A stretch of 64,000 nt of DNA from an uncultured Actinomycetes bacterium (GTDB taxonomy: Bacteria > Actinomycetota > Acidimicrobiia > IMCC26256 > PALSA-555), in the NCBI GenBank assembly GCA_963821325.1, contig CAWGDC010000006.1:474060-538059 (forward strand). The letters are read 5' to 3'. Below the pieces are notes generated by a model, which was not told the DNA's origin, made no database searches, and worked only from the letters and a program-made list of their open reading frames with translations. Below, piece by piece: positions 1 through 64,000 of this stretch. The stretch's first letter is position 1; the number at the start of each line of letters is the position of its first letter. Made by a program: the position numbers and the translations under genes.

Positions 1-112
1 CCGGGACAGCGCCGCGGTAGTAGGTCACCCCCTGGATGAGGCTGCACGCGCAGTTGCCGACTCCGGCGATCGCGACACGCACCGTGCGGGTGGCGTTGGG
101 TTGGGCGGTCAT
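1..112 (-). CDS. ino1: inositol-3-phosphate synthase, N-terminal fragment (gene runs off the window start)
   Basis: Reverse-strand ATG (rc of 110-112) preceded by GGAGGA (rc of 117-122). Hand translation [34 protein letters not shown] matches the VRVAI.GVGNCASSL.QG..YY N-terminus of actinobacterial Ino1. It lies directly downstream of a PadR gene, as in mycobacteria. Confidence 0.7.
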
Positions 113-121
113 CGGTTCCTC

Positions 122-766
122 CTAAACAGCGGGGCGGACGGCCCCCGGGGTGTCCCCGGCGTGGGCCGCCTCCTCCGCGGTGATCAGCTCGTCGACCCAC
201 TCGAGGTCGCGTTCGGTGGACTTCGTCCGGTGCTCCACGAGCGAGCGCGTGTAGCGGTCGTCTCGTGCGGCGCGGCTGTGCCGCTGACGCTCCAGGCGCT
301 CGGCGAGCACCCGGCGTCGCCGGCTGAGCAGCGTCAAGCGCTCGTCGGGTGCCAGGTGCCGACAGAACGCGAGCTTCACGGCGAAGGCCTTCTCGTCGTC
401 GCCGTGCGCGTCGTCGTCCAAGAGCAGCTCGGCGAACAGCGCTTCGCCGGCGGGCGTGATCTGGTACGCCTTGCGGGTCCGTCGACCCGAGCCCGAGAGG
501 CGCCCGGCCATGGTCCGCAGCCGGGCTGCGGCCAGGTCCCCGGTCAGCGACCCGGTCGGCGTCGGCACTGCGACCGGCGGGGCGGCCACGCTCGCGATCG
601 CGCCCGCCCGCTCCAAGCGGCGCAGCGCCGGGTACAGCGACCCGTACGAGACGCCCCAGAGGAACCCGAGCGTCTCGCCGAGGCGCTTCTTCAGCTCGTA
701 GCCGTGCAGCGGCTGATCCTTCAGCAAGCCGAGCACCGCCAGCTCCAGCACAGAGGACTCCTTCAG
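122..766 (-). CDS. PadR family transcriptional regulator
   Basis: ORF 122..958(-). The conserved winged-helix part starts at LKESSVLELAVLGLLKDQPLHGYELKKRL...GSLYPALRRLERAG. A CTG at 766 is chosen as start because the upstream 64 aa are Arg/Gly/Pro-rich and overlap the operator-like AT-rich repeat. Confidence 0.85.
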   Translation of the reverse strand: MKESSVLELAVLGLLKDQPLHGYELKKRLGETLGFLWGVSYGSLYPALRRLERAGAIASVAAPPVAVPTPTGSLTGDLAAARLRTMAGRLSGSGRRTRKAYQITPAGEALFAELLLDDDAHGDDEKAFAVKLAFCRHLAPDERLTLLSRRRRVLAERLERQRHSRAARDDRYTRSLVEHRTKSTERDLEWVDELITAEEAAHAGDTPGAVRPAV

Positions 767-773
767 CGACCGT

Positions 774-796
774 CGATATATCGGGCCGATATATCG
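774..796. promoter_or_regulatory. tandem palindromes CGATATATCG-GGC-CGATATATCG in the PadR / DUF5318 divergent region (putative PadR operator)
   Basis: Read directly: 774-783 and 787-796 are identical 10-nt perfect palindromes. The patch is AT-rich in GC-rich DNA and lies 8 nt upstream of the PadR start. Confidence 0.5.
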
Positions 797-927
797 AACA
801 GCAGTATGGCGGCTCGATGGGCCGCGAGCAAGCCGGGTGCCCGACCTGCCCCTGGGCCGGATCGGGGCCGGCGGCCCGCCAACGATGGCCCCAAGCACGG
901 CGCCTGGCCGTGCGTACACTCGCCCCC

Positions 928-1293
928 GTGCGCCGGCACGTCGACTACGCCCTGGCACGGCGGGCCGTGCTGCGCGACCTCCGCGCCGGGCGCCTCGAGC
1001 GCGACGACGTCTGCGACGCCCACCCCGAGCTGCTGCGGGCCGGCCGCCACATCGGCCAGGAGGCCCCGACCCCCTGCCCGATCTGCGGCCACCGCAGCCT
1101 CCGGCTCGTCTCCTACGTGTACGGCGACGCCCTCGCCCGAGCCAACGGCCGCTGCATCACCTCCCACGACGAGCTCGAGCGACTCGGCGCCACCCACGAG
1201 GAGTTCACCCGCTACGTCGTCGAGGTCTGCCTCGACTGCCACTGGAACCATCTGCAGCGCCACGAGCTGCACGGGCGCCGCCACGCCGGCTGA
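928..1293 (+). CDS. DUF5318-like conserved actinobacterial protein (Cys-rich, PadR-associated)
   Basis: ORF 817..1293(+). The conserved part begins VRRHVDYALARRAVLRDLRAGR and contains CPICG...C.DCHWNH. GTG at 928 is taken as start; the ORF start at 817 is also possible. Confidence 0.65.
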   Translation: MRRHVDYALARRAVLRDLRAGRLERDDVCDAHPELLRAGRHIGQEAPTPCPICGHRSLRLVSYVYGDALARANGRCITSHDELERLGATHEEFTRYVVEVCLDCHWNHLQRHELHGRRHAG

Positions 1294-1363
1294 CCGCCCA
1301 CCGCGGATTACGCTGCGGGTGCCGCCGGGAGCCGTGTGAGCCCTGGACGGTGGAGATGAGGCG

Positions 1364-2243
1364 ATGACCGACCCGACCGCGTCCCGTCGGACGACCGCGC
1401 CCGCGGTGAGCCGCGCCAAAGGCGACGACACGCCCCTCGTGATGGTGACCGCGTACGACGCACCGTCCGCCCGTGCCGTCGACGCCGCCGGCGTCGACAT
1501 GATCCTCGTCGGCGATTCGGTCGCGATGGTCGTCCTCGGCTACGACGACACGCTGCAGGTCAGCACCGCCGACCTCGCCCACCACGTCGGCGCCGTCGCC
1601 CGCACCCGGCCGACGGCGCTCGTCGTCGCCGACCTGCCGTGGATGAGCTACCACCTCGGGCGCCGACGACGCCGTCCGCAACGCCGCCACCCTCGTGCGC
1701 GCCGGCGCGGGCGCCGTCAAGCTCGAAGGCGGCCGCAAGCGGCTCCCCGTCGTCACCGCCATCCTCGACGCCGAGATCCCCGTCATGGGCCACCTCGGCC
1801 TCACCCCGCAGTCGTTCCACACCCTCGGCGGGTACCGCGTCCAAGGCCGCGACCTCGACGCGGCCCGCGCCATCGTCGACGACGCCATCGCCCTCGGCGA
1901 CGCCGGCTGCTTCGCGATCGTGCTCGAGTGCGTCCCCGACGCCGTCGCCCGCCTCGTGACCGACAGCGTCGCCGTCCCGACCATCGGGATCGGCGCCGGC
2001 CGCCACTGCGACGGGCAGGTCCTCGTCTTCCACGACCTCGTCGGCCTCGAGACGCGCGTCACCCCCAAGTTCGTCCGCCGCTACGCCGACCTGGCCGGCG
2101 ACGCCACGGCCGCCGTCACCCGGTTCGCCGACGACGTGCGCGCCGGCCGCTTCCCGTCCAGCGACGAGACGTACCACGCCGCCGACGGGGTCGCCGACGC
2201 GCTCCGCCTCTACGGCGGCTCCCCCGAGCACGCCCCCGCGTGA
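1364..2243 (+). CDS. panB: 3-methyl-2-oxobutanoate hydroxymethyltransferase (apparent frameshift near 1655-1662)
   Basis: The N-terminal part is in the frame of ORF 1364 (PLVMVTAYDAPSARAVDAAGVDMILVGDSVAMVVLGYDDT...LPWMSYHLG). The C-terminal part is in the frame of ORF 1695..2243 (ADDAVRNAATLVRAGAGAVKLEGG...IGIGAGRHCDGQVLV). The two frames join at about 1655-1662. Confidence 0.85.
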
Positions 2244-2725
2244 CGCGGGCCGCGGCCGCGCTCGTCGGTGCCGGCCTGGCGCTGACCCTCCTCGGCGCGC
2301 CGCCCGCCGGGGCCACCGCCCCGCCGGTCAGCAGCGCCGTGCTCGCCGCGACCCCCGCCAGCGCCCCGTTCCCCGACCTGACCGCGACGACCGTCCACCT
2401 CGGCGGGCGGGTGGTCTTCGTCGTCATCGCCCAGACCGAGGGCGAACGCGAGGCGGGGCTGCGTCAACAGGCGACGCTCGGTCCCTACGGCGGGATGCTC
2501 TTCGTGTTCGGCAGCGACAGCAGCGTCGGGTTCACCATGTCGACCGTGCCCGTGGCGCTCGACATCGGCTTCTACGGCGCCAACGGCCGCACCGTCGACC
2601 GGCTCCGGATGCGGCCCTGCCCGCACCCCGAATCCGAGTGCCCCGTGTACCAGGCCCGCCACAGCTTCCGGTACGCCGTCGAGACCCTCGCCGGGCGACT
2701 CCCCCGGGGCACCCTCACTGGCTGA
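2240..2725 (+). CDS. DUF192-like secreted protein
   Basis: GTG at 2240 overlaps the panB stop (GTGA). There is a signal-like N-terminus (AAALVGAGLALTLLGAPPAGA), then GMLFVF...GFTMSTVPVALDIGFY...CP.Y, typical of DUF192. Confidence 0.65.
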   Translation: MTRAAAALVGAGLALTLLGAPPAGATAPPVSSAVLAATPASAPFPDLTATTVHLGGRVVFVVIAQTEGEREAGLRQQATLGPYGGMLFVFGSDSSVGFTMSTVPVALDIGFYGANGRTVDRLRMRPCPHPESECPVYQARHSFRYAVETLAGRLPRGTLTG

Positions 2726-2743
2726 GACGGTCACACCCCGTCC

Positions 2744-2777
2744 GTAGGATCCGTCCCGGAACCGGCAAGTAGGATCC
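2744..2777 (+). repeat. direct repeat GTAGGATCC x2 upstream of rpsF (possible tandem TAGGAT -10 boxes)
   Basis: Read directly: GTAGGATCC occurs at 2744-2752 and 2769-2777 (25-nt period), 130-165 nt upstream of the rpsF ATG. Confidence 0.5.
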
Positions 2778-2909
2778 AGCCCTCGAGCAATCCATGTCCT
2801 GCTCACCGCCCCGGCGTGTCTCACGACACGGCGGCCCCCGGTGAGCCCGCGGGCGATGCGGCGGTCCGCCGCCGCCATCCAGTCCGCCGGTCCGAAGGAG
2901 GCACGGCCC

Positions 2910-3236
2910 ATGCGGCCGTACGAAGTCATGGTCATCTACGACGCCGACCTCGACGAGGCCGACATCCGGTCCGCGGTCGGTCAGGCGACCACGCTGCTCA
3001 CCTCGAAGGGCGCCGAGCTCGGTCCGGTCGACTACTGGGGCAAGCGCACCTTCGCCTACCGGCTCAAGCGGCGCTGGGAGGGCTACTACGTCGTCCTCCA
3101 AGCCCGCGCCGAACCCGACGCCATGGCCGAGCTCGGCCGGACGCTCACCCTCGCCGACGAGGTGCTGCGCCACAAGGTCCTGCGGATACCCGACGGGGTG
3201 TACGGCTCGACGCTCGGCACGCCGGCGGGCGACTAG
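2910..3236 (+). CDS. rpsF: 30S ribosomal protein S6
   Basis: An internal ATG at 2910 is preceded by GAAGGAGG (2894-2901). MRPYEVMVIYDADLDEADI...YWGKRTFAY is a canonical S6 sequence. Confidence 0.95.
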   Translation: MRPYEVMVIYDADLDEADIRSAVGQATTLLTSKGAELGPVDYWGKRTFAYRLKRRWEGYYVVLQARAEPDAMAELGRTLTLADEVLRHKVLRIPDGVYGSTLGTPAGD

Positions 3237-3278
3237 GGAGCGAGCCTGGTCGCGGCCAGGCCGACAGAGGAGGTCCAC

Positions 3279-3755
3279 ATGGCCGACAGCACCGTCACGA
3301 TCGTGGGAAACGTCACCCGTGATCCCGAGATGCGCTACACCCCGAGCGGGGTCGCGAAGGCAACGTTCGGCGTCGCGGTCAGCCGACGCTGGCAGAACCG
3401 CAACACCCACGAATGGGAGGAGCAGACCAGCTTCTTCAACGTCGTGTGCTGGCGCGAGATGGCCGAGAACGTCTGCGAGTCCATCGGCAAAGGCGCACGG
3501 ATCGTGGTGAACGGCCGCCTCGAGCAGCGCTCCTGGGAGACCGAGAACGGCGACAAGCGAAGCGTCGTCGAGATCGTCGCCGACGACATCGGCCCGAGCC
3601 TCCGCTGGGCGACCGCCGAGGTTCGCCGCAACGAGCGCCGCGGCAGCTTCGACAGCGGCGGCGGCGCCGGCGGTGGCGGTGGCGGTGGCGGGGAGCGCGT
3701 GACCGCGCCGGCCGGTGGCACGGGCAGCACGGACGACATGGAGGAACCCTTCTAA
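3279..3755 (+). CDS. ssb: single-stranded DNA-binding protein
   Basis: ORF 3279..3755. It has the OB-fold N-terminus [18 protein letters not shown], a Gly-rich linker and the acidic tail DDMEEPF. Confidence 0.95.
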
Positions 3756-3757
3756 CC

Positions 3758-4216
3758 ATGGCCAGACCACGGCGTCCGAAGCGCGACGCACCCGAACGCA
3801 AACCCAAGAAGAAGGTGTCGATCCTCGACAGCGAGGGCATCGCCTGGGTCGACTACAAGGACGTGGCGCTCCTGCGCCGGTTCATGTCCGAACGGGCCAA
3901 GATCCGGGCGCGGCGCGTGACCGGCAACGACGCGCAGCAGCAGCGCGCCGTCGCCCGGGCGATCCGCGTCGCCCGGGAGATGGCCCTCCTGCCCTACTCG
4001 GTCCGCCAGGTCACCCACCGCAGCAAGGGCAAACGCGATCGCGGCGACGGCGACCGCGGGCCCCGCAGCGACAGCCCGGCGCCGAGCCCGACCGACGCCG
4101 ACGCCCCGCCCCGCCCACCCGACGTCGAGCCCAGCGAGGACGGCGACGTCACGGCGCCGCCGGTCCCGGCCGAGGCGGCCGCCGGGCCGGCGCCCGAGGG
4201 TGAGAGCGCGGCATGA
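3758..4216 (+). CDS. rpsR: 30S ribosomal protein S18 with about 65-aa C-terminal extension
   Basis: ATG at 3758, 2 nt after the ssb stop. The S18 core reads [29 protein letters not shown]...[20 protein letters not shown] and is followed by a D/P/A/E/R-rich tail to 152 aa. Confidence 0.9.
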
Positions 4217-4658
4217 AGGTCGTGCTGCGCGCCGACGTGGAGCATCTCGGCCGCAAAGGCGACCTGCTCGAGGTCACGGACGGCTACGCCCGCAACTACC
4301 TCGTGCCCCGCGGCATGGCCATCAAGGCCACGAAGGGCGCCATCGCGCAGGCGGAGGCGATGCGCCGCAACCGGGCGGTGCGCGACACCCGCGACCGTGA
4401 GTCGGCCGAAGCCGCCGCGGCCCTCCTCGGCGCCCAGCCGCTGCGCATCGCCGCCGCGCCGGCGAGGGCGGGAAGCTGTTCGGGTCGGTGACGAACGCCG
4501 ACGTCGCCGCCGCGGTGCACGACCAGCTCGGGATCGAGCTCGACCGGCGCACCATCGAGCTCGCGGAGCCGATCCGCGACCTCGGGGCCACCGACGTCGT
4601 CGTGCGCCTCCACCCCGACGTCCCCGCCACCCTCCACGTCGAGGTCGCCGCCGAGTAG
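4213..4658 (+). CDS. rplI: 50S ribosomal protein L9 (apparent 1-nt deletion near 4455)
   Basis: The gene opens [36 protein letters not shown]. After LRIAA the frame breaks, and the next frame reads [32 protein letters not shown]...HVEVAAE* ending at 4658. The span is 446 nt, not a multiple of 3. Confidence 0.85.
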
Positions 4659-4716
4659 CCCTGTCACACCCGCGGGCGACGCTCCGGTGGTGCGCCCGCC
4701 CGTTCTCCCCATGCCT

Positions 4717-4741
4717 GGGGATGACCAGCCCCGTCATCCCC
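4717..4741 (+). terminator. GC-rich hairpin after rplI (GGGGATGAC-cagcccc-GTCATCCCC)
   Basis: Read directly: a perfect 9-bp stem with a 7-nt loop lies 59 nt after the rplI stop, and a TTTT run follows about 15 nt downstream. The terminator role is inferred. Confidence 0.4.
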
Positions 4742-4855
4742 CGCAATTCACAGGGTTTTCCGTCTACCGATCCCCAAGCTCGAGCGCTCATGCTGGCGCT
4801 CCTGGCATGGGGTTGAACGTCCGGTAGACGGGCGGCGAACGGGAGCAGGACGCCG

Positions 4856-6211
4856 GTGGTGCAGGCGCTCGAACCAGTGCGGCGCTCCGGGCGCGTCCCG
4901 CCGCACAACCTCGAAGCCGAAGAATCCCTGCTCGGCGCGATGCTGCTCACCCGCGACGCCGTCACCGCCGCCGTCGAGACCGGCGTCGACGCCGGCGACT
5001 TCTACAAGCCGGCCCACGGCCACGTCTTCGAAGCCGTCCTCACCCTCTACGGCCAAGGCGAGCCGATCGACCCCGTCACCGTCGCCGAGGAGCTCCGACG
5101 CGCCGACCTGCTCGAAACCCTCGGGGGCCGCCCGACACTGCTGCGCCTCCAAGCTGCGACCCCCGCCTCGGCGAACGCCAGCCATTACGCCAAGATCGTC
5201 AACGAGCTCGCGCTGCTGCGCCGCCTCATCGGCGTGGCCGGGGACATCGCCGAGATGGGCTACGACGACTCCCAAGACGTCGTCGAGACCATCGACCGCG
5301 CCGAAGCGCTCGTCTTCGAGGTCGCGGAGCACCGCGTCGCCGAGTCCATGGTCAAGATGTCCGACGCGCTGCAAGACACGCTCGACGAGCTCGAAGCGCT
5401 CTACGCGAGCACCGGCGAGATCACCGGAGTGCCGACCGGCTACACCGACCTCGACCGGCTCCTCCTTGGTCTCCAGCCCTCGAACCTCGTGGTGGTCGCA
5501 GCCCGCCCCGGCGCCGGCAAGACGAGCCTGGCGCTCGGCGCCGCCGCGAACGTCGCGATGGTGTCCCGCAAGCCCGTCCTCTTCTTCTCGATGGAGATGG
5601 GCACGCTCGAGCTCACGAAGCGGCTCCTGGCCGGCGAAGCGCGCGTCGACGCCCGACGCCTCCAGACCGGCAACATCCCCGAGCAGGACTGGACCCGCCT
5701 CAGCCACGCGGTCGGTCGCCTCGCCGAGGCCCCCCTCTTCATCGACGACAACCCGCACTGCACGGTCATGGAGATGCGAGCCAAAGCCCGACGCACCAAG
5801 GCCAAGCACGGCGACCTCGGTCTCGTCGTGGTCGACTACCTACAGCTCATGACCCCGATGGGCAAGCGGGCCGAGAACCGCCAGGTCGAGGTCGCCGAGA
5901 TCTCCCGCGGCTTGAAGATCCTGGCCCGCGAGCTGCACTGCCCGGTCATGGCCTGCTCGCAGCTGAACCGCCAGCTCGAGTACCGGCAGGACAAGCGGCC
6001 GATGCTCGCCGACCTCCGCGAGTCCGGCTCCCTCGAGCAGGACGCCGACGTCGTCGCCTTCATCTACCGCGACGACATCTACAACCCGGACTCCGACCAG
6101 CGCGGCACCGCGGAGATCATCGTCGCCAAGCACCGCAACGGACCCACCGGCACCACCCGGCTCGCGTTCGTCGACCGGCTGACGAAGTTCGCCGACATGG
6201 CGCCCGACTAG
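4856..6211 (+). CDS. dnaB: replicative DNA helicase DnaB
   Basis: ORF 4856..6211, 451 aa. It has PPHNLEAEESLLGAML, Walker A GARPGAGKTS, and the SQLNR and ADVV motifs. Its length argues against an intein. Confidence 0.95.
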   Translation: MVQALEPVRRSGRVPPHNLEAEESLLGAMLLTRDAVTAAVETGVDAGDFYKPAHGHVFEAVLTLYGQGEPIDPVTVAEELRRADLLETLGGRPTLLRLQAATPASANASHYAKIVNELALLRRLIGVAGDIAEMGYDDSQDVVETIDRAEALVFEVAEHRVAESMVKMSDALQDTLDELEALYASTGEITGVPTGYTDLDRLLLGLQPSNLVVVAARPGAGKTSLALGAAANVAMVSRKPVLFFSMEMGTLELTKRLLAGEARVDARRLQTGNIPEQDWTRLSHAVGRLAEAPLFIDDNPHCTVMEMRAKARRTKAKHGDLGLVVVDYLQLMTPMGKRAENRQVEVAEISRGLKILARELHCPVMACSQLNRQLEYRQDKRPMLADLRESGSLEQDADVVAFIYRDDIYNPDSDQRGTAEIIVAKHRNGPTGTTRLAFVDRLTKFADMAPD

Positions 6212-6341
6212 CCAGACCACGACCCGCCGCCGGTCGCTTGACTCGTTAGAAATCCCTTGGGGCTACTACCTCGAGAGCCTCCGGCGCCTGTGCGCCACCG
6301 GCACCGGCCAACCGTTCCGCCCCGCGACCTGAAGGACCGGC

Positions 6342-7028
6342 GTGCACCAGACCCGACTCGACGAGCCGTCCGACTACCGCGACCGGCGCGAAGCGCTGCG
6401 CCTCGCTGAGATCGAGCTCATGCGCCAGCGCGAGCGCGTCGCCGCGCTCCGCCGCGCCCTGCCTCCCGGCGCGCTCGTCGACGACTACGTCTTCGAGGAA
6501 GGGCCGGCACGCCTCGACGACGGGGACACGCCGACCACCACGGTCCGGCTCACCGAGCTGTTCCGCTCGCCGTCCCGGCCGCTGCTCATCTACCACTTCA
6601 TGTACGGCAAGGCCCAGACCGAGGCCTGCCCGATGTGCACGCTCTGGATCGACGGGTTCAACAGCGTCGCGACCCACCTGGCCCAGAACGCCGACCTCGC
6701 GATCGCGGCCGCCGCCGACGTCCCGACCCTCCGCGCGCACGCGCGGCACCGCGGCTGGGACCGGCTCCGCCTCCTCAGCTGCGCCGGGAGCACCTTCAAG
6801 TACGACCTCGGCAGCGAGGACCCGGACGGCGTCCAGGACTCCACCATCTCGGTCTTCACCCTCGACCCCGACGGACGGCCGCGGCACACCTACACCGCGC
6901 ACCCGACCATGGCGCCCGACATCAACGAGCGAGGCATCGACCTGCTCTCGCCGGTCTGGCACCTCCTCGACCTCACGCCCCAGGGGCGCGGCGACTGGTA
7001 CGCGCGGCTCGAGTACCCGTCCACCTGA
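6342..7028 (+). CDS. DUF899-type thioredoxin-like protein
   Basis: ORF 6342..7028. It contains YRDRREALRLAEIELMRQRERVAALRRALP...DDYVF and a CPMC motif, typical of DUF899. Confidence 0.75.
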   Translation: MHQTRLDEPSDYRDRREALRLAEIELMRQRERVAALRRALPPGALVDDYVFEEGPARLDDGDTPTTTVRLTELFRSPSRPLLIYHFMYGKAQTEACPMCTLWIDGFNSVATHLAQNADLAIAAAADVPTLRAHARHRGWDRLRLLSCAGSTFKYDLGSEDPDGVQDSTISVFTLDPDGRPRHTYTAHPTMAPDINERGIDLLSPVWHLLDLTPQGRGDWYARLEYPST

Positions 7029-7040
7029 GCGGCCGGCGGG

Positions 7041-7604
7041 TCAGTGCTGACCGGGTCGCACGTCCTGCTCTGATCGGTGCCACACCGGGCTGTCGCCCGC
7101 CGTCTCGACGTTGAAGCCGTAGTCGAACGCGAGCGTGCCGCCGAGCGTGCCGCCGAGGACGGTCAGCGCCGCGGCCGCGAGGCTCAGCCCGAGCGCCACC
7201 CCCGGCGTCGAGTGCTGGCCCGGGTACGCGAGGATCCGCAGGGCGACGTTCACCAGGACGAGCGTCGTCACGGTCAGCATCGTGACGGCGTGCGCGTTGG
7301 CCGTCCGGCGGGCCTGGGTCCCGGCCTCCGTCGAGCGCAGCCAGTCCCAGAAGCCGGTGAGCGCGGCGAGGAGCGACACCGCGGCGCCGCCGACGAGCGC
7401 GAAGGTTCCGGCCCGGTAGAAGTCGCGGGCCCACGCGTTCGTGTGCCCGACGACCGAGACGAGGTCGAACCCGGCCACGAGCACGTACGCGCCGATCGGC
7501 ACGTCGGTCAGGGGCGGGTGCAGCGGCTTCCCGGCCCATCCGCGCAGCCCCTTGAAGGCGCGACCGCGCAGGGTGAGCGCCGGGCGGAACGAGAAGTGAC
7601 GCAT
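7041..7604 (-). CDS. DUF2231-like integral membrane protein
   Basis: This is the C-terminal 187 aa of ORF 7041..8606(-), starting at ATG (rc of 7602-7604) with GGAGG upstream. It has the GKPLHPPLTDVPIGAY motif and several TM helices. The remainder of that ORF overlaps the next gene out of frame. Confidence 0.7.
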   Translation of the reverse strand: MRHFSFRPALTLRGRAFKGLRGWAGKPLHPPLTDVPIGAYVLVAGFDLVSVVGHTNAWARDFYRAGTFALVGGAAVSLLAALTGFWDWLRSTEAGTQARRTANAHAVTMLTVTTLVLVNVALRILAYPGQHSTPGVALGLSLAAAALTVLGGTLGGTLAFDYGFNVETAGDSPVWHRSEQDVRPGQH

Positions 7605-7639
7605 CCGGGACCTCCTCGGGCTAGGCCTCGCAGGGTCGT

Positions 7640-8539
7640 TCAGGCGCGGGACATGGCTTGGTCGACGGCTGGGGTCGGCGGCGCCTGCGCGGCGCGAGAC
7701 CGTGCCAGCGCGATGAGTCCGACCAGCATCGCGAGGGCCGAGGCGGCGATGAGGATCCGGTCGCCATTGCCCCGCGCGTGGAGATGCTCCCGCAGGATCA
7801 CCAGTCCGACGACGGCCGCGACGACCGGCTCGGCGACCTCCATCGACGGCAGCGCGGCCGCGAGCGACCCGGCCTGGAGCGCGCTCTGCACCATCACGAG
7901 GCCGCTCAGCGACAGGACGGCGACGCCGTAGAGCTCCCAGTGCCAGAAGATGGAGATCGGGTTCTGACCCACGATGTGGACGACGACCTTCGTCAGCGCG
8001 GCGTTGACCCCGAAGGTCATGCCGCTCGCCAGTCCGAACAGCGTGGCCCGAGCGGGGCCGTGCACGTGGCGGCGGGTCAGCGCCGCGACCCCGACGACGA
8101 CGGCCAGCACCACGAGGGCGGGAGCCCAGGACGACGCCGAGACGGTCACGCGCCCCTCGCTCGGGGAGGCGACGGCGAGGAAGATCGAGAGGCCCGCGCA
8201 GAGCAGCGCGGCGGCGGCGAGGTCGGACTTGAAGAGCCGCCGATCGTTCACCTCGGCGTCGAGCAGCAGCGAGAACAGCAGCCCGAGCGCGCCGAGCGGC
8301 GCGACGACGAGCAGCGCGCCGAACGCCAACGCCGCGGCCTGGGCGCCGTAGCCGCCGACATCGGCCGCGAACCCGGCCAGCCAGACGGGGCGGCGAGCCA
8401 GGGTCACGAGCAGCTTGGGCCGCAAGGACTCGTCGGCGGGTGCCTGGGCCGCGACGCGCTGCTCGACGACGTTCGACGTCGCGAACAGCAGCGCGGACGT
8501 GAGGGCCAGCACGATCGCCAGCCCCAAGCTGAAGCTCAC
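7640..8539 (-). CDS. DMT-superfamily (EamA/NIPA-like) polytopic membrane protein
   Basis: ORF 7640..8629(-). The hydrophobic repeat structure has about 9-10 TM helices. GTG at 8539 (VSFSLGLAIVLAL...) is chosen as start. The family call is tentative. Confidence 0.55.
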   Translation of the reverse strand: MSFSLGLAIVLALTSALLFATSNVVEQRVAAQAPADESLRPKLLVTLARRPVWLAGFAADVGGYGAQAAALAFGALLVVAPLGALGLLFSLLLDAEVNDRRLFKSDLAAAALLCAGLSIFLAVASPSEGRVTVSASSWAPALVVLAVVVGVAALTRRHVHGPARATLFGLASGMTFGVNAALTKVVVHIVGQNPISIFWHWELYGVAVLSLSGLVMVQSALQAGSLAAALPSMEVAEPVVAAVVGLVILREHLHARGNGDRILIAASALAMLVGLIALARSRAAQAPPTPAVDQAMSRA

Positions 8540-8677
8540 CGCATGTCCCGCACGACCCTCGACACCATCGGGCGCCTTGGTCGGCCGCCCGGTCGGATCC
8601 CCGCACGGTAGCGAACCCGTGGCCCGCACCCCGCCGGTTCAGGGACGCGCGGCCGGGGAACCCACCACCGGCGGGTC

Positions 8678-8920
8678 TCAGTCAGGCGAGTCGCCATCCT
8701 CTGACCCGGGGGTCGGCTGCTCCGGCCGAGCCGACGGATCCGGGCCGTCGTCATCGATGAGCACGTGCAGCTCCTCGTCCAACCGCTCCCGCAACGCCCG
8801 CAGCTCTCGGAGGACCCTGGCCGTCTGGCGCGCGACCTTCGGCAGCTCCTGGGGGCCCAGCACGATCAGGGCGACCGTGAGGACGATGAGGATATGGACG
8901 GGCGACAGCAGGCCCGTCAT
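8678..8920 (-). CDS. tatB: Sec-independent translocase TatB-like protein
   Basis: ATG at 8920. MTGLLSPVHILIVLTVALIVLGPQELPKVARQTARVLRELR is the TatA/B N-terminal TM plus amphipathic helix, and an acidic tail follows. Confidence 0.7.
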   Translation of the reverse strand: MTGLLSPVHILIVLTVALIVLGPQELPKVARQTARVLRELRALRERLDEELHVLIDDDGPDPSARPEQPTPGSEDGDSPD

Positions 8921-8945
8921 GGTCGAGCCGTGCCCCGGACGCGGG

Positions 8946-9131
8946 TCAGGCGTCCTGGCCCTTCGCGTCGGTCTCGTCGCCCTCTTCGTGCAAGCCGCGC
9001 TTGAGCTCCCGGCTCGCCTGGCCGATCGAGCGGGCCAGCTTCGGAAGCTGCGAGCTGCCGAAGAGCAACGCGATGAGGCCGAGCACGAGGAGCGCCTCCC
9101 AACCGATGATCTCACCGAGGATCGGAGTCAT
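8946..9131 (-). CDS. tatA: twin-arginine translocase TatA/E
   Basis: ATG at 9131. The 61-aa protein reads MTPILGEIIGWEALLVLGLIALLFGSSQLPKLARSIGQASRELKRG. Confidence 0.85.
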   Translation of the reverse strand: MTPILGEIIGWEALLVLGLIALLFGSSQLPKLARSIGQASRELKRGLHEEGDETDAKGQDA

Positions 9132-9321
9132 GTGGGGGTCCTCTCTTGCTGACCGTTCGGCACCGGGACCGAGCCCGGACGTGTCCCTACGGTACGCCAC
9201 CCGCAGGGGTCGGCGACCACCGCGGGCGTGGGCCAGCGCTGCCGCGGGGGTGACCCGCCGACGGGCCGCCGGTGAGCCGGGGGCGACCCGGGCCGAGACC
9301 GAGCTCTGGCCGGTCGGGAGC

Positions 9322-9981
9322 TCAGAAGAGGCGCAGGTCGGGCGGCGCGTCGGCGCGCAACCCGTCGAGGTCGACCTCCCGGCACTCGACCCCACGACTC
9401 TCGGCGAACACCCTGGCCTGCGGTTTCACGCGGGTCGCGACGAGCATCGCCCGGATGGGGGCGAGCGAGCCGTCCCGGTCGAGGCGTTCCTTGTAGCGGA
9501 GCAGCTGCTCGACGCCGGCGATCTCGGCGACCCGCTTCACCTCGACCGCGACGGCGGTCCCGTCGCCGTCGCGGCACAACAAGTCGACGGGCCCGACGTC
9601 CGTCGGGTACTCGCGGCGCACGAGCCGCCAGTCGGCCCCGAGGGTCTGCACCTGCGCCGCCAGCAGCGCCTGCAGCTCCGCCTCCACACCGTCCTTCGCG
9701 AGGCCCGGGTCCTCACCGAGCTCGAAGGACGAATCGAAGACCACCTCGTGCAGCTCGACGGCCAGCCGCTCCCCGGCCGGGTTGGTGGCGACCAGCGTCC
9801 CGTCGGTCTCGACGATCGAGCACGGCGGGCTCATCCAATTGAGCGGCTTGTACGCCTTGGCGTCCGCGTGGATCGCGATCGACCCGTCGTCCTTCACGAG
9901 GATGAGGCGCCGCGCCTCGGGCAGGCGGGCGCCGAGCCGCCCGGTGTACACGACCGAGCACCGCGCCACGACCAGCCGCAC
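9322..9981 (-). CDS. nucS: endonuclease NucS (EndoMS)
   Basis: ORF 9322..9981(-). It begins MRLVVARCSVVYTGRLGARLPEARRLILVKDDGSIAIHAD and contains DLLCRD..G..VAVEVKR, matching NucS. Confidence 0.95.
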   Translation of the reverse strand: MRLVVARCSVVYTGRLGARLPEARRLILVKDDGSIAIHADAKAYKPLNWMSPPCSIVETDGTLVATNPAGERLAVELHEVVFDSSFELGEDPGLAKDGVEAELQALLAAQVQTLGADWRLVRREYPTDVGPVDLLCRDGDGTAVAVEVKRVAEIAGVEQLLRYKERLDRDGSLAPIRAMLVATRVKPQARVFAESRGVECREVDLDGLRADAPPDLRLF

Positions 9982-10059
9982 GGCGCGTTCGTACCACGCC
10001 CGCCACGGTGCCGGGATCTACGATGCCCCCGGCCCGACCGCCGACCGGGGGTGAGGCAC

Positions 10060-10578
10060 ATGCTGGCCACCTACAACAGCGACCTCTACAACATCGTGAA
10101 GGTGCTGCACATCCTGTGCGCCATCATCGGGTTCGGGGGTGTGCTGCTCAACGGCGTCTACGGCGCGCAGGCCAAAGCGCCGCGGCGGCCGCGAGGCCGC
10201 CGCGATCGGGCACGCCGTGTTTCGCGTGTCCACGATTGCCGAGTACTTCATCTACGCCGTGTTCCTCCTCGGCCTCGCGCTGGTCGGCCTCGGCAACAAC
10301 CTCTTCGACTTCGGCCAGACCTGGATCTGGCTGTCGATCGTCCTCTTCATCGCGGCGCTCGGCCTCTCGCACGGGGCGCTGCGCCCCGCGTCCGTCGCAT
10401 GAACGCGCTGCTCGACGAGCTCGCCGAGGTCCCCGCCCGTGGCAGCGGCCCGCCGCCGCAGGCCGCCGAGCTCGACGCGATCACGAAGCAGATCGCCATC
10501 GTGGAAGCCATCCTCGACGTGGTCTTCGTCGTCCTCCTGGTCTTCATGGTCTTCAAGCCCGGCGGGCCGCGCCTCTGA
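10060..10578 (+). pseudogene. small 4-TM membrane protein (DUF2269-like, tentative) with two compensating frameshifts
   Basis: ATG at 10060 (MLATYNSDLYNIVKVLHILCAIIGFGGVLLNGVYGAQAK). The sensible middle is in another frame (ORF 10139..10402: REAAAIGHAVFRVSTIAEYFIYAVFLLGLALVGLGNNLFDFGQTWIWLSIVLFIAALGLSHGAL). The C-terminus returns to the first frame (MNALLDELAEV...ILDVVFVVLLVFMVFKPGG*). The shifts are near 10175 and 10395. Confidence 0.6.
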
Positions 10579-10621
10579 CCGCGCCACCGGGCGCCACCGA
10601 CCCCGGCGCTACCGTGCCCTC

Positions 10622-10897
10622 GTGAACTTCTACGGCCAGGTGCTGCTCGAGCTGACGACCGCGCTCGGCGCGGCGCTGTTCGTCGCCAACGCGTACGCGC
10701 TGCTCCGACGCGGCGCGGACCGACAACGCGCCGCGCGGGAATCCGCGTCCCGGTCCCGTCCCGGCAGCCCCGTCCGCAAGCAGGTCCGTGTCGCCACGAC
10801 CGGCAACCTGCCGCAGGCGCCCGTGGCCCGGACCGCGACGTTCATGGTGCTCGGCCTTGGCGTCGCGATCGTCGGTCTCGCCTCGCTCACGCACTGA
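10622..10897 (+). CDS. hypothetical small membrane protein
   Basis: GTG at 10622 in the frame of ORF 10439..10897. Two hydrophobic segments (LLELTTALGAALFVANAYALL and TFMVLGLGVAIVGLASL). No family recognised. Confidence 0.35.
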   Translation: MNFYGQVLLELTTALGAALFVANAYALLRRGADRQRAARESASRSRPGSPVRKQVRVATTGNLPQAPVARTATFMVLGLGVAIVGLASLTH

Positions 10898-11027
10898 CCG
10901 CCCGGATCAGCCGGCGCCGCACCGGCGTTGCACGCCGTCGCCGAGGACGAGGATGATGGCGGACCAGCGACGAACAGGCCCCCATGCCGCGCAGCGAGAT
11001 CGACACCCGCACGGCGCCGCGCTGACC

Positions 11028-12652
11028 ATGCCCCGCGACGTCCTGCACGACCTCGTCACGACCCCCGCGCGCCGCGGCGAGTACCTCCGCCTCGGCCACT
11101 GGGACGACCGCACCCTCGCCGGGCAGGTCCGCCGCCACGCGGCGACACGACCCGATCGTCCCGCCGTGATCGACGACGCCGACCGGATCCACACCTACCG
11201 GGACCTGGCGAGCGACGCCGGCCGCGTCGCGGCCCAGCTGGCGGCGCGGGCGTGGAGGCCGGCGACGTCGTGTCCGTCCAGCTCCCGAACTGGTACGAGA
11301 CCGTCGTCGTCGCGGTCGCCGTCCAGGCCGTGGGCGCCGTCATCAACCCGCTGCTGCCCAACTACCGACGTCGGGAGCTGCACCCACGTCTTCACGACGG
11401 CCCGTCCCGCCGCCATCGTCACGCCCACCGAGTACCGCGGCTTCGACCACGTGGCCCTCGTCGACGAGGTGGTCGCCGCCACCGGTGTGGCCCCCCACCA
11501 CGTCGCGCGTCGGCCCGAGCGGTTCCCGCGGCGTGACCCTGGAGGAGCTCCGCAGCGGGCCCGACACGCCGCTCGGCCCCGGCCCGAACGCCGCGGCGGT
11601 GTCCGAGCTCATCTTCACGTCGGGGACCGAGGCCAGCCCGAAGGCGATCATGCACACCGAGCAGACGGCCAACTTCAGCGTGCGCGTCGCCTACCGCGAT
11701 CTCGGCCTGACCGGCGACGACGTCGTGTGGATGCCGTCGCCCGTCGGCCACTCCACCGGCTTCAACTACGGGCTGCGCTTCGCGCTCTACCACGGGCTGC
11801 CGCTCGTGCTGCAGGACCGGTGGGACGCCGCCGCGGCGATCCGTCTCGCCCGCGACCATCACGCCACCTACACCCTGGCCGCCACCACGTTCCTCCAGGA
11901 CCTCGTCGAGGAGGCCGGCCGGTGCCGCGTGCGGCTCCCCGAGCTGCGCTGCTTCGGCTGCGGCGGCGCGCCCGTCCCGCCGGACCTCGTCCACGCCGCC
12001 GGCGACGTCGGCATCAACGTCCTGCGCCTCTACGGCTCCACCGAGGTGCTCGTCGCGACGTGGAACCGGCCCGGCAGCCCAGCCCGGCAACGCACGGACA
12101 CCGACGGCGTGGCGATGAGCGACGTCGAGGTCGAGATCCGACGACGACGATGGGACGACCGCCCCCACGGGCGAACCCGGCGAGATCTACGTGCGCGGTC
12201 CGAACACCTGCGTCGGGTTCTTCCGCGACGCCGAGCGGACGGCCGCCACCTTCGACGACGCCGGCTGGGTGCGCAGCGGCGACCTCGGGGTGCTCGACGG
12301 CGCCGGCGTCTGACGGTCAGCGGACGCAAGAAGGAGATCATCATCCGCGGGGGCGTCAACATCGCGCCCCGCGAGATCGAGGAGCTGCTCGTCGCCTTGC
12401 CCGAGGTCGAGCGGGCCGCCGTCGTCGGCCTCCCCGATCGCCGCCTCGGGCGAGCGGGGCTGCGCCTGCCTGGTCCTGCGCCCCGGCGCGACGCTGACCT
12501 TCGAGACCCTCGTGGCGCGGCTCCGCGACACCGGCCTCGCGACCTACAAGCTGCCCGAGTCCCTGGCGATCCTCGACGCCCTGCCGACCACCGCGTCCGG
12601 CAAGGTGCAGAAGCACGAGATCGTCCGCGCGCTGACGAACGGCTCCTCGTGA
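11028..12652 (+). pseudogene. acyl-CoA synthetase / AMP-dependent ligase, about 6 frameshifts as written
   Basis: ATG at 11028. AMP-binding motifs are spread over three frames: IFTSGTEASPKAIMHTEQ, GEPGEIYVRGPNTCVGFFRD, SGRKKEIIIRGGVNIAPREIEE and LPTTASGKVQKHEI. Frame switches are near 11245, 11378, 11505, 12145, 12308 and 12460, several of them in short G or C runs. The span is 1625 nt, not a multiple of 3. Confidence 0.85.
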
Positions 12653-13468
12653 CCGCCCGCGACGCCCCGCTCGTCGTCGAGCGCCACGACCTCGGTGACG
12701 GCGCGACCGCGGCGGTGCTGCGCCTGAACCGTCCGGCGTCCCTGAACGCCATCGACTGGGACACGGTGCGCGCCCTCGACGCCGCCATCACCGACGTCGA
12801 CCGACGACGACGGCGTCCGGGTCGTCCTCGTGACCGGCACCGGCCGGGCCTTCAGCGGCGGCGGCGACCTGCAGAGCTACGTGACGCTCCAGCGCGACCC
12901 GGTCGCGTTCCCGCAGTTCGTCGCCGAGCTGCACACCACGTCTTCGGGCGGCTTCGTCGCCTCGCCGAGCCGGTGATCGCCCTCGTCAACGGCGTCACCG
13001 CCGCGGCGGGCCTCGAGCTGGTCCTCAACTGCGACTTCGCGCTCATCGCCCGGTCGGCGCGGATCGGCGACGCGCACCTCAACTTCGGGCAGATGGGCGG
13101 CGGTGGGGTGCTCACGCTCCTGCCGCGGGCGATCGGTCGGGCCCGGGCCACCGAGCTCCTCTTCACCGGCCGCTTCCTCGACGCCGACGACGCCGTCGCC
13201 TGGGGCCTGGCCACCCGCGTGGTCGACGACGGCGAGCTCCTCGACGCCGGCCTCGAGCTGGCGCGGGGCATCGCCGCGAAGAGCGCCCTGGCGCTGGCCA
13301 ACGCGAAGGAGGTGCTCGAGACGGTGTGGTCCCGCAACGCCAGCGTCGACGACGGCCTCGCGTACGAGCTCGAGCGCAACGCCGACTACTGCCTGACGTC
13401 CTACGACGCCCGCGAGGGCCTGGCTCGCCTTCGCCGAGAAGCGAGCACCCCGCTTCGAGGGCCGATGA
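12649..13468 (+). pseudogene. enoyl-CoA hydratase/isomerase family protein, about 3 frameshifts
   Basis: GTG at 12649 overlaps the preceding stop. The pieces are LRLNRPASLNAID, then (shifted) DDDGVRVVLVTGTGRAFSGGGDLQ, then back to PVIALVNGVTAAAGLELVLNCDFALI. The C-terminus GLAAFAEKRAPRFEGR* is in a third frame. The shifts are near 12800, 12945 and 13425. Confidence 0.85.
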
Positions 13469-13867
13469 GCCCCGAGACGGCGTCCGCCGCGCCCGAGGCC
13501 GACGCCGACAGCCAGTTCTACTGGGACGGCCTCCGCCGCCACCAGCTGCTCGTGCAGCAGTGCGCGAGCGTGCGGCGAGCACCGCTTCCCGCCGCTGCCC
13601 GCCTGCCCGGCCTGCGGAACCCCCGGCGGCACCGTCGTCGAGGTGGACGCGCGCGGGCGTGTCTACTCGTGGATCGTCGTGCACCGCGCCCTCGTCGACC
13701 GGTTCGCCGACGAGGTCCCGTACACGATCGTCGTCGTCGAGCTGGAGGCCGGATGCCGCGTGGTCGCACGGCTCGACCCGGCGACCGCGGTCGCCGCCGA
13801 CCTGCCCGTGCTCGGGCACTACGTCGACCACGGCGACTGGACCGAGCTGCGGTTCCGGGCGGCGTGA
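13465..13867 (+). pseudogene. DUF35 Zn-ribbon/OB-fold acyl-CoA-associated protein, 1 frameshift
   Basis: ATG at 13465 overlaps the preceding stop (ATGA). FYWDGLRRHQLLVQQCAS is followed, after a shift near 13570, by CGEHRFPPLPACPACG...RGRVYSWIVVH...VVVELEAG (ORF 13643..13867). Confidence 0.8.
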
Positions 13868-15019
13868 CCCGTCCCGCCCGCGCCGCGATCGCCGGGGTCG
13901 GCTACTCGCCGCTCACGCGCCGCTCCGGTCGCAGCGTCCTGGCGCAGGCCCTCGAGGCGTGCCGCGACGCGCTCGACGACGCGGGCCTCGCCCCGTCGGC
14001 GGTCGACGGCATCGCGAGCTTCATGCTCCTCCACGACTCCGTGCCGGCGCAGGCGGTCGCCACCGGCCTCGCCGTCCCCGGCCTGCGCTTCGCCGTCGAC
14101 GCGCAGCTCGGCGGCCAGGCGCCCTGCTACCTCGTCGGCCTCGCCGCGGCCGCCGTCGAAGGTGGCCACGCCGACGCCGTCCTCGTGTTCCGCGCCTGAA
14201 CGGCCGATCCGGCGCCCGCGTCGGCACGATGGCGTTCCCCGGCCCGGCCGCCCAGTACCGCTACCCGATCGGGTACGACGCCTACCTCATGTACGTCGCG
14301 ATGTGGGCCCAGCGGTTCCTGCTCGAGACGGGGCAAGGCCCCGAGGACCTCGGCGCGGTCGCGGTCGCGCAGCGGGCGTGGGCCGCCGACAACCCGCGGG
14401 CCGTCAAGCGCCAGCCGCTGAGCCTGGACGAGTACCTCGCCGCGCCGCTCGTCGTCGAGCCGTTCCGCGCCGACGACTGCACGACCGAGGTCGACGGCGC
14501 CTGCGCCGTGCTGGTCACCTCGCTCGAGCGGGCCCGGGACCTGCGCCACCCCCCGGCGAGCGTCGCGTCCTGGGCGTACCGAGCCGGCCCCCGGTCCGGC
14601 CTCGACATCGGTGACCATCTGCTGTGGCGGGACTACACGCGCAACTACACGACGTATCTGCGCGACGAGCTCTTCGCGGGGCGGGCGTCGTGCCGGCCGA
14701 CGTCGAGGTCGCCGAGATCTACGACTGCTTCACGAGCACCGTCCTCATGGGCCTCGAAGGGCTCGGCCTCACCGGACGGGGAGAGTCCGGCGGGCTCGTG
14801 CGCAGCGGCAGCACCGCCCGCGAGGGACGGCTACCGGTGAACACCCACGGCGGGCTCCTCGCCGAGGGCTACCTCCACGGGATGAACACCGTCGCCGAGG
14901 CCGCGCTCCAGGTCCAGGGCCGCGGCGGCCCGCGACAGGTGCCTCGTCACGACGTGTGCGTCGTCACCTCCGGCGCGCTCATGGACGGGTCGGCCCTCCT
15001 CCTCACCACGGACCGCTGA
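13864..15019 (+). pseudogene. thiolase-like lipid-transfer (Ltp/SCP-x type) protein, 2 frameshifts
   Basis: GTG at 13864 overlaps the preceding stop. AAIAGVGYSPLTRRSG is followed by shifts near 14195 and 14680. The C-terminus PVNTHGGLLAEGYLHGMNTVAEAALQ is in ORF 14624..15019. Confidence 0.8.
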
Positions 15020-15100
15020 CCGCCGCGGCACTCGGGCCGCGTGTGGCCCCGCTGGCGACGCCCGCGGGTCAGCAGCGCGCGACCTGCAGCGACAGTTTGG

Positions 15101-15177
15101 AGCGGGTGACGGGAATCGAACCCGGGTTCTCAGCTTGGGAACGGGCCACTGATGTGCTGACCTCGCCTACATGCCGC
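15101..15177 (-). pseudogene. degenerate tRNA-Gly copy (3-prime 41 nt nearly identical to tRNA-Gly at 15938-16008)
   Basis: 15101-15141 matches 15938-15978 at 40/41 positions (T-arm through anticodon loop TTCCCAA). The 5-prime half is only loosely related, with about 6 extra nt, and neither the acceptor stem nor the anticodon stem can pair. Confidence 0.6.
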
Positions 15178-15790
15178 CGCGGAACATGATCTGGTTGCGC
15201 ACCGCTCGGGCGATCATCGGCAGCACCGCGGGCTCGGTGACGCCGGCCGGGATCACCTCGCCGGCGACGATGAGCTGGGCACGCTCCATCAGCGGTCCCC
15301 AGGCCGGGGGTTCGCTCCCGGCGTACACCCGCGGGCGCGGCTCTGGGCCGTCGAGCCCCGTCTTGCCCCAGTGCTTGCCGGCCACGAGGATCGCGCCGAG
15401 CGCGGCGTCGCGCAGCGGGGGCGCCTGGCTGCCGCCGAGCGAGGTCTCCATGCGATGGAACACCGCGTCGCGCGCCGCGACATCGCGCACCTTGTAGCAC
15501 GGCAGGTTCCCCGTCGGGATGAGCCCGAGCAGCTTCTTGCGGGGCTCGTCAGCCTCGAGGCGCCCTGCCGCGACCAGCGGGTCGACGACCCGCTCCAACG
15601 CCCGTGAGGTCTCGCGCCGGATCGCGTGCACGAACTCGTCCTCGCTCGGCGCCGGGCCACCGTCCACCCACTCCTCTGCGAGCAGCGCACCGCAGATCGT
15701 GCTCCGCGAGCCGTCGTGTGCATACCCGATCTGGCGCCACTTGTCCGCCGGCAGCATGAGCAGCACCAGCTCGTCGGCGAACTCACCCAT
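15167..15790 (-). CDS. GPP34 (GOLPH3-like) family protein
   Basis: ATG at 15790 inside ORF 15167..16117(-). Key strings are MGEFADELVLLMLPAD..., LVAAGRLEADEPRKKLLGLIPTGNLPCYKVRD and PLRDAALGAILVAG, which fit the GPP34 pattern. Third-position GC is high. Confidence 0.65.
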   Translation of the reverse strand: MGEFADELVLLMLPADKWRQIGYAHDGSRSTICGALLAEEWVDGGPAPSEDEFVHAIRRETSRALERVVDPLVAAGRLEADEPRKKLLGLIPTGNLPCYKVRDVAARDAVFHRMETSLGGSQAPPLRDAALGAILVAGKHWGKTGLDGPEPRPRVYAGSEPPAWGPLMERAQLIVAGEVIPAGVTEPAVLPMIARAVRNQIMFRGGM

Positions 15791-15937
15791 GCGCGTCTCC
15801 TGGGTGGCCCTCGATTCGCATGCCCCGATCCTGCACCGCCGCGCGCGGCGGGCCCTGAGTAGGCGGTACTCAGTCGGCGAAGGCCGTTCCCCCGAATGGA
15901 GAGGGCGCAGCGGAGCGCTCAACCCGTCGTGCAACGG

Positions 15938-16008
15938 AGCGGGTGACGGGAATCGAACCCGCGTTCTCAGCTTGGGAAGCTGATGTTCTGCCGCTGAACT
16001 ACACCCGC
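15938..16008 (-). tRNA. tRNA-Gly (anticodon CCC)
   Basis: Hand fold of the reverse complement: acceptor GCGGGTG/CACCCGC, anticodon arm TCAGC-TTCCCAA-GCTGA, T-arm GCGGG-TTCGATT-CCCGT. 71 nt, no encoded CCA. Confidence 0.9.
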
Positions 16009-16135
16009 GCGTGGCCGGCGAGGCTAGCAAACGGCCTCGAAACCGACTCTTCGTGGTGCAACGCGCGGGTCGTCCGCGTGCCCGGTGGTCGGTCGCTCGG
16101 GCGGGACGCGGGACCAACCGTGGGGGTTGAGGCCG

Positions 16136-16918
16136 CTACCGCGCGGCCGGGTTCGTGACGAACTGACTCATGGGTGTGGTGTCGATGTGGATGAACCCGC
16201 GGAACGGGTAGTCGAGCCCGGCGACGAGGGCGAGCGTCATCGACAGTGCGATGGCGAGGGCCGCCAGGATGAGCAGGTGGGAGCGGCGATGGCGGGTGTC
16301 CATGGCCGCGGCGACCGCGAGCGTGGTGGCGGCGAGCACGGCGAGGATCGCGAACAGGGGAGCGGGGATCGTGGCCGTGGCCGCGTTCGTGAGCCGGCTC
16401 CGCGTCTGTGACACCTGGCCGAGCGCGGTGAGGATCTGCTGGTAGGCGGCCTGGTCGGACGCGGCGTGGGGTTCGATCGTCGCGACGACCCGGTAGAGCT
16501 GGTCGAGCGACGCGTCGGCCCGCGGGCTGGGCTGGGAGGTGCGCTCCAGGTACGGGAGCCCGTCACGCAGGTCCTCCTCGGCGTAGCGAAGCGCGGCGGC
16601 GCGGATGGCGGCGCCGTCCCGCCCGGGGAGGTTGCGACTGTTCTCGACCACGATGCTCAGCTCAGCGGCCTTGTCGGAGACCTGCGACTGGGCGCTGCGG
16701 AGCTGGGTGTACTCGTCGACGATCACGAAGGCGACGAGGACGGCGTAGATCGTCGCGAGCGCCTGCAGGGTGGTCGCCGCCGTCGGACCCGCACGGGCTC
16801 GGACGTCCGGCTGCAGCCGGCGGCGCAGGAGGCTGTCGACGCCGATCGTGAAGAGGAGCGCGCCGAAGGCGAACAGCGTGAAGAGCGCCCAGGCGGGCAA
16901 CGACCCGATCCAGGTCAT
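16136..16918 (-). CDS. DUF4239-like membrane protein
   Basis: ORF 16136..16918(-), 260 aa. TM helices lie at both ends around a soluble helical middle. The family call is tentative. Confidence 0.6.
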   Translation of the reverse strand: MTWIGSLPAWALFTLFAFGALLFTIGVDSLLRRRLQPDVRARAGPTAATTLQALATIYAVLVAFVIVDEYTQLRSAQSQVSDKAAELSIVVENSRNLPGRDGAAIRAAALRYAEEDLRDGLPYLERTSQPSPRADASLDQLYRVVATIEPHAASDQAAYQQILTALGQVSQTRSRLTNAATATIPAPLFAILAVLAATTLAVAAAMDTRHRRSHLLILAALAIALSMTLALVAGLDYPFRGFIHIDTTPMSQFVTNPAAR

Positions 16919-16921
16919 GGG

Positions 16922-19145
16922 TCAGGCAGACGGCGAGTCGGCCCGGGCCGGCTGGCCCGATGTCGAGCCGTGGTCGAGCGCGTCGAGCAGCACCTCGGCG
17001 ATGTCTTGGACCCGGACGTCGTCGTCGCGCTGGGCTTCCTTCACGCCGTCCTCGAGCATCACGTAGCAGAAGGGGCACGCGACGGCGATGCGGCTCGCCC
17101 CCGTCGCCAGCGCCTCCTGGGACCGCTCGGTGTTGACCTTCTTCCCGACGTGCTCCTCCATCCACATCCGGGCTCCGCCGGCGCCGCAGCACATCCCGCG
17201 TGTGCCGTTGCGGGGCATCTCGACGATCTCGATGCCGCGCAGCGACCCGACGACACGGCGTGGAGCGAGGTATACGTCGTTGTGACGGCCCAGGTAGCAG
17301 GAGTCGTGGTACGTCACCCGCTCCTCGAGCGAGGCACCGTCGAGGTTGAGTCGACCGTCGTCGATGAGTTCCATCAGCAGCTGCGAGTGGTGCACGACCT
17401 CGTAGTTCCCACCGAGCTGCGGGTACTCGTTCTTCAGCGTGTTGAAGCAGTGCGGGCACTGGGTGATGACCTTGCGGACGCCGAGCCCGTTCAACACCTC
17501 GATGTTCTGCATCGCCAGCATCTGGAAGATGTACTCGTTGCCCGACCGGCGAGCCGGGTCGCCCGTGCACAGCTCGCTCGGCCCGAGAATCGCGAAGTCG
17601 AGCCCGGCGCGCTGCAGCAGCGTGGCGACGGCCCGGCTGGCCCGCTTGTTGCGGTCGTCGAAGCTGCCGGCGCAGCCGACCCAGTACAGGTACTCGTGCT
17701 CGAGCGGGCCCGACGCGTCGATGATCGGTACGCCGTCGAGGTCGCGGGACCAGTCGGCCCGGTCCCCCTGGTTCATCCCGTAGACGTTCGCCGGAGTTCT
17801 CCATGGACCGGTAGGTGTTGCCCAGCTCGGTCGGGAAGTTGCTCTCCATCAGCGTCAGGTAGCGCCGCATGTCGAGGATCTTGTCGAGGATCTCGATGTC
17901 CACCGGGCAGATCTCGTCGCAGGCCTTGCAGGTCGTGCAGGCCCAGAGCTCGTCCGGCGTGATGCGCTCGAACACCGAGTCGGCACCGATCGTGATGTCA
18001 CGGTCGACGCCGACGGGGGGCGCGACGACCGGGTCACCGGTCGCGGCCATCACCTCCCCGACCTTCAGGACGATCTCGCGCGGGTCGAGCGGCTTCCCGG
18101 TGGCGTGCGCCGGACACACGGACGTGCACCGGCCACAGATCGTGCAGGCGTCCGTGTCGAACAGCTGCTTCCACGTGAAGTCCTCGACGGTCGAGGCCCC
18201 GAACGTCTCGAGCTCGGTCTCCATCAGGTTCGGCATCGGCCGCATCGCACCCTTCGGACGTTCCCGATCCCGCAGGTACATGTTCATCGGTGACGTGAAC
18301 ATGTGGCGCAGCTTCGTGGCCGGCAGGATCACCAGGAAGGCGACGAACGCCGCGGCGTGCACGATCCACATCGTGCGGTGCAGGTCCGACAGGGTGCTGT
18401 GCGACCAGTGCGCCCACAGGGCCGAGAGTCCCCAGCCGACGAAGGACCACTCCTCGAAATGGGGTCGGCCCTCCAGCGCGATCCGGAACCCCTCGATGAG
18501 GAATCCGGTGACCCCGATCAGGAGGAGCGTCCCCAGGATCACCGCGTCCTCGGGCTTGGTCTTGATCCGGATCCGGTAGGGCCGTACCAGGTAGCGGCGG
18601 CCGACCGCCCAGACGAGCCCGATGATGAAGACGATCCCGAAGAGGTTCGCGGTGGCCTTGTACGACTCGTAGACCGTGCCGTGCAGGAACTTCAGCGCCG
18701 GCGGCATCTGGTGGTCGATCTCGAGCACGACCGTCGCCGCGAACAGCACGAGGAACCCGAAGTAGATGCAGGCGTGCATGAGCCCGGCGGTCGGGTCCCG
18801 CAAGAGGGTGCGCATCCACACGCCCGACCGGAAGTCCCGGAGCCGGCGGTGCACGTTCGCACGAGTCGTGCGGCGGTCGTCCGGTCCGCCGCGCAGGTAG
18901 TTGCGGACCCGGGTCGAGGCGAGCCAGGCGCAGACGACGAGCATCACGGCGACGGTGCCGTAGAACAGCCAGTAGACGGGGTCGGGGATGTCGAAGAACG
19001 TCGTGCGGGACACCCGCGAGGTGTCGGTCCACTGCGTCACCCGCGGGATCACGCCGGAGGCGATCGTTCCCGCGGCGACGAGGACGCCAAGGAGGAGGAC
19101 GAGCTGGCTCGGCTTCAGCGGGAAGCGGCGCCGCACGCTGAGCAA
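16922..19145 (-). CDS. fused membrane / 4Fe-4S / CCG-domain iron-sulfur reductase (Rv0338c-like), apparent 1-nt insertion near 17790
   Basis: The N-terminal 450 aa of ORF 16662..19145(-) hold a polytopic membrane domain and two ferredoxin-type Cys clusters (CTICGRCTSVCP, CTTCKACDEICP). The sequence continues after NTYRSMENSG in ORF 16922..17776(-), which has two CCG motifs (WVGCAG, HDSCYLGR, CCGAGG). The span is 2224 nt. Confidence 0.85.
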
Positions 19146-19200
19146 CCTAGCGCCGGCCTGTTGCCGCGGCGGGATGGTGCGGGCGCGGTCGCCCGCCGGC

Positions 19201-19623
19201 TCACTGCGGCGACTTGGCGTCGTACTCGCGCAGGCGGTGGGCCAGGCCGGTCAGCAGCTTGTGCGCGAAGCCCGGCACCTCGTCGATCATGGCGGCGAAC
19301 TCGCGTTGGCCGAGGACCGCGAGGTCCATGTCGGTCTCGGCCGTCACCGTCGCGTTGCGGGGTGCCCGGTCGAGGAGGGCTAGGTCGCCGAAGAACGCGT
19401 TGGGTCCGAGCGTGGCGACCTTCTTGCCGTGGCGGGAGACGGTCGCGGTCCCGTTGATGATCACGAAGAACTCCGCCCCGGCCGCGCCCTCCCGGACCAG
19501 CACCTTCCCGGCGGGCACGTGGACCCGCTCGGTCCGCTTGCCGAGGAGCTCGAGTTCCTTGCGGGAGCAGGCCGAGAAGAGTGGAACCCCGGCCAGGTCG
19601 GGCAGGGCGCTTCGCCGCGGCAT
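19201..19623 (-). CDS. stand-alone cyclic-nucleotide-binding (CAP effector) domain protein
   Basis: ORF 19201..19623(-), 140 aa. It has GKVLVREGAAGAEFFVIINGTATV...FFGDLALLDRAPRNATV and no DNA-binding domain. Confidence 0.85.
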   Translation of the reverse strand: MPRRSALPDLAGVPLFSACSRKELELLGKRTERVHVPAGKVLVREGAAGAEFFVIINGTATVSRHGKKVATLGPNAFFGDLALLDRAPRNATVTAETDMDLAVLGQREFAAMIDEVPGFAHKLLTGLAHRLREYDAKSPQ

Positions 19624-19686
19624 GCCCGAAATCTACCCGCCAGTGTCAAACGGCGCCCGGAGAACGGGAATAGGCCCACCAGCATC

Positions 19687-19713
19687 AAAGTTGATACCGT
19701 CAGACTCAAGATT
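19687..19713. promoter_or_regulatory. HAIR-like HspR operator upstream of dnaK (AAAGTTGAT-N9-CTCAAGATT)
   Basis: Read directly, 21 nt upstream of the dnaK ATG. It shares the AAAGTTGAT half-site and the 9-9-9 geometry with the clpB upstream repeat. hspR is encoded in the same operon. Confidence 0.6.
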
Positions 19714-19733
19714 TTCGACATGGAGGGGCACGC

Positions 19734-21572
19734 ATGCCTAAGGCCGTCGGCATTGACCTCGGCACCACGAACTCGGTCGTCTCGATCCTCGAGGCGGGCG
19801 AGCCGACCGTCATCCCCAACGCCGAGGGGTCCCGCACGACCCCGTCGGTCGTGGCGTTCTCCAAGACCGGCGAGGTGCTCGTCGGCGAGGTGGCGAAGCG
19901 TCAGGCGATCACGAACCCCGACCGCACCATCCGCTCGGTGAAGCGCCAGATGGGCACGTCGTGGACCATCGACATCGACGGCAAGAAGTACACGCCGCAG
20001 GAGATCTCGGCGCGCATCCTCCAAAAGCTCAAGCGCGACGCCGAGGCGTACCTCGGCGACACGGTCAACCAGGCCGTCATCACGACGCCCGCCTACTTCG
20101 ACGACGCCCAACGGCAGGCGACGAAGGAGGCCGGTGAGGTCGCCGGATTGGAAGTCTTGCGCATCATCAACGAGCCGACCGCCGCGGCGCTGGCGTACGG
20201 CCTCGACAAGGAGCACGACCTCACCATCCTCGTGTTCGACCTCGGTGGCGGCACGTTCGACGTGTCCGTCCTCGAGCTCGGTGAGGGCGTCTTCGAGGTC
20301 AAGGCCACCGCGGGCAACACCCACCTCGGCGGCGACGACTGGGACCAGCGGGTCATCGACTGGATGGTCACCGAGTTCAAGGGTGCCCACGGCGTCGACC
20401 TCGCCGCGGACAAGATGGCCACGCAACGACTGAAGGAAGCGGCCGAGAAGGCCAAGATCGAGCTGTCCTCCCTCCAGGAGACCTCGATCAACCTGCCGTT
20501 CATCACGGCGACCCAAGACGGTCCCCTCCACCTTGAGCTCAGCCTCTCGCGAGCCAAGTTCCAGGAGCTGACCGCCGACCTGCTGGAGTCCTGCAAGGGC
20601 CCCTTCGAGCAGGCCATCCGCGACGCCGGCCTGAACGGCGGCGTCGACCGGGTCATCCTCGTCGGCGGCTCCACCCGGATGCCCGCCGTGCAGGACCTCG
20701 TGCGCGACCTGACGGGCAAGGAGGGCGACAAGGGCGTCAACCCCGACGAAGCCGTCGCGGTCGGCGCGGCGATCCAGGCCGGTGTGCTGAAGGGCGACGT
20801 GAAGGACGTCCTGTTGCTCGACGTCACGCCGCTGTCGCTCGGCATCGAGACGAAGGGCCAGATCATGACCCGTCTCATCGAGCGCAACACCACGATCCCG
20901 ACGAAGCGCTCCGAGGTGTTCACCACCGCGGACGACAACCAGCCCAGCGTCGAGATCAAGGTGCTCCAGGGCGAGAGCGACATGGCGTACCGGAACAAGA
21001 TGCTCGGCACCTTCCAGCTGGTCGGGCTCCCGCCCGCACCGCGTGGGGTGCCCCAGATCGAGGTCACGTTCGACATCGACGCCAACGGCATCGTGCACGT
21101 CAGCGCCAAGGACCTCGGGACCGGCAAAGAGCAGGCCATGACCATCACCGGCGGCACCGCGCTCGGCAAGGACGAGATCGACCGCATGGTGAAGGAGGCC
21201 GAGAGCCACGCCGAGGAGGACCGCCGCAAGCGGGAGGAGGCCGAGACGCGCAACAACGCCGACGCGCTCGTCTTCCAGACCGAGAAGCTGCTGAAGGAGC
21301 AGGCCGACAAGGTCTCGGCCGAGGACCGCACCAAGATCGAAGCGGCGCTCGGCGACCTGAAGGCGGCGCTTGCCGGCGCCGACATCGACGCGGTCCGCCA
21401 GAAGCATGAGGCGCTCCTCGCCGCCAGCCAGGAGTTCGCGCAGCGCCTGTACCAGGCGGCGCAGGCCCAGCAGGCGTCAGCGCCGCCGTCGGGCGGCGGG
21501 GCGTCGCAGCCGTCGGACGACGAGGTCGCCGACGCGGAGATCGTCGACGACGGTGAAGAGCGCAGCGCCTAA
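19734..21572 (+). CDS. dnaK: molecular chaperone DnaK (Hsp70)
   Basis: ORF 19734..21572, 612 aa, with [11 protein letters not shown] and [10 protein letters not shown]. Confidence 0.98.
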
Positions 21573-22108
21573 TGCCCGAGTCCGAATCGGTTCACGCAGA
21601 CGAGGACGACGTGCTCGACGCACCCGCCGACTCGGGTGAGGCCGAGGCCGAGCTCGAAGCGGACTTCGTCGCGCTCAGCAAGGAGCGCGACGAGCTGCGG
21701 GGGCTCGCGCAGCGCGTCCAGGCGGACTTCGAGAACTACCGGAAGCGGATGCTCCGCGAGCAGATCGACGCCATCGCGCGTGCCAGCGAGACGCTCGTGG
21801 AGCAGCTGCTCCCGGTGCTCGACAGCGCGTCGTTGGCGCTCGCCCAGCTCGACGACGCCGACGACCGGGTGCGCAAGGGGATCGAGCTGGTCTTCGCCGG
21901 GCTCACCGACGTGCTCGAGAAGGCGGGCCTAGAGCGCATCGACGACACCGACGTGCCCTTCGACCCCAACGTGCACGAAGCGGTCATGCAAGAGGGCGGC
22001 CCCGGCGGCGAGCCGGTCGTCGCCGAGCTGGTCCGCCCCGGCTACCGGCTGAAGGGCAAGGTGCTGCGCCCGGCGATGGTCAAGGTCGGCCACCACACGA
22101 CGGACTGA
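21572..22108 (+). CDS. grpE: nucleotide exchange factor GrpE
   Basis: ORF 21572..22108. It has ADFENYRKR and FDPNVHEAV, and the start overlaps the dnaK stop. Confidence 0.95.
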   Translation: MPESESVHADEDDVLDAPADSGEAEAELEADFVALSKERDELRGLAQRVQADFENYRKRMLREQIDAIARASETLVEQLLPVLDSASLALAQLDDADDRVRKGIELVFAGLTDVLEKAGLERIDDTDVPFDPNVHEAVMQEGGPGGEPVVAELVRPGYRLKGKVLRPAMVKVGHHTTD

Positions 22109-22115
22109 CGCCCCG

Positions 22116-23270
22116 ATGGCACCCCAGCGCGATTGGTTCGAGAAGGACTACTACGGCGTGCTCGGCGTCGAGCCCGGCGCCAGCGACCGTGAGGTCCAAC
22201 GCGCCTACCGGCGTCTCGCCAAGGCGAATCACCCGGACGCGAACGCGGGCGACGCCGCGGCCGAGGAGCGGTTCAAGGAGATCTCCGCCGCGCACGAGGT
22301 CCTCGGCGACCCCGAGAAGCGCAAGGAGTACGACCAGGTGCGTGAGATGGTCGCCTCGGGTGTCGGCCCCGGCGGATTCGGCCCGGGCGCGGGTGGCGGC
22401 TTCGGGCCCGGGTTCGGCGGTGCCACGTTCCACTTCGACGATGGGGGTGGGCTCGGCGACCTGCTCGGGAACCTGTTCGGCGCGCGGCAAGGGGCCCGCC
22501 GGCGCGGCCGCGCCCCGACGGGTCCGGTGCGCGGTGCCGACCTCGACGCGGAGCTGCATCTCGACTTCGTCGACGCGGTCCACGGGGTCACGACCTCGGT
22601 CGGGGTCACCTCCGACGCGACGTGCTCGGTCTGTGGTGGCAGCGGCGCGGAGCCCGGCACGTTCCCGCAGCCGTGTCCGACGTGCGGCGGCACCGGCGCG
22701 GTCGCGGTCGACCAGGGCCCGTTCTCGTTCTCCGAGGTGTGCCCGACGTGCGGCGGTCGTGGCGAGACCATCGAGCATCGCTGCAAGAAGTGCCGCGGCA
22801 CCGGCGTCGAGCGCCGCCGCCGCGAGGTCAAGGTGCGGATCCCCGCCGGGGTCCGCGACGGGCAGCGCATCCGGGTGAAGGGTCGGGGCGCCGCTGGGCG
22901 CACTGGCGGGCCGCCCGGTGACCTCTTCGTGACCGTGCACGTCGGTCAGCACTCGCTCTTCGGCCGGCAGGGCAAGACGAACCTGACCGTCACCGTCCCC
23001 GTCACGTTCCCGGAGGCGGCGCTCGGCAGCCAGGTCAAGGTCCCGACGTTGGACGGACCCGTGACCGTCAAGGTCCCTGCCGGGACCCAGTCGGGCAAGA
23101 CGGTGCGCGTCCGCGGCCGTGGCATCCAGCCGGCCACGGGCAACCCGGGCGACCTGCTCGTCACCTTCGACGTCGTCGTGCCCACGGCGTTGACCGACGA
23201 GCAGCGCGCCGCGGTCAGTGCGCTGGCCGAGCAGCTGCCGGAGAACCCCCGCGACCGGCTCGGCGTGTAG
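22116..23270 (+). CDS. dnaJ: molecular chaperone DnaJ
   Basis: ORF 22116..23270. It has the J domain (DYYGVLGV...HPD), a G/F region and four CxxCxGxG zinc motifs. Confidence 0.95.
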   Translation: MAPQRDWFEKDYYGVLGVEPGASDREVQRAYRRLAKANHPDANAGDAAAEERFKEISAAHEVLGDPEKRKEYDQVREMVASGVGPGGFGPGAGGGFGPGFGGATFHFDDGGGLGDLLGNLFGARQGARRRGRAPTGPVRGADLDAELHLDFVDAVHGVTTSVGVTSDATCSVCGGSGAEPGTFPQPCPTCGGTGAVAVDQGPFSFSEVCPTCGGRGETIEHRCKKCRGTGVERRRREVKVRIPAGVRDGQRIRVKGRGAAGRTGGPPGDLFVTVHVGQHSLFGRQGKTNLTVTVPVTFPEAALGSQVKVPTLDGPVTVKVPAGTQSGKTVRVRGRGIQPATGNPGDLLVTFDVVVPTALTDEQRAAVSALAEQLPENPRDRLGV

Positions 23271-23293
23271 TGGGGTAGGGGGAGGGAGGACCG

Positions 23294-23680
23294 ATGGACG
23301 AGCGGGACCGAGCCCTGTACATCATTTCGGTCGCGGCCGAGCTGGCCGGCGTCCACGCCCAGACGCTGCGGATCTACGAGCGCAAAGGGCTGATCGAGCC
23401 TCGCCGCACCCAGGGCGGGAGCCGCCGCTACTCCGACCGCGACATCAGCCTGCTTCGGCGCATCCAAGAGCTCACCAACGACGGCGTCAGCCTCGCCGGC
23501 GTGCGCCGGATCCTGTCCCTCGAAGCCGACCTCGAGGACGCGCGGGACCGGATCGCCGAGCTCGAGGCCGCGATCGAGCAGCTGCGCGCCGAGGCGCGCG
23601 AGCAGATCGACGCCGTCCACCGGCAGTACCGACGGTCACTGGTGCCGCTCAGCACCGCCGTCGTCCCGGCCCGCCGGTAG
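23294..23680 (+). CDS. hspR: heat-shock repressor HspR (MerR family)
   Basis: ORF 23294..23680. It has YIISVAAELAGVHAQTLRIYERKGLIEPRRTQGGSRRYS and is the last gene of the dnaK operon, as in actinobacteria. Confidence 0.9.
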   Translation: MDERDRALYIISVAAELAGVHAQTLRIYERKGLIEPRRTQGGSRRYSDRDISLLRRIQELTNDGVSLAGVRRILSLEADLEDARDRIAELEAAIEQLRAEAREQIDAVHRQYRRSLVPLSTAVVPARR

Positions 23681-23681
23681 G

Positions 23682-24545
23682 TCAGGACACGATCGACGCC
23701 ACGAAGGCGCGCACGTCCGTGCTGCTCGGCGCGGCACGCGCGTCCGGCACCACGACCGTGACCGTGAGGGGCCGATCGTCGGCGGTGCGTCCGACGATCT
23801 GCTCGACCGAGATGGCCGTCGGCGGGTCCGTGAACTGCAGCAGCCACGCCGGTCCGGCCGCGAGCGTCGTGGCCGCCGAGCTGGTCAGCTCGACCCCCGG
23901 GTAGGCCACCGCCACGTCCGCGGTCGCGGTGCGGGCCAGCTCCGCGACGGGGGGCAGTGGCGCGGAGACCGTCCCGACCGTGACCGACACGGTCGAGCGC
24001 ACCACGCCGTGCGCCGACGCGCCGACGACGAGCTCGACCCCCGTGCCCGGGGTGGCGTGCTCGACCCGCCACGAGGACGGGTAGGTCAACGCGAACCTGC
24101 CCCGGGTGTCGTGGTACGAGCCGACCGCGGCGAGCGACGGGCGCAGCGGGTGCGGCGCGAGCAGCGCGGCGCTGGCGGCCCCCGCGAGGAGAAGGGGAAG
24201 CGCCGCGGCGAGGAGCACCGCGTGACGTCGGCGCCGGCGGGACGGCGCGGCCTCGACCACCGGGACCGTGACGGTGCGGGCGGCGTCGACCGGCTTGATC
24301 TCGAGGCGCGGCGCCTCGGCCACCCGTAGGGTGGCGGTGCCCCAGCGGATCGGGAAGGGGAGGTCCGCCAGCTCCGGACGCCACGCGAGGAACGGCGCAC
24401 TCAGGGACGGCCCGACGACCCACGCCGTCCAGTGCGCGCCGCCCCACCAGCGCAGCCGGTGGGCGGCGGACAGCGGGTCAGGATGCCACGAGGCCCCTGG
24501 GGTTGTTGTGGCGTCGTGTGGGAAGACGGCGTGATCGTCCCACAT
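23682..24545 (-). CDS. DUF2510-like N-terminal domain membrane-anchored protein
   Basis: ORF 23682..24545(-). It has WHPDP...LRWWGGAHWT near the N-terminus, one TM helix (AVLLAAALPLLLAGAASAALL) and a beta-rich C-terminal domain. Confidence 0.6.
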   Translation of the reverse strand: MWDDHAVFPHDATTTPGASWHPDPLSAAHRLRWWGGAHWTAWVVGPSLSAPFLAWRPELADLPFPIRWGTATLRVAEAPRLEIKPVDAARTVTVPVVEAAPSRRRRRHAVLLAAALPLLLAGAASAALLAPHPLRPSLAAVGSYHDTRGRFALTYPSSWRVEHATPGTGVELVVGASAHGVVRSTVSVTVGTVSAPLPPVAELARTATADVAVAYPGVELTSSAATTLAAGPAWLLQFTDPPTAISVEQIVGRTADDRPLTVTVVVPDARAAPSSTDVRAFVASIVS

Positions 24546-24587
24546 CCCTCGAGGAACGACAACGTGGCCGGTCGCCCCAGGGAATAC

Positions 24588-24614
24588 AAACTTGATGCAG
24601 GCGTTATCAACTTT
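24588..24614. promoter_or_regulatory. HAIR-like HspR operator upstream of clpB (AAACTTGAT-N9-ATCAACTTT)
   Basis: Read directly: an 8/9 inverted repeat with a 9-nt spacer, 24 nt upstream of the clpB ATG. Confidence 0.6.
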
Positions 24615-24637
24615 GAAAGATGGGGAGGTAGCCCAGG

Positions 24638-27211
24638 ATGCCCTTGGACCCGAAGAAGTTCACCCGCAAGACCGGTGAGGCGCTGCAGAGCGCGCAGTCG
24701 CTCGCTCAGGCGCGCAACCACTCGCAGGTCGAGCCCGAGCACCTCCTCGCGGCCCTCCTCGGCCAACCCGAGGGCGTGGTGCTGCCCGTGCTCGAGCGCG
24801 TCGGGGTCGCTCCCAAGACACTGATCACCCAGGTCGACGAGGCGCTGGCTCGCCGACCGCAGGTCTACGGCGGTGCCCAGCAGGCCCAGCTGGCTCCCGA
24901 CGCCTTCCGGGTCCTCGAGGCCGCGGACACGGCCCGCCAGGACCTCGGTGACGACTACCTCTCCACCGAGCACATCCTGCTCGCCATGAGCGAGGTCGTC
25001 GGCGGTGTCGGCGACCTGCTGCGCTCGGACGGCGTCACGAAGGACGCCGTCCTCGACGCGCTGAAGGCCGTGCGCGGCTCCCACCGGGTCACCAGCGAGA
25101 ACCCCGAGGACCAGTACCAGGCGCTCGAGCGGTACGGGCGCGACCTGACCGAGGAGGCCCGCCGCGGCCGTCTCGACCCCGTCATCGGCCGCGACGAGGA
25201 GATCCGCCGCGTGATCCAGGTGCTGTCACGGCGCACGAAGAACAACCCGGTGCTGATCGGCGAACCGGGGGTCGGCAAGACCGCGATCGCCGAAGGCCTC
25301 GCCCGACGGATCGTCGAGGGCGACGTCCCGGAGAGCCTCCGCGACAAGCGCCTCATCGCGCTCGACATCGGCGCGATGGTCGCCGGCGCCAAGTACCGCG
25401 GCGAGTTCGAGGACCGCCTGAAGGCCGTCCTCAAGGAGATCACCGACAGCAACGGCGAGGTCGTCACGTTCGTCGACGAGCTGCACACCATCGTCGGCGC
25501 GGGTGGTGCCGAGGGGGCGGTCGACGCCAGCAACATGATCAAGCCGATGCTGGCGCGCGGCGAACTGCGCATGATCGGCGCCACCACCCTCGACGAGTAC
25601 CGCAAGTACATCGAGAAGGACGCCGCGCTCGAGCGGCGGTTCCAGCAGGTCTTCGTCGGCGAGCCCTCGGTCGAGGACACCATCGCCATCCTGCGCGGCC
25701 TGAAGGAGCGCTACGAGGTCCACCACGGCGTCCGGATCCAAGACGCCGCGCTCGTCGCCGCCGCCGTCCTCTCCTCCCGTTACATCACCGGCCGCCAGCT
25801 CCCCGACAAGGCGATCGACCTGGTCGACGAGGCGGCGTCCCGGCTGCGGATCGAGATCGACTCGATGCCCTTCGAGATCGACGTGGTCGAGCGTCGCATC
25901 CGGCAGCTCGAGATCGAGAAGGCCGCGCTGGCCAAGGAGACCGACGACTCGTCCCGCACTCGCCTGGACGCGATCGACGCCGAGCTCGCCGAGCTCGCCG
26001 AGGAACGTGACGCGATGGTCGCCCACTGGCAGAACGAGAAGGACGCCATCGGCGAGATCCGCGAGCTGAAGGAGCGGCTCGAGGCCGCCCGCACCGACGC
26101 CGAGAAGGCCGAGCGGGAAGGCAACCTCGAGCAGGCCGCGTCGCTGCGCTACGGCACCATGCGCGACCTCGACCACGAGATCGCCGCGAAGACCGAGCGG
26201 CTCAACGAGCTGCAGCGCGACGAGCAGATGCTGAAGGAAGAGGTCGACGAGGAGGACGTCGCCGAGATCGTCTCGAAGTGGACGGGCATCCCCGTCAGCC
26301 GGCTCATGGAAGGTGAGATGGCGAAGCTGGTGCGCCTCGAGGAGGTGCTCCACGACCGCGTCGTCGGCCAGGACGAAGCGGTCGCCGCGGTCGCGAACGC
26401 CATCCGCCGGTCCCGTGCCGGCCTCTCGGACCCCAACCGCCCGATCGGGTCGTTCCTGTTCCTCGGGCCGACCGGCGTCGGCAAGACCGAGCTCGCCCGC
26501 ACGCTGGCCGATTTCCTCTTCGACGACGAGCGGGCCATGGTCCGCATCGACATGTCCGAGTACCAGGAGAAGCACAGCGTGTCGCGCCTGGTCGGCGCAC
26601 CCCCCGGGTACGTCGGCTACGACGAGGGCGGGCAGCTCACCGAGGCGATCCGGCGTCGCCCGTACGCCGTCGTCCTGCTCGACGAGATCGAGAAGGCCCA
26701 CCCGGACGTCTTCAACGTGCTGCTGCAGCTGCTCGACGACGGCCGCCTCACCGACGGCCAGGGCCGCACCGTCGACTTCACGAACGTGGCGCTCATCATG
26801 ACGAGCAACCTCGGCGGCGGCGCCGACGAGGCGGTCGTGATGCAGGCCGTCCGGAGCCACTTCAAGCCGGAGTTCCTCAACCGGATCGACGAGATCGTCA
26901 TGTTCCATCGTCTCGACGAGCGCCACATCGAGCAGATCGTCGGCCTCCAGGTCGAGCGGCTCCAGGAGCGCCTGGCCGAGCGGGACCTCGGCCTCGAGCT
27001 CACCCCCGAGGCGCTGGCCCGCATCGCCCAGCTCGGCTACGACCCTGACTTCGGTGCCCGACCGCTGAAGCGGGTCCTCCAACGGGAGGTGGCCGACCCG
27101 ATCGCGCTCTCACTGCTGCGGGGCGACTACCACGAGGGTGACGTCGTCGTCGTCGACGCCACCAGCGACGGGCAGCTGGTCTTCAGCCGACGAGCCCCCG
27201 TCTCCGCCTGA
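24638..27211 (+). CDS. clpB: ATP-dependent chaperone ClpB
   Basis: ORF 24638..27211, 857 aa. It has two AAA+ modules ([18 protein letters not shown]) and a coiled-coil middle domain. Confidence 0.98.
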
Positions 27212-27383
27212 GGTCGTCGCCGGCCAGCGGGTCGGCGCCCCACCGAGGGTCGTCACACGGTGACGCATCGGCGGGCGCCGGGCTCGCCGATTTCGGCGTC
27301 GGCGACCCGCACGCGGTCGACTACCATGCCCGCAACGTGGCTGCTAACGCGCAGACGTGTGCCGATCGCCGCCGGAGGCCGAC

Positions 27384-28676
27384 GTGCCCGGCACGGTGAT
27401 CGTCGGCACCCAATGGGGTGACGAGGGCAAGGGTCGCTTCACCGACTACCTCGCCAAAGAGAGCACGCTCGTCGTCCGCTACCAGGGCGGCCACAACGCG
27501 GGCCACACCCTCGTCGTCGACGGCGAGGTGTTCGCCCTCCAGCTCGTCCCGAGCGGAGTCCTCTACGACCACGTCACCCCGGTGATCGGCAACGGCGTCG
27601 TCGTCGACCCGGGCGTGCTCGTCGACGAGCTCGACATGCTCGAGCACAAGGGCGTCGACACCAGCCGGGTCCGCCTGTCCGGCAACGCCCACCTGATCAT
27701 GCCGTACCACCAGGAGCTCGACCGGGTGAACGAGCGGTTCCTCGGCAAGAACCGGCTCGGGACCACCAAACGGGGGATCGGCCCGGCGTACGCCGACAAG
27801 GCGCTGCGCGTCGGACTGCGGGTCCAGGACCTCCTCGACCCGAAGATCTTCCGGGAGAAGCTCGACCTGGCACTGCGCGAGAAGAACGGCGTGCTGACGA
27901 AGGTGTACAACCGGCTGCCGCTCGACGCCGACGAGATCTGCCACCGCTACCTCGGTCTCGTGCCGCGCCTCGAGCCCCACATCGCCGACACCGTGCACCT
28001 GGTGCACGCCGCGCTCGAGGTCGGCCAGAGCGTCCTCTTCGAGGGGGCCCAGGCCACCTACCTCGACCTCGACCACGGCACCTACCCGTTCGTCACGTCG
28101 TCGAACCCGGTGGCGGGCGGCGCGTGCACCGGCGCCGGCGTCGGCCCTCGGGACATCTCCCGCGTCGTCGGCGTCGCGAAGGCCTATGTGACCCGGGTCG
28201 GCAGCGGCCCGTTCCCGACCGAGTTGCTCGACGACGACCCCGTGGGCAACCGCCTGGTCGAGCGCGGCGCCGAGTTCGGGACCAACACCGGCCGCCGCCG
28301 CCGCCCCGGCTGGCTCGACACGGTGATGCTGCGCCACGCCGTGGCGCTCAACAGCTGCACCGAGCTCGCGGTCACGAAGCTCGACGTGCTGTCCGGCTTC
28401 GACGAGCTGAAGGTCTGCGTCGCCTACGAAGGTGACGACGGGCAGCGCTACGACCATGTCCCGTACCACCAGTCCGTGCTGCACAAGGTGCGGCCCATCT
28501 ACCAGACGCTGCCCGGCTGGCGGGCCGACATCGACGAGGTGCACCGCATCGGCGACCTCCCACCGGAGGCGCGGCGGTTCCTGCAGGTCATCGAGACCGC
28601 AGCGGGCGTGCCGGTGACGTTCGTCTCGGTCGGCCCGGGCCGCGAGCAGACCGTCGTCTTGCCTCGCGCCGCGTGA
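27384..28676 (+). CDS. purA: adenylosuccinate synthase
   Basis: GTG at 27384, 5 nt after GGAGG (27374-27378), inside ORF 27357..28676. It has [14 protein letters not shown] and [11 protein letters not shown]. Confidence 0.95.
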
Positions 28677-29953
28677 CCCGGCGCGCCCTCGTCGTCGGGA
28701 GCGGGGGCCGGGAGCACGCCCTCGCCTGGGCGTTGCGGCGCAGCCCGTCGATCGACGAGGTCGTCGTCGCCCCCGGCAATCCTGGCGTCGAGACGGTCGC
28801 CGAGCGGGTCGACGTCGCCGCGAACGACCCACGCGCCGTCGCCACCCTGGCCGCCCACCTCGAGGCCGACCTCGTCGTGGTCGGCCCCGAGGAGCCGCTC
28901 GTCGCCGGCGTCGCCGACGCGGTGGCCGACGCGGGACGCCTCGTGTTCGGGCCGAGCGCGGCCGCGGCGCGCCTCGAGGGGTCGAAGGGCTGGATGAAGG
29001 AGCTGCTGGCCGGCGCCGGGGTGCCGACCGCCGAGCACGCCACCTTCCGCGCCGACCAGGAGCAGGAGGCCCTCGCCTTCCTCGGCACCCTCGACGGCCT
29101 CTACGTCGTGAAGACCGACGGCCTCGCGGCGGGCAAGGGCGTGGTCGTGACCGAATCCCGCGGCGACGCCGGCGACGCGGTGCGCCGCTACCTCAGCGGC
29201 GACGCGTTCGGCGACGCGGGACGCACGGTCGTGATCGAGGAAGGCCTCCGCGGGCCCGAGCTGTCGCTGCTCGTCGTGTGCAACGGCGACCCGGATGGCG
29301 CGGTGCCGCTCGCGCCCGCCCAGGACTTCAAGCGCATCGGGGACGGCGACACCGGCCCGAACACCGGTGGGATGGGCGCCTACTCACCCGTCCTGGTCGC
29401 CGGGCCCGAGCTCGTCGAGCAGGTCATGGCGGTCGCGGTGCGACCGACCCTGCACGCCCTCGCGGCCCGGGGCGCGCCCTATCGCGGGGTGCTCTACGCC
29501 GGGCTGATGCTCACCGCCGACGGGCCGAAGGTGATCGAGTACAACGTGCGCTTCGGCGACCCGGAGTGCCAGGTCGTCGTGCCCCGGCTCACCTCCGACC
29601 TCGGCGAGCTGTGCACCGCGGCGGCGCGCGGCGCCGCGCTGCCCCCGGTGACCTTCGACGATGACGCGTGCGTGACGGTCGTGCTCGCCAGCGGCGGCTA
29701 CCCGTCCACACCAGCGACCGGCGAGCGCATCACCGGGCTCGATGCCGTCGCCGACCAACCCGATGTCGTCGTGTTCCACGCCGCGACGGCCCGCGCCTCG
29801 GACGGGGCGCTCGTCACCGCAGGCGGGCGGGTCCTCGACGTGACGGCGTGGGGCGCCACCGTCGCGGCCGCCCGCCGACGCGCCTACGAGGCGGCCGCGG
29901 CGATCACGTGGCCCGGGATGCAGTACCGGCGAGACATCGCGGCGGCGGCGTGA
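28673..29953 (+). CDS. purD: phosphoribosylamine--glycine ligase
   Basis: ORF 28673..29953. The start overlaps the purA stop. It has the ATP-grasp motifs and GGMGAYSP. Confidence 0.95.
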
Positions 29954-29961
29954 CCCGCGCG

Positions 29962-30240
29962 CTACCAGCTGCTCGGCGCGCGGGGGTTGGAGCGACGGGC
30001 GCCACGTGTCCGAACGCCCGCGGCGATGAGCGCGCACTCGATGCACCGAGTCGGCTGACGCCTGCGGACGGGCGGGACGAGGCACTCGCCGCAGAACGGC
30101 TCGCCGCACTCGTCGCAGCGGCCGACGGCGCGCTCGTTCCAGTGCTTCGCGCAGGCCCCCAGGCCGAGGGTCGCGTGCTCCCTGCCGTTCACGGGCGCCC
30201 CTCCCGGTGGCTCAACCCTCTCCCAGCTGGCGCCGGTCAC
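29962..30240 (-). CDS. hypothetical small Cys-rich (zinc-ribbon/B-box-like) protein
   Basis: ORF 29962..30240(-), 92 aa. It has CAKHW...CDECGEPFCGECLV...CIECA. It fills the purD-purB gap. No family recognised. Confidence 0.45.
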   Translation of the reverse strand: MTGASWERVEPPGGAPVNGREHATLGLGACAKHWNERAVGRCDECGEPFCGECLVPPVRRRQPTRCIECALIAAGVRTRGARRSNPRAPSSW

Positions 30241-30296
30241 GAACGCGCTCGTGTGTCCGACCGGCCCGTACAGTGTCGACCAGGAGGAAGCCCGCC

Positions 30297-31604
30297 TTGA
30301 TCCCCCGGTACGCGCTCGAGCCGATGGCCCGGCTGTTCACCGACGAGGCGCGGTACGCCACCTGGCTCGAGGTCGAGGTCCTCGCCGTCGAGGCCTGGGC
30401 GAAGCTCGGCGTCGTCCCCGCCGCCGACGCCGCCGCGATCCGCGAGCGTGCCGGGTTCGACGTCGCGGCGATCGACGCACGCGAGCGCGTCACCGATCAC
30501 GACACCGCGGCGTTCGTCGACGTCGTCCAGGACCGGGTCGGCGGGCCCGCGGCCCGGTGGATCCATCACGGGCTCACCTCCAGCGACGTGGTCGACACGG
30601 CGCTGTCCGTCACCTTGGTGCGGGCCTGCGACCTGCTCCTCGAGGCGCTCGACGCGCTCGACGCGGTCGTCGCCGAGCGCGCCGAGGCGTTCCGCGACAC
30701 CCCGATCGTCGGCCGGACCCACGGCATCCACGCCGAGCCGACCACCTTCGGTGCCAAGCTCGCGCTCTGGGCGCTGGCGCTGCGCCGTGACCGGCGGCGC
30801 ATCACCGCGGCGCGAGACGGCATCGCGGTCGGGAAGCTGTCCGGCCCCGTGGGCACGTACTCGAACATCGACCCGGCCGTCGAGGCGTTCGTCTGCGAGC
30901 GGCTCGGTCTGCGGCCCGCGCCCGCGACCCAGATCGTGGGCCGCGACCGCCACGCCGCGGTGCTGTACGCGTGCGCGTCGCTCGGCGCCACCGTCGAGTC
31001 GTGTGCCCTCGAGATCCGCCACCTGCAGCGCACCGAGGTCGGTGAGGTCGCGGAGCCGTTCCGCGCCGGCGCCCAGAAGGGGTCGAGCGCCATGCCCCAC
31101 AAGCGCAACCCCGTCAAGGCCGAACAGCTGTGCGGCCTGGCGCGGGTCCTGCGCGCGAACGTGCAGGCCGGCCTCGAGGATGTCGCGCTCTGGCATGAGC
31201 GCGACATCTCCCAGTCGTCCGTGGAGCGGATCGTGCTCCCCGACTCCCTGCAGCTTGCCTACTACGTCACCGTGCGGCTGCGGGACCTCGTCGACGGGCT
31301 CGAGGTGCACGCCGACCGGATGCTCGCCAACCTCGAGTCCTCCTTCGGGCTCGTGTTCAGCCAGGCGCTGCTCCTCGCGCTCGTCGAAGCCGGCTGGTCA
31401 CGCGACGACGCGTACCGGGCGGTGCAGCGCGACGCCACGCTCGCGTGGGACGAGCAGCGGCCCCTCCTCGACGTGGCTCGCGCCGACGCCGAGGTCCGCG
31501 ACGCGCTCGGCGACGAGCGCCTCGCCGTGTGCTTCGACCTCCCGGCCGCGTTGGCGCACGCCGGCCGGGCCGTCGACGCCCTCGCCGATCCCGACACGCC
31601 ATGA
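30297..31604 (+). CDS. purB: adenylosuccinate lyase
   Basis: TTG at 30297, 9 nt after AGGAGG (30282-30287), in the frame of ORF 30207..31604. It has IPRYALEPMARLFTDEARY and SSAMPHKRNP. Confidence 0.95.
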   Translation: MIPRYALEPMARLFTDEARYATWLEVEVLAVEAWAKLGVVPAADAAAIRERAGFDVAAIDARERVTDHDTAAFVDVVQDRVGGPAARWIHHGLTSSDVVDTALSVTLVRACDLLLEALDALDAVVAERAEAFRDTPIVGRTHGIHAEPTTFGAKLALWALALRRDRRRITAARDGIAVGKLSGPVGTYSNIDPAVEAFVCERLGLRPAPATQIVGRDRHAAVLYACASLGATVESCALEIRHLQRTEVGEVAEPFRAGAQKGSSAMPHKRNPVKAEQLCGLARVLRANVQAGLEDVALWHERDISQSSVERIVLPDSLQLAYYVTVRLRDLVDGLEVHADRMLANLESSFGLVFSQALLLALVEAGWSRDDAYRAVQRDATLAWDEQRPLLDVARADAEVRDALGDERLAVCFDLPAALAHAGRAVDALADPDTP

Positions 31605-32491
31605 CGGGCGTCGCGCTCCCGCACCGGTACACGGGCAAGGTGCGCGACCTGTACGCGGTCGACCGCGACCGGATGCTCATGGTCGCCTCCGACCGGATCT
31701 CGGTGTTCGACGTCGTGCTGGCCGACGAGATCCCCGACAAGGGTCGGGCCCTCACCGCGCTGTCCGCCTTCTGGTTCGAGGAGACCGCCGCCCTCGCGCC
31801 GAATCACCTGCTGTCCGCCGACCCGGCCGACTTCCCGGCGAGCGCGGGCGACGCCGTCCGGGGACGGGCGATGCTCGTGCGCGCCGCCGAGCCGATCCGC
31901 CTCGAGTGCATCGCCCGTGGCTACCTGTTCGGCTCGGCGTGGGACGAGTACGACGCGGCCGGCACCGTCTGCGGGCGGCCGCTCCCCGCCGGGCTGCGCC
32001 GCGCCGAGCAGCTCGCCGAGCCGATCTTCACGACCACCACGAAGGCTGCGCCCGGCGCCGGCCACGACGAGCCGCTCACCGACGCGGCCGCGGCCGATCT
32101 CGTCGGCGACACCGTCTTCGAGCGCTGCCGAGACCTCGCGCTCGCCGTGTACCGCCACGCGGCCACGCACGCCGCAACGCACGGGCTGCTGCTCGCCGAC
32201 ACGAAGCTCGAGTTCGGGACCGTCGACGACGCGGTGGTGATCATCGACGAGCTGCTCACGTCGGACTCGTCGCGGTACTGGGACGCCGAGCAGTACACCG
32301 TCGGCGGGTCGCCGTCCTCGTTCGACAAGCAGTACGCCCGCGACTACTACGCGAGCGTCGGGTGGGACCATCGGCCGCCCGCGCCGCCGCTGCCGGCCAC
32401 CGTGATCGACGGCACCCGCGCGCGGTACGTCGAGGCGTACGAGCGACTGACCGGCCGACGTTTCGACGCGTGGCCCGCGCCCGGCGCGTGA
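31601..32491 (+). CDS. purC: phosphoribosylaminoimidazole-succinocarboxamide synthase
   Basis: ATG at 31601 overlaps the purB stop (ATGA). It has YTGKVRDLY...MVASDRISVFD and LADTKLEFG. Confidence 0.95.
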   Translation: MTGVALPHRYTGKVRDLYAVDRDRMLMVASDRISVFDVVLADEIPDKGRALTALSAFWFEETAALAPNHLLSADPADFPASAGDAVRGRAMLVRAAEPIRLECIARGYLFGSAWDEYDAAGTVCGRPLPAGLRRAEQLAEPIFTTTTKAAPGAGHDEPLTDAAAADLVGDTVFERCRDLALAVYRHAATHAATHGLLLADTKLEFGTVDDAVVIIDELLTSDSSRYWDAEQYTVGGSPSSFDKQYARDYYASVGWDHRPPAPPLPATVIDGTRARYVEAYERLTGRRFDAWPAPGA

Positions 32492-32535
32492 CACCGCGCC
32501 GCGGCGTCTCGCGTCACGGCCGGTAGCATCGCCGC

Positions 32536-32799
32536 GTGCGCTTCGAAGCCCGGATCGAGGTGATCCACCGTGCCGGGGTCCTCGATCCGCAGGGCGCGAC
32601 CGTCGAGCGGACGCTGCCCATGCTCGGCTACGACGGGGTGCGTGACGTGCGCATCGGCAAATGCATCCGCCTGACCCTGGACGCCGACGACCGCGCCGCG
32701 GCCCGAGCCGAGGTCGAGGCGATGTGCGAGCGCCTGCTCGTGAACCCGGTCATCGAGGCCTACGAGATCGAGCTGACCGAGCTCGCGCCGGTCAGCTGA
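32536..32799 (+). CDS. purS: phosphoribosylformylglycinamidine synthase subunit PurS
   Basis: ORF 32536..32799, 87 aa, with GVLDPQG and NPVIE. Confidence 0.9.
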   Translation: MRFEARIEVIHRAGVLDPQGATVERTLPMLGYDGVRDVRIGKCIRLTLDADDRAAARAEVEAMCERLLVNPVIEAYEIELTELAPVS

Positions 32800-32801
32800 C
32801 G

Positions 32802-33498
32802 GTGGGCGCCCGAGTCGCCGTCGTCGTGTTCCCGGGGACGAACTGCGAGCTCGACGTCGCCGCCGCGCTCGAGGCCCTCGGCGGCACCCCCGAGCTCGTG
32901 TTCCACACCGAGACTCGCCTGCCGCGGCGTCGACGCCGTCGTCCTCCCCGGCGGCTTCGCCCACGGCGACTACCTGCGCGCCGGCGCGATCGCCCGCTTC
33001 TCGCCGATCATGGCCGCGGTCGCCGAGCACGCCGCGGCCGGCGGGCCGCTCGTGGGCATCTGCAACGGCTTCCAGATCCTCACCGAGGCCGGGCTGCTGC
33101 CGGGTGCCCTGCAGCAGAACACCGGCCTGAAGTTCCTCTGCCGCACCGTCGAGTGCCGCGTCGAGAGCACGCGCTCCGCGCTGACCCGCGGCGCGCCCGC
33201 CGGCGCGGTGCTGCGCCTCCCGATCAACCACTTCGAGGGCGCCTACCGCTGCGACGCGCCCACCCTCGAGCGGCTGCGCGCCGAGGACCGCGTGGTGCTC
33301 CGCTACGTCGACAACCCCAACGGCAGCCTCGACGCCATCGCCGGTGTGACCAACGACGCGGGCAACGTCGTGGGGCTCATGCCCCATCCCGAGCGGGCAT
33401 CCGACGCGCTGCTCGGCTCGACCGACGGCATCGTGCTCCTCGAATCGCTGCTCGACGCGCGCGACCGCTGCGCCGGTGTGATCAGGCGCCCCGGCTGA
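32802..33498 (+). CDS. purQ: phosphoribosylformylglycinamidine synthase subunit PurQ (apparent frameshift near 32920)
   Basis: GTG at 32802 opens VAVVVFPGTNCELDVAAALEALGG. After HTETRL the frame switches to GVDAVVLPGGFAHGDYLRAGAIA...GICNGFQIL...MPHPER (ORF 33010..33498). The span is 697 nt. Confidence 0.9.
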
Positions 33499-33872
33499 TC
33501 CCCGCCGCGACCCAGCACGTCGGCGGGCACGCCCATCTCGCGCCACGTGGCGTACGCGATCCCCTTGCGCTCGCCGTACGCCTTCGCCACCTTCACGAAC
33601 CCCGCCTCGAGGGTGGCCAGGTCCGCGGCGGGTCCCGACTTGGCTTCGAGCTCGGCCTCCAGATCACGACGCTCCTGCAGCAGCTGCAGCCGCTGCAGCG
33701 ACGCCGCGTCGGCCAGCTCGGCGGCCAGGGCCTCGAGCCGTCGGCGGATCGACTCCGCCGTCCGGGGCCGGCCCCGACGGGGACGCTGCTGCTCCAGGCC
33801 GTCGAGGTACGCCTTCACCGCCCGGCCCTCGGCGCGGCCCGCGGCCATCGCCTCTTTGTGCTCACTCGTCAT
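33303..33872 (-). CDS. hypothetical coiled-coil protein (C-terminus uncertain; possible frameshift near 33515)
   Basis: ATG at 33872 inside ORF 33303..33887(-). It reads MTSEHKEAMAAGRAEGRAVKAYLDGLEQQ...AKAYGERKGIAYATWREMGVPADVL. As written it runs 196 nt into purQ. A 1-nt shift would give ...AAGISRGA* ending at 33482. Confidence 0.5.
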   Translation of the reverse strand: MTSEHKEAMAAGRAEGRAVKAYLDGLEQQRPRRGRPRTAESIRRRLEALAAELADAASLQRLQLLQERRDLEAELEAKSGPAADLATLEAGFVKVAKAYGERKGIAYATWREMGVPADVLGRGGDQPGRLITPAQRSRASSSDSRSTMPSVEPSSASDARSGWGMSPTTLPASLVTPAMASRLPLGLST

Positions 33873-33968
33873 CGGCCTGGGTGCCATTGGTCGTCCTCAG
33901 CGCTCGTCCATTTCCCCAATTCTTGCACCCGGCATTTGCAAAAATCGAGTCGTCGGTAGGCTCGCCAC

Positions 33969-36196
33969 GTGCTGAGCACGGAGCCGCTGCACCGGGCGCT
34001 CGGCCTCACCGACGAGGAGCTGGCGGCCATCGTCGAGCTCCTGGGGCGGGACCCGTCCGAGCTCGAGCTCGCCATGTACGCCGTGCTGTGGTCCGAGCAC
34101 TGCTCGTATAAGTCCTCGAAGGTGCACCTCCGCCGACTGGCGAGCGACGCCCCCTGGGTGCTCGTCGGACCCGGGGAGGGCGCCGGCGTGATCGACGTCG
34201 GCGACGGGCTGGCCGTCGCCGTGCGGATCGAGAGCCACAACCACCCGTCGGCCGTCGAGCCCTACCAGGGGGCCGCCACCGGCGTCGGCGGCATCATCCG
34301 CGATGTCTTCTCCATGGGCGCCCGACCGATCGCGCTGATGGACCCGCTGTGCTTCGGGCCGCTCGATCAGCCCCGCAGCCGGTACCTCTGCGAGCAGGTC
34401 GTCGCCGGCATCAGCGGCTACGGCAACGCCGTCGGGGTCCCCACCGTCGGCGGGGAGCTCACCGTCGACGGGTGCTACGCCGGCAACCCGATCGTCAACG
34501 TGCTCTGCCTCGGCATCGCGCCCCACGAGCGGCTCGTCCAAGCGCGCGCCGGCGCCGCGGGGAACCTCGCCGTGCTCCTCGGCTCCTCCACCGGCCGGGA
34601 CGGCATCGGCGGTGCGAGCGTCCTCGCCTCCGCCGGGTTCGCCGCCGACTCCGACGAGAAGCGCCCCGCCGTCCAGGTCGGCGACCCGTTCGAGGAGAAG
34701 CGGCTCATCGAGACGTGCCTGGCGCTCCTCGACGCCGGGCTCGCCGTCGGGATCCAAGACCTCGGGGCCGGTGGGCTGTCGTGCGCCGCGTCGGAGATCG
34801 CCGCGAAGAGCGGCCTCGGCATGGACGTCGACCTCGCCCGGGTCGCCCGGCGCGAGCCGCACATGACGCCCGTCGAGGTCATGACCTCCGAGAGCCAGGA
34901 GCGCATGCTCGCCGTCGTCGAGCCGCGCCACCTCGACGCGATCGTCGCCATCTGCGACCGGTGGGACGTCCGCGCCACGGTCGTGGGACACGTGACCGAC
35001 CGCGGACGCTTCCGGGTCGTCGACGGCGCGTTCGACGGCGGGCCCGACGAGGCGCTCGCCGACGTGCCCGCCGCCAGCCTCGGTGACGGGCCCGTGTACA
35101 CGCGGCCCCTCGCCCGCCCCGACACCCAGGACGGACTGAACGACGCCGACCCGTGGCCGAGCCTGCACGGCGCGTACCCCGACGGCGCCGACCTCGGCCC
35201 CGAGCTGCTCGCCCTGCTCGCCAGCCCGAGCATCGCCGACAAGTCCTGGGTCTTCGGCCAGTACGACCACCAGCTGTTCCTGAACACCGTCGTCGGACCC
35301 GGCGGTGACGCCACCGTGCTGCGCCTCCCCGGCACCCGGCGCGCGCTCGCGCTGAGCACCGACGGGTCGGCCCGCTTCTGTCGTCTCGACCCGCGCGTCG
35401 GTGGACGGCTGGCCGTGCTCGAGGCCGCCCGCAACGTGGCGTGCGTCGGCGCCATTCCCCGCGCCGTCGTCAACTGCCTCAACTTCGGCAACCCGGAGCA
35501 CCCCACGGTGATGTGGCAGTTCAGCGAGGTCGTCGACGGGATCCGCGACGCGTGCCAGGCGCTCGCGTCCCCGTCATCGGCGGCAACGTCAGCTTCTACA
35601 ACGAGTCCCACGGCGCGGACATCGACCCGACCCCCGTGATCGGCGTCCTCGGGCTGCTCGAGCCGCTCGACACCGTGCCGCCCCCCGCCGCGCTCGGCCC
35701 CGGGCAGGCCGTCGTGCTCCTCGGTGCCACCACGCCCGAGCTGGGCGGCTCGGCGTGGGCCACCCGCCACCAGCTCGGCGGCGGACGACCACCCGCCGCC
35801 GACCTCGACGCCGCGGTCGCGGTGCATGACCTCGTGCGCGGCCTCGTCGCCGACCGGTCGGTGCGGGGGGTGCACGACTGCGCCGACGGTGGCCTCGCCG
35901 TCGCCCTCGCCGAGATGGCGATCCACGGAGCGTGCGGGTGCACCGTCACGCCGTCGGCGACCCACCCGGCCGCCGTCGGGTGCTTCTCGGAGTCGGCGTC
36001 GCGGGTCCTGGTGACCGTCGACCCCCCTACCCTCGACGCGTTGCTCGAGCGGGCGGCCGCCGCCGGGGTCGCTGCCGCCGAGCTCGGCTCGGCCGGCGGC
36101 CGCCGCGTCCACGTCGACGGCGCCCTCGACCTCGACGTCGACGACCTGACCCGTGCGTGGCGCGACAGCCTCCCGGCGACGCTCGAGCAGCCCTGA
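33969..36196 (+). CDS. purL: phosphoribosylformylglycinamidine synthase subunit PurL (apparent 1-nt deletion near 35565)
   Basis: ORF 33969..35639 (EHCSYKSSK, ESHNHPS, GGIIRD) continues after ACQAL in ORF 35441..36196 (VPVIGGNVSFYNE...). The span is 2228 nt. Confidence 0.93.
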
Positions 36197-36214
36197 CGCG
36201 CCGCCGCGCCCGGC

Positions 36215-38926
36215 TCAGGACTGATGCAGGTAGACGCGACGCTCGTCGCTCGTCAGCGTGCGCACCACGCGGCTCCGGGCGAGCCGCAGCGTCGCGTCGA
36301 TCGGACCGCACTCGAGACAGTGCCAGATCCGCACGGTGCCGTCGCTCGTCGCCGTCGCGAACCGGGTGCCGTCCGGGCTGAACGCCACCGAGGTGACCCG
36401 TGCCGGCTGGCGGAACACGACCGGCGGTGTTCCGGGATCGCGCCAGTCCCACAGCGAGGCGGTTCCGTCGCTGCTCCCGGTGAGGAGCTGGCGGCCGTCA
36501 CGGCTGAACGCCACGCTGTTCAGCGCGTCGGTCTGACGCAGGACGACCGGCGCGGCGTGCGAGTTCCGCAGGTCGTAGACCTGCGCGGTGCCGTCGATGC
36601 TGGCGGTCGCGAGGCGTGCCCCGTCCGGGCTGAAGGCGACGCCCTCGATCGCGCCGCTCTGATAGAGGAAGATCGGCGTGGCGCGCGGGTGCTGCCAGTC
36701 CCACACCCCGGCTGAGGCGTCGAGGCTCGCGGTCCCCAGCCGGGTGCCGCGACGGTTGAACGTGACGCCGACCAAGTCGTCGGTATGACCCGTGAGCACG
36801 ATCGGGGCACGCGCGGGCTGGCGCAGGTCCCAGACCCGTGCGTCGTCGTCGGATCCGGCGGTGGCGAGGTCGTGGCCGTCGGGGCTGAACGCCACGGCGT
36901 ACACGGGTCCCGGCTGCGCGAGCAGGAGAGGCGCGGTCGCGGGGTGGCGCCAGTCCCAGACCGCGGCGAGGCCGTCGATGCTGCCCGTCGCCAGGCGCGT
37001 CCCGTCGGGGCTGAACGCCACCCCGAACACGGTGCCACCCTTCGCGCCGACCACCACGGGGGGCGCGGCCGGGTTGCGCGAGTCCCAGACCGACGCCGTC
37101 CCGTCGAAGTTGGCGCTAGCCACGTGAACGCCGTCCGGGCCGAACGCGACGCTGTTCACCGGCCCGCCGGTCGCCGGCAGCGTCACCGGGTCGGTGTCCG
37201 GTCGTGACCGGTCCCAGACCCGCACCGTCTGGTCCGCGCTCGCGGTCGCGATCTCGGTGCCGTCCGGGCTGCACGCGATGCCCAGGACGGCGTCGGTGTG
37301 GCCGAGCAGCGGCGTCGGGTCGAGTGTCGGGTGGCGCCAATCCCAGAGCTGGGCGACGCGGTCGCTGGCGGCGACGGCCAACGTGTCGTCACGGGTGAAG
37401 GCCACACCGGTCGCGGGGCTCGTCAGGTGGAGCACCACCGGTGGCTGGCCGGGCTGCTGCCACGTCCAGACCGACGCGGTCCCGTCCGCCCCCGCGGTCG
37501 CGACGTGGGCACCGTCCGGGCTGAACGCGACGCCGGCGAGCGCCGCGGTGCTCGGCAGGCTCGTCGGCGTGACCTCGGGAGACCGCCAGCTCCACACGGT
37601 CGCCGTGCCGCCGCTGCCGCTCACGGCGATCTCGTTGCCGTCGGGGCTGAATGCCACCCCCGTGAGACCACTGCCCAGCCGAAGGGCGGTCGGCGGCGTG
37701 CCGGGATGCGCCCAGTCCCACACCGACGCGGTCCCATCCGTGCTCGACGTCGCGAGGAAGCGGCCGTCGGGGCTGAACGCCACCCCGGTGACCGCCCCGC
37801 CGGGCCGGAGCACGGTCGGTGCGCCCGTCGGGTGCCGCCAGTCCCACACCCGCGCGGTGCCGTCGGCTCCGGCGGTGGCGAGCTTCGAGCCGCTGGGGTC
37901 GAACGCGACGGCGTTGACCCCGTTGGTGATTGCCGTGAGCACGACGGGCTTCGCGCTCGGGTGATGCCAGTCCCAGATCCGGGCGGTCCCGTCCGCGCTT
38001 CCGCTGGCGAGATGTGCGCCGTCGGGGCTGAACGCGACGGCGCGGACGATGTCGGTGTGCCCGGTGAGGACCGCCCGCTCGCGGTTCTCGAGGGTCGCCT
38101 GGCGCACGGCGGCCTGCGCCTCGACGGTCGGGCGGGTGTCGTCGGCCTGGAGCGCCAAGAGGAGGCTGAGCTGCGGGTCGGCGTTCAGCTGCGCGTTGGC
38201 GCTCGCCGCCAGCTCCCGTGAGAGCGCGACCTGGGCGGTGTTGTGCGCGTGGACGGCTTGGACCACGGCGACGACGGCCAGCGCGGCGATGAGCACCGTC
38301 GCGGTCAACGCGGCCGCCACGACTCGTCGCAGCCGGCCGGTCGCGGACTGGCGGCTCACCAGCACGAACCGTCGCTGCGCCGACGTCGGCGCGGGACGGT
38401 GGTCGGCGTGGAGCTGCAACGCGGCTTCGGCGTCGCTCAAGTCGGAGCCGCGCAGCACGAGGCTGCGGTCCTCGCCCTTCGTCTCCCACTCCAGGGCCCG
38501 CACGAGGAGCCGGGTGTGGGTCTTCACCCATTCGAGGTCCGTGTCGAGGGCCTCGACGATCCGGGGGAGGCTGTTCTCGCGCTCCCGCTTCGTCCGGCAG
38601 AACACCCAGTTGTGCGATGCGACGGCCGGGGGGAGCCGGCGCTCGCCCGGGCTGCGCACCAGCAGCGGGATGATCCGCTTGTTCAGCTCGACCGCGTGGG
38701 CGAGCTCCTCTCGGCAGACCGGCGAGTCCAACGAGTGCGGGGTGATCACGAACACGAAGGCGCCGGAGCCCTCGATCGCGCCGTGCACCTCGTCTCGCCA
38801 CTCCGCGCTCGGGGGGATCCCCTCCCAGTCGACCCACACGTCGCGGGTCTGGCTCGTGAGCACGTCGACCAGCCAACGCACGAATTGCTGGTCCTCGCGG
38901 GCGTACGAGACGAAGACGTCGCTCAC
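36215..38926 (-). CDS. TIR domain - single TM helix - 14x WD40 repeat protein
   Basis: ORF 36215..39379(-). GTG at 38926 is chosen as start (GGAG 8 nt upstream; the upstream 151 aa are Arg/Pro/Gly junk). The TIR domain is about 38654-38920 (VFVSYAREDQQF...FVFVITPHSLDSPVCREELAHAVELNKRIIPLLV). The TM helix is about 38252-38323. Fourteen WD40 units span 36317-38068. The C-terminal tail reads CLECGP...RTLTSDERRVYL. Confidence 0.85.
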   Translation of the reverse strand: MSDVFVSYAREDQQFVRWLVDVLTSQTRDVWVDWEGIPPSAEWRDEVHGAIEGSGAFVFVITPHSLDSPVCREELAHAVELNKRIIPLLVRSPGERRLPPAVASHNWVFCRTKRERENSLPRIVEALDTDLEWVKTHTRLLVRALEWETKGEDRSLVLRGSDLSDAEAALQLHADHRPAPTSAQRRFVLVSRQSATGRLRRVVAAALTATVLIAALAVVAVVQAVHAHNTAQVALSRELAASANAQLNADPQLSLLLALQADDTRPTVEAQAAVRQATLENRERAVLTGHTDIVRAVAFSPDGAHLASGSADGTARIWDWHHPSAKPVVLTAITNGVNAVAFDPSGSKLATAGADGTARVWDWRHPTGAPTVLRPGGAVTGVAFSPDGRFLATSSTDGTASVWDWAHPGTPPTALRLGSGLTGVAFSPDGNEIAVSGSGGTATVWSWRSPEVTPTSLPSTAALAGVAFSPDGAHVATAGADGTASVWTWQQPGQPPVVLHLTSPATGVAFTRDDTLAVAASDRVAQLWDWRHPTLDPTPLLGHTDAVLGIACSPDGTEIATASADQTVRVWDRSRPDTDPVTLPATGGPVNSVAFGPDGVHVASANFDGTASVWDSRNPAAPPVVVGAKGGTVFGVAFSPDGTRLATGSIDGLAAVWDWRHPATAPLLLAQPGPVYAVAFSPDGHDLATAGSDDDARVWDLRQPARAPIVLTGHTDDLVGVTFNRRGTRLGTASLDASAGVWDWQHPRATPIFLYQSGAIEGVAFSPDGARLATASIDGTAQVYDLRNSHAAPVVLRQTDALNSVAFSRDGRQLLTGSSDGTASLWDWRDPGTPPVVFRQPARVTSVAFSPDGTRFATATSDGTVRIWHCLECGPIDATLRLARSRVVRTLTSDERRVYLHQS
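36317..38068 (-). repeat. intragenic tandem array of 14 WD40-coding units (126-129 nt period)
   Basis: Seen in translation: VAFSPDG is exact in 8 of 14 units, and DGTA..W.W-like strands occur in most units. Confidence 0.85.
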
Positions 38927-39242
38927 CCGCGCCGCTCCCGCGACCCAGAGCGAGGGATCGGCACGCGAGCCGGCGGTGCCTGACGCGCGGTGCTCGACGC
39001 CCACGACGACCGCGGGACGTCTCCCCGTGCCTCCCTGCCCACGGCGACCATCTTGGTCGGCGCCGCCGCGCGCCGGCCCGCAGGTGGTTGTCTCGTCGGT
39101 GGGCGTGCGGGAGACTGCGCCCGGCACGAGGGCCGGGCGGCACGGCGGGCGGCGTCGTCCGCCTCGACGTGGGACCGTCGCCGGGGTGGCGGCGGCCGCG
39201 GGGCGCGGCCGAGCAGCAGGTCGGTGGGGGAGCGAGGCCACG

Positions 39243-40727
39243 GTGAGCACCAAGCAGGAGCTCGACGGTGAGCTCCAGAAGGAGCGAGCCCGGATCCGCG
39301 GCGTGGCGATCCGCAGCACGGACATGTCCCGCCAGCTCGACGTCTTTCTCGCCTGCGCGGTCGGCGGCGTCCTCGGCAACCGGTTCTTCTTGGTCTTGAC
39401 CGGCTATCCCCAGGTCGGGAACGGCACGCTCCACATCTCCCATGCCATCTGGGGCGGGCTCATGATGCTGACGGCGCTGGTCATCGCCATCTCGTACATC
39501 TCGCCCGCCGCCCGCGGGGTGGTGGCCGTCCTCGGCGGCGCCGGATTCGGATGGTTCGTCGACGAGATCGGGAAGTTCATCACCCGGGACGTCAACTACT
39601 TCTTCAAGCCGACGCTGGCGCTCATCTACTCGGTGTTCGTGGCGATGTACCTCGTGTTCCGTTCCCTCGAGCGGCGTCACTACCGGCCCGAGGAGGCCAC
39701 GCTCAACGCCCTCGAGGCCATCAAGTCGGCCGCGCTCGGGCGCCTCGACGAGCCGGCGCGGCTGCGGGCGCTGGCCCGGCTCGACGAGACGACGGACGTG
39801 CAGCCCCTCGCCTCCCACGTGCGCGAGCTGCTGCAGGCGGTGCCGACCATCGCAACGCCACCGCAGGGCCGGTGGCACGGGCTGATGTATCGAGCCCTGG
39901 GCGTCTACGAGCGCTGGACCGTCCGACGAGGCTTCACGTTCGTCGTGACCACGTTCTTCGTGGTCCTGGCGAGCTTCGACGTCGCCCAGATCGGCGCGCT
40001 GTACCTCGCCGACACCCGGCTGCACACGTTCTCGCAGTGGGCGACGGCCGGGTCCGCGGTCTTCTCGCTGGCCCTCGTCGTGGTCGGCGCGTGTCTCCTC
40101 CCCCGAGCCCGTCTCACCGCGTTCCGCTGGTTCGAGGCGGGCGTGCTCGTCTCGATCTTCGTCACCCAGGTGTTCCTCTTCGCCGACCGGCAGCTCGCCG
40201 CGGTGCTCAACCTGTTCGTGGCGATCCTCGTGTGGCTCGGCCTGCGCTCGGCGATCCGCCTGGAGGTGCTCGCCCGCGGCGTCCACGAGTCGTATCGGGA
40301 GCGGCGCCGCGCCACGCTGTCCCCCGGGGACTCGGCGCTCGCCGACTGGGACGAGCTCCCGGAGACGCTGCGCGCCTCGAACCGCGATCAGGCGGCCGAC
40401 TTCGTCGCGAAGCTCGAGGCGGTGCAGTGCGGCGTCGTGCGCTACGGAGGCGGCGACCCACCCCCCTTCGTGTTCACGCCCGTGGAGGTGGAGGTCATGG
40501 CTCGGCTCGAGCACGAGCGGTGGGTCGCCGAGCGGACCCGCCAGGGCTGGCGTCTGGGCTCCGACCGCGACCCGGTCGCCAAGACCACCCCGTATCTCGT
40601 CGACTGGAAGGACCTCACCGAGGCCGTCCGCGACCTCGACCGCGACGCCGTGCGGGAGATGCCCAGCCAGCTGGCCCGACGCGGCCTCGCCGTGGTCCGG
40701 CTGGAAACCAGCCCCGCCGCCGGCTGA
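39243..40727 (+). CDS. polytopic (about 8 TM) membrane protein with C-terminal RyR domain
   Basis: In the frame of ORF 38049..40727. GTG at 39243 follows GGAGCGAGG; ATG at 39324 is an alternative start. The hydrophobic helices fall into two groups of four. The C-terminal region (about 40263-40682) has HESYRERR...WDELPETLRASNRDQA and MARLEHERWVAERTRQGWRLGSDRDPVAKTTPYLVDWKDLTEAVRDLDRDAVR, which is the RyR (PF02026-type) signature. Confidence 0.75.
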   Translation: MSTKQELDGELQKERARIRGVAIRSTDMSRQLDVFLACAVGGVLGNRFFLVLTGYPQVGNGTLHISHAIWGGLMMLTALVIAISYISPAARGVVAVLGGAGFGWFVDEIGKFITRDVNYFFKPTLALIYSVFVAMYLVFRSLERRHYRPEEATLNALEAIKSAALGRLDEPARLRALARLDETTDVQPLASHVRELLQAVPTIATPPQGRWHGLMYRALGVYERWTVRRGFTFVVTTFFVVLASFDVAQIGALYLADTRLHTFSQWATAGSAVFSLALVVVGACLLPRARLTAFRWFEAGVLVSIFVTQVFLFADRQLAAVLNLFVAILVWLGLRSAIRLEVLARGVHESYRERRRATLSPGDSALADWDELPETLRASNRDQAADFVAKLEAVQCGVVRYGGGDPPPFVFTPVEVEVMARLEHERWVAERTRQGWRLGSDRDPVAKTTPYLVDWKDLTEAVRDLDRDAVREMPSQLARRGLAVVRLETSPAAG

Positions 40728-40822
40728 CCCCCGCGGGCCGCGACCGCGGCGACGCGAGCAGCTCCGTCCCGGGTCGACACCCCAGAACGGGGCCGCGCGA
40801 CCCCCGTGGGATACTGGACCCG

Positions 40823-42316
40823 ATGGGTGACCGCGGTCTCGGCCACGCCTGCGGGATCTTCGGCGTCTACGCGCCCGGGCAGCCCGTCGCGCAGCTCACC
40901 TACCTCGGCCTCTATGCCCTCCAGCACCGCGGGCAGGAATCCGCGGGCATCGCGGTGAGCGACGGCGAGACCATCACGGTCGTGAAGGACATGGGGCTCG
41001 TCACGCAGGTGTTCGACGAGCGCCGCCTCGCCCCCCTCGACGGTCACCTGGCGATCGGGCACAACCGGTACTCGACGACCGGGTCGAGCACGTGGCGCAA
41101 CGCCCAGCCGGTGTACCGGTCGGTCGGCGACGCCGGGTTCGCGCTGGGCCACAACGGCAACCTCACGAACACCGCGGCGCTCGCCGAGCGGCTCGGGATG
41201 CTGCCCGGCCTCGCCGATTCGTCGGCCGACGTGGACTCGACCACCGACTCGGCGCTGATCGCCGAGCTCGTCGCCCACGAGTACCCGGCCGAGCTGCGCT
41301 CCGACGGACGCGACCTCGAGCTGGCGTTGGAGCGGGTGCTGCCCGGCCTCGCCGGCGGGTTCTCCCTCGTGCTCCTGGACGAGGCCCACCTCATCGCCGT
41401 GCGCGACCGGCACGGCTTCTGGCCGCTCGTCCTCGGCCGGGTCGACGACGGCGGCTGGGTCGTGGCGAGCGAGACCGCGGCGCTCGACATCCTCGGCGCC
41501 CACGTCGTGCGCGAGATCGAACCGGGCGAGATGGTCGTCATCGACGCGTCCGGGCTGCGCGAGCACCGCTTCGCCGACCCGTCACCGTCGCTGTGCCTCT
41601 TCGAGTTCGTCTACTTCGCCCGGCCCGACACCTACCTGTACGGGCGCAACGTCCACGCGGCGCGTCGACGTATGGGCGAGGAGCTCGCGCGGCAGGCACC
41701 GGTCGAGGCCGACATGGTCATGCCCGTCCCCGAATCGGGGATCCCTGCCGCGCAGGGCTACGCGCACGCCTCCGGGATCCCCTACGGCGACGGGCTCGTC
41801 AAGAACCGCTACGTCGGTCGCACCTTCATCGAGCCGAGCCAGCGGCTGCGCAGCGGTGGGGTGCGGCTGAAGCTGAACCCGCTGCCCGAGGCGATCCGCG
41901 GGAAGCGCCTCGTCGTCGTCGAGGACTCGATCGTGCGGGGGACGACCACCCGACAGGTCGTCGCCATGCTCCGCGAGGCCGGCGCCGAGGAGGTGCACCT
42001 GCGCATCTCGTCACCGCCGTACAAGTGGCCCTGCCACTACGGGATGGACACCGGCCGCCGATCCGAGCTGCTCGCCGCCGACCTGTCCGTCGGGGAGATC
42101 GCCGACTACCTCAAGGTCGACTCGCTCGCCTACCTGGAGCTCGACCGGCTCACCCGCGCCACGGGCGCGCCCGCCGACGCGTTCTGCACCGCCTGCCTCT
42201 CCGGCCGCTACCCGGTCCCGGTCCCGGCCGCGGTCGACACGAAGCACGTCCTCGAGGACGGTCGCGTGGCCGACGAGGACCCCTCGCTGCCCGTCGGCCA
42301 CCCCTCGCCGGCGTGA
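40823..42316 (+). CDS. purF: amidophosphoribosyltransferase
   Basis: ATG at 40823 within ORF 39551..42316. It has CGIFGV, the Ntn glutaminase domain, the PRTase motif LVVVEDSIVRGTT and C-terminal Fe-S cysteines. Confidence 0.95.
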   Translation: MGDRGLGHACGIFGVYAPGQPVAQLTYLGLYALQHRGQESAGIAVSDGETITVVKDMGLVTQVFDERRLAPLDGHLAIGHNRYSTTGSSTWRNAQPVYRSVGDAGFALGHNGNLTNTAALAERLGMLPGLADSSADVDSTTDSALIAELVAHEYPAELRSDGRDLELALERVLPGLAGGFSLVLLDEAHLIAVRDRHGFWPLVLGRVDDGGWVVASETAALDILGAHVVREIEPGEMVVIDASGLREHRFADPSPSLCLFEFVYFARPDTYLYGRNVHAARRRMGEELARQAPVEADMVMPVPESGIPAAQGYAHASGIPYGDGLVKNRYVGRTFIEPSQRLRSGGVRLKLNPLPEAIRGKRLVVVEDSIVRGTTTRQVVAMLREAGAEEVHLRISSPPYKWPCHYGMDTGRRSELLAADLSVGEIADYLKVDSLAYLELDRLTRATGAPADAFCTACLSGRYPVPVPAAVDTKHVLEDGRVADEDPSLPVGHPSPA

Positions 42317-43374
42317 AGCCTCGCCGCGGCGAGGCGGCGCGCCTGACCTACGCCGACGCCGGCGTCGACATCGCCGCCGGCGAGAAGGCGGTCGAGCGCA
42401 TCAAGGACCACGTGCGCTCCACGTTCCGGCCCGGGGTGCTCGGCGACGTCGGCGGCTTCGGCGGGCTGTTCGACATCGGGCGGCTCGGCTACCACGATCC
42501 GCTGCTCGTCTCGTCGACCGACGGGGTCGGCACCAAGTCGGTCGTCGCCCGCCAGGTCGGCCGGTACGACACGATCGGGATCGACTGCGTCGCCATGTCG
42601 GTGGACGACATCGCGGCGCACGGCGCCGACCCGCTCTTCTTCCTCGACTACATCTCGGTCGGCCGCCTCGACCCCGACCGGATCGACGACCTCGTCGCCG
42701 GCGTCGCGCGCGGCTGCCGCGACGCCGGCTGCGCGCTCCTCGGCGGCGAGATGTCCGAGCATCCCGGCGTCCTCGAACCCGGCGCCTTCGACCTGGTCGG
42801 CTTCGCCGTCGGGGTCGTCGAACGCGCCCAGCTGCTCCCCGCCGGGGTCACCCCCGGGGACCACATCGTCGGCCTCGCCAGCCCCGGGTTGCGCTGCAAC
42901 GGCTACTCCCTCGCCCGCGAAGCGTTCGACCGCGCCGGGCGCTCCCTCGACGGGGCCGCCTGGCCGGGCGCCCGCCACACGCTCGGCGCCGAGCTGCTGC
43001 GCCCGAGCGTGATCTACGCGCCCGCGCTGGCCGACCTCCGCCGACGCGTCGACGTGCACGCCCTCGCGCACATCACCGGCGGCGGCGTCGCCGCCAACCT
43101 CGCACGCGTCCTCCCCGACCGATGCGACGCGGTCATCCGGCGGGGCGCGTGGGAGGTGCCGAGGATCTTCTCCGTCGTGCAGGCCGCCGGCGACATCCTC
43201 GACGACGAGATGGAGCACGTCTTCAACCTGGGGCTCGGCATGCTCGTCGTCGTCGGCGCCGACCACGGGCACCGGGCCCTCGACGCGCTGCGAGCCGCTG
43301 GGCAGCAGGCCTCGATCGTCGGCACGGTGCAGGCCGGCCACGGCCGTGTCATGTTTTCGGACGCTGCGGGGTAA
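42313..43374 (+). CDS. purM: phosphoribosylformylglycinamidine cyclo-ligase
   Basis: GTG at 42313 overlaps the purF stop (GTGA). It has YADAGVDI, STDGVGTK and GGEMSEHPG. Confidence 0.95.
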   Translation: MKPRRGEAARLTYADAGVDIAAGEKAVERIKDHVRSTFRPGVLGDVGGFGGLFDIGRLGYHDPLLVSSTDGVGTKSVVARQVGRYDTIGIDCVAMSVDDIAAHGADPLFFLDYISVGRLDPDRIDDLVAGVARGCRDAGCALLGGEMSEHPGVLEPGAFDLVGFAVGVVERAQLLPAGVTPGDHIVGLASPGLRCNGYSLAREAFDRAGRSLDGAAWPGARHTLGAELLRPSVIYAPALADLRRRVDVHALAHITGGGVAANLARVLPDRCDAVIRRGAWEVPRIFSVVQAAGDILDDEMEHVFNLGLGMLVVVGADHGHRALDALRAAGQQASIVGTVQAGHGRVMFSDAAG

Positions 43375-43445
43375 CCTCCCCAGGGGAGCGGGGCACAAAC
43401 GCCACAGAACGGACGACCGGCGCCGGCCGAGGATGCGAGCGACAG

Positions 43446-43682
43446 ATGCAACCCACCCCGGAGCACGCCCCCCAGAACCGACGCCCTGCGGCGCCCGAGC
43501 AAGAGGAGCTGCTCACCCCGTCCGAGGTCGCGGCCATGTTCCGGGTGAACCCCAAGACCGTCACGCGGTGGGCCCGCTCCGGGAAGATCTCCGCCATCCG
43601 CACCCTCGGCGGGCATCGCCGCTTCCGCAAGAGCGAGATCACCCGCATCCTCGACGACGGCGGCGACGGCTCCGGCGCCTGA
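43446..43682 (+). CDS. BldC-like / excisionase-family MerR-type HTH DNA-binding protein
   Basis: ATG at 43446 in ORF 43122..43682. It has LLTPSEVAAMFRVNPKTVTRWARSGKISAIRTLGGHRRFRKSEI. Its position after purF-purM matches the BldC neighbourhood in Streptomyces. Confidence 0.75.
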   Translation: MQPTPEHAPQNRRPAAPEQEELLTPSEVAAMFRVNPKTVTRWARSGKISAIRTLGGHRRFRKSEITRILDDGGDGSGA

Positions 43683-43704
43683 GCGCCGTCTCGAGCTGGT
43701 CCGG

Positions 43705-43777
43705 TGGCCGGGGCCGGCGTCGATCCGGCGACCCCGCGCTTTTCAGGCGCGTGCTCTGCCAACTGAGCTACCCGGCC
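43705..43777 (-). tRNA. tRNA-Phe (anticodon GAA)
   Basis: Hand fold: acceptor GGCCGGG/CCCGGCC, D-arm GCTC-AGTTGGCA-GAGC, anticodon arm CGCGC-CTGAAAA-GCGCG, T-arm GCCGG-ATCGACG-CCGGC (A at position 54). Confidence 0.88.
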
Positions 43778-43801
43778 GCGTCGACGCCGCAGCGTCGTCG
43801 G

Positions 43802-43876
43802 CGGTCCTGACGGGATTTGAACCCGCGGCCTCCGCCTTGACAGGGCGGCGTGCACTCCAAACTGCACCACAGGACC
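43802..43876 (-). tRNA. tRNA-Asp (anticodon GTC)
   Basis: Hand fold: acceptor GGTCCTG/CAGGACC, anticodon arm CCGCC-CTGTCAA-GGCGG, T-arm GCGGG-TTCAAAT-CCCGT. Confidence 0.92.
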
Positions 43877-43903
43877 TCGAGGAGCGGCGCGTTCGCCGTC
43901 CCG

Positions 43904-43976
43904 TGCCCCCAGGGGAATTCGAATCCCCGTTACCGCCTTGAAAGGGCGGCGTCCTGGGCCACTAGACGATGGGGGC
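43904..43976 (-). tRNA. tRNA-Glu (anticodon TTC)
   Basis: Hand fold: acceptor GCCCCCA/TGGGGGC, anticodon arm CCGCC-CTTTCAA-GGCGG, T-arm GGGGA-TTCGAAT-TCCCC. Confidence 0.92.
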
Positions 43977-44205
43977 TCAGCTCCCCGGAAGGGCACTGCA
44001 TCGTATCAGCGGCGCCCGCCGATCCACCGGGCCCGACATGCACGCGCACGCCGCACCGCGCACCGCGGCGTCGACCTCGGGAGGTGCTGAGCGACGCGAC
44101 GACGGCGCGCCACATGGTCGCGCACCGCGTCGCGGTGTGCCGCCCCGATACCCTGAACGACGGGTGGTGCCGCCGTGTTTGGCGCTACCACACGTCGTCC
44201 ACCTC

Positions 44206-44278
44206 GGGTCGCTAGCTCAACTGGCAGAGCAACGGGCTTTTAACCCGGTGGTTCAGGGTTCGAGTCCCTGGCGGCCCA
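44206..44278 (+). tRNA. tRNA-Lys (anticodon TTT)
   Basis: Hand fold: acceptor GGGTCGC/GCGGCCC (one G-T pair), D-arm GCTC-AACTGGCA-GAGC, anticodon arm ACGGG-CTTTTAA-CCCGG, T-arm CAGGG-TTCGAGT-CCCTG. Confidence 0.92.
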
Positions 44279-45895
44279 CTCGTGCGCAGCGTCGAGCGCG
44301 CACGCATCCCGCCACCTCTCAGGTCGGTGTCGCCGAGCTCGGCGCCGTGTGGTCCCGATCGGCGGTCTCGCTCGTGGGTCCCTCGGTCGAGAGGCGCGCC
44401 GCTTGGGTGACGAGGTAGCGCCGCTCCCGACGTTCGTCGTCCGGGCCGCGGCGGTCCGGAACTCGGCGATCGCGGCCGTGACGAACGTCTCTTGGGATTC
44501 TCCAGCCAGTGCCGTGTCTGGTTGTCACAAGTGGGTGCTGGTGTTGGGGGGTGCTGTTTCGCACGGCTCGTGTGCAGCTTCGAGTGACGCCGGCGCAGCG
44601 TCGACGGCTCGTCGGGTTGTTGCGAGCGGGTGGGGATGTGTGGGCGGCGCTCATCGAGGTGAACGAGGCTCGGTTCCGCCGCCACGCCAGGCCGATCTTC
44701 GGGTATCAGGCGTGGTGTTGCGAGATCGCCGGCGTGGAGGTTGGGGAGCTGTCGGTGGCGGCGATGCGCTCGGTGGTGCGCCGCTACTCGAGCGCCTGCT
44801 GTGAGGTCGCGAAGCGTAAGCGGGCCGGCGAACGGGCCCGCTACCCGCGCCGCAAACGGGGCCTGGTCCCGCTGCGCTGGTCCACCGGCACCTTCAGCGT
44901 CGAGGGTCGGCGGGTGCGCGTATCGATGGCCCAAGGTGTGGCACCGTGCTGGCTGCGGTTGTCCCGCCCGATCCCGTATCCGACCGCGTCGGTGCGTTCG
45001 GTGACCCTGCTGGTCGACGCGGGGCGCCTCGTCCTCGACGTGACCGCCGGCCTCGAGGTCGAGGACCACGACCTGGACCCAACCCGCGTCGCCGGCGTCG
45101 ATCTCGGGATCATCCACCCCATCGCCGCTCGCAGCGCCGAGCAGGCACTGCTGGTCTCGGGGCGGGCCCTGCGCGCCGAAGACCGCCTGCACCTCGCTGA
45201 CACCAAAGCCCGCCACCGCAAGATGGACCCCAGAAAACCCCGACCCGGGCAGCGAGGCTCGCGGCGCTGGCGACAGCTCCGGGCCAAGCAGCGCCGCGCC
45301 GCGGCCGCGAACCAGCGCCGGGTCCGCCAAGCTCACCACGAAGCCGCCCGAACCCTCATCGACTGGGCCATCGCCCAACGCATCGGCACCCTCGTCGTCG
45401 GCGACCCCAAAGGCATCACCACCAAAGATGCCGGGGCGGTGCACAACCGGCGGCTGCGCAGCTGGCGGCGCACGCATCTCATGGGCGCCATCACCGACAA
45501 AGCCGAACGGGCCGGCCTCACCGTCGAACGCGTCAACGAACGCGGCACCTCCAGCACCTGTCCCCACTGCCGTCACCGGGTCCCCAAACCCTCGGGACGC
45601 AACTTCTCGTGTCCCCACTGTGGACACGACGGGCATCGCGACCTCGTCGCCGCCCACAACATCGCCGCCACACGCGGCGGAACCATCACGACCAGACAAG
45701 TGGTCGTGGAGCACCGTCGCGTCGGAACCCCGACCCAGCGACGTGACCGCCGCCGCCACCACATGGACCAGCGTCGGTCCTGCCCGGCCCCGGGCCGCCC
45801 CGCCACCCCCGACGGGGAGTCGCTCGCAGCACACCACGCCTGCGAGGATCAACCAACCCCGCGCCCTACCAGCGCACACGTTGGCTGACGAGGCA
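44279..45895 (+). mobile_element. solo-tnpB IS200/IS605-family (IS1341-like) element; ends not defined (maximal bounds given)
   Basis: The tnpB ORF with no tnpA fills the interval between tRNA-Lys (ends 44278) and the stop of the next gene (45896). Subterminal hairpin candidates lie at 44331-44344, 44429-44489 and 45823-45846. Confidence 0.5.
44551..45888 (+). CDS. tnpB: RNA-guided endonuclease TnpB (IS200/IS605 OrfB family)
   Basis: ORF 44509..45888; GTG at 44551 or 44509. The split RuvC is present: RVAGVDLGIIHP (D), QAHHEAARTLIDWA (E), GHRDLVAAHNIA (D). The zinc ribbon is CPHCRH...CPHCGH. Confidence 0.9.
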   Translation: MLFRTARVQLRVTPAQRRRLVGLLRAGGDVWAALIEVNEARFRRHARPIFGYQAWCCEIAGVEVGELSVAAMRSVVRRYSSACCEVAKRKRAGERARYPRRKRGLVPLRWSTGTFSVEGRRVRVSMAQGVAPCWLRLSRPIPYPTASVRSVTLLVDAGRLVLDVTAGLEVEDHDLDPTRVAGVDLGIIHPIAARSAEQALLVSGRALRAEDRLHLADTKARHRKMDPRKPRPGQRGSRRWRQLRAKQRRAAAANQRRVRQAHHEAARTLIDWAIAQRIGTLVVGDPKGITTKDAGAVHNRRLRSWRRTHLMGAITDKAERAGLTVERVNERGTSSTCPHCRHRVPKPSGRNFSCPHCGHDGHRDLVAAHNIAATRGGTITTRQVVVEHRRVGTPTQRRDRRRHHMDQRRSCPAPGRPATPDGESLAAHHACEDQPTPRPTSAHVG

Positions 45896-46450
45896 CTACG
45901 CGGGCCGGCCGCTGAAGTTCAAGAGCCGGGTCTGGGCGTCGGCGCCCGGTCGGGGCTCGATCTTCGGCGCGAACCCGCCGGGTCGGCGCAGGGCCTCGTC
46001 GAGGGGCGCGAGGAACTCGCTGGCCTTGGCGACGGCGGTGGGGTTGAGCCGGTCGTCCTGGCCCGTGGCCCGGGCGAGGTCCCAGGTATGCACCAGCGTG
46101 TCGGCGCAGAGGAGCCGGCCCACCAGCGTCTCGAAGGGCTGCTCGCCGAAGGGGCCGCCGCTGATCACGCGTGTGGCCTGGTCGGGGTCGTGCAGCGCGT
46201 CGCGGACCGCGGCCGTCGCCGCTGTCCACCGCGCGGGGAGCTCGGTGTCGGCGTCGGCGGCGGGCGGCTCGGACCCGTCGAGGCCGGCCAGCACCCGGTG
46301 GTGGGTGTCGATCACGTGCGCCACGACCTCGCGGGCGTCCCAGTCGGTGCACGGCGACGGCGCGGCCCAGCCGCCGTCCGACGAGATGCCGGCCACGCGG
46401 GCCGTGAAGCCGTCGGCGATCGTCTCGTACCGGTCGGACACCTCGGTCAT
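45896..46450 (-). CDS. DinB-superfamily / TIGR03086-like mycothiol-maleylpyruvate-isomerase N-terminal domain protein
   Basis: ORF 45896..46450(-), 184 aa. It has PSPCTDWDAREVVAHVI and ADTLVHTWDLARATG. Confidence 0.7.
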   Translation of the reverse strand: MTEVSDRYETIADGFTARVAGISSDGGWAAPSPCTDWDAREVVAHVIDTHHRVLAGLDGSEPPAADADTELPARWTAATAAVRDALHDPDQATRVISGGPFGEQPFETLVGRLLCADTLVHTWDLARATGQDDRLNPTAVAKASEFLAPLDEALRRPGGFAPKIEPRPGADAQTRLLNFSGRPA

Positions 46451-46534
46451 CGCCGGGACCGTACCGCGCCGGCTGCTCGACGCCGGAGGCCGACCGCGAC
46501 GCCCCCGAGAGGGGCACGACGCCCCACCGCCGCG

Positions 46535-47182
46535 TCAGCCCGTGGCGCCGAGCCCCGTCGGGCAGGAGACCCCGGTCCCGCCGAGCCCGCAATACCCGAA
46601 CGGGTTCTTCGCCAGGTACTGCTGGTGGTACGGCTCGGCGTAGTAGAACTCGCCGGCCGGCTCCACGTCCGTGGTGATCGTGCCGCGGCCGGCGTCCGCC
46701 AGCGCGGCCTGATACCGCGCCAGGGACGCGCGCGCCGCGCTCGCCTGCGCGTCGTCGGTCGTGTAGATCGCCGAGCGGTACTGGCTCCCGACGTCGTTGC
46801 CCTGACGCATCCCCTGCGTGGGGTCGTGGTGCTCCCAGAACGTGCGCAGCAGCGTCTCGTACGACAGCACCGCCGGGTCGAACACGACGAGCACCGCCTC
46901 GGCGTGTCCCGTCCGGCCCGAGCACACCTCCTCATAGGTCGGGTTCGGCGTGAAGCCCCCGGCGTAGCCGACCGCGGTCGTGTAGACGCCGGGCAGGCTC
47001 CAGTACTGCTTCTCGGCGCCCCAGAAGCAGCCCATCGCGAACTCGGCGCGGGCGAGGCCGTCCGGGAACGGCGGGACCTGGGGCGTGTCGAGCACGGCGT
47101 GGCGCCCGAGGCCCGGCATGGGCTCCGCTCGTCCGGGCAGCGCCCGATCCCGGTCGACCAGCTTCGTCTTCGCTCCGAACAT
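46535..47182 (-). CDS. msrA: peptide-methionine (S)-S-oxide reductase
   Basis: ATG at 47182 (GGGAGA upstream) within ORF 46535..47239(-). It has [17 protein letters not shown] and YHQQYL. Confidence 0.92.
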
Positions 47183-47493
47183 CGTCGTCTCCCGTTCGCG
47201 GCCGCCCCACGTTACGGCCGTCCGGCCGGGTCTTCTCACCGGCTTCGCGCGCCGTTCACGGGTCGGTCACGCGACCGCAACCGGCGCCGGGCACCATCGG
47301 GGGACCAGCGCGACGCCCGCCGGGCCGGTACCGCTTCCCCCCGGCCGGCCCACGGGCGTCGCCTCCGGTACCGAGGCTCCCCTCGGCCATCGCGACGGCG
47401 ACGGCCCACCTGAGCGGCCAGGTCGGGATCGGGCGGTCCGGATTCGTTGCGCCAGAACGGCCGCGAGACGCCTCGTGCCATGATGCCCGCCCG

Positions 47494-48693
47494 GTGACGC
47501 TCAAGGACCAGGCCGCGATCGTCGGCGTCGGCGCGACGCCGTACTACAAGCGCGGCCGGTCCCTCCCCCAGACGCCGTTCGAGCTCGCGGCGAAGGCGAC
47601 CCTCGCCGCGCTCGACGACGCCGGCCTCCGCGTCGCGGACGTCGACGGTCTGGCCCTCTACAGCGTCGGCCTGGGCGGGGACACGTCCCTGTTCGCCCAG
47701 ACGCTCGGGATCCCCGAGGTGCGCTTCACCGCCATGCTCACCGGCGGCGGCGGCGGCGCCGCCGGGTCGGTCGGGCTGGCCGCGGCCGCGATCCACGCCG
47801 GCATGGCGACCTGCGTCGTCAGCCTCATGACCCTCCAGCAGGCCGCGAGCCGCTTCGGCGCCTCGTACGCGCCGCGGGGCCGGCCCGGCGCGCAGTACTC
47901 CGCGCCGCCGTCCCCCGAGGGGAACTTCATCCAGCCGGCGGGTCTCATGGCCCCCGGGCAGATGTTCGCCGTGCTCGCCCAACGGCACATGCACCAGTAC
48001 GGCACGCAGCGGGAGCACTTCGCCGAGGTTGTGCTCTCGACCCGGGAGAACGCGCGGCGGCGCGAGACGGCGCTGATGCGTGACCCGCTCACCCTCGACG
48101 ACTACTTCGCGGCGCGGCTCATCGCCGAGCCGCTGTGCCTCTACGACTTCTGCCTCGAGTGCGACGGCGCCGTCGCGGTCGTGACCGTCGCCGCGGACCG
48201 GGCAAAGGACCTGCGCCGTCCCCCCGTGTCGATCACCGCGTCGGCGCACGGCGGCCACGGCCGGTGGGGGCAGGCCATCACGTGGATGGGCATGCCCGAG
48301 GAGATCTTCGCGTCGTCCGGGCATCGGCCCGTCGCCCGGCGCCTCTACGAGATGGCCGGCCTCGGGCCGGGCGACGTCGACGTCGCGCTGCTCTACGACC
48401 ACTTCTCCCCGATGGTGATCCTCCAGCTCGAGGACTACGGGTTCTGTCCGATCGGGGAGGGCGGCCCGTTCGTCGCGGACGGCACCATCCGCTGGCCCGG
48501 CGGGTCGCTGCCGGTGAACACCCACGGCGGCAACCTGTCCGAGGCGTACATCATCGGGATGACGCACGTGAAGGAGGCCGTCGAGCAGCTCCGCGGGCAA
48601 GCCGTGAACCAGGTGGCGGGCGCCCGCGTCGCGCTCGTGACCGGCGGCCCGGCGTCGCTCCCCGTCTCGTCGCTGCTGCTGAGCGTGCCATGA
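47494..48693 (+). CDS. thiolase-like lipid-transfer (Ltp/SCP-x type) protein
   Basis: ORF 47494..48693, 399 aa, intact. It has AAIVGVGATPYYKRG and PVNTHGGNLSEAYIIGMTHVKEAVEQLRG. Confidence 0.85.
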   Translation: MTLKDQAAIVGVGATPYYKRGRSLPQTPFELAAKATLAALDDAGLRVADVDGLALYSVGLGGDTSLFAQTLGIPEVRFTAMLTGGGGGAAGSVGLAAAAIHAGMATCVVSLMTLQQAASRFGASYAPRGRPGAQYSAPPSPEGNFIQPAGLMAPGQMFAVLAQRHMHQYGTQREHFAEVVLSTRENARRRETALMRDPLTLDDYFAARLIAEPLCLYDFCLECDGAVAVVTVAADRAKDLRRPPVSITASAHGGHGRWGQAITWMGMPEEIFASSGHRPVARRLYEMAGLGPGDVDVALLYDHFSPMVILQLEDYGFCPIGEGGPFVADGTIRWPGGSLPVNTHGGNLSEAYIIGMTHVKEAVEQLRGQAVNQVAGARVALVTGGPASLPVSSLLLSVP

Positions 48694-49133
48694 CCGACGG
48701 CCCGAACGTCGCGCTGCGCCTCCCCGCCGCCGACCTCATCCACCTCACCCCCGACGTGTGGACCGAGCCCTTCTGGGCCGCCGCCGCGGAGCACCGCCTC
48801 GTCGTCCCGCGCTGCACCCAGTGCGGCACCTTCCGCTTCCCGCCGAGCGCCTTCTGCTGGCACTGCCACGCCCAGGCCGTCGAGTGGGTCGAGCGGCCCG
48901 GTCGCGGCACCGTCTTCAGCTTCACGATCGTGTGGCATCCGGTGCTGCCCGACCTCGCCGACTCCGTGCCCTTCGCCCCCGCCGTCGTCGAGCTGCCCGA
49001 CACCGACCACGTCCGCGTCGTCGGCGCGCTCACCGACGCGACCACCGCCGACCCACGGATCGGCCTCGACGTCGAGCTGGTCTGGCGCGACGTCCGCGAC
49101 GCCGAGACCGTCCCGACGTGGCGGCCCGCATGA
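48690..49133 (+). CDS. DUF35 Zn-ribbon/OB-fold protein
   Basis: ATG at 48690 overlaps the upstream stop (ATGA). It has CTQCGTFRFPPSAFCWHC and GTVFSFTIVWH. Confidence 0.85.
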   Translation: MTDGPNVALRLPAADLIHLTPDVWTEPFWAAAAEHRLVVPRCTQCGTFRFPPSAFCWHCHAQAVEWVERPGRGTVFSFTIVWHPVLPDLADSVPFAPAVVELPDTDHVRVVGALTDATTADPRIGLDVELVWRDVRDAETVPTWRPA

Positions 49134-49206
49134 CCCGGCCCGACGGCGACCCGACACCCGCTCGTGTACCGTCCGCGGTCGTGCCCACCCCGAAGACCGG
49201 CGCCTG

Positions 49207-50130
49207 ATGCCCGGCGCGAAGCCACTCGAGCGCCAGAAGATCCTCGTCACCGGCCCCACCGGCCAGGTCGCGCTGCCCGTCACGCTCGCGCTGGCCGCCC
49301 GCAACGACGTGTGGGGCGTGGCCCGGTTCACCGACGCCGCCGCCCGGGAGCGCCTCGACCTCGCCGGCGTCACCTGCGTCGCCACCGACCTCGCCGCCAC
49401 CGACTTCCGCGAGCTGCCCGACGACTTCGACTACGTCCTCAACCTCGCGGTCGCGAAGGGCGGCGACGACGACTGGGACCGGGACTTCGCCGCCAACGCC
49501 GAGTCCGTCGGGCTGCTCGTCGCGCACTGCCGAGCAGCCAAGGCGATCCTGCACTGCTCGTCCACCGCCGTGTACCAGCATCAAGGACCCGCCCACGAGC
49601 TGCGCGAGACCGACCCGCTCGGCGACAACCACCGCGTCATGTTCCCGACGTACAGCCTCGCCAAGATCGCCGCCGAGGCCGTCGCCCGCACCGCGGCGCG
49701 CGAGCACAACGTCCCCACGACCATCGCGCGCCTCAACGTCCCCTACGGCGACAACGGCGGCTGGCCGGCCTGGCACGTGCTGTTCATGAAGTCGGGGTCG
49801 CCGATCCCGCTCCACCCCGAGCGGCCGAACCGGTTCAACCCGATCCACGAGGACGACATCGTCGCCACGCTCCCCGCGCTGCTCGCCGCGGCGAGCGTCC
49901 CCGCGACGATCGTCAACTGGGGTGGCGAGCCCTCCTCGATCGAGGAGTGGTGCGGGATGCTCGCCGAGCTCACCGGGCTCGAGGCCCGCTTCGACGAGAC
50001 GCCCCACACGATCGGGTCGGTCACGATCGACCGCCACCGGCTGCTCGACGTCGCGCCCGCGCCCCGCGTCGCGCTCGCCGACGGGCTGCGGCGCATGGTC
50101 ACCGCCCGCTTCCCCGACCTCGTGTCGTAG
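49207..50130 (+). CDS. NAD-dependent epimerase/dehydratase family protein
   Basis: ORF 49207..50130. It has the Rossmann motif ILVTGPTGQVA and the catalytic YSLAK. Confidence 0.8.
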   Translation: MPGAKPLERQKILVTGPTGQVALPVTLALAARNDVWGVARFTDAAARERLDLAGVTCVATDLAATDFRELPDDFDYVLNLAVAKGGDDDWDRDFAANAESVGLLVAHCRAAKAILHCSSTAVYQHQGPAHELRETDPLGDNHRVMFPTYSLAKIAAEAVARTAAREHNVPTTIARLNVPYGDNGGWPAWHVLFMKSGSPIPLHPERPNRFNPIHEDDIVATLPALLAAASVPATIVNWGGEPSSIEEWCGMLAELTGLEARFDETPHTIGSVTIDRHRLLDVAPAPRVALADGLRRMVTARFPDLVS

Positions 50131-50132
50131 GC

Positions 50133-51212
50133 GTGGCGCGCCCGACCGTCATCGACGCCGACGGGCACGTCTTCGAGCCCGACGAGCTCTGGGAGCGCTA
50201 CCTCCCGCCCGCGCTGCACGACCGGCGGCCCCGGCTCGTCCGCGACGACCGCGGCACCACCCGCTACCAGCTCGACGGGCACCTCGTCCCGCCCGGCACC
50301 GGCGTCGGCGCCTGGGTGCCCGAGGGGATCGAGGAGGCGTCGGTCAAGCGGGACGGCGCCGTCGACCCGCGCCGGCGCCTCGCCGACATGGACACCGAGG
50401 GCATCGACGTCGCCGTCCTCTACGGGACGGCGAGCCTCGGCTTCTGGGGCATCACCGACCGCGAGCTCGCCGGCGCGTCCTGCCGGGCCTACAACGACTG
50501 GCTCGCCGACTACTGCGCGACCGACCCCACCCGCCTGAAGGGCACGCCCGCGCTCCCGCTCGCCACCCTCGACGACGCGCTCGTCGAAGCCCGCCGCGCC
50601 GTCACCGACCTCGGCTTCGTGTCCCTGACCGTCCCCTGCTGCGTCGGCGACCGCAACCTCGACCACCCCGCCTTCGACCCCCTCTGGCGGCTCGCCGAGG
50701 AGCTCGACGTCCCCGTCGGCGTGCACGCCGGCGGCCCCCGCTTCGCGCACCGACGCTTCGTCGACTCGTACGCGACCCTGCACGCCCTCGAGTTCCCCTT
50801 CGACATCATGTTCGCCGCCGCGACCCTCGTGTGCGGCGGCGTCCTCGAGCGCTTCCCCGCCCTGCGGGTCCTGCTCCTCGAGGCCGGCGCCGGCTGGGGC
50901 CCCTACCTCTTCGAGCGGCTCGACGAGCACCACGAGAAGCGACCCGGCGAGATGCCCGCCATCGTGAAGCCCCCCAGCGAGTACCTGGCCGACGGGCGCC
51001 TCGTCGTGTCCTGCGAGGCCGAGCGCCACCTCGACTACGCCCTCGCCGGGCTCGGCCAGCACGCCGTCGTGTACGCCTCCGACTACCCGCACTGGGACGC
51101 CGAGTTCCCCGACTCGGTGCGCGCCATCGCCGACCGTGCCGACCTCGACGACGCCCAGAAGGCGGCGGTGCTCGGCGGCAACGCCGCCCGGATCTACGGC
51201 TGGTCGACATGA
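50133..51212 (+). CDS. amidohydrolase-2 (ACMSD-like) family metal-dependent hydrolase
   Basis: GTG at 50133 in ORF 49164..51212. It has VIDADGHVFEP, VGVHAG and YASDYPHWD. Confidence 0.8.
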   Translation: MARPTVIDADGHVFEPDELWERYLPPALHDRRPRLVRDDRGTTRYQLDGHLVPPGTGVGAWVPEGIEEASVKRDGAVDPRRRLADMDTEGIDVAVLYGTASLGFWGITDRELAGASCRAYNDWLADYCATDPTRLKGTPALPLATLDDALVEARRAVTDLGFVSLTVPCCVGDRNLDHPAFDPLWRLAEELDVPVGVHAGGPRFAHRRFVDSYATLHALEFPFDIMFAAATLVCGGVLERFPALRVLLLEAGAGWGPYLFERLDEHHEKRPGEMPAIVKPPSEYLADGRLVVSCEAERHLDYALAGLGQHAVVYASDYPHWDAEFPDSVRAIADRADLDDAQKAAVLGGNAARIYGWST

Positions 51213-52027
51213 GCGACGTCGTGCTCGTCGACATCGACGAGCGGGTCGCCACGATCACGCTGAACCGCCCCGAGGTCCGCAACGCCATCAGCGGCGCGCT
51301 CCTCCTCGACCTCGCCCACGCCGTCGGCGACGCGGAGGCGAACGACGAGGTCGACGTCGTGATCCTCACCGGCGCCGATCCGGCGTTCTGCGCCGGCGCC
51401 GACCTGCGCGAGGTGGCCGCCGGGCGGCCCGCCGACGTGTCGGCGCCCGGGACCGACGACCGCTACGCGCGCGACGAGATGGGGAAGTTCCGCTTCCGGG
51501 GGCCCTTCCCGCCCCGCACGAAGCTGTTGATCGGGGCGATCAACGGGCCCGCGATCACCGGCGGGTTCGAGCTCGCGCTCAACTGCGACCTGCTCATCGC
51601 CTCCGAGCGCGCCCAGTTCGCCGACACCCACGCCCGCGTCGGGATCATGCCCGGTTGGGGCCTCACCGTCCTGCTCGCCGAGGCCGTCGGGCTGCGCCGA
51701 GCCCGCGAGCTCAGCGCCACCGGCAACTTCCTCTCCGCGGCCGAGGCGCACGCCTGGGGGCTGGTCAACCACGTCGTCCCCCACGAGCAGCTCCTCCCCG
51801 CCGCCCGCCAGCTGGCCCTCGCCGCGGTGCACAACGACCAGCGCGCCGTGCGTCGCATGCTGCGCACCTACGACGAGATCGCCGGCAGCGTCTACGACCC
51901 GGCCTGGGCGATCGAGGATGGCGTGAACCGCAGCTGGTGGGCGGCCACGTTCGACCCCGCGACGGTGGCCCAACGCCGCGACGCCATCGCGGCGCGCGGA
52001 CGCGACCAGGCCAGTCGGCACACGTAA
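51209..52027 (+). CDS. enoyl-CoA hydratase/isomerase family protein
   Basis: ATG at 51209 overlaps the upstream stop. It has ITLNRPEVRNA, FCAGADL and INGPAITGGFELALNCD. Confidence 0.88.
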   Translation: MSDVVLVDIDERVATITLNRPEVRNAISGALLLDLAHAVGDAEANDEVDVVILTGADPAFCAGADLREVAAGRPADVSAPGTDDRYARDEMGKFRFRGPFPPRTKLLIGAINGPAITGGFELALNCDLLIASERAQFADTHARVGIMPGWGLTVLLAEAVGLRRARELSATGNFLSAAEAHAWGLVNHVVPHEQLLPAARQLALAAVHNDQRAVRRMLRTYDEIAGSVYDPAWAIEDGVNRSWWAATFDPATVAQRRDAIAARGRDQASRHT

Positions 52028-52536
52028 CGCGACGTCGCGCGTACACGCCGCGCTAGAAGCGCACTGCCTTCGCTAAGTGATCGCTAAGGAACTATCGCTT
52101 CGCCACGGCGTGGCTTATCGAGGTGCGGTCGAGTGAAGCGCTCGGGAGCGTGCCATCACTGATCTCATCTACGGGGCGGGGACCTTGGGGTTGTTCGTCG
52201 CCGCCGCGCGTTCGTGTGGGCATGTGACCGCATCATCGGTGACGACGACGCGGCCCTCGCCGAGGAAGGTCCCGACGACGAGGACCTCAAGGCCGAACGG
52301 TCGGTCGCAGGATCGATGGAGGTCTCGTCCGGGGACGTCTCGAGCTCGGTGTCCTCCAGCGGGCGCATGGCCCCCGGAGAGCACTCACTGCGGGGAAACG
52401 GTCGTTGCGATGCTTCGACCGGTCGTTGACGGAGCCGGCGTCGAATCGGCGCGGCGGCGGGTCGTTCGGGTGTGGCCGTCGCCGAGGCTGTAGCGGGCTG
52501 GATGGCTTGAGCACCGGCCGGTTGGAGCGAGTGGCA

Positions 52537-53100
52537 ATGTGGAACCGACTGTGTGATGGGGAGGGAACGTTGCGGGTTGCCAAGACTGCGCTCGGTGTGG
52601 CCGTCGTGGGAGGTCTGTTGTTGAGCGCGGCATCTGCCTCGGCGGCTCCCGCCGTGCCCGGGGGCACCATCAAGCTGTGGGCCGAGAACGGGGGGTTCGG
52701 AGGGACGGTCGTGATCACCGGGGCGATCGGTGACTACGGCAAGGCGGTGAAGGCCAACTCGGCTGGCCGAGCCGACAAGAACGGTCGCTACACCAGCCTC
52801 ATCTTGAGGAAGGGCACGATCCTGATCGACGGGTCCCAGCTGAGGGCAGCGGTACAGAACGGCCTGTCGACCGATTTCAACGATGTGACCTGCTCAGGCT
52901 CGGAAGCTGTCAGTGCCCCGGTCCCGATCGTCAGCGGCACGAAGGCGTACGCGGGGATCTCGGGCTCTCTCACCGCCACGGCGACCTTCGTCTTCATCGC
53001 GCCACTCACGAGCAGCGGCAAGTGCGACACGAGCAACAGCGCCAAGCCAATCGAAGCACTGGAAGCGATTGCGGGCTCAGGTCCAGTGGGCTTCAGCTAG
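52537..53100 (+). CDS. hypothetical secreted protein
   Basis: ATG at 52537 within ORF 52405..53100. It has a signal-like segment (AKTALGVAVVGGLLLSAASASAAPA) followed by a beta-rich 150-aa domain. No family recognised. The surrounding DNA has lower GC. Confidence 0.5.
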   Translation: MWNRLCDGEGTLRVAKTALGVAVVGGLLLSAASASAAPAVPGGTIKLWAENGGFGGTVVITGAIGDYGKAVKANSAGRADKNGRYTSLILRKGTILIDGSQLRAAVQNGLSTDFNDVTCSGSEAVSAPVPIVSGTKAYAGISGSLTATATFVFIAPLTSSGKCDTSNSAKPIEALEAIAGSGPVGFS

Positions 53101-53384
53101 ACCGCGAGAGCGCAGTCACCGCGGTCCGCCCTCCCATCGTGCCAGTGCGAGAGTGCGACGGGCGATCCTGGTTCGGGCAATTTGGTACCACGGAGCCCAC
53201 CCGCCCGATCGCGGATGAAGACTGCACCGGGCTCTCCGAACTCCGCGCCGCGTGCCGCGTTCGCGTAGTTCCCGCACCAACCCGAGGACGGCGCGATCTG
53301 GCGGAAGTCGTGCCAGGACTGTCTCCTTCGCACCGTTGGGAGCGCGCGTCTGCAGCCGTGCCGAGTCCGGCGAGGCAGAGGAGC

Positions 53385-54134
53385 TCAGGCAGAGTCGGGA
53401 GTGATGTCGGACGTGTCCGCGGCGTCCGATGATGACGGAACGACGAACCGGAATCCGGTGCCCGTCTCCGTGAGGAAGTAACGGGGACGAGTGGGGTCGG
53501 GTTCGAGCTTCTGGCGGATCTGGGCCATGAACACTCGCGTGTAGTTGGTCTCGCCCTCGTAGCCCGGACCCCACACCTCCGTGAGTAGATGCGGGTAAGT
53601 GATGAGGCGACCGACGTTGCGACTGAGGAGTTCGACGATTCTCCATTGGGTTCTCGTCAGATGCACGCTCTCCCCGGACGGGTCCCGGACGACCTTGTTG
53701 GCGAGGTCGATCGTGAAGTCGGGTGTCTCGATTACCGCCTCGTCGACTTGGCTATACGAGGTGCGACGCATCGCGGCTCGAAGTCGGGCGACGAGCTCGT
53801 CGATCCCGAAGGGCTTGGCGACGTAGTCGTCGGCGCCGGCGTCGAGTGCAGCGACCTTGTCCTTCTCGTTGTCGCGAGCTGAGAGCACGATGATCGGCAC
53901 CTCGCTCCAACCCCGCAGCCCCTCGAGCACCTCGAGGCCGTCAAGATCCGGGAGCCCAAGGTCGAGGATGACGACGTCGGGCTTGACCCGGGCCGCGACC
54001 GTGAGTGCGCTGCCACCGTCGGCGGCTAACGCGACGTTGTAGCCGCGCGCTCGAAGGTTGAGCTCCAGTGTGCGCCGGATCTGGTGCTCGTCGTCGATGA
54101 CGAGGACGGTGGGCATGGGTGGGGTGTCTGTCAT
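53385..54134 (-). CDS. kdpE: OmpR-family response regulator KdpE
   Basis: ORF 53385..54134(-). It has the receiver domain (VLVIDDE...DLGLPDLDG) and a winged-helix output domain. The start overlaps the kdpD stop (ATGA). Confidence 0.9.
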   Translation of the reverse strand: MTDTPPMPTVLVIDDEHQIRRTLELNLRARGYNVALAADGGSALTVAARVKPDVVILDLGLPDLDGLEVLEGLRGWSEVPIIVLSARDNEKDKVAALDAGADDYVAKPFGIDELVARLRAAMRRTSYSQVDEAVIETPDFTIDLANKVVRDPSGESVHLTRTQWRIVELLSRNVGRLITYPHLLTEVWGPGYEGETNYTRVFMAQIRQKLEPDPTRPRYFLTETGTGFRFVVPSSSDAADTSDITPDSA

Positions 54135-56626
54135 GCGAGAGGCAAGGTGAAGAGCGCCGTGACACCGCCGCCGGGTGTGTCTTCCAGCCGCAGGTCAGCT
54201 CCCATTGACTGCACGAACCCACGTGCCACCGCAAGACCGAGACCGACACCGTGCTGGTGGGCGCTGGGTCCATCGCCGAGGCGCTGAAAGGGCTGAAACA
54301 CGGCCGTCCGTTCGGCTGGCGGGATGCCGGGGCCGCGGTCCACGACGCGCAGTTCCACATGGCCGGCGACGCAGTCCGCCTCGACCCGGACCGGGCGATC
54401 GGGTGGTGACCAACTGAGCGCGTTGTCGATGACGTTGGCGACCGCCCGCTCGAGCAGGGCGGGGTCGGTCGCGATCGGTGGCAGCCCCTCGGGCACGGCG
54501 ATCGCCAGCTCCGTCGTGTCGCGTGACAGGCTCTTGATCGCCGAGAACACCACCTCCTCGGGGGCGGTCGGGCGGAGGGTGATGCTCAGCACGCCCGCTT
54601 GCAGCCGGCTCATGTCGAGCAAGTTGCCGACGAGGCTGTTGAGGCGATCGGCCTCGAGGTCGATCGTCTCGCAGAATCCTTTGACGGTTTCGGGAGGCCA
54701 AGCGACCTCCGGGCTGAGGACGCTGGTGGCGGCGGCTTTGATCGAGGCGAGTGGTGTCCGCAGATCGTGCGAGACCGCGGCGAGCATGGCCAACCGCAGC
54801 TCGTTGGTTTCGGCAAGCGAACTTGCTGATGCCGCGTCGGCCTGGAGGACGATCTGTTGTTGGGCCAATCGGAGCTGGGCGACGAACGTGTTGAGGAGCC
54901 GCCGATCGTCGGCGGAGAGGGAGTGGGTGCCGCGCATGGCGAGCGTGGCGCCGTCGGCCAGCTCAGCCACCGAGTCGGCCTCGTGAGGGCTTCCCGGGGG
55001 GAGGGCACCCGCCGCGGCCTGCATGGTCCAGCCGTCCTCGTTCGGCGTGAGCAAGGCAGCTGCCTCGAGCTGAAATGTCGCCCGCACCTCCTGGACGAGC
55101 TCGTCCAGCGCTTCCGAGCTGGGCATGTCCGAGCGGCTCGCCAAGCGGTTCAGCGTCTCGGCCTCACCTCGTGCCCGGGCGATCTCGAAGCCCCGGCGGG
55201 CGAATCGGTCCGTCAGGACGGCAAACGCTCCCGCGACGGCCAAGAACACGATCAGGACGATGAGATCGTCGGTGTGCGCGATTCGCCAATGGTGAATCGG
55301 TGGCACGAAGTACCAGTCGGCGAGCGCGAAGGCGATCAGCGCGGACGCGACGCCCGGCTTGACTCCCCCGACGGCGGCGACGCACACCATCCCTAGCAGG
55401 AGGAGCAAGAGAACGCTCGAGAGCGACGTACCGCCGCGCAGCGGTATGAGGCCGTAGCAAAGCAGCGGGACGCCCACGAGGGCCAAGAGCCAGCCCGCTT
55501 GGCGACGGGGACGCGACAGGCCCGGATTGGTCGAGCGGCTGTCGACTCCAGAGCCGCGCTCGTCCGTGGTGGAGACGACGTGAACGTCGATCGGTCCGGC
55601 GTGAGTCAAGATGCCTCTGATTACGGAGCCGCTCAGTACCTCGGTCCAGCGGTTCTGGCGACTTGCCCCCAAGACCAGTTGCGTCGCGTTCTCGGCCCGG
55701 GCGAAGGCGACGAGGGAATCAGCGATCCGCTGGCCGCTGATGATCGCGAGCTGGCCGCCGAGTGCGGTGGCGAGGTCTCCGTAGTGGTCCAGCGCCGCTA
55801 CGACGTGTGGGGCTTCCTCGCCGGTCCGGACATGCACGGCAAGGAGATCGGCCCGTGTTCGAGCGGCCATGCGGGCTCCACGCCGCAGCAGGCGCTCGCC
55901 GCCGGGCGCCCCGGTCAGCGCGACGACCACACGCTCGCGAGTGTCCCAGGGTTCGGCCACGCCCTCGGAGGCTCGATAGATCGCGAGGCGCTGCTCGGCG
56001 TGGTCGGCCATCCACTCAAGGGCGAGCTCGCGCAAGGCCCCGAGGTTCTCGACTCGGAAGTAGTGGGACAGTGCGCCGTCGATGCGTTCGGGAGGAAAGA
56101 TGTTGCCGTGCGCCATGCGGCGGCGCAGCGCTTCCGGGGTGAGATCCACGAACTCGATCTGGTCGGCGCGGCGCACGACGGCGTCGGGGATCATCTCTGG
56201 CTCCTCGGCGCCAATGACGGTGGCGACGACGTCGGCGAGAGATTCGAGGTGTTGGATGTTGAGCGTCGTGATGACGTCGATCCCGTCGTCGAGCAGGGCC
56301 TCGACGTCCATCCACCGCTTGGGGTGCTCGCTTCCGGGGGCGTTCGTATGGGCGTAGTCGTCGATGAGCGCGACGCCGGGATGACGTTGCCGAGCCGCCA
56401 CCAGGTCCACCTCGCCGCCAGCGTGCGGAGCGCGAGGCGACCGAGAGCAGAGAGGGTTGAGGCCACCGAGCTGGGCTGCCGTCTGCGGCCGCCCCTTGGC
56501 ATCGACGACGACCGCGACGACATCCGTCCCGCGAGTGAAGCGACGCCGGCCCTCGTTGAGCATCGCGTAGGTCTTCCCCACGCCAGGCGCAGCACCCAGA
56601 TAGATCCGCAGGGTTCCTCGAGGCAT
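54131..56626 (-). CDS. kdpD: sensor histidine kinase KdpD
   Basis: ORF 54131..56659(-). ATG at 56626 has GGAAGGAAAG upstream. It has the N-terminal KdpD P-loop domain (GAAPGVGKTY), a Usp-like domain, 4 TM helices, the H-box (AVSHDLRTPL) and an HATPase domain. Confidence 0.95.
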   Translation of the reverse strand: MPRGTLRIYLGAAPGVGKTYAMLNEGRRRFTRGTDVVAVVVDAKGRPQTAAQLGGLNPLCSRSPRAPHAGGEVDLVAARQRHPGVALIDDYAHTNAPGSEHPKRWMDVEALLDDGIDVITTLNIQHLESLADVVATVIGAEEPEMIPDAVVRRADQIEFVDLTPEALRRRMAHGNIFPPERIDGALSHYFRVENLGALRELALEWMADHAEQRLAIYRASEGVAEPWDTRERVVVALTGAPGGERLLRRGARMAARTRADLLAVHVRTGEEAPHVVAALDHYGDLATALGGQLAIISGQRIADSLVAFARAENATQLVLGASRQNRWTEVLSGSVIRGILTHAGPIDVHVVSTTDERGSGVDSRSTNPGLSRPRRQAGWLLALVGVPLLCYGLIPLRGGTSLSSVLLLLLLGMVCVAAVGGVKPGVASALIAFALADWYFVPPIHHWRIAHTDDLIVLIVFLAVAGAFAVLTDRFARRGFEIARARGEAETLNRLASRSDMPSSEALDELVQEVRATFQLEAAALLTPNEDGWTMQAAAGALPPGSPHEADSVAELADGATLAMRGTHSLSADDRRLLNTFVAQLRLAQQQIVLQADAASASSLAETNELRLAMLAAVSHDLRTPLASIKAAATSVLSPEVAWPPETVKGFCETIDLEADRLNSLVGNLLDMSRLQAGVLSITLRPTAPEEVVFSAIKSLSRDTTELAIAVPEGLPPIATDPALLERAVANVIDNALSWSPPDRPVRVEADCVAGHVELRVVDRGPGIPPAERTAVFQPFQRLGDGPSAHQHGVGLGLAVARGFVQSMGADLRLEDTPGGGVTALFTLPLA

Positions 56627-56944
56627 CGCTTTCCTTCCTACAACTGATAGTGGCGCCACCCGGTGGGGCAGGGAAGGGCCTTTGCGTTTCTTTGGCGCCG
56701 AGGACCCGGGAATTCGCGCTGCCGTAACGGCTGGTCGATCCGAGGCAGTCGACCGCTCGCGGCAACGACAACGAGCTGCCTGATGTGACCGGCGCGGCGG
56801 AGCAAGAAGTTGCGAATTCGGACGGCGTTGCTGTCAAGAAGCCACTAAGTCCCTTGCGCGCTTGTCGACGCAGGCGCAACGTGAGCCATCGGTCCGCGGG
56901 CACCGTGTTCGCGGTAACGAATGACGATGAACGTGAGGAGAGGC

Positions 56945-57106
56945 ATGGCCGATCTGTGGGTGGTTCTCACCGTGATCGGATTCGTTTTGCTCAGCGCTGC
57001 CTTCATCAAGGGGTGTGATCTCATTATCGGCCCCGATGACGCGCCTGATGTCGACGCCGCGCTAGAAGGCGCCGCGCCGGCCAGGTCTGGAAGCGCCGAC
57101 CGATGA
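56945..57106 (+). CDS. hypothetical 53-aa single-TM peptide, translationally coupled to kdpF
   Basis: ATG at 56945 follows GAGGAG (56934-56939). It begins MADLWVVLTVIGFVLLSAAFIKG. The stop overlaps the kdpF ATG (ATGA at 57103-57106). Confidence 0.4.
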   Translation: MADLWVVLTVIGFVLLSAAFIKGCDLIIGPDDAPDVDAALEGAAPARSGSADR

Positions 57107-57189
57107 GTGACAACTACATCGGCCTGATCCTCGGATTGCTGATGTCGCTGTTCCTCTTGGCGGCAATCTTGTTCCCGGAGCGTTTCTGA
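57103..57189 (+). CDS. kdpF: potassium-transporting ATPase subunit KdpF
   Basis: Hand translation gives [28 protein letters not shown], 28 aa, with the KdpF-type ending (L..PERF). The stop overlaps the kdpA ATG. Confidence 0.7.
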
Positions 57190-58901
57190 TGAGCGGTGCA
57201 AGCTGGCTTCAATACGTCGCGTTGATCGCCCTCCTTGCGGTCACCGCGCCGCTGCTGGGGCGCTACACCGCCGATGTCCTCGAGGGCGTTCCCTCACGGC
57301 TCGACCGACTGTTCGGTCCCCTGGAGCGGCTGATCTACCGGACGTGTCGGATCGACCCCGACCGGGAGCAGCGCTGGAGCGTCTACACGCTCTCGCTCAT
57401 CGTGTTCAGCGGCGTCGGGATCCTGTTCCTGTACCTGATCCAGCGGGTCCAAGACGGGCTGCCGTTCAACCCGGTGAACTTCGCGAGCGTCTCCCCGGCG
57501 CTGGCGTTCAACACCGCGACGAGCTTCGTCACCAACACCAACTGGCAGGCCTACGGCGGTGAGGCGGTGATGAGCCACTTCACCCAGATGGTCGGCCTCA
57601 CCGTCCAGCAGTTCATCTCCGCCGCGGTCGGGCTCGCGGTCATGGCGGCGTTCATCCGTGGCCTCTCACGCGCCGGTCAGCGCACGGTCGGCAACTTCTG
57701 GGTGGACCTCATCCGCACGACGTTCCGAATCCTGCTCCCGCTCGCGTTCGTGTTCGCGATCGTGCTGGTGGCGTGCGGTGTGATCCAGAACACGCATGGC
57801 TTCACGACCGTGCACACGGTCGCGGGCGCCACTCAGCAGATCCCGGGTGGCGTCAACGCCAGCATGGAATCGGTGAAGCAGCTCGGCACGAACGGCGGGG
57901 ACTGGTTCAACGTCAACTCGGCGCACCCGTTCTCGAACCCGAACGGGCTCTCGGACTTCTTCGAGCTGTACGCGATCCTGCTCATCGGCTTCGCGATGCC
58001 GTTCACCTTCGGCCGGATGGTCAAGGACAAGCGGCAGGGTTACGCCGTGGTGGCGATCATGTTCGTGATCTTCCTGGCGGCGACGCTCAGCCTTATGTTC
58101 CTCGAGGTCGGCGGGAACCCGAAGCTGACCCAGGACGGTGCCACACAGACGGTCACGGCCACGTCGCCGGGCGGGAACGCCGAAGGCAAGGAGGTTCGCT
58201 TCGGACCGAGCGCGTCGGGCTTGTGGGGGGCCGCGACGACGGGGACCTCGAACGGCTCGGTGAACTCGATGCATGACAGCTACACGCCGGCTGGCGGCCT
58301 GGTGGCGCTGGGCGACATGAAGCTCGGCGAGATCTCGCCCGGTGGGGTCGGCACGGGCCTCAACGGCTTGCTGATCATCGTGATCCTCGCGGTCTTCATC
58401 GCGGGTCTCATGGTCGGGCGAACGCCGGAGTATCTCGGCAAGAAGATCCAGGCCCGGGAGGTCAAGCTCGTTGCCCTCTACGTCTTGGCGATGCCGGCGG
58501 TGGTCCTCGCCGGCACCGCGTTCTCGGTGTTCGTCCAATCGGTGCTGAATAAGTCGATCTACAACCCAGGACCGCACGGCTTCTCCGAGCTGCTGTACGC
58601 GTTCACGTCGGCGGCGAACAACAACGGCTCGGCCTTCGCCGGCCTCACGGCGAACACCGCCTGGCTGAACAGCACCTTGGCGCTCACGATGTGGGTGGGT
58701 CGCTTCTTCACGATCATCCCGTCGCTGGCGATCGCGGGCTCGCTGGCCCGGAAGCGGCACACGCCGGCCACCGCGGGGACGTTCCCGACCTACACGCCCT
58801 TGTTCGTGGTGCTGGTGCTCGGCGTCGTGGTCATCCTCGCGGCGCTCACGTTCCTTCCCGTCCTCGCGCTCGGTCCGATCGTCGAGCAGCTACACATCTA
58901 G
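57189..58901 (+). CDS. kdpA: potassium-transporting ATPase subunit KdpA
   Basis: ORF 57189..58901, 570 aa, with TNTNWQAY and NNGSAF. Confidence 0.97.
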
Positions 58902-58913
58902 GAGCCAAGAACG

Positions 58914-61019
58914 ATGGCCGTAGAAACGATGGCGCAGGGATCCACGAGCAAGGCCCCCGGGTCCCAGACGAAGATGTTCGAACCCGCGCTGATGCGGCGG
59001 GCGATCATCGACAGCTTCGTCAAGCTCGACCCGCGCACCTTGTACCGCAACCCCGTGATGTTTGTCGTCGGGGTCGGGTCGGTGCTCACGACCATTCTGT
59101 TCTTCACCGAGTACAACGCGGCGACGCCGAACGTCAACGTGTTTGTCGGCCTCGTGGCGCTGTTCCTGTGGTTCACCGTGCTGTTCGCCAACTTCGCCGA
59201 GGCGTTGGCCGAGGGGCGCGGGAAAGCGCAGGCCGACACGCTGCGCCAGACCCGCTCCGAGACGATGGCGCACGTCCGGCGCAGCGACGGCCGCATCGAG
59301 GAGGTCGCCAGCGGTGACCTCGAGGTCGGCGACGAGTGCGTCGTGAGCGCCGGCCAGACGATCCCGAGCGACGGCGACGTCATCGAAGGCATCGCGACCG
59401 TCGACGAGTCGGCGATCACTGGCGAGTCTGCGCCGGTGATCCGCGAAGCCGGTGGGGACCGCTCCGCGGTCACGGGTGGCACCACCGTGCTGTCCGACCA
59501 GATCGTCGTGCGGATCACCGCCCGTGCCGGCGAGACGTTCCTCGACCGCATGATCGCCCTGGTCGAGGGTTCCAAGCGTCAGAAGACACCCAACGAGATC
59601 GCGCTCAACATCCTCCTCGCCGGGCTGACGATCATCTTCTTGCTCGTCGTCATGACCCTGCAGCCGTTCGCGATGTTCGCCCAGGCGGAACAGACGATCG
59701 TGATCCTCGTCGCGCTCCTCGTGTGCCTGATCCCGACCACGATCGGCGCGCTCCTGTCCGCGATCGGCATCGCCGGCATGGACCGCCTGGTCCGGCGCAA
59801 CGTGCTGGCGATGAGCGGCCGCGCCGTCGAGGCCGCCGGCGACTGCGCCACGCTGCTCCTCGACAAGACCGGCACCATCACCTTCGGGAACCGCCAGGCG
59901 GACGCGTTCCTCCCCGCGCCGGGCGTGACCGAGCAGGAGCTCGCCGACGCAGCCCAGCTGTCGAGCCTGGCCGACGAGACCCCCGAAGGGCGCTCCATCG
60001 TCGTGCTGGCCAAGGAGCGCTACGGCCTCAGGGAGCGAGAGCTCGCCGGTGCCGAGCTGGTGCCCTTCACCGCGCAAACCCGCATGAGCGGGATCGACTT
60101 CCAGGGTCGCGCGGTGCGCAAGGGCGCGGCGGACTCGGTGCGTCGCTGGGTGGAGGACCAAGGCGGGACCGTGCCCAACGAGCTCGGCACGGCCGTCGAT
60201 TCGATCGCAGCCCAAGGCGGGACGCCACTCGTCGTGGCTGAGACCAGCGCCGCGGGGGGTGCCCCCCGCCCCCCGCGTGCGCTCGGCGTCATCTACCTCA
60301 AGGACATCGTGAAGCCCGGCATCTCGGCTCGCTTCGATGACCTGCGGCGGATGGGGATCCGCACGGTGATGATCACCGGCGACAACCCGCGGACCGCTGC
60401 CGTGATCGCCAAGGAAGCAGGCGTGGACGACTTCCTGGCTGAGGCCACCCCCGAAGACAAGATGGCCCTCATCCGTCAGGAGCAGCAGGGCGGTCGCCTC
60501 GTGGCCATGACAGGGGACGGGACGAACGACGCGCCGGCGCTCGCCCAGGCCGACGTTGGCGTGGCGATGAACACCGGCACCCAGGCGGCCAAAGAGGCCG
60601 GAAACATGGTCGACCTCGATTCGGATCCGACCAAGCTGATGGACGTCGTCGAGATCGGCAAGCAGCTCCTGATCACACGCGGCTCGCTCACCACGTTCTC
60701 GATCGCCAACGACGTGGCGAAGTACTTCGCCATCATTCCTGCGATGTTCGCCGGCTTCGCCAGCGTGAGCGTGCTGAACAGGCTGAACATCATGTCGTTG
60801 GCTTCACCGCGCTCCGCGATCCTCTCGGCGGTGATCTTCAACGCGTTGATCATCGTCGCGCTGATCCCACTCGCGTTGCGAGGAGTGAAGTTCATCCCCA
60901 CGAGTGCCGCGCATCTGCTCCGCCGCAACCTCCTGATCTATGGAGCCGGCGGCGTGGTCGCGCCGTTCATCGGTATCAAGCTCATCGACCTGCTGGTGAC
61001 AGCACTGGGAGTCCACTGA
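58914..61019 (+). CDS. kdpB: potassium-transporting ATPase subunit KdpB (P-type ATPase)
   Basis: ORF 58914..61019. It has [19 protein letters not shown] and TGES. Confidence 0.97.
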
Positions 61020-61021
61020 TC

Positions 61022-61816
61022 ATGCGCCGCCAGATCCTCCCCTCCATCCTCGTGGTGCTCGTCTTCACCGTGATCTTCGGAGCCGCCTACCCGCTCGTGG
61101 TCACCGGCATCGCCCAAGCGTTCTTCAAGAACAAGGCAGACGGGCAGCTCATCACCAGCAACGGCAAGCTGGTGGGCAGCAAGCTCATCGGCCAGGCCTT
61201 CGTCGACAGCAACGGCAACGCGATCCCGAAGTACTTCCAGTCGCGTCCCTCCGCTGCTTCGGGGGCGAGTGCCACGACGTCCAACGGCTACGACGCGACC
61301 CTGAGCAGCGGGTCGAACTACGGCCCGTCCAACCCCCTGCTGGTCGGCTTCATCCCCGGGTTCAACACCGTCGACCTCAACGGCAACTCCTCCAAGACCA
61401 ACCCGTTCGCCACGAAGGACGACCCCTACTGCGTCCCGATGGACAAGAAGACGATGATGCCGGTAACGAGCCCGAGCCCCGGTGAGCAGTTCGCCAAGAA
61501 GAACGGCGCCTACGTCTGCGACTCAAACACCGTTCCGGAGCGAGTCAGCGCGTACCAACAGCTCAACGGGCTCTCGTCCAGCACCCAGGTCCCCGTCGAC
61601 GCCGTCACGGCCTCCGCCTCCGGCCTCGACCCCGACATCTCAATCGCCAACGCACGCCTCCAAGCGCAACGCGTCGCCACGGTACGCGGCCTCCCGCTGA
61701 GCAAGGTCGAGGCGCTCATCAACCAGTACACAACCGGCCGCGACCTGGGCTTCCTCGGAGAAAAGGCCGTCAACGTGCTGGAACTGAACCTGGCACTCGA
61801 TCGCACGACGTCCTGA
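61022..61816 (+). CDS. kdpC: potassium-transporting ATPase subunit KdpC
   Basis: ORF 61022..61816. It has an N-terminal TM helix, YPLVVTGIAQ and SGLDPDIS. Confidence 0.93.
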   Translation: MRRQILPSILVVLVFTVIFGAAYPLVVTGIAQAFFKNKADGQLITSNGKLVGSKLIGQAFVDSNGNAIPKYFQSRPSAASGASATTSNGYDATLSSGSNYGPSNPLLVGFIPGFNTVDLNGNSSKTNPFATKDDPYCVPMDKKTMMPVTSPSPGEQFAKKNGAYVCDSNTVPERVSAYQQLNGLSSSTQVPVDAVTASASGLDPDISIANARLQAQRVATVRGLPLSKVEALINQYTTGRDLGFLGEKAVNVLELNLALDRTTS

Positions 61817-61940
61817 TCCGGGCGACGTGCCCAGCGGGGCGCGGCGGGCTGCGCTGAGCGAACGTGCTCATCGCCCTGCCGTTTCCCTTAACCGTGTGGG
61901 GCACAGACGAAGTTCGTCGCTTCATCGTTCGACACCACGC

Positions 61941-61980
61941 TCCGTCCGGAAGTAGCGGACTCCGTCCGGAAGTAGCGAAC
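61941..61980. repeat. tandem 20-bp duplication (TCCGTCCGGAAGTAGCG + 3 nt, x2)
   Basis: Read directly: 61941-61957 and 61961-61977 are identical 17-mers. The site lies in the kdpC-mrpE intergenic region. Confidence 0.85.
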
Positions 61981-62230
61981 CAGCCTGACCTCGGAGGGCG
62001 CCGCGAGCGGTCTTCGACGCCCACGTGCGCGGGTCTGCGACGTGGCTCGCCTTCGGCGGTTGCGCAGCCTGGATCGAGGTGAGGGCTGGGTCGCCGCGCC
62101 GCGTCCGACCGCGATGGCGACTGTGATCGCCCGGATCTCTCCCGCACGACCGAGCGCGACGCCACTACAGTGCTCGTGGGAGCGCCGGGAAGTCTGGTCG
62201 GCATGTAGACGTCGGTCGCCCGGAGGTCCC

Positions 62231-62791
62231 ATGGCGCTTGAGCCTGCTGACGCGCCCCCGGTCACGGCGCGACGCCTGACCCGTTCCCGGCTGCGCTTCG
62301 GCCTCGCCTGGTGGGCCGTCCTCCTGGCCGTCTGGCTGCTCTTCGTCGACTCGCTCGCGGCGCCCGAGGTGCTCGCCGGCGTCGTCGCCGCCGCCGTGGC
62401 CGCCAGCGTCGCCGAGACCGTCCGAGAGCTCGGCTACGTCCGGTTCGCGCCGCGGCTCCGGTGGGTGCGCCACGCCCCCCGGGTCGGCGGGCAGATCCTG
62501 GTCGACTGCGGCGTCCTCTTCGCCGCCCTCGTCTGGCGGCTGTTCCGGCGGCGGCCCCTTCGCGGCGTGATGCTGCGCATCCCGGTCCGCTACGGCGACG
62601 ACGGCGCCCGCGACGCGGCCCGTCGCGCCCTGCTGAACTTCGGGGTCTCGATCACCCCGAACAGCTACGTCGTCGACCTCGATCAGGAGACGTCCACCGT
62701 CCTGATCCACCAGCTCGTCGCCGGTCCCGTCGACCCGCTGGTGGAGGGGTACGACGAGCCGGCGAGCGCGGGTGACGGGAACGACGGATGA
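62231..62791 (+). CDS. mrpE: Na+/H+ antiporter subunit E (MrpE/MnhE-like)
   Basis: ATG at 62231 follows GGAGG (62222-62226), in ORF 62042..62791. It has two N-terminal TM helices and ITPNSYVVDLD. Confidence 0.75.
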   Translation: MALEPADAPPVTARRLTRSRLRFGLAWWAVLLAVWLLFVDSLAAPEVLAGVVAAAVAASVAETVRELGYVRFAPRLRWVRHAPRVGGQILVDCGVLFAALVWRLFRRRPLRGVMLRIPVRYGDDGARDAARRALLNFGVSITPNSYVVDLDQETSTVLIHQLVAGPVDPLVEGYDEPASAGDGNDG

Positions 62792-63039
62792 CCGTCTGGC
62801 TCGCGGCCTGCACCGCGCTGCTCGTCGGGCTGATCCCGCTCGGCGCCGTCATTCTGCGCCGCTCGGTGCTCGAGGGGCTCGTCGCGCTCGAGCTCGCCAG
62901 CGTGATCAACACCCTCATCCTCATGTTGCTCGCCGAGGCGTTCCACCGGCCCGGGTTCATGGACCTCGCCCTCGCCCTCGCGCTGCTGGCCCTCGCCGGT
63001 GGCCTCGTCTTCGCCCGGCTGGTCGAGCGATGGATCTGA
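62788..63039 (+). CDS. mrpF: monovalent cation/H+ antiporter subunit F (MrpF-like)
   Basis: ORF 62788..63039, 83 aa, 3 TM helices. The start overlaps the mrpE stop. Confidence 0.8.
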   Translation: MTVWLAACTALLVGLIPLGAVILRRSVLEGLVALELASVINTLILMLLAEAFHRPGFMDLALALALLALAGGLVFARLVERWI

Positions 63040-63347
63040 GCGCCGTCGCGGTCTGGGTGCTCGTCGCCTTCGGTGTCGCCGTCGAGCTGGCCTGCTGCGT
63101 CGGCGTGGTCGTCATGCGCGACGTCTACGACAAGCTCCACTACACCGGGCCGGCGACGATCCTCGGGCCGCTCGCGTTCGCCACCGCCATCGTCGTCCAG
63201 GAGGGCGTCGGGCAGGCCGCGGTCAAGGCGCTGCTCATCGCCGGGCTGCTCCTCGTCGCCAACCCCGTCCTGACCCACGCCACCGGCCGTGCCCTCTACA
63301 TCCGCCAACGCGACCACCTGGAGCCCGCACCCGAGGACGGGCCATGA
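63030..63347 (+). CDS. mrpG: monovalent cation/H+ antiporter subunit G (MrpG-like)
   Basis: ATG at 63030 in ORF 62772..63347. It has VVMRDVYDKLHYTGPATILGP, typical of MnhG. Confidence 0.8.
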   Translation: MDLSAVAVWVLVAFGVAVELACCVGVVVMRDVYDKLHYTGPATILGPLAFATAIVVQEGVGQAAVKALLIAGLLLVANPVLTHATGRALYIRQRDHLEPAPEDGP

Positions 63348-63583
63348 ACGTGCTGGTCGGCGCCGCGTTGGTGCTCGTCGGCGCGTCCGGCACGGTCGTG
63401 GTGGTGCTCCGCGACCCGCTGCGCCAGGCCCTCGCGGTGAGCATGTTCGGGATCCTCCTCGGGATCCTGTTCTTCGCGGTGCAGGCCCCGGACGTGGCGC
63501 TGTCCGAGATCGTGGTCGGCGCCGTCGCGCTCCCCCTCATGATCCTGCTCGCCCTGGCCAAGATCCGCGGTGGCGTGCGATGA
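63344..63583 (+). CDS. DUF4040 / MbhD-like (MnhB-related) membrane subunit
   Basis: ATG at 63344 in ORF 62999..63583, 79 aa. It has APDVALSEIVVGA. Confidence 0.65.
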   Translation: MNVLVGAALVLVGASGTVVVVLRDPLRQALAVSMFGILLGILFFAVQAPDVALSEIVVGAVALPLMILLALAKIRGGVR

Positions 63584-64000
63584 CGCGCCGCACCCGCCGG
63601 GTCCTCTTCCTCGGGTCGGCGGCCGTCCTGGCCGTCGTCGTGCTCGCCGGGTTCGGCCAGCTCCCCGCGTTCGGACACCCCGCGGCGACGCTCGGCCAGG
63701 TGCTGAACACCCTCGCCGTGCCCCAGCAGCACATCACCGACGTCGTCACCGCGGTGAACTTCAGCTACCGCGGCGCCGACACCCTCGCCGAGGAGTTCAT
63801 CTTCTTCGCCGCCGTCACCGCCGCCGTGCTGATCCTGGCCCCCCTCGACGACGAGGTCGCGGACCACGCCGCCGACGCGGCCACCGGCCGGTGGGTGCCC
63901 CCGACGAGCGACGCGGTCCGCGTCCTCGCCCTCGCGCTCGTCGGGCCGACCATCCTCTTCGGCCTCTACATCGTGGTCCACGGCCACCTGACGCCCGGCG
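63580..64000 (+). CDS. MnhB/MbhE-like antiporter subunit, partial (continues beyond window end)
   Basis: ATG at 63580 overlaps the upstream stop (ATGA). The frame stays open to 64000. It has VTAVNFSYRGADTLAEEFIFFAAV, which is the MnhB-domain motif. Confidence 0.7.
   Translation, partial: MTRRTRRVLFLGSAAVLAVVVLAGFGQLPAFGHPAATLGQVLNTLAVPQQHITDVVTAVNFSYRGADTLAEEFIFFAAVTAAVLILAPLDDEVADHAADAATGRWVPPTSDAVRVLALALVGPTILFGLYIVVHGHLTPG

Follow-up and report, generated by a model that had tools for sequence, protein, structure and literature searches.

The locus analysed here lies in a 64,000-nt stretch of genomic DNA (hereafter, the window) and consists of a tnpB open-reading frame (ORF) set between a tRNA gene cluster and a convergent host gene. 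The tRNA-Lys gene has the same orientation as tnpB, and genes for tRNA-Phe, tRNA-Asp and tRNA-Glu adjoin it on the other strand. The locus was compared with that of L091, a related genome from another strain in which the neighbouring protein is at least 90% identical, the tRNA-Lys gene is conserved (L091 6444-6518) and tnpB is missing altogether. The main features, several of them defined through this comparison, are as follows.

44206..44279, + strand: tRNA-Lys(UUU), a host gene outside the element (ARAGORN; Rfam tRNA, 64 bits)
44280..44477, − strand: host spacer and the final ~160 nt of a DUF6596-family gene, probably left by a deletion (L091 homology)
44475..44477: probable deletion junction with 3-nt microhomology (GCC); L091 host homology stops at 44477
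44478..44550, + strand: truncated left end of the element, beginning GTGAC..., with the terminal CTAGT(GCC) missing (alignments with relatives)
44551..45888, + strand: tnpB ORF, 445 aa, from GTG at 44551 to TGA at 45888
45867..45896, + strand: right terminal inverted repeat (...GCACACGTTGGCTGACGAGGCAC), matching the family repeat
45896..46450, − strand: convergent host gene of the TIGR03086/MDMPI_N family, 184 aa (Pfam MDMPI_N)
45897..45898: TA target dinucleotide, right copy of a presumed TA duplication (L091 empty site)

The ORF at 44551-45888 encodes a TnpB with the Cas12f/TnpB fold, which bears out the original prediction of a solo TnpB at these positions. It runs for 1338 nt without frameshift or internal stop, and it scores above the cut-offs of NCBIfam NF040570 (guided_TnpB; 138 bits, cut-off 100), Pfam PF07282 (67.9 bits, cut-off 26.3) and Pfam PF01385 (37.7 bits, cut-off 30.5), the Pfam matches being OrfB_IS605 and Cas12f1-like_TNB. 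Searching Foldseek with an AF2 model of the protein (pLDDT 81) returned Cas12f and TnpB matches with E-values of 1e-16 to 1e-20. Purifying selection acts on the protein, with dN/dS values for the main ORF of 0.16-0.22 (about 0.2) that mostly record the history of the family and not of the window copy alone. The window protein has a few private substitutions relative to its kin and keeps every invariant family residue. Exact look-ups of this protein and of the neighbouring one found no identical record, and the tblastn hits of TnpB against plasmids were all below 35% identity and gave no clue from context. The reported absence of tnpA holds: no transposase ORF is visible within ~5 kb, and tblastn for an IS630 transposase found none across the whole 64 kb.

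The original prediction had assigned the three RuvC acidic residues to the motifs GVDLG (aa 182-186), HHEAA (aa 262-266) and HRDLVAAHN (aa 362-370), together with a CxxC...CxxC ribbon. An alignment of 32 homologues (55-90% identity) agrees with the first and third assignments, and the ribbon is present as two CPHC motifs. The HHEAA motif, however, is not conserved, its Glu being replaced by Gln in several homologues, and it is not RuvC-II. The relevant residues, all on the + strand, are:

45100-45102: D184, RuvC-I Asp (GVDLG), invariant in the 32 homologues
45400-45402: Gly284 (LVVGDP), at the canonical RuvC-II position, invariant in the 32 homologues
45538-45540: E330, alternative Glu, invariant in the 32 homologues
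45559-45570: zinc-ribbon C337/C340, CPHC motif, aa 337-340
45610-45621: zinc-ribbon C354/C357, CPHC motif, aa 354-357
45640-45642: D364, RuvC-III Asp (HRD), invariant in the 32 homologues

Both D184 and D364 align with a solved Cas12f, and the same alignment sets the canonical Glu of the xxxEDL motif, at the end of beta4, opposite Gly284. Beta4 ends at G284 in the AF2 model, and E330, 46 residues downstream of Gly284, comes after beta5 (strand 324-328). Within the ribbon, C337, C340 and C357 are invariant among the aligned homologues and C354 is nearly so. The rearranged RuvC-II has been defined by a Gly or Pro at the canonical position and a conserved alternative Glu on beta5 (PMC10691335, PMC10530073), and an alternative Glu located ~45 residues away is active in TvTnpB and in a Fanzor (PMC10530073). 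The catalytic Glu of RuvC-II is thus likely to be E330, and the protein, judged by motif and not by phylogeny, belongs to the known rearranged RuvC type RIIr-5/TnpB2 (Gly284/Glu330). Regarding substituted catalytic residues, which were expected to speak against the original prediction, D184 and D364 are kept, and the canonical Glu site holds Gly284, with E330 invariant instead.

Together with the right end of the element, the last ~240 nt of tnpB encode a conserved nine-helix omega-RNA-like structure, whose layout on the + strand is as follows (pairing was checked for every helix).

~45658..45898/45899: omega-RNA-like scaffold, 242 nt, made of the last 77 codons of tnpB and 10 further nt; 5′ limit approximate
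45663-68 / 45674-79: helix H1
45687-94 / 45701-08: helix H2
45721-25 / 45730-34: helix H3
45745-53 / 45771-79: helix H4
45782-86 / 45791-95: helix H5
45798-802 / 45813-17: helix H6
45823-29 / 45840-46: helix H7 (CTCGCAG-N10-CTGCGAG)
45849-57 / 45880-88: helix H8, which includes the TGA stop
45861-64 / 45872-75: helix H9
45889-45898: single-stranded tail, 3′ of H8

All nine helices pair in the window copy, with at most 1 mismatch in any helix. We compiled two covariance models, one from 11 relatives (R1) and one from 19 more distant ones (R2), the window being in neither. R1 matches window positions 45658-45797 (92 bits, E = 3e-17) and R2 matches positions 45793-45899 (49 bits, E = 5e-14). Paired cells amount to 94.7% in R1 (83% in shuffles) and 86.7% in R2 (67.6%), double changes occur in 22 of 34 and 35 of 38 pairs, and covariation scores reach 0.32 and 0.35, compared with 0.11 for shuffles and 0.02-0.06 for slid partners; these counts were made on model-fitted alignments and are therefore biased toward the structure. 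The hairpin that had been singled out at 45823-45846 is present and corresponds to H7, which is kept by 72 distinct sequences with 90% of cells paired and double changes in 9 of 12 pairs. The single-sequence fold of the scaffold yields a z-score of −3.7. Together, the model matches, the covariation and the fold z-score argue for a guide-type RNA where it had been predicted, at the tnpB 3′ end and the element's right end. A scan with omega-RNA covariance models, proposed as a check, gave a divided outcome: Rfam 15 (E ≤ 1, 43500-46600) returned tRNAs only and no omega-RNA family, whereas the two models built from relatives did match. RNAalifold on a plain MAFFT alignment, in which variable hairpins were misaligned, had recovered only a partial structure, and the two covariance models were used instead.

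Codon-level statistics change over the same segment. Where the gene tail overlaps the scaffold, dS drops from 0.33-0.56 to 0.10-0.16 (3-4-fold, about 3.5-fold lower) and dN/dS increases, from about 0.2 to 0.4-1.3, supporting the earlier suggestion that in the tail it is the nucleic acid, not the protein, that is under constraint. The accompanying claim of a low-complexity tail after RuvC-III stands in part, as conservation is strong up to residue ~400 and only residues 402-445 are predicted to be disordered.

The ends of the element could be defined from other copies, as had been proposed. The closest relatives, 83-90% identical, occupy unrelated, non-syntenic loci, and a scan of the genome collection yielded two true relatives only. 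Relatives carry terminal inverted repeats of ~30 bp (CTAGTGCC...GGCACTAG), found as pairs in at least 16 loci, and intact relatives at unrelated loci are flanked in the form G|C-TA[GTGCC...GGCAC]TA-G. A G stands immediately 5′ of the left CTAG in 20 of 21 unique flanks, and the base 3′ of the right CTAG shows no bias. Conservation among copies ends exactly at the element end (45898/45899), with unrelated sequence beyond. In the window, an inverted-repeat search recovered the right end only, and no second copy of the right-end sequences was found in the 64 kb, where the element is single-copy. The right inverted repeat does triple duty, serving also as the 3′ strand of H8/H9 with the scaffold tail and as the last codons of the gene (..HVG-stop).

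These ends resemble those of actinobacterial IS630-family elements, for which two annotated examples are available in Rhodococcus ruber pYYL1.1 (WP_102032121.1) and Streptomyces flavofungini (WP_289956655.1). Both share the terminal CTAGTGCC...GGCACTAG and the inner AACGTTGC with the TnpB family: they end in ...AACGTTGC(C/A)TGA...GGCACTAG, the Rhodococcus element begins with CTAGTGCC, and both annotated right ends finish in ...CACTAG. The AACGTTGC motif and the TGA stop lie at equal offsets in the right repeats of the two groups, the IS630-family ORFs ending in RANVA-stop and the TnpB ORFs in ANV(A/G)-stop. Over the last 34 nt, the window element agrees with the Streptomyces right end at 24 positions and with the Rhodococcus one at 21, and one relative (L001) agrees with the Streptomyces end at 27. 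A remnant peptide beside TnpB-less ends corresponds to the C-terminus of annotated IS630-family transposases, and transposases with a matching C-terminus were found by tblastn in 68 Streptomyces/Rhodococcus plasmids; the remnant, 37 aa long, had no match in HMM scans. The actinobacterial IS630 elements differ in coding for a DDE transposase of 377 aa and in lacking both TnpB and a structured 3′ RNA, so that the TnpB element shares their ends alone. IS630 elements prefer CTAG/TA as their target. Because the inverted repeats of its relatives match those of annotated actinobacterial IS630-family elements, the element is a transposase-less IS630 derivative and not IS605-like. The partner is known through these shared ends alone, no IS630 transposase having been found in the window or beside any of 88 related loci.

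The original prediction had implied an IS200/IS605 architecture, and a solo TnpB of that family (IS1341 group), with subterminal hairpin ends and a Y1 TnpA acting in trans, is a rival reading of the gene. It would make the left palindromes the left-end hairpins, with the target-adjacent motif just 5′ of them. The homologues are named "IS605 OrfB family transposase" in their source records, the Pfam OrfB_IS605 match points the same way, and this is the commonest type among solo TnpBs (PMC10691335). Terminal inverted repeats such as the ~30-bp ones of the relatives are, however, absent from IS200/IS605 and IS607 elements (PMC13565253), and here they match the IS630 family and go with a CTAG/TA target. 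Furthermore, no Y1 or serine recombinase was found beside the 88 related loci. IS607 elements have a serine-recombinase TnpA, lack inverted repeats and usually end in GG (PMC13565253), whereas the family ends read CTAG and inverted repeats are present.

The proposed left-end hairpins provide the last point against an IS200/IS605 origin, as both candidates are host DNA or straddle the deletion junction. The 14-nt palindrome at 44331-44344 lies in the host spacer and is not conserved in L091. The inverted repeat GACGTTCGTC/GACGAACGTC (44429-44438/44480-44489) has its left arm in the host gene remnant and its right arm in the element. The sequences are present as described, and they exceed chance only marginally (16/300 and 11/300 mononucleotide shuffles). 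Taken together, the evidence leaves an IS200/IS605 element extremely unlikely.

The insertion site was reconstructed from the L091 allele, which reads ..GCG TAG CCGAC.. and contains a single TA exactly at the right junction of the window. On the minus strand, this TA and the first base of the repeat form the TAG stop of the TIGR03086 gene, which is full length in the window (orthologues have 182-184 aa and the same end point). By this comparison, the TIGR03086 stop codon is the insertion point: the element entered at the TA of its TAG, presumably with TA duplication. The genomes L089 and L090 were rejected as empty sites, with neighbour orthologues at 71-76% that were too diverged or rearranged, and L091 was used.

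On the left side, positions 44280-44477 are ~90% identical to L091 6204-6443, where the DUF6596-family gene is whole (L091 5521-6363). The left end reads CTAGTGCC|GTGAC in relatives, and the junction GCC is common to the host sequence (..GATCGCGGCC) and to positions 6-8 of the left inverted repeat CTAGTGCC. A later deletion of ~1.65 kb that took the left terminus and two host genes is the most economical reading of this arrangement, and the element is thus, on the L091 comparison, not the intact one that had been presumed. The contig seems to stem from metagenome assembly, so that a mis-assembly at 44477 is possible. Relative to close relatives, the remaining left end bears a 17-nt insert (ATTCTCCAGCCAGTGCC, 44497-44513), after which a conserved GTGTCTGGTTGTCACA block extends as far as the start codon. 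A left end starting at CCAGTGCCGTGTCTGG (44499-44514), with an internal deletion, would be less economical than the 17-nt insert. An origin of segment 44478-44515 from host intergenic DNA was discarded, its alignments to L091 and L090 being no better than shuffles (264/500 and 203/500).

We consider it probable that positions 44478-45898 constitute a left-truncated copy of a non-autonomous IS630-type element of ~1.41 kb that carries tnpB and an omega-RNA in place of a transposase. Elements of this type are found in Acidimicrobiia-type actinobacteria. The window copy is probably no longer able to transpose, because its left inverted repeat is gone, although an active complex of nuclease and RNA may still be produced from it.

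Whether the copy is active today is the one point on which this explanation differs from an otherwise overlapping one, in which the element is a stranded, functionless relic whose ORF and RNA are intact only through lack of time for decay. The truncated left end, the single copy in 64 kb and the few private substitutions relative to kin would all fit a relic. A sigma-70 promoter and terminator scan detected no promoter-like site upstream of tnpB, which would also fit, although the scan was uninformative in this GC-rich DNA. Set against this are the 1338 nt free of frameshift or stop, the retention of all invariant family residues and the nine paired helices with at most one mismatch in any; in addition, read-through transcription could come from the co-oriented tRNA gene that lies 270 nt upstream. 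We regard a relic as unlikely.

The loss of the left end from a copy with an intact ORF and fully preserved RNA helices, together with a guide that matches a host gene at its 3′ end, could also suggest domestication. The host would then keep gene and RNA for a cellular job, e.g. RNA-guided repression or cleavage in the manner of TldRs, acting in the region flanked by the TIGR03086 gene and tRNA-Lys. In TldRs the nuclease is described as dead, whereas here neither the catalytic residues, in their rearranged arrangement, nor the zinc ribbon has been lost. The 83-90% identical relatives are not syntenic, so that nothing points to vertical retention at this locus, the related L091 genome lacks the gene, and dN/dS mostly reflects the history of the family rather than that of the window copy alone. 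Domestication is accordingly a very unlikely explanation.

Under the preferred reading, a non-autonomous IS630-type element, an IS630-family transposase encoded elsewhere would cut and paste the element into (G)CTA(G), duplicating TA. The 3′ end of the tnpB mRNA would be processed into the scaffold, and its 3′ extension from 45899 onward would act as guide.

45899..45918, + strand: predicted guide segment CGCGGGCCGGCCGCTGAAGT, flanking DNA in the 3′ end of the TIGR03086/MDMPI_N gene (length assumed from other TnpBs)

The guide sequence is unique in the window, and the empty L091 allele contains it with ~1 mismatch and GGCTA just before. The TnpB-RNA complex is predicted to recognise ~GCTA on the 5′ side, including the left TA, plus a guide match of ~16-20 nt. 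Its target, GCTA followed by CGCGGGCCGGCC..., would be the unoccupied allele, which would be cut and then repaired from the occupied copy, restoring the element. At its own right junction the element has ACTA and not GCTA, and would be spared.

Several features of the proposed system have counterparts in the literature. The RIIr-5 clade described by Altae-Tran et al. 2023 (PMC10691335) and Thermoplasma volcanium TnpB2 (TvTnpB) of Jiang et al. 2023 (PMC10530073) resemble the window protein in having Gly in place of the RuvC-II Glu and an invariant alternative Glu, which in the window protein lies 46 residues further on, where beta5 ends. [quoted passage not shown] TvTnpB is, however, an archaeal protein from an IS605 element that also carries a Y1 TnpA, whereas the window element has IS630-type repeats and encodes no transposase. 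A nuclease between symmetrical inverted repeats with a TA target is shared with the IS630-associated DDE-6 TnpBs (PMC10691335) and with Tc1/mariner-type Fanzors. Fanzors also have a rearranged catalytic site, and their 5′ target duplication is stated to lie within the motif read by the nuclease (PMC13565253), as is probably the case for the window element. DDE-6 elements differ in carrying their own IS630 transposase and an HTH protein beside tnpB, whereas the window family is transposase-less in 88 of 88 loci. By structure search, the window TnpB is no nearer to Fanzor2 (TM 0.57) than to Cas12f or ISDra2 TnpB.

The ISDra2 TnpB/omega-RNA complex (8H1J, 8EXA) shares the overall fold (TM 0.74, normalised to target), a scaffold overlapping the ORF 3′ end, a guide taken from the DNA just past the right end and, presumably, the homing logic. 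It differs in its canonical RuvC-II Glu, hairpin ends, Y1 TnpA and TTGAT motif; no sequence-level RNA similarity was found (no Rfam match), and the whole of the window scaffold lies inside the ORF.

The window element leaves the current picture of how TnpB works unchanged and is a real yet ordinary mobile-element gene of modest interest. For this family the "IS605 OrfB" label misleads, and a rearranged-site TnpB in an IS630-type shell would be a better description; annotation should also reflect that the last 77 codons of tnpB appear to double as a guide-RNA scaffold. The TnpB-IS630 association, a proposed bridge to eukaryotic Fanzors, gains a bacterial, high-GC example with this locus. The locus makes testable predictions, namely a motif of ~GCTA that includes the TA duplication and a guide running from 45899 onward, for which the window and L091 form a natural pair of occupied and empty alleles suited to homing tests. 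A compact 445-aa nuclease with a mapped RNA could, in addition, enter an editor screen for GC-rich hosts.

A broader proposal, to which we assign a low though not negligible probability, is that these loci represent an undescribed, widespread actinobacterial lineage of IS630-type elements that swapped the DDE transposase for a Fanzor-like TnpB, with the scaffold wholly inside the ORF and ending in the transposase-binding inverted repeat, and with a sister branch linked to the SOS response. If true, RNA-guided homing would be DNA-damage-inducible and tied to a transposition mechanism of which a double-strand break is already a product. Upstream of tnpB, a RecA-independent (PafBC-type) promoter motif was considered and set aside, with a strict match in only 2 of 76 loci. 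In the sister branch, a −35-like TTGACG lies ahead of tnpB, as does a perfect LexA (SOS) box, TCGAACATCAGTTCG.

The element in the window is a genuine TnpB/omega-RNA module of known kind, for which we infer activity and RNA ends. It combines a rearranged catalytic site with a non-autonomous shell of IS630 type that lacks its left tip, together with a putative target-adjacent motif and a predicted transposase partner. The ORF, its motifs, the hairpin, the palindrome and the inverted repeat of the original prediction were each located in the sequence, as follows.

Features at the tnpB locus of the window
44206-44279: tRNA-Lys
44331-44344: 14-nt palindrome
44429-44438/44480-44489: 10-nt inverted repeat
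44551 (GTG) to 45888 (TGA): tnpB ORF, 445 aa, with motifs GVDLG, HHEAA and HRDLVAAHN and two CPHC pairs
45823-45846: hairpin CTCGCAG-N10-CTGCGAG
45896: end of the MDMPI_N/TIGR03086 gene, convergent with tnpB

The ORF scores 138 bits against the TnpB model NF040570 (curated cut-off 100) and exceeds the curated thresholds of PF01385 and PF07282. An AlphaFold2 model made with 32 homologues (mean pLDDT 81) has AsCas12f, OsCas12f, ISFba1 TnpB, ISDra2 TnpB and Fanzor2 as its top structural matches (E 1e-12 to 1e-20), and dN/dS over residues 1-369 is 0.16-0.22 against three relatives. The assignment of HHEAA as RuvC-II must be revised: its Glu is frequently Gln in homologues 55-90% identical, and alignment with a solved Cas12f sets the canonical IQMEDL opposite LVVGDP, making Gly284, invariant in the same homologues, the canonical position. 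E330 (in ERGTSSTCP), also invariant, lies 46 residues downstream and immediately follows strand beta5 in the model. This is the published layout of the RIIr-5 clade, in which a RuvC-II Gly is compensated by a beta5 Glu (PMC10691335), and also that of TnpB2 and Fanzors, where an alternative Glu some 45 residues away is essential for cleavage (PMC10530073). By analogy with these systems, the site is probably active through D184/E330/D364.

The last ~400 nt are nearly invariant among close copies, and in a metagenome scan the region after RuvC-III presents obvious compensatory changes across relatives 50-85% identical. Covariance models were built from relatives only, for the 5′ half (R1, 11 sequences) and the 3′ half (R2, 19 sequences from a subfamily ~57% identical) of an omega-RNA-like scaffold. 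Both match the 3′ end of the window tnpB, R1 at 45658-45797 (92 bits, E 3e-17) and R2 at 45793-45899 (49 bits, E 5e-14), with no further match anywhere in the window; no Rfam family matches the scaffold region. In alignments fitted to the models themselves, R1 and R2 have 94.7% and 86.7% of cells paired (83% and 67.6% when shuffled), 22/34 and 35/38 pairs changed on both sides, and covariation scores of 0.32 and 0.35, against 0.11 for both in shuffles and 0.02-0.05 and 0.03-0.06 with partners slid. Independently of the models, synonymous divergence is 0.33-0.56 upstream and drops to 0.10-0.16 within the ORF/RNA overlap, where dN/dS rises to 0.4-1.3, and folding of the native window sequence gives z = -3.7. 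Each of the nine helices is paired in that sequence, the CTCGCAG hairpin being helix H7, which places it within the 3′ RNA as anticipated. Residues 402-445 are predicted to be disordered, and homologues' ORFs terminate in differing frames. The low synonymous divergence, fold, helix pairing, disorder and differing frames indicate that the far tail of tnpB is RNA-constrained. The proposal that the tail is constrained as RNA rather than protein holds there; the segment HRRxG..RRDRRRH..RSCPAPGRP is kept in protein and RNA readings alike. R2 also matches the opposite strand ~140-240 nt upstream of tnpB in two related loci (L043 2257-2362 and L066 2259-2364, both minus strand; 28-30 bits), so in some elements the RNA 3′ half seems to be duplicated at the left end, in inverted orientation over ~100 nt, which makes the inverted repeats there much longer.

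Relatives elsewhere define both termini. The nearest (83-90% identical) occupy unrelated gene neighbourhoods; conservation ends on the right at ...GGCACTA(G), and most relatives start on the left with CTAGTGCC-N6-GGCAACGTTTGC, which matches the right end in reverse complement. At least 16 loci have both members of the inverted-repeat pair. IS200/IS605 and IS607 elements, in contrast, lack such terminal repeats (PMC13565253). Across 88 loci, no transposase ORF is found repeatedly next to TnpB. A scan of viral contigs for the repeat yielded TnpB-less ends, one preceded by the remnant peptide HAEQASMIRRYIAWRNRNTRDRRL. In tblastn, 68 plasmids of Streptomyces and Rhodococcus carry genes annotated as "IS630 family transposase" whose C-terminus is this peptide. 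In Rhodococcus ruber the element opens with aCTAGTGCCGCAGCC... and closes with ...GGCGAACGTTGCATGATTCGGCACTAGtt, and that of Streptomyces flavofungini ends ...GGCCAACGTTGCCTGACGCGGCACTAG; both transposase ORFs end RANVA* inside the repeat, and the TnpB ORFs likewise end ANV(A/G)*. Over the last 34 nt, the window agrees with the Streptomyces right end at 24/34 positions and the related locus L001 at 27/34, and the window with the Rhodococcus end at 21/34. Judged by these shared ends and ORF endings, the family is a transposase-less IS630-type derivative with a presumed transposase partner; TnpBs that are linked to IS630 and have symmetrical ends, as well as solo TnpBs moved in trans, have been described (PMC10691335). 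The viral ends, of IS630 type (...AACGTTGCCTGATGCGGCACTAG), lie in IMG/VR contigs L092 (1000-1120) and L094 (4100-4210, on a contig also encoding phage portal proteins); one carries the ~30-aa remnant of the transposase C-terminus, and a 237-aa ORF that was not recognised lies before the other. The family is multi-copy within genomes, as two diverged paralogues (P0011 and P0025, 83% and 75% identical to the window TnpB) share the 1.32-Mb contig CAWKGF010000002.1 (L005/L006) of one uncultured actinobacterial genome.

Among unique flanks, G precedes the left CTAG in 20/21, and the base after the right CTAG has no bias; this left-only preference would be expected from a TnpB target-adjacent motif. 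The preferred target is a strongly avoided tetranucleotide, since CTAG occurs 15 times in the whole window, where dinucleotide-preserving shuffles predict 55 +/- 7; two of the 15 fall within the neighbouring tRNA genes (43962, 44212). In three unrelated contexts (L001 7313, L002 1517, window 45896), the called stop of the convergent gene is a TAG formed by the TA target and the first base of the right repeat. CTAG avoidance and the TAG made at each junction account for convergent genes that terminate precisely at the right end, both in the window and in the contexts of two or more relatives.

A related genome, L091, preserves the thiolase-PMSR-TIGR03086 synteny (TIGR03086 protein at least 90% identical) and has no tnpB. 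Its TIGR03086 gene ends ...GGCCGGCCCGCG TAG CCGACG, against ...GGCCGGCCCGCG TAG TGCC... on the window minus strand, a comparison that places the element on the TA of the TAG stop codon, already present in the empty site. The C at 45899 is flank, the target is GCTAC, and the empty allele contains the predicted guide sequence, with GGCTA before it. Window 44206-44477 is ~90% identical to L091 6204-6530, a segment that takes in the final 160 nt of a DUF6596 gene, then a spacer and tRNA-Lys. A YCII-like gene and the remainder of the DUF6596-family gene, which intervene in L091, are missing from the window (44280-44477 vs L091 4553-6443); of the DUF6596-family gene just the final ~160 nt persist, adjoining tRNA-Lys, and the endpoint falls inside the left inverted repeat. 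The simplest account would be that the window lineage lost ~1.65 kb, together with 5-8 nt from the start of the left repeat, in a deletion joined at a GCC microhomology (44475-44477). Neither proposed left-end hairpin survives this comparison: the 10-nt inverted repeat straddles the deletion junction, and the 14-nt palindrome lies in host spacer and has no conserved copy in L091. Both stand only marginally above chance, at 11/300 and 16/300 shuffles, respectively.

Directly upstream of the tRNA-Phe/Asp/Glu cluster, a short ORF end at 43530-43682 (+) encodes LLTPSEVAAMFRVNPKTVTRWARSGKISAIRTLGGHRRFRKSEI, an excisionase/MerR-like helix-turn-helix; on visual inspection it resembles a small, conserved regulator of actinobacteria rather than the partner of an integrase.

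In a sister subfamily that shares the inverted repeats (TnpB ~55-60% identical), cCTTGACGG-N17-TCGAACATCAGTTCG immediately precedes the ATG at the left end (L073 1040-1090; also just upstream of tnpB in L021, L024, L027, L031, L048, L054, L063, L079 and others). This reads as a -35-like box with a perfect actinobacterial LexA/SOS box, and would suggest damage-inducible TnpB expression in that subfamily; the pattern is absent from the window copy. Exact TCGAAC-N4-GTTCG lies upstream of tnpB in 34/76 loci, and TAGAAC-N4-GTTCGA was seen by eye in about eight more.
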